This document shows, in pieces, positions 1 to 64,000 of a stretch of 64,000 bases of DNA. The notes beneath the pieces were generated by a model, which was not told the DNA's origin, did not search any database, and was given only the letters and a program-made list of their open reading frames with translations. The DNA comes from a virus. Its lineage: Duplodnaviria; Heunggongvirae; Uroviricota; Caudoviricetes. The stretch lies in IMG/VR virus record IMGVR_UViG_2703718819_000006. One strand, given 5' to 3'. Every line of letters begins with the position of its first letter. Within the stretch, counting starts at the first letter, position 1. The translations under genes were made by a program, and so were the position numbers.

Positions 1-1500
1 AACCATTGAGCAAGCTGACGCAACCCATCGATTGCCGTTGTTAACCCCGAACCTAAAGAATTGGCAAACGAAATCCCTTCGGCGCTATTCATGATTGAAG
101 CCAGTTCTTTCATCCCCTTCGATAGAGAATCCAGATATCCGGCCTGACCAACCCGATCAGCAAATAACGTGAATGACGTCTGAAGTTGCGCCAGCGCACC
201 TGTGTAGGTTTGCATCATGTCTTTCGCTGCGTTCTCATTCTCCGCACGCAGACCAACAAACATCAGAGACAACGCCTGCTTTGCCTCAACCGTACCGCTG
301 GCAACGGCTTTAGTCAGTTCCCCCATAGTGATGCCTGCAGCGTCTGCCATTGCCTGCATCGCGTTAGGAACGGCTTCACCTAATTGCTGACGTAGCTCTT
401 CCATTGACACGACGCCCTTACCGGACATCTGCTGAACGGCCACAGCCGCACGTTTCAACAGCTCACTATCACCACCAAAACGAGCAACGGAGTCCACCAG
501 CGCCTTCAGAGAGCCATCGGTTGGATCTAAGCCAGCAGAACGAAACTTCACGAAGGAATCTGTTAACGCCTGCATCGCGAACGGCGCATTTTGAGCCATG
601 TCTACGATGTACTTCATATCATCGGCGGCAGCCTGGCCAGGGTTAGACTTCTCCTTATTCAACCCACGAAGCATCACCCGCATACGTTCCATTTCGGCCG
701 CAGCTTCAACAATAGGCTTCTGCCATCCAAACATGATGTCAGTAACCGTTCTGGCTGCATCTCCGATCTCGCCAAGCAGGAAAATGTTGCCACGCAGGCC
801 AGAGAACATACCTCCTTCGTTACTTTTACCGCTATGGCCAGAAGCGCCGCTACGCCGCCCGCTGCCACCATCGCCACTGCCAGATGTACGAACGCGTACC
901 GGCTTGCTAATCAGTTGTTGACGTCCGATAACTTCGTCCATCTGCTCACGAACCTTTTTCAGTCCCTCGGCAGCCTGACTCGTTGTGACACCCCAATTAC
1001 TGAGTCGCTTCGTCGTGGTATTAAGGCGCGTATTCATGCCACTCACGGACGCAGAGGCCTCTTTGACCTCCGTACCAAAGCGGCTTGCGCTTTTGCTTGC
1101 ATAGGTCGCCCAATCAGAGAAATCATTTAGCTCTGATTGCACTTTACGTAATGACGCGGTGAGTTTATCTACTGAAGAAGTTGTCGTATCGACGCGCTCA
1201 ATCAGAGCTTTAAGACCAGAATTGAGGCTGGTGATGTTGCCACGCATTTTACGCGTAGCATCTGAAGCAAGCTCAAAACCGGCAGCTACATCCTGTAGTT
1301 TATCTGCCGTAGAATCGAGCTTGCTTTCCAGAACGCCAATGATACGGGCGACCGAACCCAAAGAGCGTTCAAAGGTTTGGATTTTTTGAACAGGCTTTGT
1401 TACCTGCTCACCAAATCGAGTAAGCAGTTTTCCCGCACGATCGATTGACGCTGTAAACTGTTTGTCTTCCAGCGACAGGATAAACTCTACGTTTTGTGAC
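1..1500 (-). CDS. tail tape-measure protein, N-terminal ~500 codons (gene continues beyond window start)
   Basis: Own translation of minus strand from ATG at 1500 stays open to position 1 (MSQNVEFILSLEDKQ...); helical Ala/Gln/Leu-rich composition; position directly after chaperone pair. Absent from ORF track because no stop in window. Confidence 0.7.
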
Positions 1501-1509
1501 ATTCCCTTG

Positions 1510-1779
1510 TCATCCTCTGCCAAATATTTGCATCAGTTGCTCTTTGGCGTCAGGGTCTGCCTTATCCTGGCTTGGATCGTAGACTTTATCTGTTACGACT
1601 GGTCTTCCAATCCTGAGTTGCAAACCCTCCATGAACGCCTTCACAGCCTCGCCATCCGCCTGGGACGCACGAGCGACTTGTAAGTTGCGGACATCCTCTT
1701 CCGCACGCAGACGGTCTATATTGCGACTGAGCATCCAGAACATCGTGAGAGGGATGTTCAATAGCTCTAATGGCGACAC
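1510..1779 (-). CDS. tail assembly chaperone, frameshift-extension segment (T part of G/GT pair); frame open upstream to ~1899
   Basis: ORF in -1 frame relative to 1860..2177, overlapping its 3' end; A-rich GAAAAAG-like stretch near 1875-1885; classic position between major tail and TMP. Confidence 0.4.
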   Translation of the reverse strand: MSPLELLNIPLTMFWMLSRNIDRLRAEEDVRNLQVARASQADGEAVKAFMEGLQLRIGRPVVTDKVYDPSQDKADPDAKEQLMQIFGRG

Positions 1780-1859
1780 AGCGTAGTGAGCAACTACACG
1801 ACTGAAATAGAATCCGAGATCTATTGAAACGGTCCTTGTCCCGGATTCATCGCGGGAAA

Positions 1860-2177
1860 TTACTTTGCCCCTTCGCCAGCCGCTTTTTCGTTTTCTTCAT
1901 CAATCACTTCCATAGCGAAGGTGAAGATCTGCTGGAGTTGCGGAACTGTCAGTTTTTCGAGAACTTCGTTAGGTACTGAAGGGATAACCTTACGAACCAG
2001 ATCTGCATAAGCTGTCACTTGCTCAACAGGAGACATGTTCATGAGATCTTTGCCTTCCATCTGCTTGATGGAAACGAACAAACCTACCGTCATTTCAACG
2101 ATGGGATATTCCTGACCGCCAAATTTGATGCTTTTCTTCGGAGGCAGAATGGAATCGAGATCGAGTAATTTGGTCAT
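1860..2177 (-). CDS. tail assembly chaperone (G-like)
   Basis: 105 aa acidic ORF between major tail protein and TMP; followed by overlapping -1 frame ORF. Confidence 0.5.
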   Translation of the reverse strand: MTKLLDLDSILPPKKSIKFGGQEYPIVEMTVGLFVSIKQMEGKDLMNMSPVEQVTAYADLVRKVIPSVPNEVLEKLTVPQLQQIFTFAMEVIDEENEKAAGEGAK

Positions 2178-2197
2178 TGGTTTAAATCCTTTTAAAA

Positions 2198-2222
2198 GAG
2201 AGGCTCATCCTGAGCCTCATTA
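2198..2222 (-). terminator. hairpin (aggctca/tgagcct) followed by T-rich tract on minus strand
   Basis: Inverted repeat 2201-2217 seen in sequence, downstream of major tail gene stop. Confidence 0.4.
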
Positions 2223-2232
2223 TTAATTCTAT

Positions 2233-3006
2233 TTATTCAGATACGGTGACTGAGACGGTAGACGTTTTTGCGCCATCATCAGACGTAAAGGTTACATTTG
2301 CAGTTCCCTCACTTACACCTGTAACTAAACCTCTCTGATCAACATTCGCATGTTCAGAGTCAGATGACCAAATTCCCGTCTTATTAGTCGCCTCAGCCGG
2401 AGTAAAACCCACACTCAACTGCACTGTTTCACCAACATTTACAGTAGGTGATGCTGGTGAAATAGTTACACTTTGAACAGGCTTAGGCGTGGCCATTTTT
2501 CCAAGAACACCATTATCATCAGGGTATGCAGAGAAAGCTACAGAGAACACTCGAACATCATCAGACTGGTAGGTCATAGTGAAGTTGCCTGCTGTAGCGG
2601 CTTTGGGAATAATCAGCACATAGTCTGTTCCATCCTGAGGTGTCAGGATTAACTCTTTTGCCACATCAATAAGGTTTACGCCATATGCTGATGTAATAGT
2701 CACCACATCCCCCTCTTCACTCATAGAAGAGCCGGGCATCAAGTCGACCATATTTTTGAGCACAGATTCTGCTAAAGGCGCAGTGATGGTGATGTTACGC
2801 CCTTGAACCAACTCGGATATTGTTGTTTGTCCTAGCTGGTCTACGGTGACTTTCAGAGTCTCAGTCGCCACTTCAACCTGAACACCACCTTTGGTGTAAC
2901 CCAAATCCACACCACCAAACGACACCTTGCAGGCACCAAGTTTGATGTTTTTTACATGGGTATTAGACATTGATGGAAAACTCCTTTTTCCTTTAATTCT
3001 ACGCAT
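2233..3006 (-). CDS. major tail (tube) protein with C-terminal Ig-like (Big_2-type) domain
   Basis: 257 aa; C-terminal ~80 aa (VQSVTISPASPTVNVGETVQLSV...TVSVTVSE) matches bacterial Ig-like repeat pattern also present three times in 5630..6550; gene order upstream of chaperones/TMP. Confidence 0.55.
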   Translation of the reverse strand: MRRIKGKRSFPSMSNTHVKNIKLGACKVSFGGVDLGYTKGGVQVEVATETLKVTVDQLGQTTISELVQGRNITITAPLAESVLKNMVDLMPGSSMSEEGDVVTITSAYGVNLIDVAKELILTPQDGTDYVLIIPKAATAGNFTMTYQSDDVRVFSVAFSAYPDDNGVLGKMATPKPVQSVTISPASPTVNVGETVQLSVGFTPAEATNKTGIWSSDSEHANVDQRGLVTGVSEGTANVTFTSDDGAKTSTVSVTVSE

Positions 3007-3018
3007 TCATTGCGCTAA

Positions 3019-3038
3019 TGGTAAGTATATACTTACCA
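3019..3038. promoter_or_regulatory. family-2 palindrome TGGTAAGTATATACTTACCA upstream of major tail gene
   Basis: Perfect 20-bp palindrome in intergenic gap 3007-3044. Confidence 0.5.
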
Positions 3039-3044
3039 ATTGAG

Positions 3045-3401
3045 TTAATTCAATAAATAGCCAGCAAATTCAACAGGAATGCCTGCTTCTATTAATGCCC
3101 CATCATTTTTGGGATAAATGATTGGCATCGCCATCGGTCGTACAAGTCGAAAATAAACACCACCAGATTCCGTTTCCTCTACTGGAAACATCTCAATGAT
3201 TTTATTGGCTTTCTCAACCGTCGTAGTAATTGACGAACCACGCACAATGATTGTGAATGATTCGTGATAAAAGCCCTGTAGCTCATGATCGATGCTGATA
3301 CCAGTATTTGGGTTAATAAGCAGGACGCCAGATTTCACATTGGCAGGCAAATAGTGACAGAAAATGTCAGTCCCGACCGTGCCAATCTTTGCCTTCTGCA
3401 T
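3045..3401 (-). CDS. hypothetical structural (neck/tail completion) protein; start probably internal Met (MQKAKIG) at 3401
   Basis: ORF 3045..3551 overlaps upstream gene by 120 bp unless internal start used; within morphogenesis cluster. Confidence 0.35.
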   Translation of the reverse strand: MQKAKIGTVGTDIFCHYLPANVKSGVLLINPNTGISIDHELQGFYHESFTIIVRGSSITTTVEKANKIIEMFPVEETESGGVYFRLVRPMAMPIIYPKNDGALIEAGIPVEFAGYLLN

Positions 3402-3429
3402 CAAACTTGCAAACGCTTCAATAAACACA

Positions 3430-3903
3430 TTAACCTCTCGTAAATCCGGATTTTCTGGCAGCCTCAAGAATCGCTTCTGAGAACTGCTTCTCGCTAATTT
3501 CCACCGCTCTTTCCAGAAAGTGTGGCCCAACACGAGGTTTAACACCGGCAATTGGTGGGTTTGTCACGTTCTTCATTCGAGAAAGATAACCGAGTCGGTA
3601 TTTACCCAGCTCCATGTACTTAGCATAGTCACCGACTTCTACGCCCGGATGCCCCTGACGTGGTTTTGCTCCAGACACAGAAAGCTCAATGCGCAGCCCT
3701 GAATAACCTTCTTTAATCACCCTGGCAAAGATGGCTGTCTCCAGAGAGCCGGTTTCCAGCGGGGCCATTGCACGGCTGAGACGCTCAACCAAACGCGCCA
3801 GCTTTTCCATGTCCCGAATAAGATATCGTTTAAATGCTTTCTGGCTGTTGTTGAGTCGATTCCCCGCACGTTTGAACTGATGCGCATCGTATTTCAGACC
3901 CAT
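3430..3903 (-). CDS. hypothetical head-tail joining protein
   Basis: 157 aa ORF in connector region between capsid and tail genes; position only. Confidence 0.35.
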   Translation of the reverse strand: MGLKYDAHQFKRAGNRLNNSQKAFKRYLIRDMEKLARLVERLSRAMAPLETGSLETAIFARVIKEGYSGLRIELSVSGAKPRQGHPGVEVGDYAKYMELGKYRLGYLSRMKNVTNPPIAGVKPRVGPHFLERAVEISEKQFSEAILEAARKSGFTRG

Positions 3904-4295
3904 ATATTCGCCCCTACTTCAAGATGCCCAGGTCTTCCTCGTAGCCCCCAGCGGCGATGAACACTGGACACCTTTAATTTTTGACCTTCAAGAATCAGTA
4001 CATCATCAAGTTGTACAGCCGCTTCCAAAGGGACAACTAACACAGCATCAAACAGCTCCAGACTCGCCTTACCACGACTACCAGAGCTATCAGCACGAAC
4101 TGACGATTTCTCATTACTCTGTTCGAACTTAACCACGCCGACATTCGTCTTCCTGACGAATTGTAATTGCGCCTCACCGTAAACGTTCTTTGCGCCAAAG
4201 CGGTAGATCGCAATTTCTGTTTGCCATGAAATATTCATGCTCTCTCCCTGTTGTTGTCGGTCGCTCTCATTACTGGCCAAAACCCTGTAGACCAA
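3894..4295 (-). CDS. hypothetical head-tail connector protein
   Basis: 133 aa ORF, overlapping stop/start with neighbour; position only. Confidence 0.35.
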   Translation of the reverse strand: MVYRVLASNESDRQQQGESMNISWQTEIAIYRFGAKNVYGEAQLQFVRKTNVGVVKFEQSNEKSSVRADSSGSRGKASLELFDAVLVVPLEAAVQLDDVLILEGQKLKVSSVHRRWGLRGRPGHLEVGANIWV

Positions 4296-4316
4296 AAGTA
4301 AATAATGCGACTGGCG

Positions 4317-5150
4317 TTACGCACGGCGAACAATCATACGGTTGTTGATGTAACTGACCAGCAAGCGCCAGGTACTACGAGCCACATGCACGTTTGCAGC
4401 TTTGCCGGTACGGTACATGTTGGTTGTTTCACCGATGGACTCTGACAAAATGCCATCCTCTCGTGCTGCGGCTACATCATTGCCATTTGCGATCTCACAC
4501 GCTTCGTTGACAACGGCGAGCATCAACGCTTCTTTGAAGTAGTCAGGGAACTCTTCAAACTTCTCCTGCGTCATCTTTTCCCAATCAACTAAATCATGCC
4601 GGTATGCTCCATCTGCTCCCCACGGAATGTCATACACATTCAGCATATTTTGAGGACGATCGTATCGGTCAAAGTCGATACGTAGAATTTTGCGGATTGA
4701 GAACGGTAAAGTTTTAATTCGTCTGGTAGCCTCAATGAGACGCTTGCGCATTAAACCTTCACCATCCGACAGCAAAGTGTCCCCATTCAGCATATCGATC
4801 GCCTGCATTTGAGCATCAGCGACAGTTGCAAACGACTGTTCTGGTATCGACAGTTCAAAACTATTTAGCAGAACATACATTTGTCGCTCTTCATGCGTCA
4901 GTCCTGATGCAACAGCCTTCACAATGACGTATCGCAGATCGCGTTCTTTCTCAGAGAGTCGATTATATTTAGCCGACACTACAACCGGAATCGACATTTG
5001 CCCGCTGGTAATTTCTAGCGACTCACCATCAACGAGAATAGCCCCGGTGCTGTCCTTTACTGTGTAGGTAGCAGATTCGATATCCAGCACGTTGAAGGCA
5101 AATGAAAGAGAAACGGCTTCACCGCTACGATACGAGTTGATCTGCGCCAT
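4317..5150 (-). CDS. hypothetical structural protein
   Basis: 277 aa ORF in morphogenesis operon; stop/start overlap with 5150..5584. Confidence 0.4.
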   Translation of the reverse strand: MAQINSYRSGEAVSLSFAFNVLDIESATYTVKDSTGAILVDGESLEITSGQMSIPVVVSAKYNRLSEKERDLRYVIVKAVASGLTHEERQMYVLLNSFELSIPEQSFATVADAQMQAIDMLNGDTLLSDGEGLMRKRLIEATRRIKTLPFSIRKILRIDFDRYDRPQNMLNVYDIPWGADGAYRHDLVDWEKMTQEKFEEFPDYFKEALMLAVVNEACEIANGNDVAAAREDGILSESIGETTNMYRTGKAANVHVARSTWRLLVSYINNRMIVRRA

Positions 5151-5584
5151 TAATCACCGCCTTGTGCTTTCAGGATGCCTTCAATCATCTCGACGATTCC
5201 TTTCGCTTTAACACCCACCTGATTACCAATCACACGTAGACCAGCAATGCCTTCATTGTCTGCAATTGACTCCAACTCTTCTCGTGTGAAAGTCTGGATC
5301 TGTTTGGCCGGTTTATCTGGCGTCCCACGTTTCATTGGCACAATGTCAGGCGCTGCTGGCTCGGTGATCATGTCTACAGTCAATTCACCACGGTCACTGT
5401 ATGCGGCTGACGGAGAAACATTTTTGCCCTCTACTGTTGACGCTCGCATTGAGGCACAAATCCTCTGCTGATCAATAAAAGGCAACTCAGCTACGGACAC
5501 CCCATTCTCGAACTGAACGCCACACAGTACTCCCGAATAACCGGAAAATTGCGGTTCTAATAAAACAATTTTTGCTGGTTTCAT
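5150..5584 (-). CDS. hypothetical structural protein
   Basis: 144 aa ORF in morphogenesis operon. Confidence 0.4.
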   Translation of the reverse strand: MKPAKIVLLEPQFSGYSGVLCGVQFENGVSVAELPFIDQQRICASMRASTVEGKNVSPSAAYSDRGELTVDMITEPAAPDIVPMKRGTPDKPAKQIQTFTREELESIADNEGIAGLRVIGNQVGVKAKGIVEMIEGILKAQGGD

Positions 5585-5600
5585 AACGCTTTCTCTCTAT

Positions 5601-5624
5601 ATTGGGCGGCGAAAGCCGCCCAAT
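5601..5624. terminator. perfect 10-bp stem hairpin ATTGGGCGGC-GAAA-GCCGCCCAAT
   Basis: Seen in sequence in gap between 5584 and 5630. Confidence 0.4.
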
Positions 5625-5629
5625 ATTGA

Positions 5630-6550
5630 TTATTCCTGTGCGGCAGTAACTTCTACAGTAGCTGTCGCTTTGTGGCTACCATCTTGGGTAGTAACCTCGA
5701 TTGTGGCAGTGCCAGCCGCAACACCAGTTACAACACCGGTTTCGCTGTCCACCGTTGCAAACTCGGTATTTTTGGATTCCCAAGTAACGGTTTTATTTGT
5801 GGCTCCTGCCGGTTCTACATTTGCGGTCAACTGAACAGTGCTGTTTTCTTCAACTGTCGTGCTGCTTGGTTCAATCTCGACACCAGTAACAGACACAACA
5901 GGCGATGTGACTTCCACCGTTGCGGTTGCCTTTTTGCCGCCATCTTCTGTAGTAACCTCGATTATGGCAGTCCCAACCTCAACACCAGTAACGTTTCCAC
6001 TCTGGTCTACCGTTGCCTTGTCCTCATTTTTGGAAGTCCATGTAACTGCCTTATTAGTCGCATTAGACGGTTGAATATTTGCTGTCAGATTGACCGTATT
6101 ACCCTTCTCAACACTCGTTGAGTTCGGCGTTAAAGTTACGGATTGAACGGCAATTGGGTTCACCGTAACTTCCACTGATGCTGAAAGCTGGGTTTCCCGA
6201 TCTGTGGCAGTAATATTTACTTTCCCTGGATTCACACCTGTCACCAGCCCACTGTCGTTTACTGTTGCAATTCGATCATTGTCTGATTCCCAAGTAAACG
6301 AACTAACACTCTTGCTCATTGTGATACCTGCACTTAATTGAACCGTTTCCCCAACCATAATTGACGGCGATACCGGGGTGATATTTACGGTTTGGAAGAA
6401 AGGAATCGCCTGTAAACAAGCAGATAGCTGACTCTGCTGTCGATCGGTTAAAGGTTCGTTGGAGATAGAATTGGTAAATCCGGCACGGCACATATGCCCC
6501 GTAAAATCCGAAAATGCCTCTTCCGTAATCTTCATCTTTTGTTCTGGCAT
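5630..6550 (-). CDS. Ig-like (Big_2-type) triple-repeat protein, probable capsid decoration / surface protein
   Basis: 306 aa; three tandem ~85 aa repeats each with motif VxxGxTxQLxAxxxPxxATNKxVTWxSxNxxxATVDxxGxVTGVxxGTAxI; immediately downstream of major capsid gene. Confidence 0.6.
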   Translation of the reverse strand: MPEQKMKITEEAFSDFTGHMCRAGFTNSISNEPLTDRQQSQLSACLQAIPFFQTVNITPVSPSIMVGETVQLSAGITMSKSVSSFTWESDNDRIATVNDSGLVTGVNPGKVNITATDRETQLSASVEVTVNPIAVQSVTLTPNSTSVEKGNTVNLTANIQPSNATNKAVTWTSKNEDKATVDQSGNVTGVEVGTAIIEVTTEDGGKKATATVEVTSPVVSVTGVEIEPSSTTVEENSTVQLTANVEPAGATNKTVTWESKNTEFATVDSETGVVTGVAAGTATIEVTTQDGSHKATATVEVTAAQE

Positions 6551-6564
6551 TTCTCGCTCCTACA

Positions 6565-6596
6565 AAAAGGGTGGGCGTATAGCCCACCCTTTAACA
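6565..6596 (-). terminator. hairpin AAAGGGTGGGC..GCCCACCCTTT followed by T-run on minus strand
   Basis: Inverted repeat seen directly downstream of capsid gene stop (6624). Confidence 0.5.
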
Positions 6597-6597
6597 T

Positions 6598-6613
6598 AGA
6601 TAATTACCTATCT
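6598..6613. promoter_or_regulatory. family-2 palindrome AGATAATTACCTATCT
   Basis: Palindrome in gap upstream of 5630..6550 start. Confidence 0.4.
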
Positions 6614-6623
6614 ACTACACTGA

Positions 6624-7502
6624 TTAAATTTTTACATTGGTCAGTGCAGCGATAGCCTTATCGTGCTTATTCGCCAGAGAGCAGTACCACTTCACACGGG
6701 TACGTACTGCGTCTTTGTTCTGTACAGTACCAATGTTTTCAACAACGATACCTGCGTTGTCGCCGCCATACAGACCAGTAACGCCGTTCTCTTCAGAAAG
6801 GTGCAGACAGTAGATATCCGCTTTGGTGGAGTCCACAACCGGAATGAAGTCGTTTACGATAAACGGAACGCCGTTATGGCACAGCATTGGTCGACCGAAG
6901 TTTTCCATCATGATTTCGGACGGGCCTACGTTTACAGTTCGCAGCAGCGCACGATATGCGCGAAGATGCTCAGAACGCATCATGATGCAGTCTGCGCCCA
7001 GATCTTTAACTGCGTCGACCAGTTCGTCGAACATAGAGAAAGTCATGGATGCGCCGGAGATGTCGATCTTCTGATCGTCATGCATCAGCTTCGGAATACC
7101 GTCGAAGGCTTTGTTGTTAGTGGTGGAGTCGCCAACAATCAGATTGCGACGGAAGGCACGAGCAAGACCTTTGACTTTCTGACGAACCTGGATAGCCAGC
7201 TGGTTGTTGGTATCAGCCATAGTGGTAGCCAGGAATTTGTCGACGTCAACGTCGCCAGCCAGAATGCGCAGCTTCGCAACTTTCTCTTCGAAGGTTGCTG
7301 CACCTTCGGTGATGGTGTCGTTCACATCAATGAAAGTAGCTTCGCTCAGCGTTTTTTCACGGTTGTACAGATATGCCTTTGAATTAATTTTCATAAAAGG
7401 CAGGATGGCAAACAGGTCATCGCGATCGATGATAGTTTCGATCACACCCTGTTCAAGTTCGTTGTTAGACAGCTTTTCAGCTTCTTCACGCAGTAATGGC
7501 AT
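6624..7502 (-). CDS. major capsid protein
   Basis: 292 aa ORF directly after scaffold-like coiled-coil protein and portal; highest-expression-style context with strong terminator downstream. Assignment by gene order, not motif. Confidence 0.55.
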   Translation of the reverse strand: MPLLREEAEKLSNNELEQGVIETIIDRDDLFAILPFMKINSKAYLYNREKTLSEATFIDVNDTITEGAATFEEKVAKLRILAGDVDVDKFLATTMADTNNQLAIQVRQKVKGLARAFRRNLIVGDSTTNNKAFDGIPKLMHDDQKIDISGASMTFSMFDELVDAVKDLGADCIMMRSEHLRAYRALLRTVNVGPSEIMMENFGRPMLCHNGVPFIVNDFIPVVDSTKADIYCLHLSEENGVTGLYGGDNAGIVVENIGTVQNKDAVRTRVKWYCSLANKHDKAIAALTNVKI

Positions 7503-7527
7503 CTATCAATTCCCTTTGATTTAGATG

Positions 7528-8415
7528 TTACTTAAGTCCAATTTTCCCCAGACCGGAGGCCAACTTATCCATAGTCGACTTGTTCTTCGGTTGGGATATT
7601 GTGTAGGTCGATTTGGAATGTGAGCCTACACCCTGCTTGGCTTCGCTACGCATCAATGCGTCAGCTTCCGGATCTGCCCGCACAATGCGTTCAATCGCGG
7701 ATTCAAACGGCAACGGCTTACCTTCACCGTCAACCAGAACAGCTCGTTCTTTATGACCTGCCGGTTTGTCATAACCCACTACGCTACCGTCTTCACCCAC
7801 TTCAAAATGAGAACCGTAGATCACGCGGGCTTTTGCCGGGGTCATCAGAACTTTGTCACGTAGGAAGAGAGAGTTACTGAAGGAAGCGCCCACGGTCATC
7901 TCGACTAATTGAGATTTCAGTGATGCGTTTTCACTTTCCAGTGCTGCATAACGTTCGTCACGCTGTGCCAGCTCTGCCTGGTGTGCTTCGATCATCTGTT
8001 TTTTAACAGCATCGAACTCACCACGACGCTCCAGTTCAGCTTGCTCCGCCTCACGACGTGCGTTTTCTGCGGCCTGTTCAGCTTCTAAAAGCTGGCGAGC
8101 ACGAGCCGGATCGATATCACCGTACTGAGCAAGCTGATCGGCCAATGTGCGCTCTTTCTCTTTGCGCTTCATGTTCTCCTTCAGCAGTTCAGCACCAGCT
8201 TTCTTGGTTTTACGAAGTTCGGCCAGTAACTCTTCCTGAGTCATGCCAGCGTATTCGTCATCGCCCTTCGGCTGCTCTTTTTGTTCACCCTGTTTGTCAG
8301 GATCTTGTGTACTCTGCTCATTATCAGCAGCTACACCGCCAGCGCCTCCACGCTCATGCGCTTCAGCGACATCCATCAGACCACGACGGGCCAAAAGCAT
8401 TTGCCACAGATTCAT
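7528..8415 (-). CDS. scaffolding protein
   Basis: 295 aa, highly charged, Glu/Ala/Arg-rich predicted coiled coil (EAEQAAENARREAEQAELERR...), between portal and capsid genes. Confidence 0.5.
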   Translation of the reverse strand: MNLWQMLLARRGLMDVAEAHERGGAGGVAADNEQSTQDPDKQGEQKEQPKGDDEYAGMTQEELLAELRKTKKAGAELLKENMKRKEKERTLADQLAQYGDIDPARARQLLEAEQAAENARREAEQAELERRGEFDAVKKQMIEAHQAELAQRDERYAALESENASLKSQLVEMTVGASFSNSLFLRDKVLMTPAKARVIYGSHFEVGEDGSVVGYDKPAGHKERAVLVDGEGKPLPFESAIERIVRADPEADALMRSEAKQGVGSHSKSTYTISQPKNKSTMDKLASGLGKIGLK

Positions 8416-8436
8416 AAAAATTCCTTTTGTTACTTA

Positions 8437-10011
8437 TCACTCGTTCTCTTGAGTAGATGAGTCCCCATTCCCTCGGGGTTGATCTTGCCCGCTTTCTTGG
8501 GCTGCACCACGATCATAAGTAAGTACTGACTTATTTTCAAGGGTATTTAGATCATTTTTTGGAGGAAAATTCAAGAGATCTTTATCAAATTCCTTTTTCA
8601 TCGCCTCAGTAATGTTCGGGAAAATCTTCTCAATAAGCATTTCCATCTGGTGACGACGTACAGAGTCCGGTGCCTGAAGTAATGACAGTTTCTCGGCAAC
8701 AGCAAATTCATCAGTAAGGCCACGAATATCGAAACTTTCTGGATACGCAATTAAAGAGTGGTCTTCGTCCAGATCTACCCCCATCCATTTCGCAACCAGT
8801 AGCATGATTTGGCGTTCAGCCCTTTCCAGACGCTCTGCTTTTGTGACAAGCAAGCTATTTACACGCTGGAAGTCATACATTTTTGCGGCACCAGATGAAT
8901 TATCGATTCCCTGTGCGTTGTCCTGCTTCGTTCGCTCACCAGCTACACCAACTGAATGGTAGATTTCGTTAATCACCGTCTTAATCGTAGTGATGATCAT
9001 CTGAGCTTGTTTCGGGTCTGGTGACAGATAAAACGGCTGGTTTCCACCTTCAGAATCGTAGGTGAAGACTCGCTTTGTGCCCATTTCAAGCACTTTAGTG
9101 TGGTTTTCATCACCAGGTAAAAGCGACTGTACCGGTATAGCCAACTGGCTAAATGTCTGATCCTGAATAATGGCATCAAGGTTTGACAGATAGTTTGCAA
9201 CCGCACGATCAAGATAAGCGATATCATCGATCAACGATGGGCTGAAATACGGTGATTCACTTTCTCCAATACAATCAACAGGAAACACAGGAACTACGCC
9301 GAGATTATGCTCACCGCTATCCTCTAAAATAACTTTTGCCTGACGGCGACCTGCTCCACCAGCGCCCTTCTTCACTTCCTCACGGAACAGATACCACTCG
9401 TTTTGTGTCCACAGACGATAACGTTGGTATTCCTGACCTGTAGAAGTAAAAGGATCTGCGTCATCACGAGCGACTTCCACAATTAACGCCCACAACATAT
9501 TCCCGTCGTCGTCCCATGCCACATCCAGCATTTGCTGAGGTGAAATCCAGTAGGCGTAGGCGCGAGCATCTTTCTTTTTCTCGTCAGCTACTGACTCAAC
9601 ATCACCACTCATCGTGCTATCGACAACAACCCATATGCGACCGTAAATAGACGACTGCAAATCAATAGCGGCCATAAATGAGTCAATAGAGGCATTCTGG
9701 CGAGTCGCACGTTTCCAGAAATTGCGGATCTGCTCTGGTGCCTCTTCGATATTTCTATGAATGTCTTCTTTAAAGAGATATTTGTTGATGAGGTTTACCA
9801 CCTCACGAGTGTGGTTGAAACGATAAGCACGCTCAACTCGCTCCTTAAACTCCTGATCTCCCTCTTTAAAGTAACGAAAGATATTGTCTGTAAACCAACC
9901 ACGCCCGCCAGCGTAAGTGCTGGCGAGGAAGTCCCAATGTTCTTTTTTCTTTTCGTATTCCGGGTGGCGTCGCGCCACCAGATCCTTAATTTGTTTGTCG
10001 TTCAATTCCAT
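8437..10011 (-). CDS. portal protein
   Basis: 524 aa ORF immediately downstream of terminase large subunit; size and position typical. Confidence 0.6.
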   Translation of the reverse strand: MELNDKQIKDLVARRHPEYEKKKEHWDFLASTYAGGRGWFTDNIFRYFKEGDQEFKERVERAYRFNHTREVVNLINKYLFKEDIHRNIEEAPEQIRNFWKRATRQNASIDSFMAAIDLQSSIYGRIWVVVDSTMSGDVESVADEKKKDARAYAYWISPQQMLDVAWDDDGNMLWALIVEVARDDADPFTSTGQEYQRYRLWTQNEWYLFREEVKKGAGGAGRRQAKVILEDSGEHNLGVVPVFPVDCIGESESPYFSPSLIDDIAYLDRAVANYLSNLDAIIQDQTFSQLAIPVQSLLPGDENHTKVLEMGTKRVFTYDSEGGNQPFYLSPDPKQAQMIITTIKTVINEIYHSVGVAGERTKQDNAQGIDNSSGAAKMYDFQRVNSLLVTKAERLERAERQIMLLVAKWMGVDLDEDHSLIAYPESFDIRGLTDEFAVAEKLSLLQAPDSVRRHQMEMLIEKIFPNITEAMKKEFDKDLLNFPPKNDLNTLENKSVLTYDRGAAQESGQDQPRGNGDSSTQENE

Positions 10012-10022
10012 TTGAATAACCT

Positions 10023-10042
10023 TAGATAATTACTTACCTATC
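10023..10042. promoter_or_regulatory. family-2 palindrome TAGATAATTACTTACCTATC
   Basis: Overlaps TerL stop, 12 bp upstream of portal start. Confidence 0.4.
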
Positions 10043-11294
10043 GAGAACCACCAAGAATAACACGGTTTTTGACTGGATACCTACGATGTACTGGATAGCC
10101 CAATGCGTCTGCACTATGCTCAATGCCACCTGTCTTATCCATATCTCGTGTTCCAGGCTTGTAGATGACTTTTTCCAGTGAATCAATCAAATGCTTGCAC
10201 TTCGGATCGATATACAACCGGATATCTCCAGATGCGGTCATCAGCATTCGGTTAACAGCATTAACACGATCCGCAATTGGCGGGTGCTTTTTCGAATAAT
10301 CGACACGTAAGAATCCCTTCTCTTTGAATATGTCGACGTCAGACTCCCCGCGAGCATGTTGGCGATAAGCACCTGCCGGATCTGGAAATACCGTTATCTG
10401 TGATTTCCAGCGCCAGAAGCGTCTCTCAAGCTCATCACAAACCTCTGCCGTGTTAGAGGAAAAGAGCACCAGTTCATCAATTGCCCATAGCTCACCGTTT
10501 GGCTGAGGTTGCAAAATTACGGAAGACATCGGGTCAATGTTGAAGTCCTGCCCTACCCATATAGGCAACCGAGGGTTGAACTGAAGCGGTTTTACATGCA
10601 CGTTACGATCGAACGGGTAGTAAACGCGCCCGGACATATTTTCAAAGCTGGCCAGGTACTCCTGAGCGAACGATTTAGGGTCCATATCGTTCTTAGCAGC
10701 TTCAATTTCCGCCGTAGGCACAAACGGAGAATCAGCAGTTACAAACTGCCAGCTCTTCCACTGTCCCTTTCTTTGCAGCTCTACGTTCTGGCCTATAGTC
10801 CACAGTTTGTGAAATTCCGAGAAGCCTTTTGGCGTACCAATGATCAGTGCACCGCCGCGTGTCGATGAAAGGGTAGGTCGTAGCACCTTGTACCAGGTGT
10901 CAGCCTTCATATCCTGAAATTCATCAAGCACTACAAAATGCAATGCAACGCCGCGCAGAGTGTCAGGCTTATCAGCACCTTTGAGGGCGATCTCCGAACC
11001 GTTCTTCAACACGATTGTCATCGTGGTGTCGTTCTTTTTCCTAACCCACTTACGAGGCAGAACTTCCTGTATATCGTCCCACAAAATCTGGCGAGCCATC
11101 TGGTAAGTAGGAGCGACATACCAGACCCTTTGCTTTTTTTCCTTTGCCGCCGCACGAATAATAGTGGAGATCGACAACCGGGATTTTCCCCAGCGTCGAC
11201 CAGCACAAACAACTTTAAATCGATGCGGAGACTGGAAGACTTTCATCTGTCCAGAATGCAGTTGCACAAGACTGAGCGAGGACGGGATTGCCAT
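10038..11294 (-). CDS. terminase large subunit
   Basis: 418 aa; N-terminal Walker A (VVCAGRRWGKS), Walker B-like VLDEFQD, C-terminal nuclease-like region; preceded by small-terminase-like gene. Confidence 0.8.
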   Translation of the reverse strand: MAIPSSLSLVQLHSGQMKVFQSPHRFKVVCAGRRWGKSRLSISTIIRAAAKEKKQRVWYVAPTYQMARQILWDDIQEVLPRKWVRKKNDTTMTIVLKNGSEIALKGADKPDTLRGVALHFVVLDEFQDMKADTWYKVLRPTLSSTRGGALIIGTPKGFSEFHKLWTIGQNVELQRKGQWKSWQFVTADSPFVPTAEIEAAKNDMDPKSFAQEYLASFENMSGRVYYPFDRNVHVKPLQFNPRLPIWVGQDFNIDPMSSVILQPQPNGELWAIDELVLFSSNTAEVCDELERRFWRWKSQITVFPDPAGAYRQHARGESDVDIFKEKGFLRVDYSKKHPPIADRVNAVNRMLMTASGDIRLYIDPKCKHLIDSLEKVIYKPGTRDMDKTGGIEHSADALGYPVHRRYPVKNRVILGGSR

Positions 11295-11926
11295 TATTCG
11301 TCCTCCCCTTCACTTCCATCATCTGTCGCATCAAATTCGCTTAGAGCTTCTTCTTCCAACGTCTCAAGCAATTCGTCATCGATGATTTCAGGCTCGTCGT
11401 CTTCCTGACGTAATTTCGCCACCTGGGAAGGCGTAAGCTCACCAAATACCAGGTTCGGAATTTCTTCCTCGTCATTTTCCGCATGATCCATGCCCAATGC
11501 TTTGGACGAAACTTCAAAGCATTTTGCAAGGGTATTACTGGCTCTCTGTAAGCTCTTGAGAGAATCCTCAATCGCCCCTAAAGGCTTACCCTCACGTTTG
11601 GCCGTAGTGACTTCGACCATCACCATCTGCCCCAACGCATACGCCCAGCCGTCATAACGTGTACGACGTTCTTCTATCTTTTCCGCACGGGCTTTAGCGC
11701 GAAGCTCTGCGTCAGATTTAAGAGACTCACGAACCATCTTCCCAACAGAGTCCGCGCCTTTCTCTAATCCTCGCTTTTTGAAATGTCTGGAGAGTGTTTC
11801 ACGACGAATGCCGTACTCTTCCTCCAGCTTTGAGAGTGTATATTCGCCTGACGTCCATTTGGCTTCAGCTTCGGCCCACTCCGCTGGTGTCAGGCGAGTT
11901 TTTACCTCGTCTTTTTCGACCGTCAT
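11294..11926 (-). CDS. terminase small subunit (HTH N-terminus, acidic C-terminus)
   Basis: 210 aa; N-terminal HTH-like segment (TLSKLEEEYGIRRETLSRHFKKRG), strongly acidic tail; stop overlaps TerL start. Confidence 0.5.
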   Translation of the reverse strand: MTVEKDEVKTRLTPAEWAEAEAKWTSGEYTLSKLEEEYGIRRETLSRHFKKRGLEKGADSVGKMVRESLKSDAELRAKARAEKIEERRTRYDGWAYALGQMVMVEVTTAKREGKPLGAIEDSLKSLQRASNTLAKCFEVSSKALGMDHAENDEEEIPNLVFGELTPSQVAKLRQEDDEPEIIDDELLETLEEEALSEFDATDDGSEGEDE

Positions 11927-12022
11927 AGATCCCTCTAAAACACACAGAGCGCGTCCATGCGCTCTAAAACAACTTGTTTACTGCATCTGCTAACCAACTT
12001 GTTTTCTGGGGTGTTTAATTAG

Positions 12023-12119
12023 GTCTGGCATGTCTTACGAAGCCTGCTTCCGTATATATATTTAATAAGTTACTTATTATTTATATACAGAAGCAGGTCT
12101 TTAAATAAGCTCCCAGACC
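12023..12119. repeat. nested long palindrome (core 12043-12098, arms CCTGCTTCCGTATATA / TATATACAGAAGCAGG around AT-rich palindromic loop; outer GGTCTGG/CCAGACC)
   Basis: Seen in sequence; near-identical copy at 42072-42130. Confidence 0.7.
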
Positions 12120-12121
12120 GA

Positions 12122-12388
12122 TTACATCACCAGTAACTTCGCTTTGGCTCGACCTAAAGTAGTTAACCCAAGAGTTCGGCGGTGATAGCGATTGTCACTG
12201 CGTTGGCGCGTATGCCCTTTCTCCACCAGCCCCTTTTTTATCAGAGCGCGAATTGAGAACTGGATACTTTGCTTGGTTGTCTTGTACGGCAAAACTTCAA
12301 GCAATTCGTCCAGGTCAAGTAGATGACCTCGCTCATAACCGAGATTGAGCGTTTTGATGATGTCCTTTTGTTTATCGGTTAACGTCAT
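12122..12388 (-). CDS. small basic protein, possible DNA-binding regulator
   Basis: 88 aa, Lys/Arg-rich; no motif-level assignment. Confidence 0.3.
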   Translation of the reverse strand: MTLTDKQKDIIKTLNLGYERGHLLDLDELLEVLPYKTTKQSIQFSIRALIKKGLVEKGHTRQRSDNRYHRRTLGLTTLGRAKAKLLVM

Positions 12389-12397
12389 GGCAAATCC

Positions 12398-13297
12398 TTA
12401 TGCCGGTAAAGCAATTTCTAACGGTTTATCCAAAGGTTGTTTGTCGAATGCCAGCAGTGGCAGCGTGTCAGGCAGTCGACGACCAAAGTCAGGGTTTCGA
12501 TACACACCATACAACGGAGACGTAAAGCTCAGGTTGTGAATGTCCTTGAGCAGCTTCACAATGCTGGCCTCGTCCACCAGACTGTCGGCAATGTCCTGAA
12601 TCGTCGTGCCACGATTCCGCCCAGCTTTTGCCAGGGAACTGTTCTTGTGGTAGTCCGCCACCAGATCACGCAGTGCACGGCGACGACGAGACTCGCTCAT
12701 AGCGAACAACTCTTTGACGATCGCCTCGTTATCACCCGGGTCGGAGCGGAAATGGCGCTGGAACACACGCAGTGCACTTTCATAGCTCTTCGGTCGCTCA
12801 GGGCGGATGAACTTAAACCCTGCTTTCATGGCGAAGGGATTGTATTTGCTCATCGATGACTGGATCTCAATGATTGGCCGGTCATGCATCCTGCTAACCA
12901 GGTTAATCATTCGATAAGAGACGCCTACGCCACGGTACTGAGTATCCACAACTGAGCGGCTGATCACCGCAAAGTTGTTATTCACGTACCGGCCCCAGTA
13001 CTGGTTAGCCACGGTGGTATTGGTGGTTGGTTTCAACTTAGGAAACATGCGATGGCGAGGTGCCAGCAGAAGTTTCGGGTAAGCCATAACCACGACGCCC
13101 ACCAGACGGTCATCCAGTTCGCAGCGATAGTATGTTGGCGCGAAAGGTTTGCCGTCTGTTTTGTAGTGAAGCGACTTAAGAGCGTGCCAGTCCTCTACAG
13201 TTCCCTTTGTGACAGTCATTCGCTCCAGAAAGTCCAGATGACGCGGAAACTCTTCAGGGCGGTAGCGTTTGATGATGATATCTGCCATGTCGATCAC
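12398..13297 (-). CDS. hypothetical protein (possible GNAT-like motif RGVGVSYRMI), last gene of ParB/ATPase operon
   Basis: 299 aa; start overlaps stop of 13294..13548. Confidence 0.35.
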   Translation of the reverse strand: MIDMADIIIKRYRPEEFPRHLDFLERMTVTKGTVEDWHALKSLHYKTDGKPFAPTYYRCELDDRLVGVVVMAYPKLLLAPRHRMFPKLKPTTNTTVANQYWGRYVNNNFAVISRSVVDTQYRGVGVSYRMINLVSRMHDRPIIEIQSSMSKYNPFAMKAGFKFIRPERPKSYESALRVFQRHFRSDPGDNEAIVKELFAMSESRRRRALRDLVADYHKNSSLAKAGRNRGTTIQDIADSLVDEASIVKLLKDIHNLSFTSPLYGVYRNPDFGRRLPDTLPLLAFDKQPLDKPLEIALPA

Positions 13298-13548
13298 CTG
13301 CGCTCGATATTGGCATTGATGAAATCCAGGCGAAGAGACTCCATCGCCCCTACCATGACATACGGGCGCCCGCCGTTATGCCAGCAATCAAGAACACTGC
13401 CGTCGTTGTTGATCATCAACAGCGCCAGGCTCTGGCTTTTTCCTTCTCTGGCGTGCTGAAGTGCTTCTTCCAGCAGGCGGATGACTTCCACGTTGTTGTT
13501 ATCAGTCTCTTTCGATGGCTTCAGCTCTACGATCTTCAAATCAGGCAT
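13294..13548 (-). CDS. hypothetical small protein in ParB/ATPase operon
   Basis: 84 aa; overlapping start/stop with both neighbours. Confidence 0.35.
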   Translation of the reverse strand: MPDLKIVELKPSKETDNNNVEVIRLLEEALQHAREGKSQSLALLMINNDGSVLDCWHNGGRPYVMVGAMESLRLDFINANIERR

Positions 13549-14179
13549 ATTCCACCTTCACGCGTTCTTTGTAGTGCTTGGTGATCTGCATATCCGGGCG
13601 CAGCGCGTTCTTCAGGTCTTCGTGAGTCGTCGCCACCATTACCGTCGCACCAACCTTTCGAGCGGCACGCTGGAGGTTAGATGCCACAACCTGAGCGGTT
13701 ACACGGTCTAGAACAGCACCGAACTCGTCAGCAGCCCACACTTTAGCGCCTGACTCAATCAGTTTGGCAATCTTGAGACGATATTTCTGGCCGTCTGACA
13801 TTTCAGAAGGCTTGCGAACAAACAGATATGCATCGTTCAGACCAGCCATAGATAACAACCCAAGCGCATCACTGGTCGTTTTGCCCAACTGATCGATGAC
13901 GTTAACCTCATTATCGAAGGTAAAATCATCGATGGAGGCTACAGACAGCCCTTCATCCTTCATCTGTCGTTGCAACTCGCGCAGCACAACGGATTTGCCG
14001 GAACCGGATTGGCCGGTGATGTACACCACATCGCCCTGCTTCACTTCCAGCTCCAGATTGTCGTAAAGCGTCCACTCTTTTTCGTCCAGGCCAAGCCCGA
14101 ACGACTCAGCGATTTCCAACGTGCGCGTGGTTTTATTTACGCGTGTCTGAAACGATACGTTGATGATGTATTTGCTCAT
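13541..14179 (-). CDS. minimal ABC-type ATPase (nucleotide-binding-domain-like)
   Basis: 212 aa; Walker A GQSGSGKS, signature-like SDGQKYRL, Walker B VWAADEF, H-loop-like TTHED. Confidence 0.6.
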   Translation of the reverse strand: MSKYIINVSFQTRVNKTTRTLEIAESFGLGLDEKEWTLYDNLELEVKQGDVVYITGQSGSGKSVVLRELQRQMKDEGLSVASIDDFTFDNEVNVIDQLGKTTSDALGLLSMAGLNDAYLFVRKPSEMSDGQKYRLKIAKLIESGAKVWAADEFGAVLDRVTAQVVASNLQRAARKVGATVMVATTHEDLKNALRPDMQITKHYKERVKVEYA

Positions 14180-14877
14180 GCAGCCATCTCCCCGGAAGAG
14201 ATCTTCTCCGCATATGCCACAAATGCGTCTACCCCGCTTTCTCCCGTCATTTCTTCCATGTGGGCAAGCAAATCACCAACAACAATGGCAGAGCCAGCAG
14301 GAAGCGTTTTAAAGCCCAATACGTCGACAACACGTACTTCTTCCGCTGCAACTTCACGACTGATCTCGGTGTGTTCATCCTTCTGTCGTTTAGTTTCTTC
14401 GCCAAGATCGATAACTAGCGAGTCGGTGTCCATTTCTTCTGTCATACTGCCAACGAGAACATTCAACTCACGCTCTTCGAAGCCGAAAACCTCGATATCG
14501 TCCAGAACAAGCGACTCAAGCTCTTTCTGTAGCTTAATTGCATCGTAATCAATGCTGGCAAGTCGGTTATCTTCAAGGCGCTTTGCACGTACCTCGTCAT
14601 CACTCAGATCATCACGAACAATAACCGGTACGCGCTCAAGTCCAGCAAAAATTGCAGCCTCACGGCGGCCGTGGCCAGTAATAATTACGTCGTTCTTATC
14701 GACCGTAATTGGCTGGTCAAATCCGCGCTTTTTAATGGCTGCGGCCAGATCTCTGATCTGCTGTTCATCATGCTTTTTGGCATTCATCTCATAGGGAATA
14801 AGATCTGCCGGGTCGCGATATACGATTTCAAACTTTTTGGTCATTACATACGCTCCTTGTAGTAGTCGACCAGCCAC
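14176..14877 (-). CDS. ParB-like (ParB/Srx fold) domain protein
   Basis: 233 aa; N-terminal ParB-type box (IITGHGRREAA) with acidic C-terminus. Confidence 0.55.
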   Translation of the reverse strand: MAGRLLQGAYVMTKKFEIVYRDPADLIPYEMNAKKHDEQQIRDLAAAIKKRGFDQPITVDKNDVIITGHGRREAAIFAGLERVPVIVRDDLSDDEVRAKRLEDNRLASIDYDAIKLQKELESLVLDDIEVFGFEERELNVLVGSMTEEMDTDSLVIDLGEETKRQKDEHTEISREVAAEEVRVVDVLGFKTLPAGSAIVVGDLLAHMEEMTGESGVDAFVAYAEKISSGEMAA

Positions 14878-15542
14878 ACCAGAGCCTCACCAGCGTTCTC
14901 CATTTCATTACCGGTGTTAATAGCCTGCTCTTTGATGATGTTTTTTATGGTTTCTGCAACACGATCTGACGCATCGAAAGTTACTTTGAAGCGCATGGTC
15001 TGATGTTCCGCACCCACACGTTCGGTTTTCTCTCGTTTGTCGGTATCGACAGGCTCATCACTACCACGAGACAACGCCTCCAGTGCTTCAAGGTCGATTG
15101 CCGCCTCTTTTGCTAAAACCATCGAGATTTCGTCGTCATACGGAGCGATTTCAGACAGTTGATAGTCAAGTTCTGACTGAATTTCTTCAATGAAGCGTTG
15201 CAATGCGATTTGGTCGTCTTCACCGTATCGCTCGTTGTCCACCAGTGACATCTGTTTAGCTACGACATCGCTAATTTTGCCCACAGAAAGCACCGGAACC
15301 GTTGAAATTCCTTGCTCAATAGCAGCACGCCAGCGATGTTCACCTCCGAGAATTTCAAAAAATCCACCTTCAAGTTCACGAGCCAAAATTGGCTTAAAAA
15401 AGCCCAATTTTTCGATAGAACCTTTCAGTTTTTCAAAATTCTGCGCACCAACCGAATTGGTGTTCCAGGTATTCGGGCGAAGGTTGGCAACATCAACCTG
15501 CAAAATCGTGATTTTTACATCCATTTTATTGCTACAATCCAC
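14844..15542 (-). CDS. ParB-like (ParB/Srx fold) domain protein
   Basis: 232 aa; N-terminal ParB-type box (EILGGEHRWRAAIEQG). Confidence 0.55.
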   Translation of the reverse strand: MDCSNKMDVKITILQVDVANLRPNTWNTNSVGAQNFEKLKGSIEKLGFFKPILARELEGGFFEILGGEHRWRAAIEQGISTVPVLSVGKISDVVAKQMSLVDNERYGEDDQIALQRFIEEIQSELDYQLSEIAPYDDEISMVLAKEAAIDLEALEALSRGSDEPVDTDKREKTERVGAEHQTMRFKVTFDASDRVAETIKNIIKEQAINTGNEMENAGEALVWLVDYYKERM

Positions 15543-15543
15543 T

Positions 15544-15561
15544 AAGTAATTACTTACTTAT
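15544..15561. promoter_or_regulatory. family-2 palindrome TAAGTAATTACTTACTTA in divergent gap
   Basis: Perfect palindrome between ParB-like operon start (15542) and helicase start (15607). Confidence 0.5.
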
Positions 15562-15606
15562 TATAATAGCCAAATAACATACAAAAGGCACTAAGGAAAG
15601 AGGTTT

Positions 15607-17166
15607 ATGACTGTTCGGATTGTATCTAACGCAGTAAATGCGCTTATTTCTGGCGCAGATGACAAGGTAAAGCAACTGGTGCAGCAAATGTTGAGCTACG
15701 AAGTCGAGACTGGCGACTGGAAGGGCACAAGCACGATGTTCAACTGGAGTAAAAACTCGTTCCCTGCTGGCTTTGCCAAGCCTGTAGCGGCGAACTTGAA
15801 CAAGGCGGGCATCAAATGTGTTCATATCCGCAAAGACAAAGCCCCGGCGCTTGGTAAACCAAATCCGGCGGTTAACCCATTCCCATACAATCCTGATTAT
15901 GCGTATCAGGATCAGACTGTGGAAACACTGGTTCGAGAGGGAATGATGATTGCGCAGATCGCTACTGGTGGCGGGAAATCTAACGTTGCCTGCAAAGCAG
16001 CTGCACGTATCGGTCGAATGACATTATTTTTAACAACCCGCTCTGTTCTGATGTTTCAAATGGCCGAAAACTTCCAGAGATCCATCGACTACCGCGCCGA
16101 AAATGGCGAACCGTGGTTAAAGGGCCAAAAGGTTGGAGTCATTGGCTCGGGTGAGTTCCAGGTATCACGACATATCAACGTCGCTACAGTTCAAACTCTG
16201 GCAAGTTTCCTTGAAGAACCACCACGCGATGCAACACCAGATAAAAAGAGCTACCACCTCAAACGTCGGGAGTTGGTGAAACGCTTCCTTTCAAGTGTGT
16301 CTCTGCTTATTCTGGAAGAAGCGCATGAGTCTTCAGGCTCTAATTTCTATGACATTGCCAGATTATGTGTGAACGCAGACTATCGTCTGGCGCTTACAGC
16401 CACGCCGTTCATGAAGGATTCGACGGAAGCCAACATGCGCCTGATGGCGGTGGCCGGGCGAATTGAAATTAAAGTCACAGAAAAGTACCTGATTGATCGA
16501 GGCATTCTGGCAAAGCCGTACTTCCTTTATCATAAAGTTGCCTACAAGCCAGACGAGGCCAGAATCAAGGCCGAACTTGCCAACAAACACCTCAATTTTA
16601 GAGTTGGTATGAGCACCGCCTACCAAAAGGCTTATCAGTTGGGGATCGTGTATAATTTGGGACGTAACGAGGCCATAGTGCGCGAGGCATTGCTTTATAA
16701 GCAACATTCACTCAACTGCATGACTCTGGTTCGTCTTAAACGCCACGGGCAAATCCTGATGGAGATGATGAAGGAGTCAGGTCTTAAAGTTGATTTCATC
16801 TATGGGGAATCTAACCAGACGACAAGGCAAGCAAAGCTGAATAGTTTAGCGTCTGGTGAAATAGATGTTTTAATAGGCTCGACTATTCTGGATGTTGGTG
16901 TTGATGTGCCAAGCGTTGGTGCGGTCATTCTTGCTGGTGGTGGGAAAGCAGAAGTTGAAATGAGACAGCGTGTCGGTCGTGGCTTACGAGCCAAAAAAAA
17001 TCAGGCAAACGTGTGTTTTATCACTGATTTCATTGACATTAGCAACAAATACCTGTTGTCTCACTCTTATGAGCGAAAACACATCATCGACACCACACCT
17101 GGCTTTGCAGAAGGTGTATTGCCTATTGATGGAGCATTCGATTTTGGAGTTCTGAAACGAGATTAG
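15607..17166 (+). CDS. superfamily-2 (DEAD/DEAH-type) helicase
   Basis: 519 aa; motif I ATGGGKS, motif II LILEEAHE, motif III LTATP, motif VI VGRGLR; good SD (AGGAAAGAGG) upstream. Confidence 0.75.
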   Translation: MTVRIVSNAVNALISGADDKVKQLVQQMLSYEVETGDWKGTSTMFNWSKNSFPAGFAKPVAANLNKAGIKCVHIRKDKAPALGKPNPAVNPFPYNPDYAYQDQTVETLVREGMMIAQIATGGGKSNVACKAAARIGRMTLFLTTRSVLMFQMAENFQRSIDYRAENGEPWLKGQKVGVIGSGEFQVSRHINVATVQTLASFLEEPPRDATPDKKSYHLKRRELVKRFLSSVSLLILEEAHESSGSNFYDIARLCVNADYRLALTATPFMKDSTEANMRLMAVAGRIEIKVTEKYLIDRGILAKPYFLYHKVAYKPDEARIKAELANKHLNFRVGMSTAYQKAYQLGIVYNLGRNEAIVREALLYKQHSLNCMTLVRLKRHGQILMEMMKESGLKVDFIYGESNQTTRQAKLNSLASGEIDVLIGSTILDVGVDVPSVGAVILAGGGKAEVEMRQRVGRGLRAKKNQANVCFITDFIDISNKYLLSHSYERKHIIDTTPGFAEGVLPIDGAFDFGVLKRD

Positions 17167-17168
17167 TT

Positions 17169-17447
17169 ATGAGTGAAAAGAAAACAACTTACTGTCAGGT
17201 AGCATTGTCTGATAAGGCCAATGACAAACTTGGAAAGTTTCAAGTGAAACTAAAAGAAAAAAATATCAAAATGTCTAAGGCTGAAGTCATAAATACCATT
17301 CTGGAACAATTGACAATGGCCGACTTTGACAAGGTTATATCTTCTGTCGGGGCTTCCGCTAAGACTCGTGAGAAAATCATGCGTATCTATGAGAACTCTA
17401 ATATGACAAAGGAAGATCTCGAAACGCTATTAAGCAGATTAAAATAA
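17169..17447 (+). CDS. hypothetical protein
   Basis: 92 aa ORF, start 3 bp after helicase stop. Confidence 0.4.
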   Translation: MSEKKTTYCQVALSDKANDKLGKFQVKLKEKNIKMSKAEVINTILEQLTMADFDKVISSVGASAKTREKIMRIYENSNMTKEDLETLLSRLK

Positions 17448-17473
17448 TCACGCTATCAATTAGGGAGACAAAG

Positions 17474-17938
17474 ATGAAGTCTCCCATACTGTTCACTTTC
17501 TGTTCTAAAACTATCATGAAATACTCGCTTCTCCCTCTACTAACGTTACCAGTGTTGATGCTTACCGCGTGCCAATCACGCCCAATATCAATCCATGACG
17601 CCAAACCAGCACCGCAGGCCAAAGTGTTCAAGTATCAAAGCGCAGCGCCAGCTACGTTGGTGGTAATGAGAGACACAGGTTTTGTAGGAGCTGGATGTGA
17701 TGCTTCCATTTTCATCAACGGCGAAACTGTCGCAAAACTGGCTACAGGCGAAAAAGCGACTTTCCATTTAAATGCCGGAGAATTAATTGTGGGTGCATCT
17801 CTTGAAGGTGCAGGTTTATGTGCTCTAAACCCCGCTCGTCAAGAGCGGGAAACGACTCTGAAGAATGGAGACACAAAAGCGTTCAGGGTGTTCACCAGCA
17901 ATTCTGGTGACATCGACATTCTGCCAACAACTCTGTGA
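17474..17938 (+). CDS. putative lipoprotein
   Basis: 154 aa; hydrophobic N-terminus ending in lipobox-like LTAC; SD GGGAGA upstream. Confidence 0.45.
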   Translation: MKSPILFTFCSKTIMKYSLLPLLTLPVLMLTACQSRPISIHDAKPAPQAKVFKYQSAAPATLVVMRDTGFVGAGCDASIFINGETVAKLATGEKATFHLNAGELIVGASLEGAGLCALNPARQERETTLKNGDTKAFRVFTSNSGDIDILPTTL

Positions 17939-17942
17939 TGAC

Positions 17943-18467
17943 ATGACAACCAAAGATATTACCTACGGTATCCAAGCTGAACTCTGGCCGCGAGATTACA
18001 CTAACGTTGAAAAACTACTGATGTTCTGGCGCAGAGAACAAATTCCTGTAAGGGTCACTCTCGAAGATGGCCAGGCGTTTTGCATGTACGTTTATGGCCT
18101 CATGCCATCTCGTAACAAAGTTGACCTTTGCCCAGCCCCTTTTGACAAAGAAAATCGCATAAGGCTCCCACTTGAACGCATTAGTACAATTGAATCAGGT
18201 GTGGTTGACAGTATCGCTCACGATTTCAAAGGTCGACTAACAGTTCACCCTGATTATGTCGATAATCGGCCATCACGCCGCGATTTTTTTGCAATTTGCA
18301 ACCAAGCCTACAAAGCAAACAAATCTATAAGGGTGTACATGGCGGATGGCCGTGAAATTGAGGGGGTGTCAGCAGGCGCAGATGCTTGTCAGGTTACACT
18401 ACGTGTCGAGAACGGTAGAAAAATAGTTGTTTTGTTCGATTGGGTTGAACGAATTTTGCCTTTTTGA
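17943..18467 (+). CDS. hypothetical protein (start at MTTKD, downstream of ORF-track start)
   Basis: ORF-track start 17865 overlaps previous gene; ATG at 17943 follows its stop. Confidence 0.4.
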   Translation: MTTKDITYGIQAELWPRDYTNVEKLLMFWRREQIPVRVTLEDGQAFCMYVYGLMPSRNKVDLCPAPFDKENRIRLPLERISTIESGVVDSIAHDFKGRLTVHPDYVDNRPSRRDFFAICNQAYKANKSIRVYMADGREIEGVSAGADACQVTLRVENGRKIVVLFDWVERILPF

Positions 18468-18470
18468 GTT

Positions 18471-18779
18471 ATGAAATCGATATTGTTACCACCATTATTT
18501 TTACTTTGCTCAGTTGCAGCAAATGCAATGGACTATAAGCCTGTCATTCAGTCGCTGATGAATGACGTGTGCTCAACGTCTCAGAATGTATCAGTTTGCA
18601 TGTATCAATTTTCGGCAGCCGTAAAAGCAGGAAAAGCGATAGGCGAGAATGTGGAACTGTGTAAGAAAGTGGCAAATGAAGAACGGGCAATGTTGGATTG
18701 CGAATCTAGCGAGTCATCGGCACAGTTCGTTGATGCGCTATTTGACACCAATCGTAAGGCTGTAGAGTCTGTTCAATAA
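18471..18779 (+). CDS. small secreted protein (signal peptide, Cys-containing)
   Basis: 102 aa; N-terminal hydrophobic segment ending ANA. Confidence 0.4.
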   Translation: MKSILLPPLFLLCSVAANAMDYKPVIQSLMNDVCSTSQNVSVCMYQFSAAVKAGKAIGENVELCKKVANEERAMLDCESSESSAQFVDALFDTNRKAVESVQ

Positions 18780-19063
18780 ATCTATAAGGTTAATAACCGG
18801 CTAAGTCCGGTTATTATTTTTCACATCACTTCTTTATATCTACAAATCAAATAACCTAAATATATATAAGGTCTAAAGCCGCAATCGATTATTTATTTAG
18901 GGAACACCTTCGACGATCTCGCTTTTATTTCTAGGACTTTCATCCCTGCAAAAAATTTTAAAAAAAACACTTGCAATCTTTTTTCGTATATCGATAATTG
19001 AACTCGTCGAAAGCGAAGACGCTAACGACAATAAATTATAAATTTACATAAGGAAAAATCATC

Positions 19064-19714
19064 ATGGCTAACATTATCATTTCTAAAAAATCCATCGTTG
19101 AAGCTGCTTCCATTGTATCCGATGAACTGCGCGAAAAAGCAGATCTGGCAACTCAAACATATAATGAACATTATAAAAATGGTACGCACACTAAAGCAGA
19201 CAAAGCAAATATGCAAGCTGCGACCACTAAACTTGCTTACTTCATCAACAACGTTGTAAACGCTGTTGAAGACGAAAAATTATGCTCTGTTTTCTACTAT
19301 GCAATCAAAGCAAGCAAACAAGCGCCAGAAGTATTTTTCCGTGATGCAATGACTAATAGTTATTCACTGGAAAAACTGGTTTATCTGGTTAAATCCATTA
19401 AAGCTGGTAAATGCGTTTATTCCGTCGCTGATATGTCTGGATCTCGTGTATTCGCTTTAATCGATATGATTAACGACGAGATCGACACGTTCACTAATGG
19501 CGCTGTTTTCGATTTAATGAATGAAGCTAAAAAAGCGTGCGAAATTAAATTGGACGCTGGCTATACTCAAGCCAACCAGTTGATCAATCTTTGCGAACGT
19601 CTTGGACTTGTTGAAAAAGTCAAAGGAGCTGGGAGCGCGAAAGCTGGCACTCAGCAATATCGCTTTATCAAGAATGATTTCTACAATTATTTAGCTGATG
19701 CTTTTAAAGCGTAA
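19064..19714 (+). CDS. hypothetical protein, AT-rich accessory gene
   Basis: 216 aa; preceded by AT-rich promoter-like gap and SD AAGGAAAAA; followed by hairpin. Confidence 0.5.
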   Translation: MANIIISKKSIVEAASIVSDELREKADLATQTYNEHYKNGTHTKADKANMQAATTKLAYFINNVVNAVEDEKLCSVFYYAIKASKQAPEVFFRDAMTNSYSLEKLVYLVKSIKAGKCVYSVADMSGSRVFALIDMINDEIDTFTNGAVFDLMNEAKKACEIKLDAGYTQANQLINLCERLGLVEKVKGAGSAKAGTQQYRFIKNDFYNYLADAFKA

Positions 19715-19762
19715 TTAATGGAATCAAGCGCCCACAGTGGGCGCTTTAAAGGAGCTTTAAAA

Positions 19763-19966
19763 ATGGTCAGCTATGACAAGATCCGCGCGGAATATCGCGC
19801 AAAGTATCGTGCTTATAAACTGGAATTAATCGATGATTTAATCGCGCAACGCGACCAATTAAATTTTACGTTTTCTGATTTGCTTAACAGCAAGCGAGAT
19901 TGCAAGCGCAAACGTGAATACTTACGTTTAAGCGCATTAATCGGAAAACTGCAAAATTCTATTTAA
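19763..19966 (+). CDS. hypothetical small basic protein (start at MVSYDK)
   Basis: ORF-track start 19718 lies inside upstream hairpin; ATG at 19763 has SD AAAGGAG. Confidence 0.35.
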   Translation: MVSYDKIRAEYRAKYRAYKLELIDDLIAQRDQLNFTFSDLLNSKRDCKRKREYLRLSALIGKLQNSI

Positions 19967-19986
19967 TTTTTTTAAGGAGCTTAATC

Positions 19987-20217
19987 ATGTTTGTTCTTAT
20001 CGCTGACGTTAACGTCCACAATGAATATTATGTTAATCGCATCGCTGGGATCGCTGGTTACGCTGGGCGCGCAGTCGAGCTTATAGATGAAACGACGCGC
20101 AAAATTGACTTATTGAGCGACCAGGAGCGAAAAAAAGCAGACGTGAACGACGCTGATATTTTTTTAATGTTAAAAGCGTTTGTAGAAATGGGATTTAAAA
20201 TCAGTTTACACAAATAA
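19987..20217 (+). CDS. hypothetical small protein
   Basis: 76 aa; SD AAGGAG upstream; strong terminator immediately downstream. Confidence 0.4.
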   Translation: MFVLIADVNVHNEYYVNRIAGIAGYAGRAVELIDETTRKIDLLSDQERKKADVNDADIFLMLKAFVEMGFKISLHK

Positions 20218-20221
20218 AATC

Positions 20222-20248
20222 GAGCGCCCACTATGGGCGCTTTTTTCG
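20222..20248 (+). terminator. rho-independent terminator AGCGCCCACTATGGGCGCT + TTTTTT
   Basis: Hairpin plus T-run seen in sequence; sister hairpin AGCGCCCACAGTGGGCGCT at 19726-19747. Confidence 0.6.
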
Positions 20249-20699
20249 TTTCCAATACTCCCACCATAACGCGCCAATGATGGCGCGTTTTTATTGTCTT
20301 TAACTCACTCCAACAACATAAAAATAAGCGCCAAAATAACGCCATAGACGCGCTTTTACATCCTTACCAGTACATACCCATTACTTAACACATTAACGCG
20401 CTTAAAACGCGTTATATTGCGCTATAGAGTATGGTTAATCATTGGCTTTTAGTCTTGCCATGTGATCCGCGTTAATTTGTCGGTGCGGATCGGCATTTTG
20501 TTTTGTTCTGTATCCGCTCGCGTATTATGTGCGCGTAATTTTTCACATAATCACACCACTTAATCACGTATGTGATTATGCTACGAAAGAAATCTGGATG
20601 TCTCAGGTGACGAAAGTCATCATAATTTTCCCCGCTCACCTGTCCGACAACCGCTGGTTGGATTCCACCAGCTTCCCGATGTTTTTTCTACATAAAGGC

Positions 20700-20825
20700 G
20701 AATGCAGCCGTTTCCCGAAAAAATCCTGGCCGTTTCCCGTCGGCTCATGAATACGTTCCTCGCCGTTTCTGAAATTTCCCTGCGGCAGCTGGTGGCTATA
20801 GAGAAAGGGCCGTTTCTGGCCCTCT
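20700..20825. repeat. array of GCCGTTTC(C/T) direct repeats (at least 4 units)
   Basis: Seen in sequence; second array at 23835-23965. Confidence 0.6.
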
Positions 20826-20831
20826 TCTCAG

Positions 20832-21314
20832 TTACACGCCATCAAGGATGTGGATGCGGTTGCTTGCGTATACATTCAGCATAAAGTTAGCGCAAAACAG
20901 TTTCCATGTATCAACGCCAGCGGCATACGTAATGTTTTTGCATTTTATTGCATTGTTGGCGATCCGCATCCCCTGTGATACTGCTTCATCGTCGGAAAAT
21001 TTGAACGACGATTGAGTTTTAATCCAGACAGAAATCTGCGTAGCGAACTCAATCAGCTTGGACTGGCAGAATCGCCCGGAGCGCACCGGAAAGACGAACG
21101 TTCCGAATCCAGAATTTACCACATACGCTTTCTCAAATACCCGCGAGTAACGACGATTGCCAATGATGTCGCGTGCAATAATGCATTTTTCTTGTGCTGA
21201 CAGTTCTACCGTCTCATTGTCGCGCCATGCACCAAGTACTCGTTTTTCAATGTCAGAGAACGTTACAGCGATATTGCCATGTGCGGGTGCGTTTACAGTA
21301 GCGATAAAATTCAT
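20832..21314 (-). CDS. hypothetical protein
   Basis: 160 aa ORF with family-1 motif just upstream. Confidence 0.45.
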   Translation of the reverse strand: MNFIATVNAPAHGNIAVTFSDIEKRVLGAWRDNETVELSAQEKCIIARDIIGNRRYSRVFEKAYVVNSGFGTFVFPVRSGRFCQSKLIEFATQISVWIKTQSSFKFSDDEAVSQGMRIANNAIKCKNITYAAGVDTWKLFCANFMLNVYASNRIHILDGV

Positions 21315-21335
21315 GATTAATTCCTTATCGTAAAT

Positions 21336-21350
21336 AACAAATTGTTTTCT
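21336..21350. promoter_or_regulatory. family-1 motif AACAAATTGTTTTCT
   Basis: About 20 bp upstream of start at 21314. Confidence 0.5.
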
Positions 21351-21399
21351 TGTTGGTGTTAATTATCGTTGTACGAATAAGGCGTCAAAGTGGAAAGTT

Positions 21400-21485
21400 G
21401 CGGTAGCCGGACGGGAACAGGTGGGTTTGTCGGTTGCCTGGAGGTAAGAGGTTGGTGTTATTAGCCTGAGGGAAACAGGATGGTC
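21400..21485. repeat. ~30-bp direct repeats CGGTAGCC(G/T)G..(A)AGAGGTTGG (3 units)
   Basis: Seen in sequence; second cluster 24548-24645. Confidence 0.5.
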
Positions 21486-21518
21486 ATTTAAGGCCACCAG
21501 CATTGGTGGCCTTAATAA

Positions 21519-21662
21519 TTATCGCCCGATTACGCTAAGGATCTTTTCCTCAACTGATTTGTTGTTGCGACTAAACTGCCTTGCGTATCTGATGACAGAA
21601 GAGGCGTTTTGCTTTCTGACCATCTCGGCTCTTTCCTTCAGGCGTTTCTTGAAATCGCCCAT
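21519..21662 (-). CDS. possible small basic protein (47 aa, MGDFKKRLKERAEM...)
   Basis: Own translation; ATG 3 nt after upstream gene stop; below ORF-track size cutoff. Confidence 0.2.
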   Translation of the reverse strand: MGDFKKRLKERAEMVRKQNASSVIRYARQFSRNNKSVEEKILSVIGR

Positions 21663-21664
21663 AT

Positions 21665-22081
21665 TTACCACCAGGCGCAGAAGGTCAGTCTGTTATTGTC
21701 AAAGTCGTGGTTCTTAATCAGATCTTCCACAAGCTCTTTCAACTGCCCCACATCATGCCAGTAACCTTCATCGTACTCCTGACTGCCGAAGAAAAAACCT
21801 TCCCGGGTAGGCAAGTACTCTTCGCAATTACTTTCGTTTATGTGCATCAAATGAGCCTTCAGAAAACAAATGTCATTCATCGTTAATTCTAAAAGCTCAC
21901 AATTTTCGACTTCACCTACGTTGCGCTCCATCCACCCAACGAGCGCATTGAACTTACGGAAGTAAGCAACCCGCTTTCTGGATGCCTCGTTATTCAGATC
22001 GTTTTTAGGCTGCGTCTCGATATAGATATCAAGTCCCATGATGGTTTCCTTATTAAGTTGCTTCAGTGAAATCATTTTCAC
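21665..22081 (-). CDS. hypothetical protein
   Basis: 138 aa; family-1 motif upstream. Confidence 0.45.
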   Translation of the reverse strand: MKMISLKQLNKETIMGLDIYIETQPKNDLNNEASRKRVAYFRKFNALVGWMERNVGEVENCELLELTMNDICFLKAHLMHINESNCEEYLPTREGFFFGSQEYDEGYWHDVGQLKELVEDLIKNHDFDNNRLTFCAWW

Positions 22082-22095
22082 AAACCAGATAAGGC

Positions 22096-22110
22096 AGAAA
22101 ACAAATTGTT
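22096..22110. promoter_or_regulatory. family-1 motif AGAAAACAAATTGTT
   Basis: Immediately upstream of start at 22081. Confidence 0.5.
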
Positions 22111-22156
22111 ATCGGGCATAAGAAAATGGCGCGGTTTACGCGCCATTTAAAGAGGA

Positions 22157-22552
22157 TTAAGCGAATACGCTTTCAGGAATTAAGGTGTCAGCAGGAATGC
22201 CGGAGGTAATCCGCAGGCCGTACTGGCCAATCCAGGTAGTGTTGGTATTCAGGCTGGAGGCGAATACGGTGTTAACCATATTCATCATGGTTTCAAACAC
22301 CTCTTCATCAACCTGGCGGAAGTAGTTCTCGATTTTCAGCAGCAGCGGGTCAGTTGCATCGAAAATAGACTGGTATTGAGTCGCGTACTCGCCGCCGGAG
22401 GCCTCACCTTTACGCACGATCGTACTGGCCTGGACTTCGGCGCCAGTTTCGGTGTTGTACGTAACAACGGTGATTTTTGCCACATTCTTACCTTCGGCGG
22501 TTTCAGAGGCATAGTAAACATCAACTGTCAGTTTTTCGCGTTTAACGGTCAT
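22157..22552 (-). CDS. hypothetical protein (start at MTVKRE with SD GGAG)
   Basis: ORF-track start 22618 would include family-2 palindrome and terminator; internal ATG at 22552 has proper SD. Confidence 0.45.
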   Translation of the reverse strand: MTVKREKLTVDVYYASETAEGKNVAKITVVTYNTETGAEVQASTIVRKGEASGGEYATQYQSIFDATDPLLLKIENYFRQVDEEVFETMMNMVNTVFASSLNTNTTWIGQYGLRITSGIPADTLIPESVFA

Positions 22553-22595
22553 TTCACTCTCCGTAGTGTTTTGGTTATTTTTATATTCTATGATC

Positions 22596-22611
22596 GTAAG
22601 TATGTACTTAC
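22596..22611. promoter_or_regulatory. family-2 palindrome GTAAGTATGTACTTAC
   Basis: Upstream of start at 22552. Confidence 0.4.
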
Positions 22612-22642
22612 AATACAAAAAAGCCCCGTAAGGATGGCGGGG
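22612..22642 (-). terminator. hairpin GCCCCGCCATCCTTACGGGGC + T-run on minus strand
   Basis: Seen in sequence downstream of 22679 stop. Confidence 0.55.
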
Positions 22643-22678
22643 CTGTCGTACGGTCGACTAATTACCACTTGCACATTA

Positions 22679-23020
22679 TCAGGCTATTGCCATCACTGAT
22701 GCTCTCTGAATCTCTTGCTGGGCCACGCGGTTAACTTCCATCAAAGCCAGTTCGAGCTGATGTTCCGGCCACATTCTTTGAAATGCCACCCAGCCTTTTC
22801 CACGCTGGCGACGAACATTCATTACATAACGAGTAAAGGTGTTTTTATCGAAAGACACCGCTGTTTCACGGAACAGACGAATAGAGGTTCCATTGGCAAC
22901 GATGTCCAGCAAAGTTAATTGAGCAACCAGCGCAGGCTTCTCTTTTCTCTTCTGGTCTTTGTCCAGACCAAGAACCAATGATTTTTTCATCACAACTCCG
23001 TAAACAACTTGTTTTCTCAA
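22679..23020 (-). CDS. hypothetical protein
   Basis: 113 aa; family-1 motif upstream. Confidence 0.45.
   Translation of the reverse strand: MRKQVVYGVVMKKSLVLGLDKDQKRKEKPALVAQLTLLDIVANGTSIRLFRETAVSFDKNTFTRYVMNVRRQRGKGWVAFQRMWPEHQLELALMEVNRVAQQEIQRASVMAIA
23002..23017. promoter_or_regulatory. family-1 motif AAACAACTTGTTTTCT
   Basis: Overlaps/abuts start at 23020 region. Confidence 0.5.
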
Positions 23021-23143
23021 TGGCGTAAATAATACCAGTAAGAAAACGGCTACAAAGCATATTGATCAGGTGCATGAGCTATATGCAGGTTCTTCACTGC
23101 GGCTATAGAGAAATTAAGCCAGCAATGCTGGCTTTGGTTGTGA

Positions 23144-23491
23144 TTACGCGAATACCTCAAGAAACTCCTGAACGTCCCAATGCTGGACGAGGTGAAGATA
23201 GACCTTAGAAATCACGTCATTTTCGCTATCGCATGTGAAGTAGTACTTCTGGCTGCGGTTGTATGTGTCCACACAAAATTCGCTCATATCCATAAAGTCA
23301 GCATCTTCACCCAGGTCGCTGATCATCAAAGCAGGTGCGTCATCACGAGTCATCAGTTCCAGCACCCATCTTGAATTAATCAGAGTGGAAGACCAACCTT
23401 CTAACTCATAAAACTGATCAAACTCTTTTTGAGTTAATTTCTTGATTTGGTTGATGTCGATATTTGCAAACATAAAGCAATCCTTAAACAA
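23144..23491 (-). CDS. hypothetical acidic protein
   Basis: 115 aa; family-1 motif upstream. Confidence 0.45.
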   Translation of the reverse strand: MFKDCFMFANIDINQIKKLTQKEFDQFYELEGWSSTLINSRWVLELMTRDDAPALMISDLGEDADFMDMSEFCVDTYNRSQKYYFTCDSENDVISKVYLHLVQHWDVQEFLEVFA

Positions 23492-23501
23492 CTTGTTTTC
23501 T
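23486..23501. promoter_or_regulatory. family-1 motif AAACAACTTGTTTTCT
   Basis: Abuts start at 23491. Confidence 0.5.
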
Positions 23502-23834
23502 TGATGGTGTTATTATCGCAACAACGCACAGGCGAAAAAGGATTTTATTCCGGTGAATGTGGTTTTGGCAGTGAGTTTTCAGGTTCAGTACCGAGTACAC
23601 TTTTTACATTATTCTGATTTAGTGGCCGAAGGTGGCTGGTGGGCAGAATAATCATCTCCCCGAAAACCTACTGAAATCGATTGTGACCCGTTGGCTGTCT
23701 GGCACAATTACGCTGTAGTTGGGCATTCAGAGGGAATCCAACGGTAAGTAAGTTCGCCTGCACGTGAGCGCCTCTCTTCTTCCCGCACATTACAGGTGGG
23801 TAGCCGCAACTCTCCCTCTCGCTATACCGGTACG

Positions 23835-23965
23835 CCGCCGTTCCTGAACCGGCATCGAGCCTTTTCCCGAAATCCACACAGGCAACTCGACCGTTTCCCT
23901 GAAAACCTCCAGCCGTTCCTCGAAGGCAACCCAGCCGTTTCTGTAGCGGGATGCAGCCTTTTCCC
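23835..23965. repeat. array of GCC(G/T)TT(T)CC(C)TG direct repeats (6 units, ~22-25 bp spacing)
   Basis: Seen in sequence. Confidence 0.6.
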
Positions 23966-24229
23966 TGTATGGACCGAAGGCTGACCGTAGGGGTGTTACG
24001 GGGGATAAAATCAGGAGTTGAATAAATACGAAAAAGGAGGCGACACCCCTCCTTCCCTCCCCACTTATACATACCTGTCTTGTTCGCTATACATGTTGTG
24101 TTTTCTTCGTGTTTTATCTGTTTCAACCTCTCTATAGGCGTTAATGCTCACTCCTTCCAGAACGTTCTATACGGCGACTATTTCTGTTGGTGAATTGGGT
24201 GTGTTGTTTTCTCTGTCGGTGTATGTGGT

Positions 24230-24660
24230 TTCGTTCGTTTTGCGGTGGTTCTTCTATGGGGTGTTCTCGTCGTTTTGGTGATTGTTCTTCTCCGTGTATG
24301 GAGTAATGGCAGGTGGGCGATTCCTTTCGTTGTTGTGTTTGAGTTGTTTGTCTGGAGTGTGTGGAAGGCTTTTGTAGTTATTCGTGTATTGGGTAATGGC
24401 GTTTCCCGTGATTGTTATGTTTCGTGTCTTTTGGGGTTGAGAGAATCCTTGCGGTTACAGGCTTCGTTGGGTTTTCAGTGATTCTGGTGTTTCTTCGCTG
24501 TTTGGGGAATGGCGTGTCGTGGGTATCGCGCGTATGAATGTTTTCGGATTGCCTGTGAAAGTTAGGTTGGTTGTCCGGTAGCCTGGGGAGAAGAGGTGGG
24601 TCTTTTCGGTAGCCTGCCATAAAGAGGTTGGTTGTTTTTGGGAATGGCATTTGTGTTATT
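24230..24660. repeat. GT-rich strand-skewed region with ~100-bp periodic GG(G)TAATGGC(G) units
   Basis: Four units near 24290, 24385, 24497, 24637; plus strand almost devoid of A/C runs. Confidence 0.5.
24548..24645. repeat. ~30-bp direct repeats CGGTAGCCTG..AAGAGGTTGGTTGT (3 units)
   Basis: Seen in sequence; matches 21400-21485. Confidence 0.5.
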
Positions 24661-25028
24661 TAGTTGTTTTGTTATGCCTGAAAATAAGTTGTTTATATGG
24701 TTGTGTAACGCAACGGGAGCGATTTTGAGCGTGTGTTTTTGTTGGTAGTGTGTTGGGTCGTCTGTGGTGAAAATTGGACGCTGTGGCGCTGTCTGCTGCG
24801 TAGAGTTACGGGTATAAGAAGTGATGTGTGAAAACGTCAATTTTTTAGACCAAATCGGGTGAAAGCGTTGACGTTTCGTTGATCTGTTATTTAGTTGTTT
24901 TCTTATTTGTATAAACAACCATAACCTATTGATATTTAAGGGTATGATTGCAGGTATGGAAGTGGGGTAGTGGCGATCAACGGATTCTTATAGAAAAGAA
25001 TCAAATTGTGACCGCCATTATCAATGTT

Positions 25029-25763
25029 TTACATAGTTTTGTTTAGCAGAGAGAGAATTTCATCACTAATTTCACTCGCCTGTTTGATAGCCAATGCAGT
25101 TACCTCTTCTATGGTTGGTGACTGTTGATGCTCATGTTTGGTTTCAGTTATGACAATGTGTTCTTCACCTGAATTTGCGCATAGTGCCGCATTGACGATA
25201 AGGTTTGAGTAAGAATTTAGCAGAGCACTGTTGATGAACGCTTTCACGGTATTACTGTCTGCACCAAATACATCTTTTCTGACCGCTTCAGCCTCACAGC
25301 GAACCCCTGCAGCAACATCGTGAAGAACATGTATGGCCTTGGGGCTTGTTTGTTCACAGTACTCAATCATTATTGTCGAATTGTTCTGTTCAACAAACGA
25401 TCTGATGCCTGACGATTCACCCATAGCATCGAAGGCAGCGTGACCCGCACTGGTAGAGATATCTTCATAGAGTTCTTCATCGCTATCTTTTTCTTCAGGT
25501 GTCGAGGTGTCTTCATCGTCGTAATAGATATTGCCTTTAATCAGTGTTTTGGACACTTGATATAAACAATAAGAAACGAGATTTAAGCATTGGATTTTAG
25601 CTGTATTGTCCTTTGTCGCCTCGCTCTTCAGTTCTTTCGCTTCTTCAGTAAGGCTGTTGATAAGACTTTGTATTTTTTCCAACGCGTTAGGCGCACACTC
25701 CGCGTTGTCCATAAAGAATTTATAACCAGTCCCAGGGATTTCTAAACTTTTCAACTTTTTCAT
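25029..25763 (-). CDS. hypothetical protein
   Basis: 244 aa ORF, acidic stretches. Confidence 0.45.
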   Translation of the reverse strand: MKKLKSLEIPGTGYKFFMDNAECAPNALEKIQSLINSLTEEAKELKSEATKDNTAKIQCLNLVSYCLYQVSKTLIKGNIYYDDEDTSTPEEKDSDEELYEDISTSAGHAAFDAMGESSGIRSFVEQNNSTIMIEYCEQTSPKAIHVLHDVAAGVRCEAEAVRKDVFGADSNTVKAFINSALLNSYSNLIVNAALCANSGEEHIVITETKHEHQQSPTIEEVTALAIKQASEISDEILSLLNKTM

Positions 25764-25808
25764 TTCTTTGATAATCCTAAAAACAAACTACCAATGCTTT
25801 AATATCTG

Positions 25809-26117
25809 TTACCAGTTCCAGCACTCAAGCCCTTCAACGACTGGTGCTCCACAATCAAAATGTACAGAGTCAAAGCCTACATCAAGTACTTTCTGAATGT
25901 TAGCAATCGCGCCTTCGGATATACCATATCGACGCAAGTCGTCTTTCCAGACATCATCCTGTAACCCGGCGTGAACAATACAACCGCCATCAATTTGTGA
26001 AACCCAATCCAGCTCATTGCTTGCGATCATGAATCGGCGAGCATCTTCCTCTGATGTATGAGATGAACTGATCAATGCCACCTGGTAGGCTTGGGTAATG
26101 TTCAACATTTCAACCAC
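25809..26117 (-). CDS. hypothetical protein
   Basis: 102 aa; family-1 motif directly upstream. Confidence 0.45.
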   Translation of the reverse strand: MVEMLNITQAYQVALISSSHTSEEDARRFMIASNELDWVSQIDGGCIVHAGLQDDVWKDDLRRYGISEGAIANIQKVLDVGFDSVHFDCGAPVVEGLECWNW

Positions 26118-26121
26118 TCCG

Positions 26122-26137
26122 AAACAATTTGTTTTCT
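26122..26137. promoter_or_regulatory. family-1 motif AAACAATTTGTTTTCT
   Basis: Upstream of 26117 start. Confidence 0.5.
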
Positions 26138-26169
26138 TATGTGGCTTATTATCTCAATCAACAAAAGGT

Positions 26170-26186
26170 AGAAAACAAATTGTTTT
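26170..26186. promoter_or_regulatory. family-1 motif, opposite orientation (AGAAAACAAATTGTTTT)
   Basis: Forms inverted pair with 26122-26137; last phage-type element before host-type metG terminator. Confidence 0.5.
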
Positions 26187-26214
26187 AGGGCTTGTGTAAA
26201 TCAGGAGGGATTGT

Positions 26215-26250
26215 GTCTATATGAAAATGCCCAGCGTGTTGCCGGGCATT
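26215..26250 (-). terminator. metG terminator hairpin (AATGCCC..GGGCATT) + T-run
   Basis: Seen in sequence just downstream of metG stop. Confidence 0.5.
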
Positions 26251-26269
26251 GTGAAAAATGGTTGTTTAG

Positions 26270-28303
26270 TTACTTAACTTGGTGGCCTGGTTTAGCACCA
26301 GCATCCGGGCTTAACAGGAAGATATCTTTTCCGCCAGGGCCAGCAGCCATCACCATGCCTTCGGAGATACCGAAGCGCATTTTACGCGGTGCCAGGTTAG
26401 CCACCATAATGGTGTGACGACCAATCAGTGCCTGTGGATCTGGATAAGCGGAACGAATGCCTGAGAAGACATTACGTTTTTCTCCGCCGAGATCCAGTGT
26501 CAGGCGCAGCAGTTTGTCAGAACCTTCGACAAACTCCGCGTTTTCAATCAGTGCCACGCGCAGGTCAACTTTGGCGAAGTCGTCAAAGGTGATGGTTTCC
26601 TGAATCGGATCGTCTGCCAGCGGGCCAGTTACCGGTGCGGCAGCGGCTTTGACTTCTTCTTTAGACGCTTCCACCAGTGCTTCAACCTGCTTCATATCGA
26701 TACGGTTATACAGAGCTTTGAACGGATTCACTTTATGTCCCAACAGCGGTTGCTGGATACCATCCCAGGTCAGTTCCGTATTGAGGAATGCCTCTGCACG
26801 TTCAGTCAGTTTTGGCAGTACCGGTTTCAGGTACGTCATCAGCACGCGGAACAGGTTAATGCCCATAGAGCAAATCGCCTGCAGATCGGCATCGCGACCT
26901 TCCTGCTTCGCCACCACCCACGGAGCCTGTTCATCGACATAGCGGTTAGCCAGGTCAGCCAGTGCCATGATTTCACGGATAGCTTTACCAAATTCGCGGC
27001 TTTCCCATGCTTCGCCAATCACTTCAGCGGCATCAGTAAAGGTTTTGTACAGTTGCGGGTCAGCCAGTTCGCTTGCCAGCACGCCGTCAAAACGCTTGTT
27101 GATAAAGCCTGCATTACGGGAGGCCAGGTTAACCACTTTGTTCACGATATCGGCATTCACGCGCTGAACGAAATCCTCCAGGTTGAGATCGATATCATCA
27201 ATGCGCGAAGAGAGTTTCGCAGTGTAGTAGTAACGCAGGCTGTCGGCGTCAAAATGATTCAGCCAGGTGCTGGCTTTAATAAAGGTGCCGCGAGACTTGG
27301 ACATCTTCGCACCGTTCACCGTCACATAGCCATGAACAAACAGGTTGGTCGGCTTGCGGAAGTTGCTGCCTTCTAGCATGGCAGGCCAGAACAGGCTGTG
27401 GAAGTAAACGATATCTTTGCCGATGAAGTGGTACAGCTCGGCGGTAGAGTCTTTCTTCCAGTATTCGTCGAAGCTGGTGGTGTCGCCGCGTTTGTCGCAC
27501 AGATTCTTGAAGGAACCCATGTAGCCAATCGGCGCGTCCAGCCAGACGTAGAAATATTTGCCCGGCGCGTTCGGAATTTCAAAACCGAAGTAAGGCGCAT
27601 CGCGGGAGATATCCCACTGTTGCAGGCCGGATTCAAACCATTCCTGCATTTTGTTTGCCACCTGCTCCTGCAACGCGCCGCTGCGGGTCCATGCCTGCAA
27701 CATTTCGCTGAAAGAAGGCAGATCAAAGAAGAAGTGTTCAGAATCACGCATTACCGGCGTAGCGCCAGAAACCACCGATTTCGGTTCAATCAGTTCAGTC
27801 GGGCTGTATGTCGCGCCGCAGACTTCACAGTTATCGCCGTATTGATCTGGCGCTTTACATTTCGGGCAGGTGCCTTTTACAAAACGGTCCGGCAGGAACA
27901 TGCCTTTTTCCGGGTCGTACAGCTGAGAGATGGTGCGGTTTTTAATAAAACCGTTCTCTTTCAGGCGAGTATAGATAAGCTCAGACAACTGACGGTTCTC
28001 TTCGCTGTGCGTCGAGTGATAGTTGTCATAGCTGATGTTAAAGCCTGCGAAATCAGTCTGATGTTCCTGACTCATTTCGCCAATCATCTGTTCCGGTGTG
28101 ATACCAAGCTGCTGTGCTTTCAGCATGATTGGCGTACCGTGGGCATCGTCGGCACAGATGAAATTAACCTCGTGGCCGCGCATTCGCTGGTAACGAACCC
28201 AGACATCAGCCTGGATGTGCTCCAGCATATGGCCGAGGTGGATTGAGCCGTTAGCGTACGGCAGCGCGCACGTCACCAGAATTTTCTTCGCGACTTGGGT
28301 CAT
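26270..28303 (-). CDS. metG: methionine--tRNA ligase
   Basis: Translation from ATG at 28303 ([48 protein letters not shown]...) has class-I HIGH motif and KMSKS (GAKMSKSRG) and matches my recollection of enterobacterial MetG essentially residue for residue; the 43-aa extension in the ORF track is spurious. Confidence 0.95.
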
Positions 28304-28460
28304 AGTAGGCATTACTTCTTTGTAGTGAAAAGGGGCTTGATAGTAACAAAATGGCCTTATGTCTGCCATGTGATAACAGCATTTCTCATAAATGATTAAA
28401 TGTCGTAGCTGGAGTACACTACAAGGCGACAATTGCGCAAATTAAAATAAAGGAGACGGG

Positions 28461-29561
28461 ATGAGCGAGTCCAAATCGCCGGATGCCCTGAGAGCAATGG
28501 TAGCCGGTACGCTGGCTAATTTTCAGCACCCAACCCTGAAACACAACCTGACTACGCTTAAAGCGTTACACCATGTTGCGTTGATGGATGACACACTGCA
28601 TGTCGAACTAATCATGCCTTTCGTGTGGAATAAGCCTTTTGAAGACCTGAAAGAGCAATGTAGTGGTGATCTGCTCCGTATCACTGGCGCAAAGGCTATT
28701 GACTGGAAGCTGTCGTACAACATTGCCACGCTTAAGCGCGTCAAAAACCAACCAGGCATTAATGGCGTTAAGAACATTATCGCCGTCAGCTCAGGCAAGG
28801 GCGGCGTGGGTAAATCCTCCACGGCGGTAAACCTGGCACTGGCGTTGGCTGCTGAAGGTGCGAAAGTTGGTATTTTGGATGCCGATATCTATGGTCCATC
28901 AATTCCAACCATGCTGGGCGCGGAAAACCAACGTCCAACCTCACCTGATGGTACTCACATGGCACCTATCATGTCTCATGGCCTGGCAACCAACTCTATT
29001 GGTTATCTGGTCACCGACGACAATGCAATGGTGTGGCGTGGACCGATGGCAAGCAAGGCGCTGATGCAGATGTTGCAGGAAACTCTATGGCCTGATCTGG
29101 ACTATCTTGTTCTCGATATGCCGCCGGGCACTGGTGATATTCAGTTGACGCTGGCGCAGAACATTCCTGTAACTGGTGCTGTTGTGGTAACTACGCCGCA
29201 AGACATCGCGCTGATCGATGCGAAGAAAGGCATTGTGATGTTCGAAAAAGTCGAAGTGCCGGTACTGGGTATCGTCGAAAACATGAGTGTGCATATTTGC
29301 AGTAACTGCGGTCATCACGAGCCAATTTTTGGCACCGGTGGCGCAGAGAAACTGGCCGAGAAATACAACACGCAGTTGTTAGGCCAAATGCCACTTCATA
29401 TCTCACTTCGTGAAGATCTGGATAACGGAACACCAACCGTTATTAGTCGTCCAGATAGTGAATTTACGGCTATTTATCGTGACCTCGCAGATCGCGTTGC
29501 TGCCCAAATGTATTGGCAAGGTGAAGTAATACCTGGCGAAATCGCATTCCGCGCAGTGTGA
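28461..29561 (+). CDS. apbC: Fe-S cluster carrier ATPase ApbC/Mrp
   Basis: 366 aa; deviant Walker A SGKGGVGKS, CxxC (CSNCGH); divergent from metG as in enterobacterial chromosomes. Confidence 0.9.
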   Translation: MSESKSPDALRAMVAGTLANFQHPTLKHNLTTLKALHHVALMDDTLHVELIMPFVWNKPFEDLKEQCSGDLLRITGAKAIDWKLSYNIATLKRVKNQPGINGVKNIIAVSSGKGGVGKSSTAVNLALALAAEGAKVGILDADIYGPSIPTMLGAENQRPTSPDGTHMAPIMSHGLATNSIGYLVTDDNAMVWRGPMASKALMQMLQETLWPDLDYLVLDMPPGTGDIQLTLAQNIPVTGAVVVTTPQDIALIDAKKGIVMFEKVEVPVLGIVENMSVHICSNCGHHEPIFGTGGAEKLAEKYNTQLLGQMPLHISLREDLDNGTPTVISRPDSEFTAIYRDLADRVAAQMYWQGEVIPGEIAFRAV

Positions 29562-29564
29562 TAA

Positions 29565-29590
29565 AAAGGTGGTGCATTGCACCACCTAAA
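29565..29590 (-). terminator. hairpin AGGTGGTGCATTGCACCACCT with A/T-run
   Basis: Lies 5 bp after apbC stop and 10 bp after UmuD'-like gene stop; T-run is on minus strand. Confidence 0.45.
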
Positions 29591-29598
29591 CAGTTCTC

Positions 29599-29988
29599 CT
29601 ACATCACAGGACAATCATCAAACTCGCCACTTCTTGCGTCGTTGATAATGTGAGTGATCACACCAAACACGGCATTGCTGCCCGTGCATCCATCGTCATC
29701 CTTTGGCAATGCTTCCTTCTTACCAGTTCTTAAATCCTCCAGATGCTGACGTGGATACTTCCGGTATCTTTTTACGCGATATTCCCCATCCAGAGCGCAT
29801 ACAAGCAGAGAACCATCAACCGGGGTAAGTGAGGAATCGACCACCAGCAATGCGCCCTGCAATATTCCCTCACGATGATGGCTGTCAGCCGCTCTCATGA
29901 AGTAGGTCGCTGAAGGATGTCTAATTATCTGCTGATCAAGAGAAATACGGCTCTCAGCATAATCCGCCGCAGGAGAAGGGAAGCCCAT
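29599..29988 (-). CDS. UmuD'-like peptidase S24 family protein (pre-truncated form, HumD-like)
   Basis: 129 aa; begins GFPSPAADY... which aligns to the start of mature UmuD' (after the Cys-Gly self-cleavage site) as I recall E. coli UmuD; Ser (ADSH) and Lys (RVKR) positions retained. Confidence 0.7.
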   Translation of the reverse strand: MGFPSPAADYAESRISLDQQIIRHPSATYFMRAADSHHREGILQGALLVVDSSLTPVDGSLLVCALDGEYRVKRYRKYPRQHLEDLRTGKKEALPKDDDGCTGSNAVFGVITHIINDARSGEFDDCPVM

Positions 29989-30107
29989 AGCGTTTTGCCC
30001 TCAATACTGTTCATTTATACAGTATACATGAAAGAAGCTCACTAAGTGCAACTGATCGGTACATAGCACCAGACAAATGAACGTTATTTTCTCGAACAAG
30101 AAAAGGT

Positions 30108-30144
30108 AGAAAACAAATTGTTTAAGGCCACAACTAGTGGCCTT
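30108..30144. promoter_or_regulatory. family-1 motif AGAAAACAAATTGTTT fused to hairpin AAGGCCACAACTAGTGGCCTT
   Basis: Upstream of 29988 start; same composite element at 34379-34416. Confidence 0.5.
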
Positions 30145-30160
30145 AATGGAGAAGGGATGC

Positions 30161-30685
30161 TTATTGGCTATGGCTAAAAATCAAATGAGACACTTCATTT
30201 GGTTGTAGCTCGTCAAGATCCGGGGCCACAAAACCTTTTCCGAAAGACTTCACAAGTGATTCACCAGCCGCATCATTGTCACCTATTACGCGAAAGTCAT
30301 ACGGCAGCATTGCCAGTTGACGACGTAATCCTGCTGAGAAAGTCGAACCTAACAGCGCCCACGAATTTCCGCCCGCGTTGTGCACTGCTGCACTTTTAAA
30401 AATCGACTCAGTTATCCATATCGGTCCATCTTTTAAAGGAAGATAGGTTCCCCATAGTAGCTGTCTGCCGTGCGCTCGTGTGAAATACCGGGCCATCTTC
30501 GGATTGCTATGCTGCTTAGGAGCGCCTGGTCTGTATGTCTGATACCCGGCCAACATCCCATCAAACCTGTATAGAGGGAATGTAACAACTCCTTCGCTTT
30601 CATCGATCCACTGTCTATATGGATGCACATCATGGCGGTAGTTACGAGTTAGCAAATGAGCTTCCAGCTTTCCAAATTTAGTCAT
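30161..30685 (-). CDS. hypothetical protein, possible Toprim-like motif (VIGDNDAAGE); start at MTKFGK
   Basis: Internal ATG at 30685 avoids overlap with upstream gene. Confidence 0.35.
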   Translation of the reverse strand: MTKFGKLEAHLLTRNYRHDVHPYRQWIDESEGVVTFPLYRFDGMLAGYQTYRPGAPKQHSNPKMARYFTRAHGRQLLWGTYLPLKDGPIWITESIFKSAAVHNAGGNSWALLGSTFSAGLRRQLAMLPYDFRVIGDNDAAGESLVKSFGKGFVAPDLDELQPNEVSHLIFSHSQ

Positions 30686-30698
30686 AACTTCGCATCCC

Positions 30699-31514
30699 TC
30701 ATAACACTTCCCATTTATCACCATATTTCTCCATAGCTCTTAGCCAATAAACATGGCCACTAGGCATAGTGATGTGAGGCTCGCCAAACTCTTCTCCATG
30801 TACATCAAAGATGTCCCCAACAGAAAATTGGGGGATTTCTGTTCCGTTTTCACCTATATGTGTAATTCGTATACGTTTCGGTTGGGATTGTCCACCTTTG
30901 AGCGAGTTGTTCACTGCTCTGGCAATTTTCTCCCGCAATTGCTGCGTTCCGTGATACGTAACCGCAATATCCCGCAACTCGTTCACTAGTTCTCGAATTT
31001 GGTGATCTTTAAGCTCATTATTTGGGTGATTGGTAACAACTCTGGTTAATTCACCCTTGTCTTTTGCTCTTACGTATGCAGCTCTTGTGCATTCGACCCA
31101 TGTATTACCGCCTACATTAACTTCGTAGATTAGGCTGGACTTATCTGTCAATTCGGAACAAATACGGGCCGTGGTCTGGCAACTAGAGCATTCGCAGTTA
31201 TCGCGGAAACCGTGATCTACCGGTCGAGAAAGAGGTTTAACTTTTTCATCCAACTTCATCACAGCATCGTGATAAGCGTTCCAGCCGTCATCTTTACCAA
31301 GTTGATAAATCTCTGAAGGCTCCATGTAGTCTATATCGCAACCTTCTTCATCCGATCTATCTGGTCGCTTCCCTGGTAATCGCTCATAAAAACGATTTCT
31401 GTCTCGACGTTCGGCTCTCAGTGCTAACGCAAGAAGTTGCTCAAGCGAGGTATTTGCACCAGCAATAATTTCATTGAGAATATCTTCTGTGAGATCTTTC
31501 GCTACCGTGCTCAT
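30699..31514 (-). CDS. hypothetical protein
   Basis: 271 aa ORF. Confidence 0.4.
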   Translation of the reverse strand: MSTVAKDLTEDILNEIIAGANTSLEQLLALALRAERRDRNRFYERLPGKRPDRSDEEGCDIDYMEPSEIYQLGKDDGWNAYHDAVMKLDEKVKPLSRPVDHGFRDNCECSSCQTTARICSELTDKSSLIYEVNVGGNTWVECTRAAYVRAKDKGELTRVVTNHPNNELKDHQIRELVNELRDIAVTYHGTQQLREKIARAVNNSLKGGQSQPKRIRITHIGENGTEIPQFSVGDIFDVHGEEFGEPHITMPSGHVYWLRAMEKYGDKWEVL

Positions 31515-31894
31515 TTATCTCTCTCAGTATGTTGCGATGGCGTAAATTTGACGACATCAAATATTTTGGATGGCATCAACTTTATCCGCGAGCTTAGTTC
31601 GGCTCTTCTCTGTAATGCGGTTAATAATGTTTTCGTTCTGACGCCTTCGTGTATCCTCATCCCTGGCACAAGAACTACATCGCAGGGGAGATGCTCAGGT
31701 GACAAATCATTTTGGGCATCGCTAATCAGTCGTGTAATCTCTCTTTCAAGCCGACCGCCTAGCTCTGTTTTAGTGCAATGTTCTGACCAATCGCCAGCCT
31801 CAAGCAGCGCGAGAATGCTTAAAATATCGTCCAATAGATCAGTGGTATTATCGACTTCCTTCTGAAACTCACCGGCTACTGATTTATGCATCAT
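31511..31894 (-). CDS. hypothetical protein
   Basis: 127 aa ORF, overlapping stop/start. Confidence 0.4.
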   Translation of the reverse strand: MMHKSVAGEFQKEVDNTTDLLDDILSILALLEAGDWSEHCTKTELGGRLEREITRLISDAQNDLSPEHLPCDVVLVPGMRIHEGVRTKTLLTALQRRAELSSRIKLMPSKIFDVVKFTPSQHTERDK

Positions 31895-32544
31895 TCGTCA
31901 TCCTCATCCGAGTCATCCTCATCACAGGATGAGAGTAGTGGGTTAGTCATTCGCCCTACTTGAGTGGCGTAGCCACGCCGACAGAGATTGCGCAGCACAC
32001 TGTATATTTCGAACATCTCGGTTCGTTCATCGCCAACATCAAGCTCAGATGCTATAGCGTGGCATTCAGTCGCGAGAGCCGATATTTTCTGAAATAACTC
32101 TGCATTATTCACTGTTCGACTCCTGCGGCGTTCTGGTAGTGGCATCCAGTGTGTGACATTGCTAATCAGACCATATTCATTAGTTTGAGGATGGTTGCCG
32201 TTATCGTCTCCGTATTTAAGACTCTCCATAAAGCCATAATGCCTATCACCATTAACGCTCACAAAGCCGTAATAAGCAGGTATAACGCCGATCTCACACG
32301 TAACCAGTAAAGGAAAACTAGTTCTCCAATTTAGCTCGCCAATTACAGGCATTCGCTCACTACAGCTTATCCAACCATCCTTAGTTGCTGCTGTATTGGC
32401 ATAGGCCTTACGGTGCTTCTGTAGCTCTGCTGCAATCGCTCTCACGACTTCAACTGGTGCCCTTGCAGCAAACTCAATGTTGGTGATCAGCTCATTAAGA
32501 TATTTCTCGCTTGGGTAGCATTTCTTATTGTTAACGGTGGTCAT
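31891..32544 (-). CDS. hypothetical protein with poly-acidic C-terminus
   Basis: 217 aa; ends DEDDSDEDDE. Confidence 0.4.
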   Translation of the reverse strand: MTTVNNKKCYPSEKYLNELITNIEFAARAPVEVVRAIAAELQKHRKAYANTAATKDGWISCSERMPVIGELNWRTSFPLLVTCEIGVIPAYYGFVSVNGDRHYGFMESLKYGDDNGNHPQTNEYGLISNVTHWMPLPERRRSRTVNNAELFQKISALATECHAIASELDVGDERTEMFEIYSVLRNLCRRGYATQVGRMTNPLLSSCDEDDSDEDDE

Positions 32545-32765
32545 TAGATAGCTCTCTCAACAACAAGCAATTCGTCGTAGTCATAATCCGTTTCGGAACC
32601 ATCTGTACCGAACAGAGTCACTTTGTCACCTTCCATCCAGAAAGATTTAACCGCACATCGTTTGCCTTTAGATGTTATGACCACATCACCTGGGATTACA
32701 TCTTCAGCGCGAACTTCTACTGTTCTCATCATGCTGACCCTCTTTGGTGAAAACGCCTGATGCAA
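32544..32765 (-). CDS. hypothetical small protein
   Basis: 73 aa. Confidence 0.3.
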   Translation of the reverse strand: MHQAFSPKRVSMMRTVEVRAEDVIPGDVVITSKGKRCAVKSFWMEGDKVTLFGTDGSETDYDYDELLVVERAI

Positions 32766-33147
32766 TACTGTTTATGATGCTGTCAGTACAGGGAGTAGAA
32801 AGCTGGGCATCTCCAGCTATTTTCATGACTTCGACATCCGCATATCGAATACCGAGGTGTATCAGACCTGCTATACCTGACTTAAGTCGAACATTTTCCA
32901 TAAACAGATCCTTTTCCCGCTGTTTAACGGTCTCCAGCTCAACACGCAACTTCTCAATTTCGGCAGCCATGTAGTAACCAACCATAGCGAAAGTGGCGAA
33001 AGGGTAGTCAGAATCATCAGGAGATACGGAGGCCATTAGCAGACCATCGTGCATGTTCTGGCTTCCATCAGTGATGGATACCGCATAAGAATCGCTGGTT
33101 TCCCGTTTATACAATACGACGACCGGGTTCTTGATTTTCTCTCTCAT
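32704..33147 (-). CDS. hypothetical protein
   Basis: 147 aa. Confidence 0.35.
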   Translation of the reverse strand: MREKIKNPVVVLYKRETSDSYAVSITDGSQNMHDGLLMASVSPDDSDYPFATFAMVGYYMAAEIEKLRVELETVKQREKDLFMENVRLKSGIAGLIHLGIRYADVEVMKIAGDAQLSTPCTDSIINSIASGVFTKEGQHDENSRSSR

Positions 33148-33701
33148 TACGATGCCTCTAACTTGTCTAACTCTTTCAGCCCTTCACGTACCGCGTTCAC
33201 AATGCGTTCCAGATACTGGTATTTCGGGTTTGGTACCGTTGGCCAGTCGGCATACCACGGATCATCACCAAAGAGATTCAGCAGTTTGTTACCGACGCCG
33301 AAACAACAGCAGCTTTCTTTTACGTCATCGGCGTTTTCCGCCTCGTCCCACATTTCACGAGCCAGTACGGCGTCGATTTCTCTCTCTCTTCGTAACTTTA
33401 TGATTTCTGACTTCACGAAAAGCAGATTTGCATCGTTGTCATCGTCGACCGTGCTTAGCAGTTGAGGGTCGAAATTGTCGATTAGATAATCGTTGCTAAC
33501 TCGCTTAATGAACGTCTGCACATCATCACCGCCCATAGCAAACCAAGCCGCAGTCCACGCTTTTCCGTAGCAGGTGATGGTGATTCTTCCCTTACCAGGT
33601 TCGTAGTTTTCAATCATCACTCGAACCGGATCGAGACGCTCCAGCTCTGTCAACACAAAGGAAAGAACATCTATTTTTTCTACCTTCATGCAGCCTCCCA
33701 C
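33147..33701 (-). CDS. hypothetical protein
   Basis: 184 aa. Confidence 0.4.
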   Translation of the reverse strand: MGGCMKVEKIDVLSFVLTELERLDPVRVMIENYEPGKGRITITCYGKAWTAAWFAMGGDDVQTFIKRVSNDYLIDNFDPQLLSTVDDDNDANLLFVKSEIIKLRREREIDAVLAREMWDEAENADDVKESCCCFGVGNKLLNLFGDDPWYADWPTVPNPKYQYLERIVNAVREGLKELDKLEAS

Positions 33702-34327
33702 GCGCTCCAGATCAGCGATTTGTGTTTTTCATAACGTTTGATGTGTACCGGTTTCAGAAGCGCAATACCTTCAGTGACTTTCGCCTTTGCGCTTAATAAC
33801 AACGGGTGTTCTATACCTATCCTCTCCATGTACTCGACAACATCAGCGTTGGCACCAATCTCCTTCCCGTTAAAAAGTACGTCCAGCATCAGCTCTTTCT
33901 CTGCAAGGTAGATAGCTGAAAACTCAGGATCGCGACTCACGATAGAAGAGGTATTGTCGAGCAGGTCAGCCAGCTTGATCATGCGCGTCTGCATGTCGAG
34001 ATTTTGCTCCAGCTCCCGGACATTGATGATGAAACGCTGTATTCGATTGCCGTCTTCTGGCCTTGCAATGTTGGTCAGAGCCTGAACCATTTCAGCTACG
34101 TGATCACCGAAGTGATCACGAACCATCTCTATGGTTACATGGGTGTCTTCGACCACATCATGCAGAAGCGCCGCGATTTGCATCTCCACGGTTCCGTCAT
34201 GCAATGCAACAATCTCTCGGACAGCAACCGGGTGGTTGATGTAGTTTTCGCCGGTATATTTTCTTTTCTGACCAACGCCACCATGAGCGCCAGCGGCGAA
34301 CATATGTGCTTCGGAAATACTAGACAT
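33686..34327 (-). CDS. HD-domain phosphohydrolase, RelA/SpoT-type small alarmone hydrolase-like
   Basis: 213 aa; HPVAV...ALLHDVVEDT motif characteristic of (p)ppGpp hydrolase HD domains. Confidence 0.6.
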   Translation of the reverse strand: MSSISEAHMFAAGAHGGVGQKRKYTGENYINHPVAVREIVALHDGTVEMQIAALLHDVVEDTHVTIEMVRDHFGDHVAEMVQALTNIARPEDGNRIQRFIINVRELEQNLDMQTRMIKLADLLDNTSSIVSRDPEFSAIYLAEKELMLDVLFNGKEIGANADVVEYMERIGIEHPLLLSAKAKVTEGIALLKPVHIKRYEKHKSLIWSAWEAA

Positions 34328-34378
34328 TCTTAACTCCGTTGTTTTCTAGTTGTGGTTATTTTCACAAATAAGAAAAGG

Positions 34379-34416
34379 CAGAAAACAATTTATTTAAGGC
34401 CACAACTTATGGCCTT
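34379..34416. promoter_or_regulatory. family-1 motif AGAAAACAATTTATTT fused to hairpin AAGGCCACAACTTATGGCCTT
   Basis: Upstream of 34327 start. Confidence 0.45.
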
Positions 34417-34446
34417 TATTTATTCACGCAGAAGGATTTGTAGCGT

Positions 34447-34827
34447 CTAATTGCCGGATAAAATGGGGTGAGGTGCTTGCCAGTAGGCTCCACCGTTCCA
34501 TGTGAATCCCATGCGAATAAGAGTGTTTATTGCGGCTTTGGTAGACTCAGATTCGACACTGGCTTTTCGAAACTCTTGAACCTCTTTCGCCAACTTGTAT
34601 GTAATTGTGCTGGGGACGATTGCAGCCCAGCCTTTCTCATGACTGTTAATGACCATCTGGATGTGACCATCCAGAATAGGTTGATTAGGCATGTTATTGA
34701 AAATGTCTGCCTGTTTTTGAATGTGAAGAAAAAGCCTTGCCAGCTCCATTTGCTCACTACGAGACAAGGGATTATCAAGAGGGCTTTTTGCAAAAGCGGC
34801 TATACGCTGTGCGTCAATGCCAAACAT
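34447..34827 (-). CDS. hypothetical protein
   Basis: 126 aa. Confidence 0.4.
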   Translation of the reverse strand: MFGIDAQRIAAFAKSPLDNPLSRSEQMELARLFLHIQKQADIFNNMPNQPILDGHIQMVINSHEKGWAAIVPSTITYKLAKEVQEFRKASVESESTKAAINTLIRMGFTWNGGAYWQAPHPILSGN

Positions 34828-35531
34828 CAGCGCACCTCACCATCTTTATGGCTGGAGCTAACTTCCGCCATTAAATGTCTGACGTAATCGACAAGAGAGC
34901 CACCTGGTGGAATCTGGCATTCCTCAACTAACTGGAAGTAGATATCCGCTGCATTACGTGTATTGCTACCCGCACATATTCTTTCTTCCCGAAGTGCATG
35001 AAGCTCGTTGATCAAACGGTCACACTCTCCGTTACGCTGATCCACAACGGCCTCAAGCTCTGCGACGCGTTCACCTGGCGTCTTACCTTCTTTGCGTTGG
35101 ATGGTAACGACGAAATCGCCAATTGCAGGGGCGTTGTAATCCAGCTCAAGGTAGTTTTTGGCACCGCTGCGGACGAACTCACCCGCGAACATGGTGGCGA
35201 ACATCGCAGAGGCCACTTCGCCGTTGAAAAGTGACTCCAGATCTAACGGAGTCCCGGCATCAAGAGCCTCTTTTGCTGTATCCATTGCATCCATGAACCG
35301 ATCAAACTCATTGGCGCGCTTTTCCAGGTTTTTCCATTGCTCGCTCCAACGTTTGGCAACGAAGTCTATGAATGTTTTCGCGGATTCATCAAAATTCCCC
35401 TCAAACTTAACGATGCCTTTATCAATAATGATCTGGCCTACCGCATCCTCTGCATAACCTTTCAATGTAAACTTGAAAGGAAAATCAGAATGGCCTGTGA
35501 CGTTAAAATGCTCTAACTGGAGGTTGTTCAT
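34827..35531 (-). CDS. hypothetical protein
   Basis: 234 aa. Confidence 0.4.
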   Translation of the reverse strand: MNNLQLEHFNVTGHSDFPFKFTLKGYAEDAVGQIIIDKGIVKFEGNFDESAKTFIDFVAKRWSEQWKNLEKRANEFDRFMDAMDTAKEALDAGTPLDLESLFNGEVASAMFATMFAGEFVRSGAKNYLELDYNAPAIGDFVVTIQRKEGKTPGERVAELEAVVDQRNGECDRLINELHALREERICAGSNTRNAADIYFQLVEECQIPPGGSLVDYVRHLMAEVSSSHKDGEVR

Positions 35532-35575
35532 GTGTTTTTCTCTTATCGTTTAGTAACTACATTCTTACACAAATT

Positions 35576-35595
35576 AGGTAAGTATTTACCTATCA
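35576..35595. promoter_or_regulatory. family-2 palindrome TAGGTAAGTATTTACCTATC
   Basis: In gap upstream of 35531 start. Confidence 0.45.
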
Positions 35596-37278
35596 TTTAA
35601 CGCGTTTGAAAACGTATACGCTGACTGTGATCCCTGTGTCTTCAAACTCGTTGGTAAACGACTTCCCTCTGGCATAAACGTAATTATCCATCGTCATCCA
35701 GTCCAGTATTGGCGCAGTGCCCGGCAATACTGCTACAAGACGCCCGCCGACTTTCAGATGCCCCAGCGCAGCCAGCGTGTGCTCTCTATGACGACCAAGC
35801 GAGTACGGCGGGTTCATAACGATTTTGTCGAACTGATAACCTACGTTGTCCTCAGACCACTTTATGAAGTCGCAGCAAATCGTGTTCGTATACCCTTTTC
35901 CGCGCAGGATATCAGCGAAGAGAGGTGCGATTTCTATGCAGGTAACATCTTCCAGATCGGCGTTGATATAGGCCAGAAGATCCCCACGTCCGGCTTGAGG
36001 CTCCAGCAGCTTCTCACCAGGCTTCAATTCAGTGGCTCTGGCAACGTACTCAGCAATCAAGCGTGGGGTAGGGTAGAACTGGTGTGATTTTGTATCCGGT
36101 ATTAATCCGGTAGCCACAATCGTATTTAGCGTATGGCCGATCTCATACGGGAACTGCCAGTGCTTTTTCTCCTGCACGCCGCCAATGAAGCTCAGTGTGC
36201 GCTCAAGCTCTTCCACCTGCGACTTCTGGAGAGCTGAATCAGAGAAGTACCATACGCCTTTGTCTTTGCTTAATCGCCCGTCACGAAGCGCAGTGCGAAC
36301 CGGCACGGAGATCGTCTTCTGGATTAACCCGAACTGCTTTGGTGCCCGTGTTTTTGGCGCGGTGCGACATGGCGCGGGGATTGCAGCAGGCATACTGTAA
36401 GCCAGCACCTCATTCAACTTCCAGGCCACGTCAGGATGTATTTCAAAGTGAACGTTGCCGTTCTTGAACATCTTCACGCGCATTAGATTTCCATCGACGT
36501 TCATCCAGTCACCGGTCTGGCAGTCGTTTGCCCGATACGCAGCTGATAGCACCTCAGCAGTGCGGTTGATGGTAATAAATTCTTTGTGCGCGAAGAAATG
36601 AAGCAAGACACGCAGATCGTCGATATAGTCCTCTTTGCGATAGTTCACACTAACGCTGTCCCGCCAGAAATCAGAAATGCAGTCAGCGATTATCAGACGT
36701 TCGCTGAAACCGTTTGTCTTATTTGTCTTGTGCGCAGGACTCAGCGCCTTAAACAAGCCATACACGCGCTCAGAGAGATATTTGTGCCTGTCATTCAGCA
36801 AATTAAGCATCGTGGGTATGACCGTTTCTGCTTTGAACTCCGGTACACCAACGAACTCTTTAACCTTCATCTGGTAGCCGGTTCTGTCAGTTTTGATGAC
36901 TTCCTGTTTGCCCTCTATAAACTGCTCGCGCCACTCATCTCGACGGGAAGCTGGCATGATCAGCAAAACGTTAGTCATGTCCGTGACCTTCCTCCAGTAC
37001 TCGGCCCAAATATTCTGTTTCACCCATTCCAGATCGACTTTATCCAACCAACCTCGATTTAAACGCGAGCGATCTTCATCTGGTCGATGGTTTAGTCTCA
37101 GCAGGCGATTAATCATGTTGTGGCGTTCGTCGCCATAAACGAAGTCGTGTACCTGATACATGAAGGCGATCTCTTTCTCGCACTCGGCCACAATTTCGTG
37201 GATGACGTTCATTTCCTGCCGATAGTCGATAGCAGTGTTTGAGTTGGCATCGTCGATGATGGAAAGGGCTGTATTCAT
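35593..37278 (-). CDS. N6-adenine DNA methyltransferase with large N-terminal domain of unknown function
   Basis: 561 aa; C-terminal FYPTP...EPQAGRGDLL...NPPYS motifs (SAM-binding and catalytic NPPY). Confidence 0.6.
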   Translation of the reverse strand: MNTALSIIDDANSNTAIDYRQEMNVIHEIVAECEKEIAFMYQVHDFVYGDERHNMINRLLRLNHRPDEDRSRLNRGWLDKVDLEWVKQNIWAEYWRKVTDMTNVLLIMPASRRDEWREQFIEGKQEVIKTDRTGYQMKVKEFVGVPEFKAETVIPTMLNLLNDRHKYLSERVYGLFKALSPAHKTNKTNGFSERLIIADCISDFWRDSVSVNYRKEDYIDDLRVLLHFFAHKEFITINRTAEVLSAAYRANDCQTGDWMNVDGNLMRVKMFKNGNVHFEIHPDVAWKLNEVLAYSMPAAIPAPCRTAPKTRAPKQFGLIQKTISVPVRTALRDGRLSKDKGVWYFSDSALQKSQVEELERTLSFIGGVQEKKHWQFPYEIGHTLNTIVATGLIPDTKSHQFYPTPRLIAEYVARATELKPGEKLLEPQAGRGDLLAYINADLEDVTCIEIAPLFADILRGKGYTNTICCDFIKWSEDNVGYQFDKIVMNPPYSLGRHREHTLAALGHLKVGGRLVAVLPGTAPILDWMTMDNYVYARGKSFTNEFEDTGITVSVYVFKRVK

Positions 37279-37381
37279 AATTGCACCATTAAGAAGTGAT
37301 TTGTTTAATGGTGCAATTATTTCAAAAATGAAAAGGTACTAAATAGAAATAAACAGGCAATCCTTCAAATAAAGGCATTGG

Positions 37382-38053
37382 CTAATCATACTTGGAGGTA
37401 TTTATCACCAGAATTTTGTTTGTATAAATCTTCTTAATATCCCATGTGACATTACCGGAATACCATTGACCGTTATATACTTGGTTTCCAGTTGCACCTG
37501 TCATTGTTACATAGACAGGTCTGTCGTAATCGGTTCGTCTATAGTTATATACCCCAACCATAGCAGGCATTACCGCACATGGATACCCCATATCTATTGT
37601 AAATTGAGGGTCAGAAATAGTGATAAGTTTCGCATCAAGGGGCATCATCTCACCGTGATACACCATTGCGCCTGCGCTGTTATACATGGCAATGCCATAG
37701 CCAGAATGTGGTAACACCATATCAGAAAAAGCATAAACTGTTATTGTTCCGGGGCTACCATTTACCTGATGCAATCTGAGAGCATTGTATCCGTTACTAT
37801 GCTCATGAATAAACATCATGTTCGCCTTATTACTGCTTTTTATGAAGAAAAAGCATGATTTGTTTGATGGGATTGATGTTTGAAAAACAGAACCTTTAGA
37901 TGTAGACATTGTCCCTTTATTAATCAGATTTTGCGGAGTAAATTCTGGACTCATCCACAAACTTCCATCTGATTGAGTAATTGACATCCCGAACATAATT
38001 ATCCCCAGTATGTGTATATGTAAGAACCAAGCCCCGTATATAAATTTGACCAA
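37382..38053 (-). CDS. hypothetical exported/membrane protein, AT-rich gene
   Basis: 223 aa; hydrophobic N-terminus; visibly AT-rich codon usage versus neighbours. Confidence 0.4.
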   Translation of the reverse strand: MVKFIYGAWFLHIHILGIIMFGMSITQSDGSLWMSPEFTPQNLINKGTMSTSKGSVFQTSIPSNKSCFFFIKSSNKANMMFIHEHSNGYNALRLHQVNGSPGTITVYAFSDMVLPHSGYGIAMYNSAGAMVYHGEMMPLDAKLITISDPQFTIDMGYPCAVMPAMVGVYNYRRTDYDRPVYVTMTGATGNQVYNGQWYSGNVTWDIKKIYTNKILVINTSKYD

Positions 38054-38280
38054 CTAACCGTATTTCCATTAATAGTAACTGTTGGAACAGGTAAATTAAT
38101 GTAGTTGTCGTTGTTAAGAGGCATCAATGACCACACGGCATGTAGCGATTTACCCGGTGGCGGATTGGAGTACGTCTTAGAGCCTGATGACGCAGTAAAT
38201 CGATCAAGAAAAAAAATAGGAGTAAGGAAGCCAGTAACGTTAATTCCTTTATTGTTGTAAATCCCTGTACCGTATGCCAT
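37999..38280 (-). CDS. hypothetical small protein, AT-rich gene
   Basis: 93 aa. Confidence 0.3.
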   Translation of the reverse strand: MAYGTGIYNNKGINVTGFLTPIFFLDRFTASSGSKTYSNPPPGKSLHAVWSLMPLNNDNYINLPVPTVTINGNTVSWSNLYTGLGSYIYTYWG

Positions 38281-38335
38281 TTTTCATCCTTGTTTTTTAT
38301 CAACACAATATGGCCGATCATGCGGCCATATCAGA

Positions 38336-38905
38336 TCAATTAGAGCTTTGAAAGGCTTTGTGTGGCTGTGTTGCGAGGTTATGTCGATGGCTTAACTCAC
38401 GCATCATGTCTTCAAGCCGACTCTTTGTGTCGTCGAGTTGGTCGGCCATTGCTCCCAAAAGCTGACGAACGGCCATCGGATCATCGCTGTTTAGTGATGG
38501 CATTTTATAACCCGCCTGAGAAGACATAAGATTGAACGCAGACATCAACATCGTTAGAGAGGATTTAAGCCCAGCAATTTCACGATCTTTGCTGGCAATA
38601 ATCGCCTCACTCTTGTTAGTGTCATCAGTTCGTTGAGTCTCGCTCACCATATCCAAAGTCGCCTGCAACTTATCAGCGCGCTCTTTTTCAGCAAGATAAT
38701 GAACACCGAAATGATGTGCTAAAGCTACAACCTGAGTTGGCTCTTCAAAGGTGGACTCAAAATTAAGTGCTGTAACCACTCTCTCAAATATGGAAACGTC
38801 TTCTATTCCTCGAAGAATGGCTAACATTTTGACCAGTTCATTAGCATCCATTTCTTCGAATAAGGCGTTTTGTTCATCAGCTATCGCTTTGCATTTCTTG
38901 CACAT
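38336..38905 (-). CDS. hypothetical coiled-coil protein
   Basis: 189 aa. Confidence 0.4.
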   Translation of the reverse strand: MCKKCKAIADEQNALFEEMDANELVKMLAILRGIEDVSIFERVVTALNFESTFEEPTQVVALAHHFGVHYLAEKERADKLQATLDMVSETQRTDDTNKSEAIIASKDREIAGLKSSLTMLMSAFNLMSSQAGYKMPSLNSDDPMAVRQLLGAMADQLDDTKSRLEDMMRELSHRHNLATQPHKAFQSSN

Positions 38906-38923
38906 GTGTTTTTCCTAATGCTT

Positions 38924-38939
38924 AAACAAGTTGTTTTCT
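38924..38939. promoter_or_regulatory. family-1 motif AAACAAGTTGTTTTCT
   Basis: Upstream of 38905 start. Confidence 0.5.
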
Positions 38940-39202
38940 TATTGGCTTTATTGTGATGTGGCATAAAAGGGGAGCAAGCTAAACGTAAAGGTGCAAACTC
39001 TCTATTTCGGTCAACGAAACACAAGGGCCATTTGGCCCTTGTCATTAACACGTTGCTTTACGGACTAGCGGATAAGCGAAGTAGATCGCCAGACCAATGA
39101 GGACGCCATCAGAAATGACAGACATCATCTTTCCCGTAAAATCCACCAACACCGCCATCACCAGAAGAGCAATGACGGTCACAAGCCGGAATCTCTCAAG
39201 CA

Positions 39203-39628
39203 TTAGAGATAAGCATCCAGTGACAACTGAAGCGCCTGTGCGATCTTTTTCAGGGCCAGCTCTTCTTGTTCGCCAATACCGTCTTGGTCGGCAATATCAA
39301 GGCACAGACACAGTACATCTACTGCATCATTAGTCCCGGCCACATCAGCCAGCTCACGTAAAGCCTGGGCATTAGCGCGGCGCGGTGAGGCTTCGTATTG
39401 AGCACGGATATTGGCACTCATTTGGGCAATCTCACCAGCAAACGGAGAAAACGCAGGCAGAGCTGCAATTGTTTTCTCAAGAATGGAAATTTCCTTTGCG
39501 TCGCATGTGCCATCGGCATAGGAGATCATGTACGCGCCCCACACGGTGGCTTCAACCGCATCTCGGTTCTCCATTTTTTTGACCTCGATAACAGCTTTAC
39601 GAGTTTTCTTTTTGAATAAACCTAACAT
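39203..39628 (-). CDS. TerB-like (tellurite-resistance TerB domain) protein
   Basis: 141 aa; paired acidic DG motifs (ISYADGTCDAKEISILEK / IADQDGIGEQEELALKKI) typical of TerB fold. Confidence 0.5.
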   Translation of the reverse strand: MLGLFKKKTRKAVIEVKKMENRDAVEATVWGAYMISYADGTCDAKEISILEKTIAALPAFSPFAGEIAQMSANIRAQYEASPRRANAQALRELADVAGTNDAVDVLCLCLDIADQDGIGEQEELALKKIAQALQLSLDAYL

Positions 39629-39651
39629 GTGCTTTCCTTTTGTTATTTGTT

Positions 39652-39668
39652 AAAACAAGTTGTTTTCT
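39652..39668. promoter_or_regulatory. family-1 motif AAAACAAGTTGTTTTCT
   Basis: Upstream of 39628 start. Confidence 0.5.
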
Positions 39669-39721
39669 AGTTACATGAATTGCTTACGAAAAGACGGTCA
39701 ATGCATATGCACTAACAACCG

Positions 39722-39910
39722 TCAGAAATAACCAAGTACCGAACCGACTGGAAAAACAAAAATCCCAACAACACGAGCCAAGGTCATACCAGCCTGAAAC
39801 TGGAGATCACCAGAGCAAACGAGTTTTACAATGTTCGATACCCAACCGGCGACCATAAGGGCAAGAATTGCCAGCCAAATTTTTCCAAAGTGATTTGAAA
39901 ACCAGTTCAT
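39722..39910 (-). CDS. small membrane protein
   Basis: 62 aa, two hydrophobic segments. Confidence 0.35.
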   Translation of the reverse strand: MNWFSNHFGKIWLAILALMVAGWVSNIVKLVCSGDLQFQAGMTLARVVGIFVFPVGSVLGYF

Positions 39911-40158
39911 ACAACCGCCTTAGTCACAGCATGATCCTGAGTAACTGGATGAACTTGAGGTATCGCATCCACCGTCATCCCATCCAGAGTGACAGGACGC
40001 TCTACTGGAGTGGTGGTAATTGTCGTCGACGGAGGTGTGGTGATGGATGAACCCGGCATCAAAAGGCTCTGGCCGGCTGGAACGGCTACCGTCGCCAGTG
40101 AAACTATAATGAGAACGTAGGCCATTGGTTTCAGCCTCTTTCTTTGAAAATTTTCCAT
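39907..40158 (-). CDS. small exported/membrane protein
   Basis: 83 aa; N-terminal hydrophobic helix then Thr/Pro-rich segment; overlaps alternative frame 39920..40414. Confidence 0.3.
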   Translation of the reverse strand: MENFQRKRLKPMAYVLIIVSLATVAVPAGQSLLMPGSSITTPPSTTITTTPVERPVTLDGMTVDAIPQVHPVTQDHAVTKAVV

Positions 40159-40559
40159 TCGAACTGTCCTTGTTGTTTTTCTCCTTCACTAAAGGCCGTG
40201 TACTTTTCGCTTCGCGTGAAGAACCAGAGGTAACAATCGCCCCCACGTTCGCAACAACTGACGCTTGCTTATCTAAACGTTCATTCAGCAACCGAACGGC
40301 AGTCTCTAGTTCATCAAGACGTGACAGAACACGACCGCTAAATAATTCGGCCAAAATTTGACGTAGTGAACGAGGACGTTTAGTTGCAGAAGTGAAATAG
40401 GTTTGACGTGCCATGTGGACTCCATCCAGTGTCAGAAAGAGTTGCGGCTGGCGATTGCCAGCCGCCTTTCTCGTTCCATCCTGGAACTGTGTCTTACCGA
40501 CACATTGTCATCCTGACGCCGATAAGATACATGATTTAAAATGATAGGTAAACACTTAC

Positions 40560-41153
40560 TTACTGCTTGTTGTAAACAAAACCAATATCTTTCTTGTGAG
40601 GCATATCTGCTGCGGAAAAAGCTGCGATCTTCGCGAGTCGATCACATATTTCATTTTCACGATGCCCGGCGTGACCTTTAACCCACTTCCAGCGAACATT
40701 ATGTCGACTTGCAGCCTCATCCAGACGCTTCCACAGATCAACATTCTTTACCGGTTTTTTGTCAGAAGTCACCCATCCATTGCGTTTCCACCATTTCATC
40801 CACTGTGTCATGCCGTTTTTCAGATACTGGCTATCAGAGTGCAAAATAACGTTGCATGGATATTTCAAACGCTCCAGCCCGATAAGTGCCCCCATCATCT
40901 CCATGCGGTTATTGGTGGTGCTATGAAAACCATCTGAGAACTCGCGTTCCTCACCACGATACTGGAGAACGATACCGTAACCGCCCGGGCCACCCGGATT
41001 TTTAAGGCAAGAGCCATCACTAAAGATTTTCACGGTTTTAAGCTGGGGATTGAACTCTACGACAGGCGTTGTGGGATTGGTGCGGGGGGAATTTTTGTTT
41101 TTGGCTTTTTTGCGAGTTTTTGCTTGCGATCGAGCTGGTGTCTTCGTCGTCAT
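40560..41153 (-). CDS. rnhA: ribonuclease HI with basic N-terminal extension
   Basis: Start at ATG 41153 (SD AGGAG); core [17 protein letters not shown]...TNNRMEMM...HSDSQY...[15 protein letters not shown] matches RNase HI catalytic motifs. Confidence 0.8.
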
Positions 41154-41735
41154 ATAAACTCCTGAATCAAGCGCCGCGCCGATTTTTCCTCGCGCGTGCG
41201 CACACGCGTGCGTGTTAATAATTATTAAAATAAACAAATTACTTCCCAGAACAGGTTTTTATAAACCTGAACTGAACGAACGAAGTGAGTGAAGTTCACC
41301 TCGAACGAAGTGAGAGGTTGTCTTTTCAGGTAATACTCTCCCAGGGAGGTGAGTATAAAAATCTCTCACCAACCTGGTCGTTTCATAACCTGAAAAGTTA
41401 TGGTCTAAGTCTACTGCCAGCTTAGACTTGGGAAGTTATGGATGACAGCACCCCAGAACCGAGATCTTCCCACACTTTATGAAGGGGAGTACTGGATTCA
41501 ACCTCTCGAAACACCCCAGACTCGACAATCATAAAGTGACCCTTGTCTCCGCTCACTTTGGTTCCCCCTTCCCCGACACCTAAACGGCACCAGTTCTACG
41601 CTGGTAGTGAGCTTTTTTAAACCTGACGCCAGTGACGCTTACCCCCACCCATCAGGTCGAGTCTCCAGTCTACGACTGGAAACTATCAGATCTTAGCACT
41701 TACAATTCACTTTATGAATAGTTTGTACTTATCTA

Positions 41736-41990
41736 TCATTGTGATTGATTATTTTCTCTACCATGTAGTTGAACATTCAAGGCAAACACCTCATTGATCA
41801 ACTCACCTAAAAGCTGTTCAACAAGTTCGCGATGCTCGCCAAGATGCAAGCACTTAATTGCCCATTCGTACAAGTTGAAAGCCTGCTCACGATCTTTCAT
41901 CATTTCACGAGCCTGGGCCAGAAAATCGCTCTCTACGAGCGCAACGACATTAGTCGGGTATGACATGTTGGTTTCCTTAAAGTGGTTCAT
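41736..41990 (-). CDS. hypothetical protein
   Basis: 84 aa. Confidence 0.35.
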   Translation of the reverse strand: MNHFKETNMSYPTNVVALVESDFLAQAREMMKDREQAFNLYEWAIKCLHLGEHRELVEQLLGELINEVFALNVQLHGRENNQSQ

Positions 41991-42071
41991 AAAATCGATT
42001 TTAAAGCGTCTGGGAAGGGGTTCTAGTGGATTCTGTAGTGATGTTCAGGTCTGGAGTCTCTGATACAAAAC

Positions 42072-42130
42072 AGCCTGCTTCCGTATATTAATAATTAATA
42101 TGTAGTTATTTATATATACAGAAGCAGGCT
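42072..42130. repeat. long palindrome AGCCTGCTTCCGTATAT..ATATACAGAAGCAGGCT (copy of 12043-12098)
   Basis: Seen in sequence; same arm sequence and same single C/T asymmetry. Confidence 0.7.
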
Positions 42131-42151
42131 AATTACAGACGCCAGAACAAA

Positions 42152-42745
42152 CTAAGCAACCTTCTTTGATGGTCTTTTTTTCCTGATCACATTCGCAGGA
42201 TCATACCCTCCCAGACTTTTCATGACGTCCAAAGGGATCTTGCTTATAGAGTGCCCAGCGTCCTGACAGAATCCTCGAAAAACAACGAGCATACTGCCAC
42301 CTGGGTTGATGTTTACTTCTACCTGACCCAGATTGACGTCAGGCTCGACAAACGCTACGCGGCCACCAGACAGAATAATCGTCTCATTCGCACACTCTGT
42401 TGCACGCTCATACCACTTTGTATCTAGGGATTGAGGAATTAGCATCACTGTTGTAACTCCGCGAGCCTGCTCACGTATAGCAGCATCAATCCAGGGGGAG
42501 ATTTTGGAGTAGGGTGGATTGAGGAAGGCAATTGTACCTGGCTGTCCCCATTCAGATTTCAAAGCATCACGCTCAATGCCTATGAAATTAGGCAGCTTTG
42601 CGTTGTCCTTGTTGCAGGCAACGTCAACATCAAATGTCACTCCAAGATAACGTTGAATGGCAGAAAACAGCCAATCAGGTGTTCTCCAGAGGTCACGAAG
42701 AGAGTTGTCGCGCTTTCGCTGTTTGATTTTTTCGGCTGCAATCAT
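42152..42745 (-). CDS. phage-type N6-adenine DNA methyltransferase (Dam-like)
   Basis: 197 aa; WRTPDWLF...LNPPYS motifs. Confidence 0.7.
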   Translation of the reverse strand: MIAAEKIKQRKRDNSLRDLWRTPDWLFSAIQRYLGVTFDVDVACNKDNAKLPNFIGIERDALKSEWGQPGTIAFLNPPYSKISPWIDAAIREQARGVTTVMLIPQSLDTKWYERATECANETIILSGGRVAFVEPDVNLGQVEVNINPGGSMLVVFRGFCQDAGHSISKIPLDVMKSLGGYDPANVIRKKRPSKKVA

Positions 42746-42756
42746 CTTCTTTCTCG

Positions 42757-42776
42757 ATAGGTAAGTGATTACCTAT
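42757..42776. promoter_or_regulatory. family-2 palindrome ATAGGTAAGTGATTACCTAT
   Basis: Just upstream of Dam-like start. Confidence 0.45.
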
Positions 42777-42811
42777 TTTTGCATTTGATTTTATGTATGG
42801 CAATGAAATAA

Positions 42812-42860
42812 AACGCGCCAGAAATGCAAACGAGAAGCTCTCTGGCGCGTTTTTGTGGTG
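42812..42860. terminator. hairpin GCGCCAGA..TCTGGCGC with T-runs on both strands
   Basis: Seen downstream of 42929 stop. Confidence 0.45.
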
Positions 42861-42928
42861 CTGGGTATGTGATTGGCTTACCCAGCACTATAAAGCTCTC
42901 TATGGGCTTTATTTTCAGTAGGGGAACG

Positions 42929-43738
42929 TCATCCAATAGTGTACTCCGCGACAAACTTCTTAACGATCGGTGATTCTTCGTTCAATGTTAGATTTCCACC
43001 GTCTCTAACGGCAATTCCTGTCGCTGGAAATACAGCCATCATTTGCCCAGCCTGAGTTGACGCAGTGTTAAGCGGATACGGTTTTTCTGGATTGCTCATT
43101 AAAGCAATCTTAATACTATTACTTGTAGCCTTCTTTTCTGTGAGAAGGTGTCTCATGGAAATTACCGTGTAAACACTAATATCTGGACCTCCGCTAAACC
43201 AATTAAGAAGGTTTAATATCTTATCCTTTGCTTTGACAGGCGCGTTATCGTAAGCGTCTAAGAAAATATCTTTTTCTAAGCCCGCTTTATTGAAAAACGA
43301 ATCATCTTTATCACTTAAAGTAAAACGAGGACCTCTTGCAGTACGAGCTTTTTTATTTGTATTGCTATCATTTGACTGTTGAACTTTTAATTCATCATTA
43401 ACCTCAACACACTCTTCAACCTCAATAAATCCCAATTGTTCTGGCTCGTTTTCGGCAGCTTCAACACTTTCAGCGTTAATTACGTTTATAGGCTCATGCG
43501 CTAACTCCAACTCATTTAAAGCGGAGCTGAAATCACCTGCTTTTTCTTCATTGAACAGTTCTTCGGCAACATCATCAGGACTCATGGCTACGCCAGCATC
43601 GAGGCCGAGAAGCAGATCGTCAATATCATCAGTATTTTCAACCTGTGCAGCTTTTTTTACTGGTTCATCAAGTGATTGCAGCATGGCTGTCAGCTCATCC
43701 AGATCATCATTTGTCATTACATTTTCAACCGAACTCAT
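42929..43738 (-). CDS. hypothetical acidic protein
   Basis: 269 aa, Asp/Glu-rich N-terminal half. Confidence 0.4.
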   Translation of the reverse strand: MSSVENVMTNDDLDELTAMLQSLDEPVKKAAQVENTDDIDDLLLGLDAGVAMSPDDVAEELFNEEKAGDFSSALNELELAHEPINVINAESVEAAENEPEQLGFIEVEECVEVNDELKVQQSNDSNTNKKARTARGPRFTLSDKDDSFFNKAGLEKDIFLDAYDNAPVKAKDKILNLLNWFSGGPDISVYTVISMRHLLTEKKATSNSIKIALMSNPEKPYPLNTASTQAGQMMAVFPATGIAVRDGGNLTLNEESPIVKKFVAEYTIG

Positions 43739-43896
43739 GTAAGTCTCCTTCTGTTTAGTTGCATTTGCGTTTCGATGGCTACATTTTGACTAAACCTATC
43801 AGGCGGAAAAGTATTAAATACAGGCAGTAAATGATTGAAAGGCGACTGTTCTTTAAAAGAAAGCCTACTTTAAACTTTTTAAAGTAGGCTTTTGTT

Positions 43897-44454
43897 TTAC
43901 ACAATTTCAGAGGGTAATTTAAAAAATCCGTACTTATTACGTGCCTTAAAGAAGCATTGCATCATTAAGTTTGTGTCATATAAGGCACTATGTGCTTTGG
44001 CATGATCGTATATAAAGCCAAGAGAGAAGGCCAACTCTTCAAGGCGGGGACGTTTACCGTCTTCTGTGGCCCAAAATCCCGATAACATAGTATCTATAAC
44101 AGGAACTTCTGGCAGTCTTACTCCATACCCTGAAAACTCGTGTCGAATAAATGGTATATCAAATGCTTCGCCGTTATGAGCAACCCACACACTACATGCC
44201 CCCATATAAGCGCCAATTTCGCTGGCATGATTTGACAACAAAGGTTCAGCTGCGAGCTGTTCCAATGAAATGCCATGAACGGCTTGAGCTTTCGGATCTA
44301 TGTTTCTGCGAGGGTTAAAACGCATCTCCAGACTATCAATATGTCTCTGTGTCTCCAGTTCATAGCGGGTAATTGCGATTTCAATAATTTTATGACCAGC
44401 AAGGAAATCCAGTCCCGTAGACTCGATATCGATGCCTGCAACAATCGTTGTCAT
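43897..44454 (-). CDS. DnaQ-like (DEDDh) 3'-5' exonuclease
   Basis: 185 aa; Exo I GIDIESTG, Exo II HNGEAFD, Exo III HSALYD. Confidence 0.7.
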   Translation of the reverse strand: MTTIVAGIDIESTGLDFLAGHKIIEIAITRYELETQRHIDSLEMRFNPRRNIDPKAQAVHGISLEQLAAEPLLSNHASEIGAYMGACSVWVAHNGEAFDIPFIRHEFSGYGVRLPEVPVIDTMLSGFWATEDGKRPRLEELAFSLGFIYDHAKAHSALYDTNLMMQCFFKARNKYGFFKLPSEIV

Positions 44455-44463
44455 CAGAACTCC

Positions 44464-44883
44464 TTACAACTTCTTAGCGCCCTTAAGTAGTGCGCTACGT
44501 ACAAATTGAGCCGCTTTTTTCAAAGTTTCTTCACTGGTTTCACAGACAATCGGATCTTTCCACTTACCTGACACAGTGTTGAGAATATTGATTTGGTTGC
44601 TATCCAGACAAACAGAGATATAAAGCACCGTGCCACCAGCCAGCATCAAATGCATAGGAAACAGAGGCTTTTTACTGCCTTCACTGAACTGAGACATGGC
44701 GATGTTAATGGCTTCACCCACTTGTGTACCAACAAGCCCCTGCGCAGTTTCGAATATGGCACGAATAGCCAGACGAGCCTCTCGATCGCTCATAAGCGAC
44801 CGGGAATGTTCGTCCGCTACACGAATCAAAGCCTCTGTTGTTTTCCGATCCAGTTCATCTTCAAGCAACATTTCACTAAACAT
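44464..44883 (-). CDS. hypothetical protein
   Basis: 139 aa. Confidence 0.4.
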   Translation of the reverse strand: MFSEMLLEDELDRKTTEALIRVADEHSRSLMSDREARLAIRAIFETAQGLVGTQVGEAINIAMSQFSEGSKKPLFPMHLMLAGGTVLYISVCLDSNQINILNTVSGKWKDPIVCETSEETLKKAAQFVRSALLKGAKKL

Positions 44884-44944
44884 TTTTTATCCTTAACCCA
44901 TTTTGAGAGTTTTATTGTCGCAATGTCGAAGAGGCGAACAATTT

Positions 44945-45589
44945 CTAATGAACGGTCACTCGGCCACAGAACCGGTTTTCTATCTTTTCTACAGCGTTAT
45001 CTAGCATTCTCATCACTGATCTGGCTCTTGCTTCAACTGTGCGATACCGGTTGGAAACGACGAAGGTTTGCAGATCTCCCCTTTGCGGATGCAGGTGAAT
45101 TTTTGTCAGTTCCCCGCACATCAACGCATCAATACGAGCGACATACAGACGGTCTAATGATGCTCGTTGTGACCGCAAGTAATCTCGCTCTGAGAGAGCG
45201 ACCACCGGGCGTAGGCCAGCAATGGCGTTAAAGTTTGAAATAGCAGTTTTGTGGCAAAACTTTTCGATATCGAGGGCTAACTCAATACATCGATCTTCAT
45301 TGGTATGGCCGACCAAATCCAACGTGTAGGCCATAACATCAGCAGGTGTGCGATCGATAACAAAGCCTTCAGCACCACGCGTAAGTAGCTCTATATGCTT
45401 TGCTATTTCCATTTGAATCTGAAGCCGCTCATATAGAGGCATAGAATCACCTACTCGAACACCGAGGCGGCTCATCAAACTTCCGACACCAGCATCCACG
45501 TAAGGGATTCCGTAATGTTTGTCGATATATTTAGCCAGGGTTGTTTTCCCACTGCCCTGAGCACCAGTGATCCCAATCCGGTAATCCAT
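44945..45589 (-). CDS. P-loop nucleotide kinase (dNMP-kinase-like)
   Basis: 214 aa; N-terminal P-loop GITGAQGSGKTTLA; context next to DHFR/TS. Confidence 0.5.
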   Translation of the reverse strand: MDYRIGITGAQGSGKTTLAKYIDKHYGIPYVDAGVGSLMSRLGVRVGDSMPLYERLQIQMEIAKHIELLTRGAEGFVIDRTPADVMAYTLDLVGHTNEDRCIELALDIEKFCHKTAISNFNAIAGLRPVVALSERDYLRSQRASLDRLYVARIDALMCGELTKIHLHPQRGDLQTFVVSNRYRTVEARARSVMRMLDNAVEKIENRFCGRVTVH

Positions 45590-46065
45590 TACGACCTTCT
45601 GTATACGATCTGCGAAAAGCCAGGCTCTTCCTCGCTGGCTCGTTGGGTATAAGCTGTTTCAACAGGCACAAAGCCTAAATTACGCATCATGCTTGCCGGG
45701 AAGAATGCATCGGCGTTTGGCACATCAACGCCGATGTGGGAGAGCCAAATCTCTTCAACATGCGGCATGAATAGCGAGTAAATTTGTTCCCCGCCAATCA
45801 CCCACACAGGCTCTGGTAATCGCAACACATCATCCACACCAGCAGGGTAGAATCCATTTGGTACAAAGCCATGAGAGCGCGTCAAAACGAGGTTATGACG
45901 CTCTGGAAGAGGGCGTTTGAGACTTTCCATCGTTTTACGCCCCATAACGACAGTGGCGTTTTTGGTGAGTCTCTTAAATAGCTTCAGATCGGTAGAACAA
46001 CGCCAGGGCAGTTCGTTCGCTATGCCGATCTCATAGTTACGGCCAACAGCAGCTATCATCTTCAT
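45589..46065 (-). CDS. dihydrofolate reductase
   Basis: 158 aa; MIAAVGRNYEIG..LPW...VMGRKT...GRPLPERHNLVLTR pattern of DHFR. Confidence 0.8.
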   Translation of the reverse strand: MKMIAAVGRNYEIGIANELPWRCSTDLKLFKRLTKNATVVMGRKTMESLKRPLPERHNLVLTRSHGFVPNGFYPAGVDDVLRLPEPVWVIGGEQIYSLFMPHVEEIWLSHIGVDVPNADAFFPASMMRNLGFVPVETAYTQRASEEEPGFSQIVYRRS

Positions 46066-46475
46066 TTGCTCACCTCATAGATGACCGGTCTATGATGAGA
46101 GTCAGCTAAAGCGGCACGGAGTCGAGGATCGTGCACCAGCGCAGCGATAAGCAGATCGCCTTTATGCTCCGCTAATGTGCGCTTAATATGCTTCTCATAA
46201 CTAGTGCTATTCGGTACGAGGTGAAGCCAGTCGTAATCAACACCAAAATCTTTCAGCCATCGTTTAGTGGGCGCTTCAAGAGTTTCAGAGCGGCTACTGA
46301 TAAGCACCACTTCAGCCCCTGAGCGAGCAAAACCACGCAACATACGGCTGGTGGGGAAAATGAGTTCATCACCGGCAATGAATTGGCCTGCATCCGAGTC
46401 AGATACAGATTTACGATGGCTGGTATTTGCCAGCACACCTTCAATTTCGCATAAGACATACATACCTCTTGCCAT
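46062..46475 (-). CDS. HAD-like fold protein with atypical motif I (CEIEG); start at internal ATG 46475
   Basis: ORF-track start overlaps TS gene by 95 bp; internal ATG abuts TS stop. Confidence 0.3.
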   Translation of the reverse strand: MARGMYVLCEIEGVLANTSHRKSVSDSDAGQFIAGDELIFPTSRMLRGFARSGAEVVLISSRSETLEAPTKRWLKDFGVDYDWLHLVPNSTSYEKHIKRTLAEHKGDLLIAALVHDPRLRAALADSHHRPVIYEVSK

Positions 46476-46476
46476 A

Positions 46477-47580
46477 TCACACCGCCACTGGAACCTTGAT
46501 CCACGGTAGAGGGGCATAGCCAAGAATAAGAATCTCGTCCCATTTGAAATCATCCAGCTCAGACCATTCATTAGGGAATATAACGACCGGATCTGAATGC
46601 TCTGGAGCCTGTCGTTGCATTAGCTCACACACACCTTCCATGTGGTTGTTGTACAAATGCACGTCAAAGCCAAAATGCACAAATGCACCGGCCATGTGAC
46701 CCGTAATCTTCGCGAGAAAATGAGTGAGAATGCCATAGCCAGCAATATTGAATGGCATACCAACAAAAGTGTCTACGCTACGCTGTACGAGGCAGGAGTT
46801 GAGGATGCGTTTGGGGATTCCAAGTTCATCCAGTTCAGTTTCAGTAACACTGCCGTCCATCTCCAGATCGTATAGCATCTTGGTGTAGATAGACTCATAA
46901 CCGAGGCGACTGTGTTGAAGACCAATGTCAGTTGCCATCGTTAAACGGGTTTCAAAATCCAGTTCACGACTCCACAAAGAGAAGACAAAGTGGCAAGGTG
47001 GCAGTTTCATATCCTCAAGCTCGCCTACGTTCCATGCGTTAAGCATGATGCGACGATCGGTAGGGTTCGTGCGCAGTGTATCGACAATACGCTGTAGCTG
47101 ATCGATTTCACGGGACAGCACTACGCGATCTTCACTGATACCCAGGTATCCCTCGACTTTGTACCCGCGTTCACGGAAAGTAGCGATCTTGCTCAGATAT
47201 TCACTATGGCTCACGATGCGGGTATCTTCCCATCGACGCCACTGCTTACCGTAAACCGGCCCCAAATCGCCATTCTCATCGGCCCATGCATCCCAAATCT
47301 TAACGCCGTTATCCTTGAGAAATTGGATGTTGCCCGTGCCTTTCAGATACCACTCAAGTTCGACAAGCAGTGGCTTAAGATTTACCGCCTTTCCAGAAAT
47401 AAGCGGCACAGTCCCACCAGTAAGCATGTAGTAAGAGGGAACGTAGCAGGTGCTTAAAGTACCAGTGCCTGTGCGATCATCAGCCTGCACGCCGCTTTTA
47501 AGCACCGTCTCAATAACTTTTGCATACGATGCGTTTGTTACCTGACCGTTCGTATGCTCACGATTCAAAAGGAGTGACAC
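46477..47580 (-). CDS. thyA: thymidylate synthase (ThyA-type) with two insertions relative to host enzyme; start likely GTG 47580
   Basis: DRTGTGT, catalytic LPPCH, VGMPFNIAGY motifs; ORF-track start (47607) lies inside family-2 palindrome, GTG at 47580 has GAGG SD. Confidence 0.8.
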   Translation of the reverse strand: MSLLLNREHTNGQVTNASYAKVIETVLKSGVQADDRTGTGTLSTCYVPSYYMLTGGTVPLISGKAVNLKPLLVELEWYLKGTGNIQFLKDNGVKIWDAWADENGDLGPVYGKQWRRWEDTRIVSHSEYLSKIATFRERGYKVEGYLGISEDRVVLSREIDQLQRIVDTLRTNPTDRRIMLNAWNVGELEDMKLPPCHFVFSLWSRELDFETRLTMATDIGLQHSRLGYESIYTKMLYDLEMDGSVTETELDELGIPKRILNSCLVQRSVDTFVGMPFNIAGYGILTHFLAKITGHMAGAFVHFGFDVHLYNNHMEGVCELMQRQAPEHSDPVVIFPNEWSELDDFKWDEILILGYAPLPWIKVPVAV

Positions 47581-47595
47581 AAAAACCTCACAAAG

Positions 47596-47611
47596 ATAAG
47601 TAACCACTTAT
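47596..47611. promoter_or_regulatory. family-2 palindrome ATAAGTAACCACTTAT
   Basis: Upstream of TS start. Confidence 0.4.
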
Positions 47612-47659
47612 TCATTAAGTGAGTTTACATTTATTGAGGGAACAAGGCCAGATAGATAA

Positions 47660-47690
47660 AAAAATGGTGGCCATAGGCCACCAAAAACGA
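47660..47690 (-). terminator. hairpin TGGTGGCCATAGGCCACCA + T-run on minus strand
   Basis: Downstream of 47752 stop. Confidence 0.5.
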
Positions 47691-47751
47691 ATAGTTGTTT
47701 CAGAAATTTAACGCGCCAGCGCAATATACACAGATAGATAACTACCTACAA

Positions 47752-48621
47752 TTATTTTTTGATCATTCCGTACATTGCTGAGGCTTTAGCTTGCTCAACA
47801 AAGGAGGATAAATCGACATCACTATAGGTTGGAGACTTCAGAATCTTTCCATCGGAAATTCGAAAACCGATCATCTTATCGGTGCCATCAGCATGGCGAA
47901 ATCCCAGGTCAGAAGAGTCGTATTTGCAGTTGGCCACAGCATGGCGACGCTCTTCGGCATCTGCAGGCCATAATTTTGTCATGTTGGACCGATGAATTTC
48001 GCCAACCAGCTCGACGACATTGATACCGAGAAAATCAGCCAGTCGATAAGTCATCATGCACGCCACATAGATTTTGTTCATTACACGGCGCAGTTCCTGA
48101 ATCAGCTCAGAATCCTTAACAGTCTTCTTCTCAAGTTTATCTGCCAGCTCTTCGAGCATACATGACGCCTCACGAGCTTCCTGAAATGGCATTGCCATAT
48201 CATCGAAAACAGTGTTACCAGGCACAAAAATTGTCTGCATAAAGCGATCAATGCTCTGTTCCTGCGTGTAATAAGTCATGCCGGTAGAAATACCACCTTT
48301 GATGGCGACCATCGTACCAACACCAACGTATAAAAAGTCGGCCATTGCATCCAGCAGTTGCTCAATATCCCCATTCATTGCGGCTGGAATACCTTCCACT
48401 ACAGCTTCTTCATGAATCAGGCTTGCACGGAGACGAAGCAGCTCTGGTGTCGGCATAACGCGTCTCGGATGCTGGAAGAGTTCATGAAACTGATCGACCA
48501 TCTTGTAAATACTTTCAGTGGCTACACCATGGCCTTCATGCAATTCATATGGTTCTGGCTTAAATCCAATGAGTCGATCGGTGGCAAGTTTCAGGTGGTC
48601 AGTCAGTTTGGTAAAGTTCAT
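47752..48621 (-). CDS. MazG-like (all-alpha NTP pyrophosphohydrolase) protein, two MazG-like halves
   Basis: 289 aa; EExxE..D-type helices in both halves; context in nucleotide-metabolism block. Confidence 0.5.
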   Translation of the reverse strand: MNFTKLTDHLKLATDRLIGFKPEPYELHEGHGVATESIYKMVDQFHELFQHPRRVMPTPELLRLRASLIHEEAVVEGIPAAMNGDIEQLLDAMADFLYVGVGTMVAIKGGISTGMTYYTQEQSIDRFMQTIFVPGNTVFDDMAMPFQEAREASCMLEELADKLEKKTVKDSELIQELRRVMNKIYVACMMTYRLADFLGINVVELVGEIHRSNMTKLWPADAEERRHAVANCKYDSSDLGFRHADGTDKMIGFRISDGKILKSPTYSDVDLSSFVEQAKASAMYGMIKK

Positions 48622-48698
48622 GCTAGTTTTGTTCCTTCTTAATTCTTGTGATCCATTGTGGCCCAGCGTTGCCAGGCCACATAATGCTTTGTATCGGT

Positions 48699-49841
48699 TT
48701 ACAGGTCTGCAAACTGGCTTAGAGAAGCCTTATCCACGGTAGAATCGATCTGACCTACCAGATATGTGCTTTGCTCTGCCTCTTGTGGTGCAATTTGCAG
48801 TGTGTCGGTTAACAACCACTTGTTCATCCAGACCAGCGGATCAGTGGTAACTTCTGGAAATAAAGCCTTCAGGCCAAGACGATTCATAGCCAGATTGGTG
48901 CGGTATTTTACATAGGTTTTGAGAATATCCGCGTTTAAACCAATCATCGAACCGTCTTTGAAGAGATAGTCGGCCCAGTTCATTTCTTGTTCGGCGACTG
49001 ATTTCATGGTGTCGTAAATGACGTTTTCTTCATCAGCAGCAATCTCTTTCCACAATAAACCTTCGCGACCGGTACGCATGAAGCGGATCATGCGTTCAGT
49101 TCCTTCGCAATGCAGAGCTTCATCACGGGCAATAAAGCGCATAATTTTGGTGTTACCCTCAAGCAACTTCCGTTCACCAAAGGCAAACGTACATGCAAAA
49201 CTTACGTAGAAACGGATCGCCTCAAGCGCATTAATGGACACCAACGTGCGGAAAAGCTGACGATGCAAAGGGTATGGCTCCCAGCCATATTCATTTACGT
49301 ACAGACGCTCAAATTCCTTCTCACCTAACGACTGGCGCTCGCAGGTCATCCCATAAAGCCTGTCATATTCAGCAGAGATACTGATCGCTCGGTTGATGAT
49401 TTCTTCATCCGTAACAATACCGTCAAAAACAATACTCGGATCGTCCACCATGCCACGAATAATGTGGGTGTAGCTGCGGCTATGGATAGTCTCAGAGAAA
49501 GACCACGTTTCAACCCACGTTTCCAGTTCAGGAATAGAGATAAGCGGCAGCAGCGTTGCATTTGGACTACGTCCCTGAACTGAATCGAGTAACGTTTGAT
49601 AACGGAGATTGCTCAGAAAAATGTGACGTTCGTGGTCCCGCAGCTTCGTGTTGAAGTCGATACGATCGCTCGAAATATCAACTTCTTCCGGCCGCCAGAA
49701 GAAAGACAATTGACGTTCAATCAACTTTTCAAAATCACGGTATTTTTGCTGATCGTAACGTGCCACGTTGACAGATTGTCCGAGGAACATAGGCTCTTTG
49801 GTTGCATCATTAGCACCCAAACGGAACGTTGAATATGACAT
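48699..49841 (-). CDS. nrdB: ribonucleotide reductase class Ia beta subunit
   Basis: 380 aa; closely matches recalled E. coli NrdB incl. [19 protein letters not shown], diiron-site helices, C-terminal YLVGQIDS. Confidence 0.9.
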
Positions 49842-49872
49842 GTGTTTTTCCTTTTTCTTTTTTGGTGCGTTT

Positions 49873-49888
49873 AAACAAGTTGTTATCT
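49873..49888. promoter_or_regulatory. family-1 motif variant AAACAAGTTGTTATCT
   Basis: Upstream of nrdB start. Confidence 0.45.
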
Positions 49889-49947
49889 TATGTGTTTAAA
49901 CAAGGCTTACAAATCAAAGAGAAGGTGGGGATATCCCCCACCATATG

Positions 49948-52263
49948 TCAGATTTTGCAGGCTCCGTCGCACTCATCTTCTGGCTCGACGGCTACAGCTT
50001 GCGTCAGTGGATTCTGCGGTTCGTCGTCATCACGCTTTCCTGCCCCATCTCTGGTGTTGTGGTAGTAAAGCGTTTTAACTCCCATCTTGTAGGCGAGAAG
50101 CAAATCTGACAGTAGCGTCATCATTGGGACTTTATCGCCTTCAAAGCGAGAAGGGTCATAGTTGGTATTGGCTGAAATAGCCTGGTCAAAGAACTTCTGG
50201 ATGATCGCCACCTTTGTCAGATAGCCGCGGTTGTCCGGCATATCCCACAGGTATTCATACTGTTCCTTCAGTTTTTCAAACTCAGGCACGACCATCTTGA
50301 CGATGCCGTCCTTAGAAGATTTCACTGACACCGGGCCACGAGGCGGTTCGATGCCGTTGGTGGAATTAGTGATCTGGCTGGAAGTCTCGCATGGCATTTG
50401 TGCCGTCAGTGTGGAGTTGCGAAGGCCGTATTTTGCAATACGTTCACGCAGTTCTTCCCACGGCATCTTTAACTCAAAGTTGGTTTCGCCACTTTCGTCT
50501 AATGAAGAACGGTAATGGTCGATCGGCAACTGACCAATTGCGTATTTGGTCTGCTCAAACCAGTCACACTCACCTTTTGCTTCAGCAAGTCGGCAGCTGG
50601 CATCAAGAAGGTAATACTGGATAGCTTCGAACGTTTCATGCACCAGTTTATTGCCAGCGGTATCAGAATAACGAACGCCATTCTTTGCCAGGTAATAAGC
50701 AAAGTTGGTTACACCAATTCCCAAGCTACGACGAGCTTTGGCAGGCACTTCGGCTGCCTCCATCGGATAGTCTTGATAATCCAGTAACGAATCCAGTGCA
50801 GCAACGGCATAGAACGCCACCTCTTTAAGAGACTCCAGTGAACGGATGGCTCCGAGGTTAAAAGCGGATAAAGTGCATAGCGCGATCTCACCGTTCGGGT
50901 CGTCGGTAAATGCCAGTGGACGGGTGGGTAGGGTGATCTCCATACACAGGTTTGACTGGCGAACAGGTGCAAGAGCAGGAATGAAAGCGCCATGCTCATT
51001 AATATGATCGACGTTCGCAATATAAATTCGGCCCGTGGACGCTCGTTCCTGCATCAGAGATGAGAACAGCTCAATGGCAGGTACTGACTTCTTGCGAATT
51101 GAATCATCGGCTTCGTATTTATGGTACAGCTTTTCAAACAGCTCCTGGTCTGTGAAGAAGGCTTCGTACATATCAGGCACATCATGCGGGCTGAACAGAG
51201 TGATGTTCTCGCTTCTGACGAGTCGACGGTACATTAGACGGTTACTCATGACGCCGTAATCAAGATGGCGAACGCGGTTTTCATCAATACCACGGTTATT
51301 TTTCACCACCAGCAGACTTTCAACTTCAAGATGCCAGATCGGGTAAAACGCTGTTGCTGCGCCACCACGAACACCACCTTGCGAACAAGATTTAACAGCC
51401 GTCTGGAAATGCTTCAGGAATGGAATAACTCCAGTATGGGTGGCTTCACCATTGCGGATCTCGCTGCCCAGCGCACGGATACGGCCAAAACCAATACCAA
51501 TTCCAGCACGACGTGAAACGTAGTCGATAATTGCGGCTGAAGCTGCACTAATCCCTTTCAGACTATCGCCAGACTCAATCAGCACACAACTGGAGAACTG
51601 ACGGGTTGGAGTACGGACGCCGGCCATGATTGGTGTGGGCAGAGACAGTTTGAACGTACTTGTAACGTCATAGAAACCTTTGACCATCTCCATACGTGTT
51701 TTGCCAGCGCAGTCGTCTTCCCAATTCTGGAACAGACACATGCCTACCAGCATATAGATATGTTGCGGTCCCTCATGAATCTCACCAGTAACACGGTTTT
51801 GAACGAGGTATTTGCTTTGCAACTGCACCGTAGCTGCATAGCCAAAAAGATCGTCACGTTTCGGCTTAATGTAATTGCCGAGTTCTTCGATCTCTTCAAA
51901 CGAATAATGTGTCAGCAAATCCTTGTCATAAACGCCCTTGTTAACGTTCTTGACAATGTGTTGGTAGAAGTTCGGATAGTCGTAACGACCGAAGGCATCT
52001 TTGCGGATTTTAAAAATGTTCAGGCGGGCAGCCACCTGTGAGTAATTTGGTGCTTCTGGTGAGATCAAATCAGCGGCAGATTTAACCAAAGCCTCATGCA
52101 ACTGGCTGGTGGTCATCCCATCAAAAATGCTGGCCGCAGCTCCCATTGCTACAGCGGATGCGCTTACACCACGAATGCCTTCTACGCCATACATTACGAC
52201 GCGGTTGTATTTTTCTTCGGATAACGGCTCTGTTTGGCCGTTACGTTTTACGATGCTTATCAT
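49948..52263 (-). CDS. nrdA: ribonucleotide reductase class Ia alpha subunit
   Basis: 771 aa; ATP-cone N-terminus, active-site region SSCVLIE..., NLCMEI, C-terminal Cys pair (CDGACKI). Confidence 0.9.
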   Translation of the reverse strand: MISIVKRNGQTEPLSEEKYNRVVMYGVEGIRGVSASAVAMGAAASIFDGMTTSQLHEALVKSAADLISPEAPNYSQVAARLNIFKIRKDAFGRYDYPNFYQHIVKNVNKGVYDKDLLTHYSFEEIEELGNYIKPKRDDLFGYAATVQLQSKYLVQNRVTGEIHEGPQHIYMLVGMCLFQNWEDDCAGKTRMEMVKGFYDVTSTFKLSLPTPIMAGVRTPTRQFSSCVLIESGDSLKGISAASAAIIDYVSRRAGIGIGFGRIRALGSEIRNGEATHTGVIPFLKHFQTAVKSCSQGGVRGGAATAFYPIWHLEVESLLVVKNNRGIDENRVRHLDYGVMSNRLMYRRLVRSENITLFSPHDVPDMYEAFFTDQELFEKLYHKYEADDSIRKKSVPAIELFSSLMQERASTGRIYIANVDHINEHGAFIPALAPVRQSNLCMEITLPTRPLAFTDDPNGEIALCTLSAFNLGAIRSLESLKEVAFYAVAALDSLLDYQDYPMEAAEVPAKARRSLGIGVTNFAYYLAKNGVRYSDTAGNKLVHETFEAIQYYLLDASCRLAEAKGECDWFEQTKYAIGQLPIDHYRSSLDESGETNFELKMPWEELRERIAKYGLRNSTLTAQMPCETSSQITNSTNGIEPPRGPVSVKSSKDGIVKMVVPEFEKLKEQYEYLWDMPDNRGYLTKVAIIQKFFDQAISANTNYDPSRFEGDKVPMMTLLSDLLLAYKMGVKTLYYHNTRDGAGKRDDDEPQNPLTQAVAVEPEDECDGACKI

Positions 52264-52310
52264 GTATCACCAAATAAAGAGGGCCACTAAATATAGTGGC
52301 TCATGTTAAT

Positions 52311-52330
52311 AGATAAGCACTTACCTATCA
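52311..52330. promoter_or_regulatory. family-2 palindrome TAGATAAGCACTTACCTATC
   Basis: Upstream of nrdA start. Confidence 0.45.
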
Positions 52331-52336
52331 ATGAAA

Positions 52337-52906
52337 TCAAATGAGAGACTTAAGAACATCGCGCACCTGGCGGAACTGATCTGTTTGCATACCGGTATGG
52401 ATGGCAGCCACCGCATCAGCCAAATGTTCGTTTTTGTTCACGAGAACATCCTGTCCAGATTGCTTACGACGCAGCCACGGTGCTTTAGGGTGTTTTTTCG
52501 TAGCCCACTGGATAATCTCTTCTTTCGATGTAGTAAGTTTATTGCCGACAAAATGCTTGATTTCGTTTGGAGTAACCTGGATCAATGGCTTATCCACACA
52601 CGCAAGTACACCGATACAAATACCGTAAGACGTCTGCGAACGAGAGTTTTGGCTCCCAACCGGTAGCTCACAAAAAACCATATTTGCCTTATCAATGATT
52701 GGCTTCGCAACACGCCATATTTCACTGGCTCGGCGCAGATCGTCACTGTTCACACGAACGGTCTTTTTGTTACTCCCCGCTTTAGTCTCAACAAGAGTAA
52801 GGCCGTGAATCTCAAGTTCGTCCGTCTCAAGGTCTAAAGTGCCCACAGCAAGCCCAAAGTTGCTCATTGAGGGATCAACACCAACTACGCTGATTTTTTT
52901 ACTCAT
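52337..52906 (-). CDS. RuvC-like Holliday junction resolvase
   Basis: 189 aa; N-terminal VVGVDPSMSNFGLAV resembles RuvC ILGIDPGSRVTGYGV; acidic residues at expected positions. Confidence 0.55.
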   Translation of the reverse strand: MSKKISVVGVDPSMSNFGLAVGTLDLETDELEIHGLTLVETKAGSNKKTVRVNSDDLRRASEIWRVAKPIIDKANMVFCELPVGSQNSRSQTSYGICIGVLACVDKPLIQVTPNEIKHFVGNKLTTSKEEIIQWATKKHPKAPWLRRKQSGQDVLVNKNEHLADAVAAIHTGMQTDQFRQVRDVLKSLI

Positions 52907-52915
52907 ATAGTCTCC

Positions 52916-53659
52916 TTACCATGTTCCCCATATAGGGTTTTCCAATAATCTCGCCTCCAACGAATTGGCTACTATTGCCGTTTGCAACGTTGGTTGGGGA
53001 TAGTTTGCAAAGTCTGAATACTCATTTTCCTGCGTGACACGTTTATCTGCGGCATGTTTAACACCACTTGCTATGAAATGACGCATGATGCCCAACAGCC
53101 TCCGACTGTCTGCACTATCGTTTGCTAAAACATGAGGGAGCTGAAGTTCGATTTCTACCATTTCTCCATACTTACCAACAAACTGTAGTTTGTCCGCACT
53201 GTACTTTTTATCCCTCCTTTGGATAAGGAAACCAGTAAAAGCATCACCTGGCGATGCCAAACTATCCACCCGCTTATTGGCAAGTCGAATAAGGTTCGTG
53301 AAAGCCATACAGTGATGCGCACCCATTCCCCCAAAGAACCCTTCGCTATTAATGTTAAGATCTTCAGTTTCATGGGATGCAATAAACCCAGGCCCGACGT
53401 TGGGAAGATATCCCCCCTCAACAAAAGGATTAATCAGGATCGGCGCAATACATCCAGGTGGTAGTGATTTCAAACTTTGCATCAATGGCGTCTCGGATAT
53501 TAGACCAAGCAACGCGGCGAATTGTACTCCGTCAATATTGTTGCTGCCCCACAGAATACGTGGAGCCGCACCATTGGAAGTATGCCCATTGATCAGTTTT
53601 ATCGACTGCATCACTGCAAATACCTGCAAAAACTGCGAGCGGCTTAATTTAAACGACAT
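52916..53659 (-). CDS. hypothetical protein
   Basis: 247 aa; overlaps SbcC stop by 11 bp. Confidence 0.4.
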   Translation of the reverse strand: MSFKLSRSQFLQVFAVMQSIKLINGHTSNGAAPRILWGSNNIDGVQFAALLGLISETPLMQSLKSLPPGCIAPILINPFVEGGYLPNVGPGFIASHETEDLNINSEGFFGGMGAHHCMAFTNLIRLANKRVDSLASPGDAFTGFLIQRRDKKYSADKLQFVGKYGEMVEIELQLPHVLANDSADSRRLLGIMRHFIASGVKHAADKRVTQENEYSDFANYPQPTLQTAIVANSLEARLLENPIWGTW

Positions 53660-55565
53660 AGCTGCGCCCCTCTTTAACTTCCAGCGTAATAGTTTCCCGG
53701 AACCATGACTTCATCTCTTTATGGGAGATAATCAGCACAGTACCTCGCTCGCGAGCTTTGGACTCCAAAATACCCATGAGGCGTTCAAGACCGGCTGTAT
53801 CGAGTGCATCGTCAATTTCGTCGCCGATAAACAAATCGATGTTTTTACTCGCCCGGTTACTAACCAGATCCTGCAATGCCAAAGAACACGCAATGCGAAC
53901 CTTCCGCTTCTCACCACCAGAGAGGGTCTGGAACGACTTACTTGAACCTTTCTTCTGCACACTAATGTTGAATTTGTCGCGATACTCACCTTTTTTAGTG
54001 ACATCCATCGTCGACCACTCAGCAGTAATATTCCCGTCAGACAACGTATTGAGATACTCGGCAGTGCGTGTATTCAGGAAAGGCGTAACAGACGTCAAAA
54101 TATGAGAACGCACCCCGGCAGGAGAGTAGACCTGACGAGCTTTTTCCAATAGCAACGTTTGTTCCTGAATAGCCTTCAACTCATCTTTTAAGGACTTGAA
54201 GGTAGACTTACTGGATACCAGGTTATCTTCGTGTCTGGCGATAAGAGCAATAAACGGATTAATCTCTTTTGATATACGATCGACCTCAGTACGAGCACGA
54301 GTCACAAGAGACTCAATAGCAACAACCTCCTTCTCACGATGACGCAAAGATGAGAGTTGTTTCGTAAGCTCTTCAATCCGGGCAATGATAGCCGTTACAT
54401 CAGGTGTCGTTTTAACAAGGGCAGACTCAATGCTTAACGCCTTCTCAAGATTCGTTTTGTGTTTAGCCATTGCCTCTGCAAGTGTCTTCGCCTGACCAAT
54501 TTCCTGACGTGCTTGTTCAATGAAATTCTCCTTCACCGTTGATAGATCTTCTTCGCAGTAGGCTTTGCCACAAGTAGGGCATGGTGATCCCACTTTAGTA
54601 CCAACCTCTTCTGCTTTGGTCTTAAAATTACGCGCGCGGTTCATTGCATCAGCCTGACTATTTTCTGTAGCGTTGATGCTTGCCCGAATATCAGTTATCG
54701 CACCACGAACTTTGAGCAACTTGGCGTCATGTTCTTCTTTTGAGGCTAACTTTTTGCGCTCACTTTCGATTGCCTTCTCGGTATCACGGATCTGTTCGGG
54801 AAGAGTGCGGATCTCAAGTTCAACTTCCGTTAACTCAACTTCGGCACTGGCCAGCCCAGCCAGGGCATCGTCATAACGTTTAGAACGCTCTTGCTCCCAT
54901 GATTCAGAGGAGGCTTTCGCTGACTCAATTTCTGACTGTGTTGCCTCAATGGTCGAGATTGTCGACTCCAATTTGGTTTTAACCACATCCATACGTGCGG
55001 CAGCTGCATTAGCTCGCTCACGAGCAATAGCGTAGGCGCGTGTCAGTCTGTCAACGCCAGCGGCTTCTTCTACGATGGTTTTGAGGTTTTTGTCGGACAT
55101 TCCAGGTAAATCTGGCATAGCTTCTTGGCTCGCATAGATGGAAGCCATGAAAACCTCTTTAGATGCACCGATCAGACGCTCGACGAACTCTTGCGTCAGC
55201 GCATCTTTGCCTTTCGTCATATCGCCGTCTTCACCACGAACGATAAGCCGATTTTTGAACTCTTTGTGTTTACGGTGACGAATGATCGCATATCTCTTGC
55301 CTTCATCCTCGATGGTTACTGCAACACGACAGTTCTTTTCATGGTCGGTAGACAACACATCGTCACCCTTCACACCATGAGCTGTTTCGCCATAAAGACA
55401 CCACATCAGGCTATTCATTAGCGTTGACTTTCCAGAGCCATTACTTGATGCGGAACTATCATCACTATTAACACCCTGAATGAGTACTAAACCACGCTGA
55501 TCTAACTCGACCTCCGCGCTGGCGATAGCCATAAAATTCTCAACCTGGAGCTTTAAAAACTTCAT
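53649..55565 (-). CDS. sbcC: SbcC/Rad50-like recombination ATPase
   Basis: 638 aa; Walker A GSNGSGKST, central coiled coil with CPTC zinc hook, signature LSGGEKRKV, Walker B LFIGDEIDDALD. Confidence 0.8.
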   Translation of the reverse strand: MKFLKLQVENFMAIASAEVELDQRGLVLIQGVNSDDSSASSNGSGKSTLMNSLMWCLYGETAHGVKGDDVLSTDHEKNCRVAVTIEDEGKRYAIIRHRKHKEFKNRLIVRGEDGDMTKGKDALTQEFVERLIGASKEVFMASIYASQEAMPDLPGMSDKNLKTIVEEAAGVDRLTRAYAIARERANAAAARMDVVKTKLESTISTIEATQSEIESAKASSESWEQERSKRYDDALAGLASAEVELTEVELEIRTLPEQIRDTEKAIESERKKLASKEEHDAKLLKVRGAITDIRASINATENSQADAMNRARNFKTKAEEVGTKVGSPCPTCGKAYCEEDLSTVKENFIEQARQEIGQAKTLAEAMAKHKTNLEKALSIESALVKTTPDVTAIIARIEELTKQLSSLRHREKEVVAIESLVTRARTEVDRISKEINPFIALIARHEDNLVSSKSTFKSLKDELKAIQEQTLLLEKARQVYSPAGVRSHILTSVTPFLNTRTAEYLNTLSDGNITAEWSTMDVTKKGEYRDKFNISVQKKGSSKSFQTLSGGEKRKVRIACSLALQDLVSNRASKNIDLFIGDEIDDALDTAGLERLMGILESKARERGTVLIISHKEMKSWFRETITLEVKEGRSYVV

Positions 55566-55794
55566 ATAACACCTTTGATACCGTGTGTTAGCTTTTGACC
55601 TTCTTTCAATCTGAACTCCGTATGCGCCGGGAAGGATCTGCGCCTCAATACGCCTTTTCTGGTTAACCTTCCAAGATAAAACGCTACGGGATTTCCTTGT
55701 GGCGGGTAGGGCTTGTGAAACATCACCGTCTGGCCTCGTTCAAGTCTTTTCATCGTGATGGCAAAGTCTCGAAAGCTCCCATAACGACTTTGCC

Positions 55795-56880
55795 TCACAC
55801 AGCCTCCGAACTCTCCGCTTCGGTGAGGATTTCCTGACACAAAATATCCAACTTGCTTAGATCAAATCCGCCGTCAGTATCGTGGACAATCTTGCAATAA
55901 GCAGATACCGACTCTCCCAGGCTATCGATTTTGCTGGTTTCCGTTGTGCTTGCTGTCCCTTCCATCATTGATGACTTACGGATGAAGTTGCACACGACAC
56001 CTTTTGCACCCATTGTTTTGAGGATGTTCTGGTACTTAATGCCTTCTTCATCGTTCTCAATTACGGCGCGGAAACGCACGTAGTTGCCGCGAATTTGGTC
56101 ATCGGCAACATAATCTTCCAGGTTAATGAATTTAGGCGCACTGGTTTCGTAGTGACTGAAACTGCCGTCCGGGTTTACGATCATGTAACCAGCCAGAGAT
56201 CCAACATCTCCCCAATTTTGATGGGTCAGCGCACCGACACTGATAACTCCAGGAATGACCTCTTTGTGGTTGTGGTAATGCCCACTAAGCACGAGACGAA
56301 AGCCGATATCCTTTAACTCCTGCGCATCGATACCGACGTCAGGCATTGTTGGAATGGCTTTGTTAATGGATGTATGGATAACAACGTCATGATTATCACC
56401 TTCTACGCTCTTACGTAATGCTTTCAGATCGCTGATAAGCTCCGCATGATTGTTACGCCAGCTAATCAGGTGGACAGTCACATCACCAATTTTTATTGAG
56501 TGTGGGCGTTTGCCACATACGATTACCACGCCGATAGAACTCAGCGATGCTGCTGCGTTGGCGCTATATACTGAATCGTTGGTTTCAAGATCGTGATTAC
56601 CGGCCAGCATTACTACTGTCAGATCAAGCTCGTTGATAATCCACTTGTACGTTTCAGTTACGTAATGCAAAACAGAAGGGGACACAGTTCCTCGGACGTG
56701 AAATGTATCACCGGCAATCAGCATGTACTTACAACCGGCCTTCTTCATGGCGATGGCTGCTTCTTTCGTTGCTTCCAACTGTATTTCAAGTCTGGAGTTA
56801 AGCCCCTCAGCGTTCGTCGTGGAGAACGCATCCCATTTGTGGTAGTGGCAGTCAGAAATGACGCCGTATGGCAAAGTCAT
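55795..56880 (-). CDS. sbcD: SbcD/Mre11-like nuclease
   Basis: 361 aa; phosphoesterase motifs DCHYH, GDTFH, GNHD, SGHYH. Confidence 0.8.
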   Translation of the reverse strand: MTLPYGVISDCHYHKWDAFSTTNAEGLNSRLEIQLEATKEAAIAMKKAGCKYMLIAGDTFHVRGTVSPSVLHYVTETYKWIINELDLTVVMLAGNHDLETNDSVYSANAAASLSSIGVVIVCGKRPHSIKIGDVTVHLISWRNNHAELISDLKALRKSVEGDNHDVVIHTSINKAIPTMPDVGIDAQELKDIGFRLVLSGHYHNHKEVIPGVISVGALTHQNWGDVGSLAGYMIVNPDGSFSHYETSAPKFINLEDYVADDQIRGNYVRFRAVIENDEEGIKYQNILKTMGAKGVVCNFIRKSSMMEGTASTTETSKIDSLGESVSAYCKIVHDTDGGFDLSKLDILCQEILTEAESSEAV

Positions 56881-56992
56881 GTGTTTTTCCTTTGTGGTTA
56901 TTTTGATACAAATTTTAAGAGCAATGAGAAGGTAAACAACTATGCATAACGGTATGTTAGGAATGAAACGAGCGCATTAATATACAAAATTT

Positions 56993-57012
56993 ATAAGTAA
57001 GTATATACCTAT
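56993..57012. promoter_or_regulatory. family-2 palindrome-like ATAAGTAAGTATATACCTAT
   Basis: Upstream of sbcD start. Confidence 0.35.
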
Positions 57013-57134
57013 TTGTTGTGACGCAACTTTGCTTGTCTGTATGACTAAAAATAAGACAGGATCACTGTAGAACGCTATGAGAGCTATTTTGAGGGGGCGT
57101 AGATTCTATCTACGCCAATATACGATCTGGAGGG

Positions 57135-57779
57135 TTACAGCGCGTCAGTGGGCTTTTTACGCGCTGCGTTTATGCTTATGACGCCAGCTTTTGGACGTGG
57201 GTCAACAAGGTTAAGCTCTTCTTCACTGTGGTATTCGAGGTCGAACTCACGTTTTACATGTCTGATGTAGATTGCGGTGAGTAGGCTATCTTTGGTCAAA
57301 AAGTGTCCGTAGGATTTGCGGATCACTTCTTCAACCTTCTCGATTTTCTCACCACCCATGCAGAGGTGATTAAACCGGCTGTGTTTCCGCAACATCTCGT
57401 CAACTGGGCCTGAGTAAACCTTGTCTACTTTCCCAAAACGAATGATTTTTCCTGTATCTGCGGATACAAGGCAAATCAGTTTGTCTGGTGATAAACGATC
57501 TCGCCACGTCACACCTGAACGGAGTGTGTTGAAGTAGGGGGCATCCAATCCGATGATCGGTTTACGAAATGCGAGCAATGGAACGTACCTAATACAACTA
57601 TTCAAATGAAAGTTCACACCAGCCTTATCAAGTTTAATTCTGGTTTCGTAGATCGGGCACTTCGCCGCTATACCGCAGATATCACAAAGTAACTTCTGCT
57701 TATTCAGGTTGGAATTTGATTCGATAGTGTAGGAGCCGTCCTCAAGACGACGAACCCAGCGCGTGCGTTTTAGATCCAT
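57135..57779 (-). CDS. hypothetical protein
   Basis: 214 aa. Confidence 0.4.
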   Translation of the reverse strand: MDLKRTRWVRRLEDGSYTIESNSNLNKQKLLCDICGIAAKCPIYETRIKLDKAGVNFHLNSCIRYVPLLAFRKPIIGLDAPYFNTLRSGVTWRDRLSPDKLICLVSADTGKIIRFGKVDKVYSGPVDEMLRKHSRFNHLCMGGEKIEKVEEVIRKSYGHFLTKDSLLTAIYIRHVKREFDLEYHSEEELNLVDPRPKAGVISINAARKKPTDAL

Positions 57780-57978
57780 AATCGTTTTTTCAGTAGTTAT
57801 TGGCCGATGCTACGATAACTCATTAGGCATACCTTAATCTGCATTTGCCTGTTTACTTATCCCAGTTATCCACTGGATAGATCCAAATAAGAGATCCCAA
57901 GTAAGATCAAATAGAAGATCCAAAGAGATCCCCGATCGCCTCTAGCCGTTGCGGTTACTGGTCTGAAAGGGTGTTGCC

Positions 57979-58080
57979 ATCCACTATGGAGAGCAAAGAA
58001 ACCTCTGTAGAGAGCTGAATAACCGCTATGAAGAGTAAAACAACCACTCTGGAGAGCTGTATATATCCACTGTAGAGAGT
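57979..58080. repeat. iteron array A: five 16-bp repeats (A/T)(T/A)CC(A/G)CT(A/G)T(A/G)GAGAG(C/T) at 21-bp phasing
   Basis: Units at 57979, 58000, 58021, 58042, 58065. Confidence 0.75.
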
Positions 58081-58238
58081 AGAGCACATTGTCTTTTATG
58101 GATAACTTAATGACTTAATTCTTCATTAACATACTGATATACATAGATATATTTTAAACTCTACTCTTAGTCATGATTCTTATGTCCTTAAATATCCACA
58201 GAAGAGTAGAGTTACCTGTTCTTGAAATCCTCTGATTT

Positions 58239-58247
58239 TTATCCACA
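58239..58247 (+). promoter_or_regulatory. consensus DnaA box TTATCCACA
   Basis: Exact 9-mer between AT-rich tract (58085-58200) and iteron array B; second near-consensus box TTATCCACT at 57866-57874. Confidence 0.55.
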
Positions 58248-58358
58248 GGCCCGATCCAGTAATTCAGATCACAAAGAGAACCAAAGAGACCCATAAAGAC
58301 CCAATAAGATCCCCGCCCACCTCAAACCGTTGTGCCATCTGCCTTCAGACATGATCGA

Positions 58359-58481
58359 TATCCACTATAGAGAGCGAATAATCCACTATAGGGAGCAAAG
58401 CAACCACTATAGAGAGGAGAAAAACCACTATAGACGGTAGGATAACCGCTGTGATGAGTGCTACTATCCACTGTAATCAGC
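58359..58481. repeat. iteron array B: six repeats ATCCACTATAGAGAGC-type at 21-22 bp phasing, directly upstream of rep
   Basis: Units at 58359, 58381, 58402, 58423, 58444, 58466. Confidence 0.75.
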
Positions 58482-58521
58482 AAAGGCCACCAAAGCCGTC
58501 GAATAACAAGAGACATTTGGA

Positions 58522-59577
58522 ATGAGCGAAAACGGCAATAAAAACATAGCGATCGTTGAAGCATTTTCAGAAACAGATAAAAAGACAGGCGAAGTTGTTA
58601 CGTTGGTTCCTAACACTAATAACACTGTTCAGCCTGTTGCTTTGATGCGTCTGGGCCTCTTCGTTCCGACGCTGAAATCGACATCCAGAGGAAGAAAGGG
58701 GCAAATGGTCTCTATGGATGCCTCTGCTGAACTCAAACAGCTGTCTCTGGCAAAAGCCGAAGGGTACGAAGACATAAGGATCTCTGGCCTTCGGCTTGAT
58801 ATGGATAACGACTTTAAAACGTGGGTGGGAATAATCCACGCGTTTGCCAAACACAAGGTCGTTGGCGATACTGTCACGTTGCCGTTCGTTGAGTTTGTAA
58901 GGCTGTGTGGCATTCCGACCGCCAGGTCATCAGCGAAGTTACGCAAACGCCTGGACAGTTCGCTAAGCCGTATTGCCACAAACACCATCTCGTTCCGTAG
59001 CAAAGGCTCTGATGAGTTTTACGTAACGCATCTTGTGCAAACGGCAAAATATAGTGTCAAGCACGATACGGTCGAACTGAAAGCAGATCCCAAGATTTTC
59101 GAACTCTACCAGTTCGACAAAAAGGTTCTTCTGCAACTCCGGGCTATAAACGAACTCTCAAGAAAAGAATCCGCTCAGGCGCTTTATACTTTTATTGAAA
59201 GTTTGCCGCCTGATCCGGCACCAATATCACTAGCCCGTTTACGCGCCAGACTTAATCTGACAAGTCGCACTATTACTCAGAATGCGACGGTAAGAAAGGC
59301 TATGGAACAGCTGCGAGAGATAGGATATCTCGATTACACGGAAGTTAAGCGCGGAAACTCGGTCTACTTCGTCATCCACTATAGGCGGCCAAAGTTACGC
59401 CAGGCACAAATATCAACAAAAATCGATAATGATGAGACGGAATATAGCCTCCCAGATGAGAATCAAGATGACATTATCGACGTTGTGCCTGACGAAAAAG
59501 AAGGCAAAATGGTCATGTTGAGTAAAGAAGAACTGGCACTTCTCGAAGAGTTGCGCAAGGCAAAGACTCGCAAATAG
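58522..59577 (+). CDS. iteron-binding replication initiator (Rep)
   Basis: 351 aa plus-strand ORF flanked on both sides by iteron arrays with DnaA box and AT-rich tract; assignment by architecture. Confidence 0.6.
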
Positions 59578-59579
59578 CC

Positions 59580-60060
59580 CAACCACTGTAGTTAGTAGTA
59601 AGGCTCACTATCCACTGTAGTGAGCCTTACTTATATCTGTAATTCGCTATCCACTATAGTGAGTATCGTTATCTGTTGATAACCACTGTAGGCAGTAGAA
59701 TGCAAATACTGAATTAAATGTTAGTGATCACTAACACTGATGAAACAAGGGCTGCGAGGTTAGTGGTCACTGGGTATCTTGGAAAATTTACTGTCTATAG
59801 TGGTTGTTGTCGCCCTCATCTTTGAGCGTATCCACTGTGGCGAGTGGATATCCACTGAAAACAGCAAAGGCTTACTCACCATAGTGGATACCCGCTGGAC
59901 ATCTCACTCCAATACTCACCATAGTGGTTGTTTGATGCGAATGAAAGGCTGTCTACTCGCTACAGTGGTTAGCAGATATGTAGGAAGGTTTTGTTACTGA
60001 CTACAGTGGATAATGAGCTGGATACGAATGCGGTGAGCAGACTACTCACCGCAGTGGTTG
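59580..60060. repeat. downstream iteron-like cluster (CCACTGTAG / CCACTATAG cores in both orientations, at least 10 units)
   Basis: Seen in sequence; includes palindrome TAAGGCTCACTATCCACTGTAGTGAGCCTTA at 59600-59630. Confidence 0.65.
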
Positions 60061-60278
60061 GTGCTATTAGTGTATTTTCTTCAACAGACCCCAAAGTGTT
60101 CAGGCTTTTGTAGTCAGTTTTCCTGTTTCTGGATCGTACATACGCCATTCACGCCGCTGGTGGACGATATACCCATCTTCACGTTCCAGACGCTCAAGAA
60201 TGCCAGGCTGCTTGAAACCCTTAGCACGCCAGTAGCCGCTTGTTTTCTCGATTTCCAGACCTGCCAGTGTTAATGCCA

Positions 60279-60614
60279 TTATCCAACCTCCTTGCAGTCA
60301 TCGAAAAGGTAGCTTTGCTGAGAAGCGTGAACGCCATAGAAGCCCTTGTATTTGTTGTATACGAAGTGGTCTTCTCCGACGCCGGTTAATTTGCCATTAC
60401 GGTTTGTGAGATATGGGGATGACAACACTCGATCGTCACGCACAACATAGAACTGGTCGCCGCTGTCTACGACCATCGCTCCATATGGTGCTTTTATGAC
60501 GTCGGTAAGAGCGCCATTCTTAACGTCGGCTACAGACATTTCACACTGATAAACAGTGGTGTCGGCCACAACGATCGAAGAAAGGAACAACAGCGCAAAT
60601 GGGATGGCCTTCAT
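60279..60614 (-). CDS. small secreted protein
   Basis: 111 aa with N-terminal signal-peptide-like segment. Confidence 0.4.
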   Translation of the reverse strand: MKAIPFALLFLSSIVVADTTVYQCEMSVADVKNGALTDVIKAPYGAMVVDSGDQFYVVRDDRVLSSPYLTNRNGKLTGVGEDHFVYNKYKGFYGVHASQQSYLFDDCKEVG

Positions 60615-60790
60615 GCTGCCACCTCTTTGATTACATCAAATGCTGAATTAAATACGAGCACGATAGCCAAAGCGTTTATGACTACGTCGTTCACCGGGGA
60701 AAAGACTTTACGAATGACACCAGTGAAAATGCAGTCGATGACAAAAGCTATTGACACGATGAGTAACAAGTATTCAATAAAAATCTTCAT
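60611..60790 (-). CDS. small hydrophobic membrane protein (59 aa)
   Basis: Own translation MKIFIEYLLLIVSIAFVIDCIFTGV...; ATGA stop/start overlap with downstream gene; below ORF-track cutoff. Confidence 0.3.
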   Translation of the reverse strand: MKIFIEYLLLIVSIAFVIDCIFTGVIRKVFSPVNDVVINALAIVLVFNSAFDVIKEVAA

Positions 60791-60829
60791 GATAGGTAGA
60801 TACTAACTTATATAAATTTTACTGTAAAC

Positions 60830-61105
60830 TCACTCAAAAGTGCTGATGCTTAAAATACGCTCAAGATGTGCGGCATCTTCATCACTGATTTGTTGAGTCT
60901 CTTCTACGTACCAACAGTTGCCGTTATGCCAACAAACACCATCATCATCAACCATCACTGAATCAGCGTCATGACCTGTATATTCAACGAGAATACGCTG
61001 GATCAGTGCGTCAGTTTCTTCGTCGTTAAGGCCATCGGCTTTGACCATAAAAAGCGGAAACACGTCATAGACAGTGCTGGTAACGATTCGAACTAAAACT
61101 CTCAT
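60830..61105 (-). CDS. hypothetical acidic protein
   Basis: 91 aa. Confidence 0.35.
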   Translation of the reverse strand: MRVLVRIVTSTVYDVFPLFMVKADGLNDEETDALIQRILVEYTGHDADSVMVDDDGVCWHNGNCWYVEETQQISDEDAAHLERILSISTFE

Positions 61106-61160
61106 GTGTTTTTCCTTTTGTGGTTAGTGTTTACTTATTTTGTTAGTTATGAATAGGCGA

Positions 61161-61586
61161 TCAATCATCTTGTTTAGGGAAAAACTGTTCAATAACTCTG
61201 TCAACGGCTGTGTCTATATGGAGTAGATGCCACACAACCATATCTTTGCTCCCCATGCCTTGTGTGAATATCACGTCATACTTACGCCATGCGCAGTGGA
61301 ACCAATATGCTGAGTCATCAATTGGTAAATCCTCTCCCGCCTCTTTGAAGTATTTCAGCAGCATTGCTTGCTCTGCCGTTGGCGTTGGACCTATTTCCTG
61401 AGCGTACATACGGATAAATCGCTGCCAGTCTGTCTCGTCGGTGGTCGGATCTGGTGGATTCATTTCGGCGATAGCGTTTCGTAGCTGATGCGCCCAATCA
61501 GGTTCAGGAAAGCCTTTTGATACTTCATCATCAATAACATCCAGAGCCGCGTTTGCGGCATCGTAGAGTTTCTTAATTGCTGCCAT
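61161..61586 (-). CDS. hypothetical protein
   Basis: 141 aa. Confidence 0.4.
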   Translation of the reverse strand: MAAIKKLYDAANAALDVIDDEVSKGFPEPDWAHQLRNAIAEMNPPDPTTDETDWQRFIRMYAQEIGPTPTAEQAMLLKYFKEAGEDLPIDDSAYWFHCAWRKYDVIFTQGMGSKDMVVWHLLHIDTAVDRVIEQFFPKQDD

Positions 61587-61647
61587 GTTTACTTCTCCTT
61601 ATAAATAGGAAAATAATCACCTTTGAAAAAATAAAGCAAAGATATAT

Positions 61648-62037
61648 TCACTCCGATACAAGACGTTTATATGCTTCGATGTCTCGACGTGCTTCACCGA
61701 GTTTTCTTCTTAGGTCCATATTTTCTGATTCAAGTTTTTCAATGTTTTTTTGGTATCGGCCACGATGTTCTTCCCAGGCATCCTGATATGCCTTCATATA
61801 TGTCGTATTAGCCTTTCTTTTTGCCTGACGAACCGCGTGGTGATTTTCTACAAACCAGTCAGGGTCGTTAAATGCTGCTCTTGCGCATTTATACCAATAA
61901 TCGGTTGACTCTCTGTTTAACCAATGAATGGTGATAAATGGTAATCGAATAGACAGAATTTTTCGTTTGGAATCTCGCTCACCAAACATATGCCCTTTTT
62001 TTATCTTTAAACCGAACCCAGGTTGAATTAAAAGCAT
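61648..62037 (-). CDS. hypothetical protein
   Basis: 129 aa. Confidence 0.4.
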   Translation of the reverse strand: MLLIQPGFGLKIKKGHMFGERDSKRKILSIRLPFITIHWLNRESTDYWYKCARAAFNDPDWFVENHHAVRQAKRKANTTYMKAYQDAWEEHRGRYQKNIEKLESENMDLRRKLGEARRDIEAYKRLVSE

Positions 62038-62057
62038 TGTCAGTACCTCAGATGCAT

Positions 62058-62798
62058 TTATGGCAGTAATTCTTTACCGCTTTCCATTTTGGTGATAGAG
62101 ACAGTAGGATCATCGTTAATGCATGATTCTGTGCCTAATGCTGCTAACCCTTTACGCATAACCGTGCCCGCAACATACGCCTCAATCTCCGCCTTTCCAG
62201 ATGAGACAATTTCATCCATTTGTTCCTGCATTAATTCGGTAGCAAAGCACAGATTTTCAGGAAGGTTAGCTACAGCAGATGCTAGTTTTCTATATAGTTC
62301 TTCAAGGTCACGTTTTCCAGCTCTTCCTTTTTTCACAAGTTCACCTAGCTCTGAAACTTGCTGATTAAGTCGATCAATCTCACTATTCGTAGCGGCCTTT
62401 ATTTGATCGTTGAATTTTTGCCGAATACTTTTTTGCTCGGCAATATCATGAACTCTAATTGAGTCTCCAATGGTTTTATATGAAATAGTGCATGGCACAC
62501 CTTCGCCCACTCCAAAACTGCTAACCATAGCAGCCCATTGTGCCTGGCTAAGTCTAATTTCAACTAAAGGCCGTCTATTGCAACTTCTTTGTGGGCGGGT
62601 TCGTTCATTGTCTAAGGACAGTTCCGCCTCGTAAACGCCTATTTCAATATAGTCTCTATGTTCCAGTTCTGAATCAAATAGGCGAATGCCAGTTGTGCTA
62701 ACACGGCTTGTTTTCACAAGACCGAACGCTGGATGTGTTTGAATTTTTTCCCCATGTTTATTAAGGGTCGTTTTTGGTTCTTCAATTTTTCTTTTCAC
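62058..62798 (-). CDS. hypothetical protein
   Basis: 246 aa. Confidence 0.4.
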   Translation of the reverse strand: MKRKIEEPKTTLNKHGEKIQTHPAFGLVKTSRVSTTGIRLFDSELEHRDYIEIGVYEAELSLDNERTRPQRSCNRRPLVEIRLSQAQWAAMVSSFGVGEGVPCTISYKTIGDSIRVHDIAEQKSIRQKFNDQIKAATNSEIDRLNQQVSELGELVKKGRAGKRDLEELYRKLASAVANLPENLCFATELMQEQMDEIVSSGKAEIEAYVAGTVMRKGLAALGTESCINDDPTVSITKMESGKELLP

Positions 62799-62844
62799 CT
62801 TATTAACCTCTATGCTTCATGCGTAAAGCTAAATGACAATTTTT

Positions 62845-63669
62845 TTAATATCCGGCGTATTCGTATTCTTCATTTAGACCGTATTCTTGTGGAGTGATAC
62901 CAGGACAACATAACTCAAAGGCGAACTTGCGCCATTTGATTTTTTCTTCTGACGATTGTTTGTTATTCGCCGGTGCAATGTAGTCATATTCCCATTTGCC
63001 GTTGCGAAGTAAAATGAATCCGCAGTTATTGCCGAAGTCTTCGTCTGCATAACGTATTACAAACTCAAGGTGCGGGAACTTTCTAGCCATCGCTTGATAA
63101 ATTGGTTTTGGCATAGACCAGGCTGTTTCAAAGCGAATCACCAACTCACCACCAGTTGCGGCATGTCTTGCAAGACGTTTTTTATAGATTCGTTTTGCAT
63201 ATGCTCGAACGTGTGTATGGCGGAAATTATGGCCGTACTTAATACGTGTAGGGATACGTTTTACGGGCATTTCGATGTTGTAGGCATTCCATTTTGTTCC
63301 CCAATTAGCTCGCGACCAGTCAAACCATGAGTAATAGCCATAGCGACGATAATTCTCAAGCCGCATAAGAGCCTGCTCTTTGATTTTGCGAATTTCCTTG
63401 CGTGTCATTCCTGATTCACGCATAGCTAATTCGATCTGTTCTGGAGTCTTTAATTCACCGAACATGTGGTCGTAAACTGTTTCGCCCGCCATTGCAGAGG
63501 CCATGCGCCTGATATGATTGTTTTCTTCCATTTCTATACTTTTCGGACGTCTGCAAATGGTATTAAAGTCAATTAGACCTTTTTTGTTAGTTATGGCACG
63601 TATGAAATCTAAGCGTTGTTTATTTGTACCACCTATGACTCGGATTTCGTTTGTAATGTGGTTGGGCAT
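62845..63669 (-). CDS. hypothetical protein (Trp-rich motif SWFDWSRANWGTKW)
   Basis: 274 aa; family-1 motif upstream. Confidence 0.4.
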   Translation of the reverse strand: MPNHITNEIRVIGGTNKQRLDFIRAITNKKGLIDFNTICRRPKSIEMEENNHIRRMASAMAGETVYDHMFGELKTPEQIELAMRESGMTRKEIRKIKEQALMRLENYRRYGYYSWFDWSRANWGTKWNAYNIEMPVKRIPTRIKYGHNFRHTHVRAYAKRIYKKRLARHAATGGELVIRFETAWSMPKPIYQAMARKFPHLEFVIRYADEDFGNNCGFILLRNGKWEYDYIAPANNKQSSEEKIKWRKFAFELCCPGITPQEYGLNEEYEYAGY

Positions 63670-63686
63670 AATTAACTTAACCTTTT

Positions 63687-63701
63687 AACAAATTGTTTTC
63701 T
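63687..63701. promoter_or_regulatory. family-1 motif AACAAATTGTTTTCT
   Basis: Upstream of 63669 start. Confidence 0.5.
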
Positions 63702-63764
63702 TGTGTGTGATAATAACGAGAATAAAACGGCGTCCAACTGGACGCCTGATCTTCTTAATGAGAG

Positions 63765-64000
63765 TTATTTCACTGTAATGAAAGGAGTGTTAGCCCCTTG
63801 AGTCATGTACTGCGGTAACTGGCCATTCCATTTATTGATGGCTTCCAGCTCCATAACGTTCGGGTTTTGACGCAGAGCTTCACCGCGCAGACGAATGGCG
63901 TCGGCTTCTGCTTGCGCACGAGCACGGATAGCATCAGCTTCACCATTAGCCTGTTCACGTAGCATATTCGCCTCAGCTTTACGCTGTTCAACTTCCTGCT
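63765..64000 (-). CDS. C-terminal part of a longer protein, possibly SPFH/band-7-like (5' end beyond window)
   Basis: Ala/Glu/Arg-rich C-terminus (EADAIRARAQAEADAIRLRGEA...NPNV) resembles HflC/K-type tails; frame probably continues past 64000. Confidence 0.25.
   Translation of the reverse strand, partial: QEVEQRKAEANMLREQANGEADAIRARAQAEADAIRLRGEALRQNPNVMELEAINKWNGQLPQYMTQGANTPFITVK

What the first reader, a model, noticed from the sequence alone, without database searches (positions are those of the whole stretch)
3019..3038. Second palindrome family (GGTAAGTA..TACTTACC type) upstream of structural and replication genes
Near-perfect AT-rich palindromes at about 3019, 6598, 10023, 15544, 22596, 35576, 40546, 42757, 47596, 52311 and 56993, each in a short gap upstream of a gene start (major tail, decoration protein, portal, the ParB-operon/helicase divergent gap, Dam-like MTase, TS, nrdA, sbcD). 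This set is distinct from family 1 and may mark a different temporal class (middle/late) or a second regulator. It also helped correct two start codons (22552 and 47580).
Basis: seen in the sequence. Interest (0 to 1): 0.5.

Follow-up and report, generated by a model that had tools for sequence, protein, structure and literature searches.

The report
Dispersed operator palindromes of SSU5-like phage-plasmid
About fifteen copies of one 20-22 bp palindrome lie between the lytic genes of this SSU5-like phage-plasmid, and they most likely are binding sites where a phage repressor keeps some two dozen ordinary promoters off until the element is induced.

Summary
All 11 listed positions carry one motif, consensus (A/G)ATAGGTAAGT|ACTTACCTAT(C/T), with TA every 4 bp. 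The window is an SSU5-like phage-plasmid, 97.5% identical to Escherichia phage CMS-2020a.

Relatives carry 23-26 sites each, about 90% of them intergenic and in the same gaps, even in a relative with 40-60% protein identity. The two half-sites do not covary, so the sequence is conserved and not a hairpin. That points to double-stranded DNA bound by a symmetric dimer, not to terminators or RNA stems.

Sigma-70-like promoters facing the downstream genes overlap the sites at variable offsets, for example TTGAAA-17-TATGAT at 8540-8512. In published LF82/Cyrano RNA-seq, genes just downstream of sites are silent in LB and are the most induced inside macrophages. The motif core also sits at about +1 of the conserved promoter of the element's Xre-type repressor gene, in all 36 upstream variants examined.

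Best reading: a dispersed operator network for the lysogeny repressor, which works like phage P1 C1 but is not homologous to it. An activator site remains possible. This is a new member of a known kind, of moderate interest.

The parts
3020..3041 (.). Family-2 site (23.4 bits). The perfect 18-bp palindrome GGTAAGTATATACTTACC is at 3020-3037. It lies between the tail-completion gene and the major tail (tube) gene.
   Evidence: Promoter-like hexamers TTGAAT-18-TATACT (3053-3024) and TTACCA-17-TAGAAT (3024-2996) overlap it on the minus strand. The orthologous Cyrano gene CYRAN_12 rises 4.3 log2 in macrophages and steps up 2.5 log2 over the upstream gene.
6595..6616 (.). Family-2 site (22.2 bits) just after the major capsid gene stop and upstream of the Ig-like decoration gene. 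On the minus strand it is followed by a terminator hairpin at 6589-6568.
   Evidence: In Cyrano, expression drops 3 log2 across this gap, so this copy does not act as an effective promoter.
8514..8535 (.). Family-2 site (23.1 bits) inside the 3' end of the portal gene. It fills the spacer of a near-consensus minus-strand promoter, TTGAAA-17-TATGAT (8540-8512), upstream of the CYRAN_4-like gene and the capsid gene.
   Evidence: (best promoter hit in the first 20 kb, 10 of 12). It is conserved in Cyrano, SSU5 and pJN2-26. CYRAN_4 and CYRAN_5 are induced 2.7 and 4.0 log2.
10021..10042 (.). Family-2 site (22.7 bits) that overlaps the terminase large-subunit stop codon and lies 9 nt before the portal start. 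There is no room for a promoter that could serve the portal gene.
   Evidence: It is conserved even in a relative with 40-60% protein identity (L037:13984).
15541..15562 (.). Family-2 site (23.8 bits) in the divergent gap between the ParB-like operon, which runs on into the terminase and structural genes, and the UvsW-like helicase operon.
   Evidence: The orthologues are Cyrano 105106 and pJN2-26 34774.
22595..22616 (.). Weak family-2 site (15.9 bits; GTAAGTACATACTTAC) directly after an intrinsic terminator and overlapped by TTGTAA-17-TAGAAT (22613-22585). It lies upstream of the ORF that starts at 22552.
   Evidence: The orthologues are SSU5 93164 and pJN2-26 28030.
35573..35594 (.). Family-2 site (24.9 bits) at the stop of the DUF4942 methylase-like gene, upstream of the Ead/Ea22-like gene. 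TGTAAGAAT follows it.
40543..40564 (.). Family-2 site (23.0 bits) at the stop of the RNase H gene. Its right arm supplies the -35 element of TTTACC-17-TATCTT (40552-40524).
41716..41737 (.).
   Evidence: CYRAN_81 is induced 3.4 log2.
42756..42777 (.). Family-2 site (25.0 bits; exact match to ATAGGTAANNNNTTACCTAT) 10 nt before the start of the Dam-like methylase gene.
47591..47612 (.). Family-2 site (20.6 bits) 10 nt before the thymidylate synthase (ThyX) GTG start at 47580.
   Evidence: ThyX is induced 2.2 log2 while the upstream MazG-like gene does not change.
47733..47754 (.). TTGTAG-17-TATATT (47751-47723) overlaps it.
52308..52329 (.). Family-2 site (25.3 bits) after the RuvC-like gene and upstream of nrdA. 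On the minus strand a terminator-like hairpin follows it.
   Evidence: The hairpin is kept in SSU5 and pJN2-26. No step up in expression is seen here.
56992..57013 (.). Family-2 site (25.0 bits) between the ASCH-domain gene and sbcD.
60791..60812 (.). It abuts the start of a 59-aa ORF, the CYRAN_60 orthologue.
   Evidence: CYRAN_60 to CYRAN_62 have no reads in LB and are the most induced genes of the element (5.3 log2).

Best explanation
The family-2 palindromes are double-stranded DNA operators for a symmetric, dimeric DNA-binding regulator encoded by the phage-plasmid. They overlap ordinary sigma-70 promoters in the -35 element, the spacer, the -10 element or the start site. About 15 of these promoters lie in this window and 23-26 in a whole genome. 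They are scattered in front of capsid, tail, lysis, nucleotide-metabolism and recombination genes.

In the plasmid (lysogenic) state the regulator occupies the sites and keeps the promoters shut. When it is inactivated by stress or the SOS response, the promoters fire together, each at its own strength. Copies that have no promoter beside them, such as the terminase/portal gap, may act as roadblocks or as extra anchoring sites.

The most likely binder is the Xre-type HTH repressor encoded next to the integrase, the CYRAN_45 family. Its gene lies outside this window but is present at 98% identity in the window's closest relative. Its own promoter carries the motif core at about +1, which suggests negative autoregulation.

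Shown here:
- the motif, its enrichment and its conserved positions;
- conservation of sequence rather than of base pairing;
- directional promoter-like sequences around the sites;
- induction of the downstream genes in published RNA-seq;
- the conserved motif core at the repressor promoter.

Inferred: binding, repression as opposed to activation, and the identity of the protein.
For: 1. Enrichment and conservation. Sites of at least 17 bits number 15 in the window, 23 in Cyrano, 26 in SSU5 and 23 in pJN2-26, against 0-0.25 in shuffles, and about 90% are intergenic. They occupy the same gaps in E. coli, Salmonella and Klebsiella members and in a relative with 40-60% protein identity. Among 50,697 phage records, several copies per genome occur only in SSU5-like records.

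2. Sequence, not structure. In 64 distinct sites the half-sites vary independently. There are 448 Watson-Crick pairs against 453 +/- 7 when the right halves are permuted, p=0.80. At pair 4/17 the counts are A-T 15, A-C 14, G-T 11 and G-C 14.

3. Promoters. The best sigma-70-like score within 45 bp is higher in the direction of the genes than in reverse (7.98 against 6.38, p=3.5e-6; random positions 4.24). The palindrome centre lies at offsets from -43.5 to +15.5, and these offsets are kept between orthologues. Near-consensus examples are TTGAAA-17-TATGAT (window 8540-8512), TTGAAA-17-TATCAT (Cyrano 57445) and TTTACA-17-TAGTAT (window 60828-60800).

4. Expression (PMC9928086, S1 table). Genes after these near-consensus promoters have zero or background reads in LB (CYRAN_56 and CYRAN_60 at 2.32, the floor value). 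In macrophages at 6 h they rise 4.4 and 5.3 log2. Genes downstream of family-2 sites average 1.84 log2 against 0.95 (p=0.0015), and against 1.04 for other genes with an upstream gap (p=0.018). Of the 15 most induced genes, 11 are a first or following gene of a family-2 unit, and 2 more flank the immunity region.

5. Link to the switch. GGTAAG(C/T)ACTTACC follows a conserved TTTACA-N16-TAATAT promoter in front of the repressor gene. This holds in all 36 distinct upstream variants from 71 loci whose proteins are 56-100% identical, and the putative recognition helix IGYKNxNxLSLIKxGxIPLP is invariant. Cyrano 42550-42850 is the only 250-bp stretch of that genome with 4 GGTAAG/CTTACC hexamers, against 0.13 expected. 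SSU5, isolated as a lytic phage, lacks the repressor gene but keeps the sites.
Against: - No binding or transcription-start data exist.
- The RNA-seq comes from bacteria inside macrophages, with two replicates. It is not a controlled induction and shows no virion production.
- The promoter score correlates only weakly with induction (rho 0.36, p=0.09).
- The AT-rich motif itself creates promoter-like hexamers, which inflates the scores. The excess of forward over reverse is the only clean signal.
- Several strong sites show no step up in expression (capsid/Ig-like gap, nrdA, sbcD, tail genes M/L). Two are followed by terminators, and some leave no room for a promoter.
- The site at the repressor promoter has only the 14-bp core (7.8-14.1 bits).
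- Sites are not clearly better conserved than their largely coding flanks (0.92 against 0.89, p=0.10).
- CYRAN_34 and the tRNA region lie downstream of sites yet are expressed in lysogeny.
- The repressor gene is absent from SSU5. Loss of the repressor fits that absence, but it cannot be told apart from the binder being a different protein.
Confidence: 0.58

Rival explanations
1. The palindrome is the recognition box of activator-dependent middle or late promoters. A phage activator made after induction binds it and recruits host RNA polymerase to promoters that lack a good -35 element, as Lpa does at phage P1 late promoters.
For: - Most sites have no TTGACA-like -35 element at a fixed place.
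- The extended palindrome ends in TAT(C/T)AT, which resembles a -10 element, in 41 of 72 sites.
- The centre AAGT|ACTT resembles the P1 late-promoter -22 box AAGTTACTT, as annotated in NC_005856.
- The downstream genes are off in LB and on under stress, which fits activation as well as derepression.
- The targets include virion and lysis genes.
Against: - There is no fixed geometry between the palindrome and any -10 element. The offsets range from -43.5 to +15.5.
- The TAT(C/T)AT motif is as frequent on the reverse strand (36 of 72), so it is part of the palindrome.
- Two conserved sites lie in the 17-bp spacer of 10-of-12 consensus promoters, which should need no activator, yet those promoters are silent in LB.
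- No Lpa homologue was found (tblastn E of 1 or more).
- A copy at about +1 of the repressor promoter is a repressing position.
Confidence: 0.2
2. The sites are protein roadblocks or clamp-loading sites, not classical operators. One version is 'stoperators' that stop read-through transcription between genes. Another is parS/OB-like sites for the ParB-like proteins or for the small RHH protein that follows ParA, linking partition to silencing.
For: - Many sites lie in co-directional gaps of 26-90 bp within operons, often abutting the upstream stop codon, and some leave no room for a promoter.
- Transcription from the strongly expressed ParA-CYRAN_30 unit falls 6 log2 before CYRAN_31, where a site lies 11 nt from the start.
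- One site lies in front of the ParB-like operon.
- In established knowledge, RK2 KorB has 12 dispersed palindromic sites and N15 has dispersed centromeres.
Against: - The ParB-like genes are silent in lysogeny (2.3-3.5 log2), so their products cannot hold the silent state.
- The ParA promoter carries a family-1 palindrome, not a family-2 one.
- L5 stoperators are asymmetric and depend on orientation, whereas these sites are symmetric.
- The directional promoter signal and the induction that starts at the sites are not explained by roadblocks alone.
Confidence: 0.12
3. The palindromes act as RNA: small hairpins in 5' or 3' untranslated regions that terminate, stabilise, process or translationally control the messages. 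One version has them bound by the FljA-like protein encoded in the window.
For: - Every copy can form a stem of 6-11 bp with a 4-nt loop, with z-scores from -1.5 to -4.3 against shuffles.
- Several copies lie just upstream of ribosome-binding sites.
- A conserved FljA-family gene (PF03614, E=2.5e-84) lies at 17865-18467. In Salmonella, FljA is reported to bind fliC mRNA (own knowledge; PMC2652032 cites this).
Against: - The half-sites do not covary, and A-C mismatches are as common as pairs at variable positions.
- The stems are weak (-4.3 to -9.1 kcal/mol) with no U tract.
- Perfect two-fold sequence symmetry is not needed for an RNA site.
- The sites occur on either side of real terminators.
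- No Rfam family matches.
- The fliC leader has no good match to the motif (best 6.4 bits).
Confidence: 0.05

Closest known systems
Phage P1 C1 repressor and its dispersed operators (P1 is also a phage-plasmid)
   Same: - Many operators are scattered over a plasmid-prophage genome, each at its own sigma-70 promoter.
- They control unlinked lytic functions directly, with no single early operon.
- Operators also lie at the repressor gene itself. The P1 record annotates Oc1a-e, Olpa and OpmgT.
   Different: - The P1 operator is an asymmetric 17-mer. I recall the consensus as ATTGCTCTAATAAATTT, and the P1 record annotates 17-bp C1 sites. Here the site is a 20-22 bp palindrome of unrelated sequence.
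- No C1 homologue was found (tblastn E above 6).
- The candidate binder is a 128-aa Xre-type HTH protein.
Phage P1 Lpa-dependent late promoters (-22 box plus -10 element)
   Same: - A short palindrome takes the place of a -35 element before many late genes of a phage-plasmid.
- The box AAGTTACTT resembles the family-2 centre AAGTACTT.
   Different: - The P1 box is 9 bp and lies at a fixed distance from the -10 element. Here the site is 20-22 bp at variable distance.
- No Lpa homologue was found.
Mycobacteriophage L5 gp71 'stoperators'
   Same: About two dozen repressor sites lie in short intergenic gaps throughout the early and late operons of a temperate phage (own knowledge of Brown et al. 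1997).
   Different: - L5 sites are asymmetric 13-mers that act in one orientation on elongating polymerase.
- Here the sites are symmetric, and most overlap promoter-like sequences.
Lambdoid CI/Cro operators
   Same: - The sites are pseudo-palindromic and fit an HTH dimer.
- One lies at the repressor's own promoter, in a divergent repressor/cro-like gene arrangement.
   Different: Lambdoid operators are clustered at two control regions, and the late genes depend on antitermination. Here the same site is repeated about 25 times across the genome.
KorB OB sites of plasmid RK2
   Same: A dozen identical palindromes are dispersed over a plasmid and coordinate a global regulon (own knowledge).
   Different: KorB is a ParB-family protein that is expressed in the maintained state. 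The ParB-like genes here are silent in lysogeny.

Membership tests
Intrinsic (Rho-independent) terminators | G+C-rich stem followed by a U tract | tested here: not met
   The stems are A/U-rich, -4.3 to -9.1 kcal/mol, with no T run. Real terminators lie next to some sites, on either side.
Structured RNA element or hairpin family | Base pairing is maintained by compensatory change between the two arms | tested here: not met
   448 Watson-Crick pairs against 453 +/- 7 in permutations, p=0.80. No Rfam hit.
Operator of a dimeric HTH repressor | Two-fold symmetric site whose half-sites are conserved independently | tested here: met
   The PWM is symmetric over 20-22 bp, and perfect palindromes occur in pJN2-26.
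Operator of a dimeric HTH repressor | Overlap with core promoter elements or the transcription start | tested here: inconclusive
   Promoters are predicted only. 61% of sites have a forward promoter above the random 90th percentile, and forward exceeds reverse with p=3.5e-6. No transcription-start data exist.
Operator of a dimeric HTH repressor | Target genes are silent in lysogeny and derepressed on induction | tested here: met
   Re-analysis of published RNA-seq: targets are at the floor value in LB, and induction is 1.84 against 0.95 log2, p=0.0015. The data are indirect and include no repressor mutant.
Operator of a dimeric HTH repressor | A site at the repressor gene's own promoter (autoregulation) | tested here: met
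   The core GGTAAG(C/T)ACTTACC lies at about +1 of TTTACA-N16-TAATAT in 36 of 36 upstream variants.
Operator of a dimeric HTH repressor | Demonstrated binding by the protein | not testable with these tools
   This needs EMSA, footprinting or ChIP.
P1 C1 operator network | C1-family repressor and the asymmetric 17-bp operator consensus | tested here: not met
   tblastn of C1 against four genomes gives E above 6. The motif is palindromic and unrelated in sequence.
P1-type late promoters | Lpa homologue and a fixed distance from the -22 box to the -10 element | tested here: not met
   tblastn of Lpa gives E of 1 or more. No positional peak of -10 elements appears beyond the palindrome's own ends.
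L5-type stoperators | Asymmetric site with one orientation relative to transcription | tested here: not met
   The sites are symmetric, and both strands score alike.

The most novel reading that the evidence does not exclude
SSU5-like phage-plasmids may run their whole lytic programme as a flat, single-tier regulon. In that reading one small Xre-type repressor directly gates about 25 separate sigma-70 promoters, including individual promoters for the capsid, tail tube, fibre and lysis genes, with no early-middle-late cascade. Copies of the same palindrome that have no promoter beside them would serve as roadblocks inside operons. That would be a regulatory architecture distinct from both the lambdoid and the P1 schemes. 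It would also give a simple handle on a family that carries antibiotic-resistance genes in Enterobacteriaceae: one protein and one 20-bp site.
Probability: 0.25. Interest if true: 0.6.

Novelty: new member of a known kind. Interest (0 to 1): 0.45.

Why it matters
SSU5/pHCM2-like phage-plasmids are common in E. coli, Salmonella and Klebsiella. According to the papers found they can carry resistance genes, yet my literature searches found nothing on how their lysis-lysogeny control works.

A single conserved 20-22 bp motif that marks about 25 inducible transcription units, and that also lies at the repressor gene's promoter, does three things:
- It defines the lytic regulon.
- It predicts the operator and the repressor.
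- It explains why the capsid and tail-tube genes are switched on individually in the LF82 data.

It also gives a practical annotation aid for operon boundaries and start codons, and a target for experiments on induction or curing.

Tried and rejected
- **FljA-like protein as binder.** Its gene (window 17865-18467; PF03614) is conserved and lies in the operon divergent from the ParB/structural operon. However, the E. coli fliC leader, the known FljA target region, has no convincing motif match (6.4 bits). It is more likely a host-directed function.
- **Homology to P1 Lpa or C1.** None was found.
- **Fixed -10 or -35 geometry around the sites.** None was found beyond the palindrome's own TAT(C/T)AT ends.
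- **Hairpin covariation.** Absent.
- **Phylogenetic footprint against flanks.** Not significant (0.92 against 0.89, p=0.10). The flanks are mostly coding.
- **Other phages that share the motif.** An unrelated metagenomic group with 41% G+C has single AGTAAGTAAGTACTTACTTACT palindromes next to a terminase small-subunit gene. It has no multi-copy pattern and no shared regulator.
- **Close relatives of the FljA-like gene.** The search returned only SSU5-like contigs and was uninformative.
- **Sequence searches of small conserved proteins.** The CYRAN_117-like 92-aa protein, the CYRAN_123-like 88-aa protein, CYRAN_37 and CYRAN_34 were searched against PDB, Pfam and NCBIfam. These gave nothing, or only sub-threshold winged-helix hints.
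- **Papers that could not be read.** These were the 2026 bioRxiv paper on phage-plasmid heteroresistance, the FljA paper of Yamamoto and Kutsukake, and the P1 genome paper.
- **Host transcription-factor consensus sequences recalled from memory** (Fur, TyrR, PdhR/ExuR, LexA, IHF). None fits the whole site. This was not tested further.

Full report
**What the window is.** The first 20 kb are 97.5% identical to Escherichia phage CMS-2020a (CP053388), 94-96% to PhiR41_1 and Cyrano, and about 80% to Salmonella phage SSU5 and to Klebsiella phage-plasmids such as pJN2-26. The window is therefore part of an SSU5/pHCM2-like phage-plasmid of about 108 kb. I used the expert re-annotation of Cyrano (OV696614) as the gene map. 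Most genes of the window lie on the minus strand.

**The observation.**
- The octamer GGTAAGTA occurs 7 times against 0.8 expected.
- ATAGGTAANNNNTTACCTAT with up to 3 mismatches occurs 11 times against 0.12 expected.
- TARGTANNTACYTA with up to 1 mismatch occurs 18 times against 0.15 expected.
- An expectation-maximisation PWM shows a 20-22 bp two-fold symmetric site, (A/G)ATAGGTAAGT|ACTTACCTAT(C/T). Its most informative positions are TA steps every 4 bp.
- At 17 bits or more there are 15 sites in the window, 23 in Cyrano, 26 in SSU5 and 23 in pJN2-26, against 0-0.25 in shuffles that keep local composition. About 90% of them lie in the roughly 10% of sequence that is non-coding.

Only 3020-3037 is a perfect palindrome in this window, whereas the Klebsiella relatives hold perfect 22-mers such as AATAGGTAAGTACTTACCTATT.

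**Conservation.** The sites occupy the same gaps in all members:
- terminase/portal, inside the portal 3' end, capsid/Ig-like, tail completion/tail tube;
- tail genes M/L, J/fibre, fibre/holin;
- before CYRAN_31, CYRAN_34 and the tRNAs;
- UvsY/gp32, RecA/CYRAN_56, CYRAN_59/CYRAN_60;
- before sbcD, nrdA, thyX (two sites) and dam;
- RNase H/CYRAN_83, DUF4942/Ead, and the UvsW/ParB divergent gap.

A metagenomic relative whose proteins are only 40-60% identical keeps sites at the terminase/portal, tail-tube and M/L gaps. There the same core has altered outer bases, TTAAGTAAGTACTTACTTAA. Among 50,697 phage records, only the 12 SSU5-like ones hold several copies.

**DNA site or hairpin.** In 64 distinct sites, deviations in the two halves are independent. 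There are 448 Watson-Crick pairs against 453 +/- 7 when the right halves are permuted among sites. At the most variable pair the counts are A-T 15, A-C 14, G-T 11 and G-C 14. The possible RNA stems are weak (-4.3 to -9.1 kcal/mol), A/U-rich and without a U tract. Rfam finds nothing in the window. Genuine terminators lie beside some sites, before them at 22650-22622 and after them at 6589-6568 and near 52300. What is conserved is therefore a symmetric sequence, the signature of double-stranded DNA read by a dimer.

**Relation to promoters.** No -10 or -35 element lies at a fixed distance from the palindrome. The TAT(C/T)AT at its ends is equally common on both strands and is part of the palindrome. 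Sigma-70-like promoters are nevertheless concentrated around the sites, and they point toward the downstream genes. The best score within 45 bp is 7.98 forward against 6.38 reverse (p=3.5e-6) and 4.24 at random positions. Of the sites, 61% forward and 35% reverse exceed the random 90th percentile. The palindrome centre falls anywhere from -43.5 to +15.5 relative to the predicted start, mostly from -37 to -8, and the offset is kept between orthologues.

Three examples stand out:
- Window 8540-8512 is TTGAAA-17-TATGAT, with the palindrome filling the spacer. It is the best promoter hit of the first 20 kb.
- The RecA/CYRAN_56 site is TTGAAA-17-TATCAT. In this window that site would fall at the very end, near 64000.
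- Window 60828-60800 is TTTACA-17-TAGTAT, with the palindrome over the -10 element and the start.

Variable placement over core promoters is what repressor operators show. Activator sites need fixed geometry.

**Expression.** The LF82 study (PMC9928086) gives log2 expression for each Cyrano gene in LB, in medium, and inside macrophages at 1 and 6 h. I re-analysed that table.
- Genes directly downstream of family-2 sites are induced more at macrophage 6 h than in medium at 6 h, compared with other same-strand genes (1.84 against 0.95 log2, Mann-Whitney p=0.0015).
- The difference also holds against other genes that have an upstream gap of at least 40 nt (1.04 log2, p=0.018).
- Genes downstream of family-1 palindromes are not induced more (1.15 log2, p=0.11).
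- Of the 15 most induced genes, six are first genes after a site (CYRAN_60, 56, 12, 81, 22 and 4). Five are the next genes of those units (61, 62, 13, 14 and 5). Two flank the immunity region (46 and 44).
- CYRAN_56 and CYRAN_60, behind near-consensus promoters, are at the floor value in LB and rise 4.4 and 5.3 log2.
- Neighbours without a site stay low (portal, head-completion genes, tail genes K-I, RecA, the exonuclease). Induction therefore starts at individual sites and is not read-through.

Not every site behaves this way. Expression falls after the capsid gene and before nrdA, where terminators follow the site. sbcD and tail gene L also show no step. The promoter score predicts induction only weakly (rho 0.36, p=0.09).

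**Link to the switch.** Cyrano's putative repressor CYRAN_45 is a 128-aa protein with a sub-threshold HTH_19 match (E=7.8e-4) and a phrog_8 'transcriptional regulator' match. It is expressed about 10-fold above background in lysogeny. It lies next to the integrase, divergent from a small cro-like gene, and outside this window. Its upstream region holds the motif core GGTAAGTGCTTACC and further half-sites. It is the only 250-bp stretch of the genome with four GGTAAG/CTTACC hexamers, against 0.13 expected. The same core is present in pJN2-26 and in CMS-2020a, the window's closest relative.

I examined 71 IMG/VR loci whose repressors are 56-100% identical. Every one of the 36 distinct upstream sequences keeps the block TTTACA-N16-TAATAT followed at once by [GA][GA]TAAG[CT]ACTTACC. 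The core therefore sits at about +1 to +14 of the gene's own promoter, while the sequences around the block have diverged. The putative recognition helix IGYKNxNxLSLIKxGxIPLP is invariant. Homologues of this repressor occur in the phage collection only in SSU5-like records, in 9 of 12. SSU5 itself, isolated as a lytic phage, lacks the repressor and integrase module but keeps the sites. This makes the Xre-type repressor the leading candidate for the binder, possibly together with its cro-like partner. The assignment is an inference from arrangement, not a demonstration.

**Mechanism proposed.** A dimeric repressor occupies about 25 palindromic operators that overlap sigma-70 promoters in front of virion, lysis, nucleotide and recombination genes. 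A weaker core-only copy at its own promoter provides autoregulation. Inactivation under SOS-like stress releases all the promoters at once, each with its own strength, and local terminators bound each unit. This fits the observation that UmuD-like CYRAN_98, integrase and CYRAN_46 rise in the same samples. Sites without a promoter, such as the terminase/portal gap, may be roadblocks or cooperative anchors. I put this explanation at about 0.58, and the identity of the binder at about 0.4.

**Rivals.**
- An activator box of the P1 Lpa type (0.2) is suggested by the frequent lack of a -35 element and by the resemblance of the centre AAGT|ACTT to the P1 -22 box AAGTTACTT. The variable geometry, the consensus promoters that are silent in LB, the +1 copy at the repressor promoter and the absence of an Lpa homologue argue against it.
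- Roadblock or ParB/KorB-like sites (0.12) fit the copies that lack a promoter. However, the ParB-like genes are silent in lysogeny, and the ParA promoter carries family 1 instead.
- RNA hairpins (0.05) are disfavoured by the lack of covariation.

**Comparison with known systems and novelty.** Functionally the closest system is the dispersed C1 operator network of phage P1, another phage-plasmid. L5 stoperators, lambdoid operators and KorB OB sites share single features. Membership in the P1 families fails, because there is no C1 or Lpa homologue and the site sequence and symmetry differ. Literature searches found no description of this motif, or of SSU5-family gene regulation. I rate it a new member of a known kind. 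It is useful and well supported as a motif, but not surprising in principle.

Noticed in passing
window 11968, 21336, 22100, 23003, 23487, 26123, 26174, 30112, 38925, 39654, 49874, 63687: Family-1 palindrome AACAANTTGTT: 12 copies against 0.2 expected. In Cyrano each copy is preceded by a -10-like (A)TAAGAA(A) and lies 15-40 nt before a start codon. The copies include the ParA, terminase small-subunit, DnaB and nrdB promoters. The palindrome therefore sits at about the transcription start, as an operator or a 5' hairpin of a second regulon.
   Followed up: partly
window 17865-18467 (+): A full-length FljA-family gene ('repressor of phase-1 flagellin', PF03614, E=2.5e-84) is conserved in all SSU5-like members, in the UvsW helicase operon. 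It may silence host flagellin as a lysogenic-conversion function. The E. coli fliC leader has no family-2 match.
   Followed up: partly
window 12043-12097 and 42072-42130: Two copies of a long hairpin with shared arms, CCTGCTTCCGTATAT...ATATACAGAAGCAGG, and an A/T-only loop. One lies just upstream of the terminase small-subunit gene and one after the Dam-like methylase gene. Their function is unknown: a terminator, a packaging site or an origin element are possibilities. Their loops give weak family-2 PWM hits.
   Followed up: no
window 6568-6589 (minus strand); Cyrano 5465-5490: A strong intrinsic terminator lies right after the major capsid gene. Cyrano expression falls 3 log2 across it, so capsid mRNA is made in excess over the downstream head genes.
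   Followed up: partly
L001 (Cyrano) 40268-40822, minus strand: CYRAN_43, a 184-aa protein of unknown function, is by far the most expressed gene of the element in lysogeny, about 720-fold above background in the LF82 data. It lies next to the integrase/repressor module, outside this window, and is absent from SSU5.
   Followed up: no
L001 (Cyrano) 29975-30334: The gene after ParA, annotated as a RelE/ParE toxin, gives a weak match to a ribbon-helix-helix regulator family (aCcr1, E=2e-4). It sits where a type Ib centromere-binding protein would be. The ParA promoter holds a family-1 palindrome.
   Followed up: no
L012, L014, L026, L046, L049, L057, L072, L080, L083 (IMG/VR contigs, 41% G+C): An unrelated group of metagenomic phage contigs carries a single perfect palindrome, AGTAAGTAAGTACTTACTTACT, in the divergent gap beside a terminase small-subunit-like gene. 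The core is the same as in family 2, but the context differs.
   Followed up: partly
L136 (phage P1) 2522-2545 and 6476-6494: The annotated P1 late-promoter -22 boxes (AAGTTACTT in LPhot, ATGTGACTT in LPpac) resemble the centre of the family-2 palindrome (AAGT|ACTT), although no Lpa homologue is present in SSU5-like genomes.
   Followed up: partly

What the first reader, a model, noticed from the sequence alone, without database searches (positions are those of the whole stretch)
12023..12119. Two near-identical ~60-bp perfect palindromes 30 kb apart (12043-12098 and 42072-42130)
Both have arms CCTGCTTCCGTATAT.. / ..ATATACAGAAGCAGG around an AT-rich palindromic centre, with the same single C/T asymmetry (a G-U wobble in RNA from one strand). 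Copy A lies just upstream of the terminase/morphogenesis operon; copy B lies just downstream of a Dam-like methyltransferase. They are much longer than ordinary terminators. They could be bidirectional terminators marking operon borders, cruciform-forming replication or recombination sites, or processing sites for a structure-specific nuclease (several RuvC-, SbcCD- and ParB-like nucleases are encoded here).
Basis: seen in the sequence. Interest (0 to 1): 0.55.

Follow-up and report, generated by a model that had tools for sequence, protein, structure and literature searches.

The report
Repeated long hairpins at operon borders
The two look-alike palindromes are real copies of a conserved ~100-bp hairpin that sits at three operon borders of SSU5-type phage-plasmids and most likely stops or insulates transcription, so it is a tidy but fairly ordinary regulatory feature.

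Summary
Each has 15-nt arms (14/15 paired), a partly self-complementary AT-rich 25-nt centre, and an outer inverted motif GGTCTGG…CCAGA(C/A)C (unit ~100 bp). The window is an SSU5-like phage-plasmid.

The family has three copies per genome; the third, C, lies outside the window, upstream of the DnaB helicase/primase module. About 800 enterobacterial plasmids carry it, including 256 of 5,426 complete E. coli genomes, and no E. coli chromosome.

In this window and in SSU5, each copy starts ~20-25 nt after the stop codon of a same-strand gene and 80-120 nt before the next gene. Pseudomonas nickie-like phages have differently sequenced long hairpins at the orthologous A and C positions.

Published RNA-seq of the 98%-identical plasmid Cyrano/pLF82 shows a 20- to >1000-fold drop in transcript across copy C, and only 2-6-fold across copy A plus its leader. 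Copy B cannot be tested because its upstream gene is silent. B and C have a U-run after the hairpin; A does not.

Best reading: long-hairpin terminators or insulators at module borders, with A leaky or atypical. The arm sequence is conserved beyond what termination needs and does not covary, so a DNA-level role (protein site, origin, nuclease target) remains possible.

The parts
12043..12097 (-). Copy A, inner palindrome. 15-nt arms CCTGCTTCTGTATAT / ATATACGGAAGCAGG as read on the - strand, with a 25-nt AT-rich centre.
   Evidence: RNA fold of the 111-nt unit: -46.4 kcal/mol on the - strand (z -9.1) and -41.0 on the + strand.
12022..12119 (-). Copy A, full extended imperfect palindrome, including the outer motif GGTCTGG (12022-12028) / CCAGACC (12113-12119).
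12034..12042 (-). Tail after hairpin A in the sense direction: CUUCGUAAG. It has only 3 U in 9, so it is not a canonical terminator U-run.
   Evidence: None of 11 unique A-type variants has at least 5 T in 9 in the sense direction; 5 of 11 do in the antisense direction.
42074..42128 (-). Copy B, inner palindrome. Same arms as A, different AT-rich centre.
   Evidence: (I3).
42048..42148 (-). Copy B, extended unit with the outer motif GGTCTGG (42048-42054) / CCAGAAC (42142-42148).
42065..42073 (-). U-run directly after hairpin B in the sense direction: CUGUUUUGU, 6 U in 9.
12122..12388 (-). 88-aa ORF (phrog_900) whose stop codon is 24 nt before copy A. The predicted fold is a small winged helix.
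11294..11926 (-). terS-like 'DNA binding domain' gene (phrog_867), the first gene of the packaging and morphogenesis operon. It starts 116 nt after copy A.
   Evidence: Cyrano annotates it as the terminase small subunit.
11935..11966 (-). Small GC hairpin plus T-run (TAGAGCGCATGGACGCGCTCTG TGTGTTTTAG), just before the terS start codon.
   Evidence: The same arrangement occurs in Pseudomonas phages nickie and hairong.
42152..42745 (-). Dam-family adenine methyltransferase gene. Its stop codon is 23 nt before copy B.
   Evidence: PF05869, E 6e-38.
41736..41990 (-). 84-aa ORF (phrog_5343), the first gene after copy B. It starts 83 nt downstream of the hairpin.

Best explanation
The two palindromes belong to a three-copy family of long intergenic hairpins, each placed at a border between the main gene blocks of SSU5-type phage-plasmids.

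- Copy A: ParB/ABC-ATPase block | packaging and morphogenesis.
- Copy C (outside the window): lysis and plasmid-maintenance cargo | DnaB helicase-primase replication block.
- Copy B: nucleotide metabolism and Dam | accessory and regulatory block.

Proposed mechanism. When the upstream gene is transcribed, the RNA folds into a ~23-25-bp hairpin with a G+C-rich base (CCUG/CAGG). In B and C this hairpin is followed directly by a U-run and releases RNA polymerase. Genes expressed in the plasmid state are thereby prevented from reading into silent lytic modules. Copy A lacks the U-run. It probably only pauses or partly stops transcription, or protects the upstream 3' end. A second small terminator in the terS leader does the rest.

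Shown:
- position, structure and U-runs;
- the transcript drop across copy C in a close relative.

Inferred:
- that the hairpin causes that drop;
- that B behaves like C;
- that A is leaky.
For: - Position. In this window and in SSU5 each copy begins 22-24 nt after a same-strand stop codon and 80-120 nt before the next start.
- Stability. The hairpins are very stable in RNA: -46.4 and -39.5 kcal/mol, z -9.1 and -5.5.
- U-run. A sense-side T-run of at least 5 in 9 occurs in 16/18 unique C variants and 6/11 B variants, including this window's B (CUGUUUUGU).
- RNA-seq of Cyrano/pLF82 (PMC9928086, S1 Table, log2(fpkm+5)). CYRAN_30 reads 5.7-10.4 and CYRAN_31 reads 2.3-4.2, across a 193-nt spacer whose only strong hairpin is copy C. 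CYRAN_123 to CYRAN_1, across copy A plus its leader, drops 2-6-fold.
- Distant relatives. Pseudomonas nickie-like phages have long hairpins of unrelated sequence at the orthologous C site (-39.5 and -43.3 kcal/mol, z about -7). Three double compensatory changes separate nickie from hairong.
- Not mobile DNA. The element is never chromosomal: 0 of 395 places in E. coli. Every IMG/VR palindrome recovered could be assigned to the A, B or C context.
- Wobble. The mismatch in both window copies is U.G on the transcribed strand, and that strand folds better.
Against: - Copy A, the main subject of the finding, has no sense-side U-run in any of 11 variants.
- The Pseudomonas C hairpins and a 64%-identity relative (L145) also lack a U-run.
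- In some E. coli lineages the gene upstream of copy C is divergent, so there is nothing to terminate, yet the hairpin is intact.
- Inside the enterobacterial clade the variable arm positions do not covary beyond shuffled controls (score 0.098 against 0.107).
- The arms are nearly invariant across three paralogous sites and across relatives down to 64% protein identity. A plain terminator does not need that much conservation.
- In the SSU5 lineage, copy B has C.A rather than U.G mismatches on the transcribed strand.
- The stems are about twice as long as those of usual intrinsic terminators.
- The RNA-seq evidence is gene-level counts from a relative. It does not map 3' ends and does not cover B.
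Confidence: 0.55

Rival explanations
1. DNA-level site. The palindrome is a binding site on duplex or cruciform DNA for a phage-encoded protein, with two 15-bp half-sites, an AT-rich centre and outer CCAGAC motifs. One version is a set of three lytic replication origins, comparable to SPP1 oriL/oriR. Another is a common operator that switches the three modules together.
For: - The arms are conserved as sequence rather than only as pairing. They are the same 15-mer at all three sites, and CCTGCTTCT-TATA persists in a relative whose flanking protein is only 64% identical.
- There is no covariation above controls.
- The stem base CCTGCTT…AAGCAG(G) is shared with the A site of Pseudomonas phages, whose terS is only 32% identical.
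- The CCAGAC motif is kept downstream even where its upstream partner is missing.
- Copy C stays with the downstream replication block (phrog_2500, DnaB, primase) whatever lies upstream, including divergent genes.
- A small winged-helix protein is encoded right next to A.
Against: - There is no GC-skew change at A or B.
- In hairong the C-site arms changed by compensatory substitutions while the A-site arms did not. That argues against one shared sequence reader in that clade.
- The constant placement ~20-25 nt after stop codons in this window and in SSU5, and the conserved U-run, are not explained.
- No isolated half-sites occur elsewhere in the window.
- No binding protein has been identified.
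Confidence: 0.2
2. RNA processing or stability element. The long duplex is cut by host RNase III, as at the T7 intercistronic R sites, or blocks 3' exonucleases. It would set the ends and half-lives of the flanking mRNAs rather than terminate transcription. This may apply mainly to copy A and to the Pseudomonas hairpins.
For: - There are about 23-25 bp of nearly continuous duplex with small bulges, plus outer helices.
- The element is intercistronic and sense-oriented, with G.U on the transcribed strand in this window.
- A and the Pseudomonas hairpins lack U-runs.
- The expression drop across A is modest.
Against: - A drop of more than 1000-fold across copy C is more than processing usually gives.
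- No cleavage data exist.
- Rfam has no matching family, only weak generic hairpin hits.
- This reading does not explain the conserved arm sequence either.
Confidence: 0.12
3. Recombination or nuclease target. Hairpins or cruciforms extruded from the palindromes are cut by the phage SbcCD-like or RuvC-like nucleases. This would create ends for T4-style recombination-dependent replication. Alternatively the repeats act as crossover points for exchange of modules.
For: - The genome encodes SbcC/D-like, RuvC-like, UvsX/RecA, UvsY, gp32-like, UvsW and RNase H functions.
- Homology between genomes at site C begins at the 5' edge of the palindrome, and at least seven different neighbours occur upstream.
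- Copies exchange sequence. C of an E. coli lineage is identical to A of another contig, and A and C share lineage-specific centre variants.
Against: - Gene order A-C-B is the same in all the complete relatives compared, with no inversions or deletions between copies.
- The 63.8-kb deleted plasmid that was inspected keeps normal neighbours at C.
- A 55-bp interrupted palindrome is short for SbcCD attack (general knowledge, not tested here).
- A variable cargo region has to end somewhere, so the sharp boundary at C is weak evidence.
Confidence: 0.08
4. Packaging site. Copy A is the pac or cos site recognised by terminase, and B and C are extra or pseudo sites.
For: - A lies 116 nt upstream of terS.
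- The SSU5 GenBank record is opened inside palindrome A.
- Several IMG/VR contigs end in or near copies.
Against: - Three near-identical copies would be harmful for a cos phage.
- Cyrano's matching record start is a re-annotated plasmid laid out like SSU5, so it is not an independent end.
- Contig breaks are expected at any 55-100-bp repeat.
- pMT1, which is not known to act as a phage (general knowledge, not tested here), keeps copy A.
- B and C sit at unrelated operon borders.
Confidence: 0.03

Closest known systems
Rho-independent (intrinsic) transcription terminators, including bidirectional ones
   Same: - Stem-loop with a G+C-rich base directly after a stop codon.
- U-run after the stem in copies B and C.
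- Strong fall in downstream transcript at copy C in a close relative.
   Different: - The stem is about 23-25 bp (55 nt) rather than 5-14 bp.
- It is embedded in a ~100-bp extended palindrome.
- The same arm sequence is kept at three sites and in hundreds of plasmids.
- Copy A has no U-run.
Phage T7 intercistronic RNase III sites (R0.3 to R18.5)
   Same: A family of related long hairpins placed between genes in the sense orientation of a phage genome. The duplex is long enough for RNase III.
   Different: Cleavage has not been tested here. T7 sites have a characteristic internal loop and do not terminate transcription. Here there are three copies and a U-run in two of them.
PeSL (promoter-early stem-loop) cassettes of T4-type phages
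   Same: Repeated regulatory hairpin units at the edges of variable gene blocks. The copies can recombine with one another.
   Different: PeSLs carry a conserved early promoter and flank many small ORFs. Here there are only three fixed sites, and a promoter-like sequence (TTCCAA-N17-TATCAT) was seen only downstream of copy C.
Enterobacterial intergenic repeat palindromes (REP/BIME, ERIC)
   Same: Imperfect palindromes of 35-127 bp in transcribed intergenic regions, able to affect mRNA ends.
   Different: There is no sequence relation. The element is never chromosomal (0 of 395 places in E. coli), is confined to three orthologous sites of one plasmid family, and shows no sign of mobility.
N15 telRL/tos protelomerase site and dispersed N15 centromere palindromes
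   Same: A phage-plasmid with a central palindrome flanked by further inverted repeats. Palindromes are dispersed over the genome.
   Different: No protelomerase is annotated, and the complete plasmid records inspected are circular. The spacer and half-site layout is different, and nothing links the element to partition.

Membership tests
Intrinsic terminator | Stable stem-loop with a G+C-rich base in the transcribed strand, downstream of a same-strand gene | tested here: met
   A is 24 nt after its upstream stop codon and B is 23 nt after. Fold energies are -46.4 and -39.5 kcal/mol on the - strand.
Intrinsic terminator | U-rich run immediately 3' of the stem | tested here: inconclusive
   B has CUGUUUUGU (6 of 9), so it meets the criterion. 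A has CUUCGUAAG (3 of 9), so it does not. Across variants with at least 5 T in 9: C 16/18, B 6/11, A 0/11.
Intrinsic terminator | Usual size: stem of about 5-14 bp and loop of 3-8 nt | tested here: not met
   The stem is 16 bp plus a 7-bp extension, with outer helices. The simple terminator scan does not call A, B or C.
Intrinsic terminator | Transcript abundance falls across the element | tested here: inconclusive
   Data are published gene-level RNA-seq of the relative Cyrano. The drop is 20- to >1000-fold across copy C and 2-6-fold across A plus its leader. B is uninformative because Dam is silent. No 3'-end mapping exists.
RNase III processing site | At least ~20 bp of double-stranded RNA in an intercistronic transcript | tested here: met
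   Predicted duplex of about 23-25 bp.
RNase III processing site | Cleavage by RNase III | not testable with these tools
   This needs in vitro cleavage or a comparison of rnc mutant transcript ends.
Replication origin | Strand-composition switch, or initiator-binding repeats next to an AT-rich unwinding element | tested here: inconclusive
   There is no GC-skew change at A or B. An AT-rich centre and repeated CCAGAC-like motifs are present, but no initiator is known.
Protelomerase target (telRL type) | Protelomerase gene present, and linear replicon with hairpin ends | tested here: not met
   No protelomerase appears in the Cyrano features listed for 24-108 kb; Cyrano 0.8-24 kb and most of SSU5 were not inspected. 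The PhiR41_1, pJN2-26, pMT1 and E. albertii records are circular.
Mobile palindromic repeat (MITE, REP, ERIC) | Many copies in varied genomic contexts, including chromosomes | tested here: not met
   0 chromosomal places in 5,426 E. coli genomes. Every IMG/VR palindrome recovered could be assigned to site type A, B or C.
cos/pac packaging site | Single site next to terS that defines virion DNA ends | tested here: inconclusive
   A is next to terS and the SSU5 record opens inside A. But there are three copies, Cyrano's start follows the SSU5 convention, and no virion read-end data were available.
Known RNA families (Rfam 15) | Match at or above a family's gathering score | tested here: not met
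   Only weak hits to miRNA-precursor-like hairpin models, far below gathering scores.

The most novel reading that the evidence does not exclude
The three palindromes are a common, sequence-specific signal read by a phage-encoded factor. In this reading the module borders are switched together at induction, in one of three ways:
- coordinated anti-termination or processing of the hairpin RNA;
- use as origins for lytic replication;
- use as entry points for the phage's SbcCD/RuvC-type nucleases to start recombination-dependent replication.

This would explain why the 15-nt arms and the CCAGAC motif are kept almost unchanged at all three sites, and across hosts from Escherichia to Yersinia, without covariation.
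Probability: 0.17. Interest if true: 0.65.

Novelty: new member of a known kind. Interest (0 to 1): 0.32.

Why it matters
SSU5-type phage-plasmids are common in clinical Enterobacteriaceae. The element was found in about 800 PLSDB plasmids and in 4.7% of complete E. coli genomes, and these plasmids carry resistance and toxin-antitoxin cargo.

A strong insulating hairpin between the plasmid-state cargo operon and the silent lytic modules would help explain how such elements express cargo without triggering lytic genes. The three conserved repeats also give fixed landmarks for annotating module borders and for understanding assembly breaks.

If the conserved arms turn out to be read by a phage factor, they would be a handle on the so far unknown lytic switch or lytic origin of this family.

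Tried and rejected
- Rfam search of both sites: only sub-threshold generic hairpin hits.
- GC-skew profile: no switch at A or B.
- Literature searches for SSU5 with palindrome, termini or PhageTerm: nothing.
- G.U against C.A strand bias as a test for RNA: A and C favour the transcribed strand, but B of the SSU5 lineage favours the other. Too few independent events, so the test is not decisive.
- Covariation test on 27 distinct arm pairs: not above shuffles.
- Physical genome end at A: Cyrano's matching start is a layout convention taken from SSU5, so this was rejected as independent evidence.
- MITE-like mobility: rejected.
- Protelomerase site: rejected. No such gene was listed in the annotated stretches inspected, and the complete plasmid records inspected are circular.
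- Deletion end-points at the palindromes: the one shortened plasmid inspected showed nothing.
- A third nickie copy at 98.1 kb shares one arm but does not fold (z +0.66), so it was not counted.
- Stenotrophomonas phage BUCTxx99 has no palindrome at the A position.
A sequence search against PDB found nothing.

Full report
**What is in the sequence**

The window is an SSU5-like phage-plasmid. It is 99% identical to CP053388 'Escherichia phage CMS-2020a' and close to PhiR41_1, Cyrano/pLF82 and SSU5.

- The two elements are at 12043-12097 (A) and 42074-42128 (B).
- Each has 15-nt arms, CCTGCTTCCGTATAT / ATATACAGAAGCAGG on the + strand, around a 25-nt AT-rich centre.
- The arm 15-mer occurs four times. 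None of 100 shuffles reached the observed 5 matches at up to 3 mismatches.
- They are not perfect palindromes. The arms pair 14/15, and the centre pairs only through a 7-bp mini-stem. A and B share 49 of 57 aligned positions.
- An outer inverted motif enlarges the units to 12022-12119 (GGTCTGG…CCAGACC) and 42048-42148 (GGTCTGG…CCAGAAC).
- As RNA the units fold to -46.4 and -39.5 kcal/mol on the - strand and -41.0 and -38.5 on the + strand (z from -5.5 to -9.1).
- A profile search finds no other copy in the window.

**Context**

All flanking genes are on the - strand.

- A lies 24 nt after the stop of an 88-aa ORF (phrog_900). That ORF has a predicted small winged-helix fold.
- A lies 116 nt before a terS-like gene, TerL and portal.
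- B lies 23 nt after the Dam stop codon and 83 nt before an 84-aa ORF.
- On the - strand the single arm mismatch is a U.G wobble.

**A three-copy family**

- A scan of IMG/VR with the arm sequence gave about 50 related elements. They fall into three context types.
- The third type, C, precedes a 241-aa ORF (phrog_2500) followed by a DnaB-like helicase and a primase. It lies outside this window. In SSU5 it is at about 33.5 kb.
- In SSU5 coordinates the copies sit at about 0, 33.5 and 78 kb. They separate packaging/morphogenesis/lysis, replication/nucleotide metabolism, and an accessory/regulatory block.
- About 800 PLSDB plasmids carry the element. They come from Klebsiella, Escherichia, Enterobacter, Yersinia (pMT1), Salmonella and Citrobacter.
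- 256 of 5,426 complete E. coli genomes carry it, always on a plasmid and never on a chromosome.
- Gene order A-C-B is the same in the complete relatives compared.

**Evidence on function: anatomy**

- In this window and in SSU5, every copy starts 22-24 nt after a same-strand stop codon. At C the upstream neighbour varies (10-24 nt after a stop) and is divergent in some lineages.
- A T-run of at least 5 in 9 directly follows the hairpin in the sense direction in 16/18 unique C variants and 6/11 B variants. This window's B has CUGUUUUGU.
- No A variant has such a run (0/11). This window's A has CUUCGUAAG. A has, if anything, an antisense-side run.
- Downstream of C there is a σ70-like promoter, TTCCAA-N17-TATCAT (read).
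- Downstream of A there are two copies of a separate 13-bp box, then a small GC hairpin with a T-run just before the terS start.

**Evidence on function: experiment from the literature**

PMC9928086 re-analysed RNA-seq (GSE154648) of E. coli LF82. Its plasmid pLF82 is phage Cyrano, which is 98% identical to this window. Values in S1 Table are log2(fpkm+5).

| Border | Upstream gene | Downstream gene | Drop |
|---|---|---|---|
| Copy C | CYRAN_30: 5.7-10.4 | CYRAN_31: 2.3-4.2 | about 20-fold to >1000-fold |
| Copy A + leader | CYRAN_123 | CYRAN_1 | 2-6-fold |
| Copy B | Dam (silent) | CYRAN_80 | uninformative |

- The C border is a 193-nt spacer whose only strong hairpin is copy C followed by UCUUUUAAAG.
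- The genes upstream of C (ParA, RelE/ParE and CYRAN_30) are among those the paper lists as expressed in the lysogen.
- This fits an insulating terminator between plasmid-state cargo and the silent replication module.

**Evidence from distant relatives**

- Pseudomonas nickie-like phages share the gene order. Their terS is 32% identical and their phrog_2500 about 28%.
- They have long hairpins of unrelated sequence at the orthologous C site, 7 nt after the PhoH stop. These fold to -39.5 kcal/mol in nickie and -43.3 in hairong (z about -7).
- Between nickie and hairong, three base pairs changed on both sides and one wobble became Watson-Crick. So pairing is what is kept there.
- They also have a weaker hairpin at the A site. 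Its stem base, CCTGCTT…AAGCAG, resembles the enterobacterial arms.
- They have the same small terminator just before terS.
- A Stenotrophomonas relative has no hairpin at A.

**What does not fit a plain terminator**

- Inside the enterobacterial clade the arms are almost invariant, and the few variable positions do not covary. At pair 11/30 the counts are U.G 12, C-G 5, U-A 5 and C.A 5. The covariation score is 0.098 against 0.107 in shuffles.
- The arms persist in a relative whose phrog_2500 is only 64% identical, and that copy has no U-run.
- The CCAGAC motif is kept 15-21 nt downstream even where the upstream partner is missing.
- Copy C is intact where the upstream gene is divergent.
- Copy B of the SSU5 lineage has C.A mismatches on the transcribed strand.
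- Copies also exchange sequence. C of an E. coli-lineage contig is identical to A of another contig, and A and C share lineage-specific centre variants. This is concerted evolution.

These points keep alive a DNA-level role (protein site, origin, nuclease or recombination target) or a sequence-specific reader of the RNA hairpin. There is no GC-skew switch at A or B. No Rfam family matches, and I found no paper that mentions the element.

**The record-end clue**

The SSU5 GenBank record is opened inside palindrome A, 10 nt from the dyad. Cyrano's record opens 1 nt away. Cyrano, however, is the plasmid pLF82, re-annotated and laid out for comparison with SSU5, so it is not an independent end. 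Several IMG/VR contigs end in or near copies, as expected for a 55-100-bp repeat. I give the pac/cos reading little weight.

**Verdict**

The best-supported explanation is a family of unusually long, sequence-conserved hairpins that terminate or insulate transcription at the three module borders (confidence about 0.55).
- There is direct though indirect-by-homology RNA-seq support at copy C.
- Anatomy supports the same role for copy B.
- Copy A is leaky or atypical.

This is a new member of a known kind. Interest is modest. It would rise if the conserved arms prove to be read by a phage factor.

Noticed in passing
window 11968, 11992, 21336, 22100, 23003, 23487, 26123, 26174, 30112, 38925, 39654, 49874, 63687: A 13-16-bp palindromic box, (A)AAACAANTTGTTT(TCT), occurs 13 times. 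Twelve copies are clearly intergenic; the 23003 copy overlaps the 5' end of a mechanically called 113-aa ORF. Most copies lie 6-45 nt upstream of a minus-strand start codon. Chance expectation is about 0.06. Two copies lie between palindrome A and terS. It looks like a dispersed operator or a phage-specific promoter box.
   Followed up: partly
window 11935-11966 (- strand); L130 ~7397-7430; L137 ~338-375: A small GC hairpin plus T-run sits immediately before the terS start codon. It is conserved in position in Pseudomonas phages nickie and hairong. This suggests the late operon is controlled by anti-termination or attenuation in its leader.
   Followed up: partly
outside the window; L125 6459-6513 (SSU5), L139 ~2320-2385 (PhiR41_1), L140 7160-7212 (Cyrano): This is the third copy (C) of the palindrome, upstream of phrog_2500, DnaB helicase and primase. 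A σ70-like promoter, TTCCAA-N17-TATCAT/TATGAT, lies about 70 nt downstream of it.
   Followed up: yes
L002 1-60 with L003 1-40 (SSU5 record ends); L124 end with L133 start (Cyrano): The GenBank records of SSU5 and Cyrano are both opened inside palindrome A, 1 nt apart. Cyrano's start follows SSU5's layout. Why SSU5's record starts there is unknown.
   Followed up: partly
IMG/VR loci L057 (site C) and L027 (site A); SSU5 sites A and C: Copies exchange sequence. The 55-nt C element of L057 is identical to the A element of L027. Within SSU5 and within the E. coli lineage, A and C share lineage-specific centre variants (AATACTAAG against AATAATAAG). This indicates gene conversion between copies.
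   Followed up: partly
window 12122-12388 (- strand): The 88-aa ORF just upstream of palindrome A (phrog_900) is predicted to be a small winged-helix DNA-binding protein (pLDDT 72.5). Its best, weak fold matches are the LexA N-terminal, DtxR, MecI and DnaD-N domains. In pLF82 RNA-seq it is induced independently of its upstream neighbour.
   Followed up: partly
window 59395-60058: This is a cluster of short inverted and repeated motifs (…CCACTATAGTGAG…). It lies next to where the plasmid RepA gene maps by comparison with Cyrano, so it is probably the plasmid origin iterons.
   Followed up: no
window 37277-37320: A perfect 16-nt inverted repeat, ATAATTGCACCATTAA / TTAATGGTGCAATTAT, with a 12-nt spacer. 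It overlaps the start codon of a 561-aa minus-strand ORF, so it may be an operator or a start-site-sequestering hairpin.
   Followed up: no
L132 3001-3058 (Yersinia pestis pMT1): The plague plasmid pMT1 keeps copy A upstream of its terS-like and TerL genes.
   Followed up: partly

Follow-up and report, generated by a model that had tools for sequence, protein, structure and literature searches.

A string of small genes beside the terminase genes of an SSU5-like phage-plasmid raises the question of what two ParB-like proteins, a stand-alone ABC-type ATPase and their neighbours do in a tailed phage. For the 64,000-nucleotide stretch of this element analysed here (referred to as the window), an initial annotation had grouped five minus-strand genes with a divergent helicase, recognised no named module in the combination, and suggested that it may serve DNA modification or counter-defence.

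Organization of the locus

An ORF check confirmed the proposed six-gene layout, with all genes at the claimed coordinates and on the claimed strands (Table 1). ParB1 probably starts at the ATG at 15524 (226 aa) and ParB2 at the ATG at 14844 (222 aa), while the annotation of relatives points to a slightly later start for the 299-aa protein as well (ATG at 13288). With these relatives-based later starts, the ParB1 and ParB2 genes overlap by 1 nt, the ParB2 and ATPase genes by 4 nt (ATGA), and the ATPase gene and the 84-aa ORF by 8 nt; the 84-aa ORF and the 299-aa gene either overlap by 4 nt or are 5 nt apart, and a 9-nt gap separates the 299-aa gene from the 88-aa ORF. The translational coupling proposed for the minus-strand genes therefore holds (overlaps of 1-8 nt, gaps of at most 9 nt), because the junctions overlap or nearly touch even with the later starts. 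Downstream, a PHROG 867 match falls in the TerS/TerL region (10038..11926).

Table 1. Coordinates of the module, its neighbours and nearby sequence elements in the window.
Feature	Position	Strand	Description
Hel519	15607..17166	+	XPB/Rad25/UvsW-like SF2 DNA helicase, divergent
Palindrome TAAGTAATTACTTA	15543-15556		Perfect 14-bp palindrome in the divergent intergenic region; candidate operator
ParB1	14844..15542	-	ParB/Srx N-terminal (NTP-binding type) domain, acidic linker, small C-terminal domain
ParB2	14176..14877	-	Second protein with a ParB/Srx N-terminal domain
ABC212	13541..14179	-	Stand-alone minimal ABC-type ATPase
s84	13294..13548	-	Small ORF; cargo of the variable slot that separates the ATPase and GNAT genes
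G299	12398..13297	-	GNAT-fold acyltransferase (residues ~25-165) with a conserved C-terminal helical/beta domain
wHTH88	12122..12388	-	Small winged-helix-like DNA-binding protein (predicted), 88 aa
Near-perfect 55-bp palindrome	12043..12097		Between the wHTH88 and TerS genes
Terminator-like hairpin	11945-11966	-	Just downstream of the 55-bp palindrome
TerS-like DNA-binding protein	11294..11926	-	Directly downstream of the module; from relatives' annotation and conserved order
Terminase large subunit (TerL)	10038..11294	-	Downstream of the module; from relatives' annotation and conserved order
Portal gene	8437..10011		After the terminase large subunit

The membership of the five-gene set needs correction. 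The 84-aa ORF, counted as one of its components, is better regarded as cargo outside the module core: it is missing in phage Cyrano, its slot is filled in other relatives by unrelated genes (Tad2-like, thioredoxin), and its homologues are located in unrelated prophage head-tail modules. Conversely, the 88-aa winged-helix gene had been overlooked, as had the strong linkage to the terminase genes. Homologues of wHTH88 directly follow the GNAT gene in nickie (32% identity), RHEph10 (26%), BUCTxx99 (44%), and many genome loci, and comparison of these loci makes it the sixth conserved gene of the string. It gave weak matches to Sta1/Lrs14 and LexA_DNA_bind, and belongs to PHROG 900.

The divergent 519-aa protein was correctly read as a DEAD/DEAH helicase; it carries the Pfam domains DEAD, ResIII, and Helicase_C, and its PDB sequence matches are XPBII, Rad25, and UvsW. 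Its inclusion in the system is harder to sustain, since its linkage to the module is confined to the SSU5/nickie lineage, in which synteny is retained, and no specific similarity was found to the helicases near the module in other phages. We consider it a lineage-specific neighbour and an unproven candidate member of the module. The palindromic control site that it was thought to share with the operon is partly borne out. The 14-bp palindrome is present, and is one copy of a TAAGTA-NN-TACTTA motif recurring between genes of the window (10 matches against 0.17 expected with up to two mismatches; 9 against 0.24 expected with up to one mismatch, nearly all intergenic). It is conserved only in part among relatives, and a control role is plausible but unproven because its left half is not kept in SSU5 itself. 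The region of the 55-bp palindrome and the hairpin may delimit transcription, or may have a regulatory or packaging-related function.

The ATPase-GNAT pair and the ParB proteins

ABC212 matches Pfam ABC_tran (50.2 bits, E 5.3e-13), and all canonical motifs can be read in its sequence (Walker A GQSGSGKS, signature MSDGQ, Walker B AADEF, and H-loop TTHE). The glycine-rich motif suspected in the 299-aa protein is real (R122-G-V-G125), the protein is a GNAT, and its acyl-CoA-type motif is intact; some annotations already give it the COG2401 name. Its GNAT domain is no nearer to the DNA-modifying enzyme Mom than to ordinary protein or small-molecule GNATs, and Mom appears, with a weak match, among its nearest structural neighbours within viral models. 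Both ABC212 and G299 align over their full length with single proteins of about 485 aa, the former end-to-end with the N-terminal ~210 aa. A profile search returned 977 matches, many of the remote ones fused. By these alignments, ABC212 and G299 are the N- and C-terminal halves of a split form of a single ABC-ATPase-GNAT protein (COG2401 type), which is common in viruses.

Both ParB proteins match Pfam ParB_N above the curated cut-off, in agreement with the two separate ParB/Srx-fold proteins seen initially. ParB1 (49.2 bits, E 5.7e-13; PHROG 723) contains the motifs GGEHRWRAA and DNER; its paralogy with ParB2 is confined to the N-terminal domain (32% over 116 aa). ParB2 (35.0 bits, E 1.5e-8; PHROG 930) also matches phrog_498 'DNA methyltransferase' (E 5e-32) and the N-terminal region of PADLOC MTase_II (E 2.7e-17), and is nearest to the ParB domains of ParB-methyltransferase fusions. 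Further, its BLASTP match to the N-terminus of P0242 (E 2e-7) leads to a triple fusion: in five proteins, a single polypeptide carries ParB, ABC, and GNAT (ParB HMM E 5.6e-16 to 1.4e-8; BLASTP). Because fused ABC-ATPase-GNAT proteins exist, some of them also with ParB, the three form one functional unit, which backs the earlier proposal that the genes work together. As judged from sequence, the core of the locus would thus be a three-part enzyme system encoded in separate genes (two ParB/Srx proteins, an ABC ATPase, and a GNAT), together with the winged-helix protein.

Distribution, terminase linkage and accessory genes

Of 30 loci from alpha-, beta-, and gamma-proteobacterial assemblies, every complete one has this gene order, and the order recurs, with proteins about 40% identical, in phages of Pseudomonas, Rhizobium, and Stenotrophomonas. 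Such conservation is far beyond chance. ParB1 is present in all related loci. ABC212 retains 52-64% identity in the most distant ones and is conserved as much as TerL, which suggests a core rather than an accessory function. A ParB gene followed by ABC and GNAT genes, fused or split, also occurs in unrelated phages (Leptospira LE4, Gordonia Axumite and Jace, Lactococcus P335, and Oenococcus Vinitor-27). The hosts comprise Proteobacteria, Firmicutes, Actinobacteria, Spirochaetes, and probably Archaea.

Across very distant viruses, the ATPase-GNAT pair adjoins the terminase genes in two gene orders. The module lies directly upstream of them in SSU5-like, nickie-like, LE4, Axumite, P335, and SL25 phages. 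Of the 56 viral loci with a 400-560 aa ORF on the same strand immediately upstream, on the other hand, 52 have the terminase large subunit as that ORF, and the stop and start codons often overlap; other neighbours gave nine more terminase matches, and TerL linkage was found in 61 of 80 viral loci. The link thus outlasts the change in gene order. ParB is less constant: it was not found near the fused gene in 79 of the 80 environmental viral loci, so ParB-based DNA targeting is not universal.

In other phages, accompanying genes suggest small-molecule acyl chemistry. Jace encodes an aspartate decarboxylase (PanD; E 2e-33) and a CoA-transferase III, which as a pair would yield beta-alanyl-CoA, and Axumite encodes a formyltransferase-like protein. 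Terminase aside, the fused gene has ASCH domains in its neighbourhood more often than anything else (7 of 128 neighbour ORFs), and they are directly adjacent to it in five loci plus one weak match; Vinitor-27 has one as well. ASCH proteins hydrolyse N4-acylcytosines (PMC6972931), and are reported to erase tRNA ac4C (bioRxiv 10.64898/2026.02.27.708502). The window's own module contains no ASCH, PanD or CoA-transferase gene.

Possible functions of the module

The combination turns out to have been predicted before. By the account given in PMC7824862 (Iyer et al. 2021), Aravind's group proposed that coupled GNAT and ABC ATPase proteins acylate a base of DNA (Iyer, Zhang, Burroughs & Aravind 2013), and the label COG2401, 'ABC-type ATPase fused to a predicted acetyltransferase domain', denotes the same family. 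The system described there has the same two catalytic domains with full-length homology to those of the window, its named example, phage pT24, is among the matches of the window's ATPase, and it is phage-encoded and ParB-linked in several lineages, as here. The match is to a prediction rather than to a characterised system, because the activity of the family is predicted only; the literature searched held no chemical or genetic data on any module member. In contrast to that system, the enzyme in the window is split into two genes with a cargo slot between them, is accompanied by two paralogous ParBs rather than one or none and by a conserved winged-helix gene, and is fixed upstream of TerS and TerL in one phage lineage.

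The main rival to DNA acylation is a packaging-linked role. The repeated tight linkage to TerL is atypical for DNA-modification genes, and could mean that the ATPase-GNAT pair (with ParB where present) serves the terminase and does not mark DNA, perhaps by acylating a protein of packaging or of the head (TerS, TerL, the portal) or a DNA-bound host protein needing removal, or by recognising or preparing the packaging substrate. The TerL-like conservation of the ATPase is consistent with this, as is the intein inside the ATPase of one relative (P0169), inteins being usual in essential replication or packaging proteins. We nevertheless consider such a role unlikely, since neither a GNAT nor an ABC ATPase has a precedent in tailed-phage packaging, the genes of pT24 and P12024S lie amid replication genes away from terminase, and genes at the early/late boundary often adjoin terminase merely through operon layout. 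Moreover, PanD, CoA-transferase, formyltransferase-like and ASCH proteins suit nucleobase or small-molecule chemistry better than packaging mechanics. That chemistry would also suit a functional analogue of TmcA/NAT10 making N4-acetylcytidine or a related mark on tRNA or other RNA, for translation tuning or escape from tRNA-targeting host defences. TmcA, which acetylates C34 of tRNA-Met (PMC13219725), likewise couples an NTPase to a GNAT acylating the exocyclic amine of a base, as predicted for the window; the ASCH domains encoded beside the viral genes suggest such chemistry here too and, because ASCH proteins act on tRNA ac4C too, fit an RNA target equally well, and phage nickie has tRNA genes near the module. 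An RNA substrate is nonetheless improbable: the NTPase of TmcA is a RecD-like helicase rather than an ABC type, a domain search found no NAT10/TmcA (DUF1726) or tRNA-binding domain in ABC212 or G299, an RNA enzyme would have no evident reason to be linked to terminase, and the fused or adjacent ParB-fold proteins and the conserved winged-helix protein point to DNA.

The ParB proteins themselves suggest a plasmid-type function, in which they would act in partition or as KorB-like clamps on dispersed palindromes, with the ATPase as motor and the GNAT incidental. The element is a phage-plasmid, database names include 'ParB-like partition protein', both ParBs keep the N-terminal fold with the GxxRxxA NTP-binding motif, and the 14-bp palindrome borders the ParB1 promoter region and has about nine intergenic occurrences, a pattern resembling KorB operators. 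This is the least probable of the explanations considered, as the ABC signature and H-loop mark the ATPase as ABC-type rather than ParA (CbiA/ParA Pfam 19.1 bits against a cut-off of 25.4), NCBIfam partition models score far below their cut-offs, and fusions in relatives join the ATPase to GNAT, in some cases with ParB as well. The module also occurs in phages described as lytic (LE3/LE4) and in non-plasmid ones (P335 and Gordonia phages), and RHEph10 has a separate ParA-like gene. The module is neither a ParA/ParB partition system nor a transporter; the initial annotation had likewise seen no transporter partner for the ATPase. Very improbable, too, is an effector that counters defence without acting on phage DNA, with the GNAT acetylating a defence or housekeeping protein of the host or the ParB/Srx proteins acting as anti-host NTPases or nickases. 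Phage GNATs such as Rac do acetylate host RNA polymerase, ParB/Srx domains are nucleases or NTPases in conflict systems (both reviewed in PMC7824862 and PMC5512222), and the slot within the operon gathers anti-defence cargo, e.g., Tad2-like genes. However, the module is inherited strictly vertically with the packaging genes and is conserved to a TerL-like degree, which is not the pattern of typical anti-defence genes, PADLOC gave no system matches, and the wide host range, from Proteobacteria to Spirochaetes and probably Archaea, argues for a universal or phage-encoded substrate.

DNA modification thus remains the best available reading, and we tentatively favour a model in which phage DNA is acylated late in infection, possibly at N4 of cytosine, in an ATP-dependent reaction assisted by ParB. 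A GNAT enzyme that modifies dsDNA is known in Mom of phage Mu (PMC13219725), although this adenine modifier acts alone, requires neither an ATPase nor a ParB, and draws on Gly-tRNA instead of acyl-CoA, whereas G299 keeps the CoA-type motif A and has an extra C-terminal domain. In phage thymine dioxygenases (5mYOX), a short ParB-like protein with NTP-binding and C-terminal domains lies beside the post-replicative DNA-modifying enzyme and is its obligatory activator (PMC13229309); there the enzyme is an Fe/2OG dioxygenase instead of an ATPase-GNAT, and dependence on the two ParBs of the window is putative. The comparison with Dpd drawn initially serves as an analogy, in that DpdB, a ParB-like ATPase, assists a base-modifying enzyme and Dpd clusters include SF2 helicases, but the module has no TGT/DpdA homologue or preQ0 pathway genes, and the helicase matches DpdF only weakly (PADLOC, E 1.6e-3).

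For DNA acylation, transcription of the operon would coincide with that of the packaging genes or slightly precede it. The ParBs, probably a heterodimer and possibly NTP-gated clamps, would together with the winged-helix protein recruit the enzyme to replicated phage DNA or activate it. ATP would drive an ABC dimer whose work may expose a base or allow travel along DNA, and the GNAT would move an acyl group from acyl-CoA to an exocyclic amine, with cytosine N4 as our best guess. A counter-defence role is only inferred. The gene set is widespread in viruses, and in its SSU5-family version seen here the packaged DNA would be chemically marked and protected against host nucleases.

Gene content and conservation of the module in SSU5-type phage-plasmids

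The region matches Escherichia phage CMS-2020a at 99.3% identity and Salmonella phage SSU5 at 84%, and the window is therefore regarded as an SSU5-type phage-plasmid. Related loci lie mostly on contigs of 100-118 kb, in enterobacterial and many other proteobacterial assemblies. The six ORFs of the initial annotation were all recovered at the same positions, and the minus-strand string contains a sixth gene that had been overlooked, wHTH88, an 88-aa ORF located 9 nt past the gene of the 299-aa protein (referred to as G299). The annotation of close relatives suggests later starts for ParB1 (15524), ParB2 (14844), and G299 (13288). Whichever starts are used, neighboring genes abut or share 1-8 nt, which confirms the tight coupling proposed for them. 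Both ParB-like proteins, ParB1 and ParB2, indeed exceed the Pfam ParB_N cut-off, and the 212-aa protein (ABC212) is an ABC ATPase as proposed, with 50.2 bits against Pfam ABC_tran (cut-off 25) and every ABC motif present in its translation, i.e., GQSGSGKS (Walker A), MSDGQ (signature), AADEF (Walker B), and TTHE (H-loop). The divergent helicase Hel519 has the DEAD/ResIII and Helicase_C domains (Pfam) of an XPB/Rad25/UvsW-like SF2 enzyme.

Features of the module and its surroundings in the window, with protein identities in the most distant related loci
Feature	Position	Strand	Identity	Description
Portal	8437..10011		44-56%	
TerL	10038..11294		54-64%	
TerS-like	11294..11926			
Hairpin	11945-11966	-		terminator-like, ~20 bp ahead of TerS start
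Long palindrome	12043-12097			55 bp, AT-rich, near-perfect, with GC clamps
wHTH88	12122..12388	-		88-aa ORF
G299	12398..13297	-	37-45%	299-aa GNAT-fold protein
s84	13294..13548	-		84-aa ORF
ABC212	13541..14179	-	52-64%	212-aa ABC-type ATPase
ParB2	14176..14877	-	30-43%	ParB-like
ParB1	14844..15542	-	30-43%	ParB-like
Short palindrome	15543-15556			TAAGTAATTACTTA, perfect, 14 bp, divergent intergenic region
Hel519	15607..17166	+	39-45%	519-aa SF2 helicase
TAAGTA-NN-TACTTA copies (listed positions)	3022-3035, 8516-8533, 15543-15560, 22597-22610, 35579-35592, 47597-47610, 56998-57011			

Synteny, which the initial annotation had proposed to check, was examined with the window proteins as tblastn queries against 35 loci, of which 5 are phage records and 30 come from genomes of alpha-, beta-, and gamma-proteobacteria. 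All complete loci keep one order, consisting of the helicase (divergent), ParB1, ParB2, ATPase, a variable gap, GNAT, a small ORF, TerS, TerL, and portal. The ATPase is conserved as much as the terminase, and therefore does not behave like part of an accessory cassette. The small ORF behind the GNAT gene, i.e., wHTH88, is homologous across lineages (26-44% identity) and, from its sequence, looks like a winged helix.

Two of the genes initially grouped with the module appear to be neighbors rather than components. The 84-aa ORF s84 is not core: it is absent in phage Cyrano and occupies a variable slot, and its homologs belong to head-tail modules of Klebsiella prophages, where neither ParB nor ATPase nor GNAT lies close by. 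Predicting its structure and searching for its fold gave no informative result. The gap between the ATPase and GNAT genes that s84 fills in the window ranges from 9 bp to 1.2 kb in relatives, and is a cargo hot spot of this lineage with 0-3 ORFs (window 13294-13548; L004 6405-7014; L009, L011, L016, L022, and other loci). Its cargo consists of unrelated genes, including those of Tad2-like proteins (Thoeris anti-defense) and thioredoxins, four of each, as well as a BTLCP transglutaminase-like protease and a PNKP-type HAD phosphatase. As for Hel519, its synteny with the module is confined to this lineage, and no specific relatives are found beside the module in other phages. A helicase as general partner was also rejected, as that of Nonlabens P12024S shares only generic SF2 similarity and that of Tenacibaculum pT24 none.

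The palindromic motif TAAGTA-NN-TACTTA, one copy of which abuts the start region of ParB1, occurs nine times in the window at no more than one mismatch vs. 0.24 expected, nearly always in short intergenic gaps just 5' of minus-strand genes. It looks like a candidate operator for a regulator that binds as a dimer, or like a site of the ParB/KorB kind. The long palindrome between the wHTH88 gene and TerS, together with the hairpin ahead of TerS, points to a transcriptional boundary that is regulated, through read-through or antitermination, or otherwise to a site with a role in packaging.

Several further features of these loci were observed. TerL is interrupted by ~1-1.4 kb insertions, probably inteins or homing-endonuclease elements, in L010 (~10330-11267), L015 (~9927-11392), and L025 (~10560-11882), where the tblastn matches are split in two. 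SSU5-like or related proteobacterial-type phage loci are also found in MAGs assigned to unrelated taxa, namely L008 (“Bacillota bacterium,” whose proteins share 88-99% identity with the enterobacterial module), L009 (“Candidatus Fimivivens”), and L016 (“Candidatus Saccharibacteria”), and hence are likely binning errors. On the Halomonas sulfidaeris chromosome (L035, 1895931-1912766), the whole helicase-to-portal block is present with frameshifted pieces of the helicase, GNAT, TerS, TerL, and portal genes; this copy is an integrated relative, now in decay, of phages that are mostly plasmid-borne. The remainder of the element (window ~17000-64000; L127, i.e., SSU5 50000-98300) encodes its own nucleotide metabolism, including NrdAB, thymidylate synthase, and DHFR. 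Two DNA methyltransferases and, separately, an acetyltransferase of 164 aa are also encoded in L127, so any DNA-modification phenotype may have several contributors.

Relationship to fused ABC-ATPase–GNAT and ParB proteins

G299 is not recognized by any Pfam, NCBIfam, or PADLOC model (its match to Acetyltransf_10 is weak, E 0.038), and a PDB sequence search with its family profile gave no match; its GNAT domain was identified through fold comparison only. The AlphaFold model built from an alignment of 34 homologs is confident (pLDDT 88.6) and has a GNAT fold with the acyl-CoA-binding motif A. In the alignment, GNAT-like motifs A (Y-R-G-x-G-x-S/A/G) and B (N-P-F-A-x-K-A-G-F) are seen, and the last ~125 residues form an additional conserved domain that has no match.

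A profile of G299 homologs retrieved 977 relatives among 1.84 billion representative proteins. Many of the remote ones are 450-500 aa long, with the G299-like part beginning at residue ~200-235 and Pfam ABC_tran ahead of it. In phmmer searches, ABC212 (E 1e-37 to 1e-62) and G299 (1e-12 to 1e-25) match adjoining segments of the same chains, and motifs are common to the window pair and the fused chains over their full length. By these sequence matches, ABC212 and G299 are identified as the two halves of one predicted enzyme, of the same family as the single-chain proteins. The description of COG2401, [quoted passage not shown] fits, and some annotators have already given this name to the 299-aa protein. 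Further, Iyer et al. (PMC7824862), citing a 2013 paper, predicted that a GNAT together with an ABC ATPase acylates a DNA nucleobase, and named phage pT24 (QAX98348.1). Thus, the combination that the initial annotation did not recognize had in part been described. In pT24, ABC212 matches gp038 in tblastn (29.6% identity, 75% coverage, E 3e-11), next to small ORFs that have no Pfam match. No experimental work on this family was found in the literature searched, where the 2013 prediction is known via PMC7824862. The locus is a variant, with the enzyme split, ParB duplicated, and a wHTH gene added, of a type of system so far known as a computational prediction only.

In one of the ABC-GNAT relatives, P0169, the ATPase is interrupted directly after Walker B by an intein that has a LAGLIDADG domain. 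Others (P0154, P0177, P0188, and loci L101 and L104 3580-7362) are called as fusions with a family B DNA polymerase or a TFIIB repeat, which hints that part of the family resides in archaeal viruses or proviruses, although these fusions could be gene-calling artifacts.

The ParB proteins are predicted to be part of the same unit as the ATPase and GNAT, as indicated by gene fusion and adjacency. Five relatives of 664-699 aa (P0242, P0220, P0219, P0224, and P0196) have an N-terminal ParB-like domain followed by ABC and GNAT. A ParB HMM matches these triple fusions at E 5.6e-16 to 1.4e-8, BLASTP against two of them aligns the GxxRxxA region of the window ParB2 (E 2e-7) and ParB1 (6e-5), and Pfam ParB_N is sub-threshold in one. 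Independently of these fusions, a single ParB gene lies directly 5' of an ABC-GNAT fusion or a split ABC and GNAT pair in the unrelated cultured phages Leptospira LE4, Gordonia Axumite, Rhodococcus/Gordonia Jace, Lactococcus P335, and Oenococcus Vinitor-27. Among environmental loci (the best 80 of >556 contigs), a ParB was found near the fused gene in one of 80 with this HMM, which derives from module-linked ParBs and may miss distant ones. ParB1 and ParB2 are paralogous in the N-terminal domain only, and their C-terminal domains give the impression of putative ribbon-helix-helix-like patterns. In ParB2, the similarity is to ParB domains that are fused to DNA methyltransferases (phrog_498, E 5e-32; PADLOC MTase_II, E 2.7e-17). 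A homolog search with ParB1 returned near-identical Klebsiella and E. coli sequences alone.

Terminase linkage and accessory genes

In an IMG/VR scan, an alignment of the fused proteins matched >556 viral contigs. Among the best 80 of these, a same-strand ORF of 400-560 aa lies directly upstream of the fused gene in 56, of which 52 match Terminase_6N, and nine further terminase matches are found among the other neighbors. Whereas the fused gene follows TerL in these viruses, the module precedes TerS/TerL in SSU5-like, nickie-like, LE4, Axumite, P335, and SL25 phages, and the association therefore survives changes in gene order. It is not universal, since the genes of pT24 and P12024S lie among replication genes. 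Many of the IMG/VR contigs break off precisely where the ABC-GNAT gene ends (L045, L049, L051, L052, L057, L059, L062, L063, L065, L067, L074, L076, L078, L081, L112, and L117), several at an identical distance of 1356 nt from where the match begins. Trimming of proviruses at gene boundaries is the probable cause, and a physical genome end was considered but rejected as less likely; less probably, the contigs reflect a genome end or a repeat that is conserved.

Genes that accompany the module in Jace and Axumite may encode donor-synthesis or tailoring enzymes for the predicted modification. In Jace (L120 6101-7212), ParB and ABC-GNAT are directly followed by genes for aspartate 1-decarboxylase (E 2e-33) and for a CoA-transferase of family III (E 2e-8), which together would make beta-alanine and load it onto CoA as a custom acyl donor for the GNAT. 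In Axumite (L037 1805-2452), a formyltransferase-like protein, annotated as a tRNA methyltransferase, follows directly after ParB and ABC-GNAT. Vinitor-27 (L122 6112-6504) has an ASCH-domain protein behind the GNAT. With Pfam, ASCH is the commonest non-terminase family, with seven matches among 128 neighbors of fused genes, although an HMM seeded from the Vinitor-27 protein found none. In five loci (L068, L090, L098, L106, and L111), and weakly in L103, it is a small, directly adjacent convergent ORF that overlaps the 3' end of the ABC-GNAT gene. The ASCH protein YqfB of E. coli is an amidohydrolase for N4-acylcytosine derivatives (PMC6972931), ASCH proteins have been reported as tRNA ac4C erasers (bioRxiv 10.64898/2026.02.27.708502), and acyl groups on adenine N6 are unstable according to a study of Mom (PMC13219725). 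Together, these genes and biochemical data suggest that an exocyclic amine is acylated, and the best guess for its position is N4 of cytosine. The window module contains none of the aspartate decarboxylase, CoA-transferase, formyltransferase-like, or ASCH genes; its donor would therefore be an ordinary cellular acyl-CoA, e.g., acetyl-CoA.

Predicted function and its significance

The best explanation, to which we give somewhat less than an even chance, is that a ParB-assisted, ATP-dependent acyltransferase marks phage DNA late in infection. Such a mechanism is credible in principle, as some phage thymine dioxygenases, a subclass that works on DNA post-replicatively, strictly require a ParB-like protein as activator (PMC13229309), and dsDNA is the direct substrate of Mom, a GNAT enzyme (PMC13219725). 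In the module, ParB genes lie next to those of the putative modifying enzyme, and in some relatives a ParB is fused to it; as for 5mYOX, a ParB may be required for activity. G299 has only the GNAT fold in common with Mom, so it is not a specific relative. A role tied to the packaging machinery itself is the main rival; the unusually strong terminase linkage and the TerL-like conservation of the ATPase speak for it, yet we consider it unlikely. If true, it would add an unknown accessory activity to the genome packaging of tailed viruses.

Acylation of RNA is less likely. Instead of the RecD-like helicase (PF05127), GNAT (PF13718), and tRNA-binding domain of TmcA/NAT10, none of which is matched by ABC212 or G299 in Pfam, the module has an ATPase of a different type. 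A partition or regulatory role for the ParBs is also less likely. There is no ParA-type partner: the one ATPase is of the ABC type (CbiA/ParA match 19.1 bits vs. a cut-off of 25.4) and, in contrast to ParABS, is fused to a GNAT in the module's relatives. The window ParBs score 41.0 and 43.0 bits against TIGR00180 parB_part (cut-off 58.45), and are far under the cut-offs of the Noc and PRTRC ParB models. Nor is the locus a transporter, with no permease among the neighbors (ParB, GNAT, wHTH, TerS, and helicase) or in at least 30 related loci. The suggested comparison with Dpd clusters was not borne out by PADLOC, which gave no DpdA or DpdB match and only weak matches of DpdF models to the helicase (E 1.6e-3 to 8e-3). 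Its defense and anti-defense libraries had no system-level match for the module, and a host-directed effector is again a less likely reading. Phage DLP3, whose DNA resists 15 restriction enzymes, was discarded as evidence of modified DNA, as it does not contain the module; the LE3/LE4 paper has no data on modified DNA.

A more specific form of the DNA-marking explanation, which we regard as possible though rather doubtful, is a DNA base mark novel to viruses: an acylated exocyclic amine, N4-acetyl- or N4-aminoacyl-deoxycytidine here and a beta-alanyl derivative in Jace-like phages, formed post-replicatively by a GNAT that is driven by ATP and activated by ParB, in step with packaging or in physical association with it. 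Acyl groups on bases are labile and easily lost during routine DNA preparation, which could explain why nothing has been reported. SSU5 is a cultivable Salmonella phage, and SSU5-type elements are common in Salmonella, E. coli, and Klebsiella, with the locus also present in assemblies labeled Yersinia. If the mark is real, SSU5-type phage-plasmids, and many unrelated phages, would carry an acylated base that standard sequencing and restriction analysis overlook. Next to Mom, it would represent a second GNAT route to hypermodified DNA, with a different mechanism, shared by hundreds of viruses of bacteria and probably of archaea, among them the phage-plasmids of the SSU5/pHCM2 type in enteric pathogens, and would provide a second experimentally tractable ParB-fold protein repurposed as the partner of a DNA-modifying enzyme. 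It would also mend the annotation of genes widely mislabeled “ABC transporter” and “partition protein,” and give a first function to COG2401 after two decades as an “ABC-type ATPase fused to a predicted acetyltransferase.”
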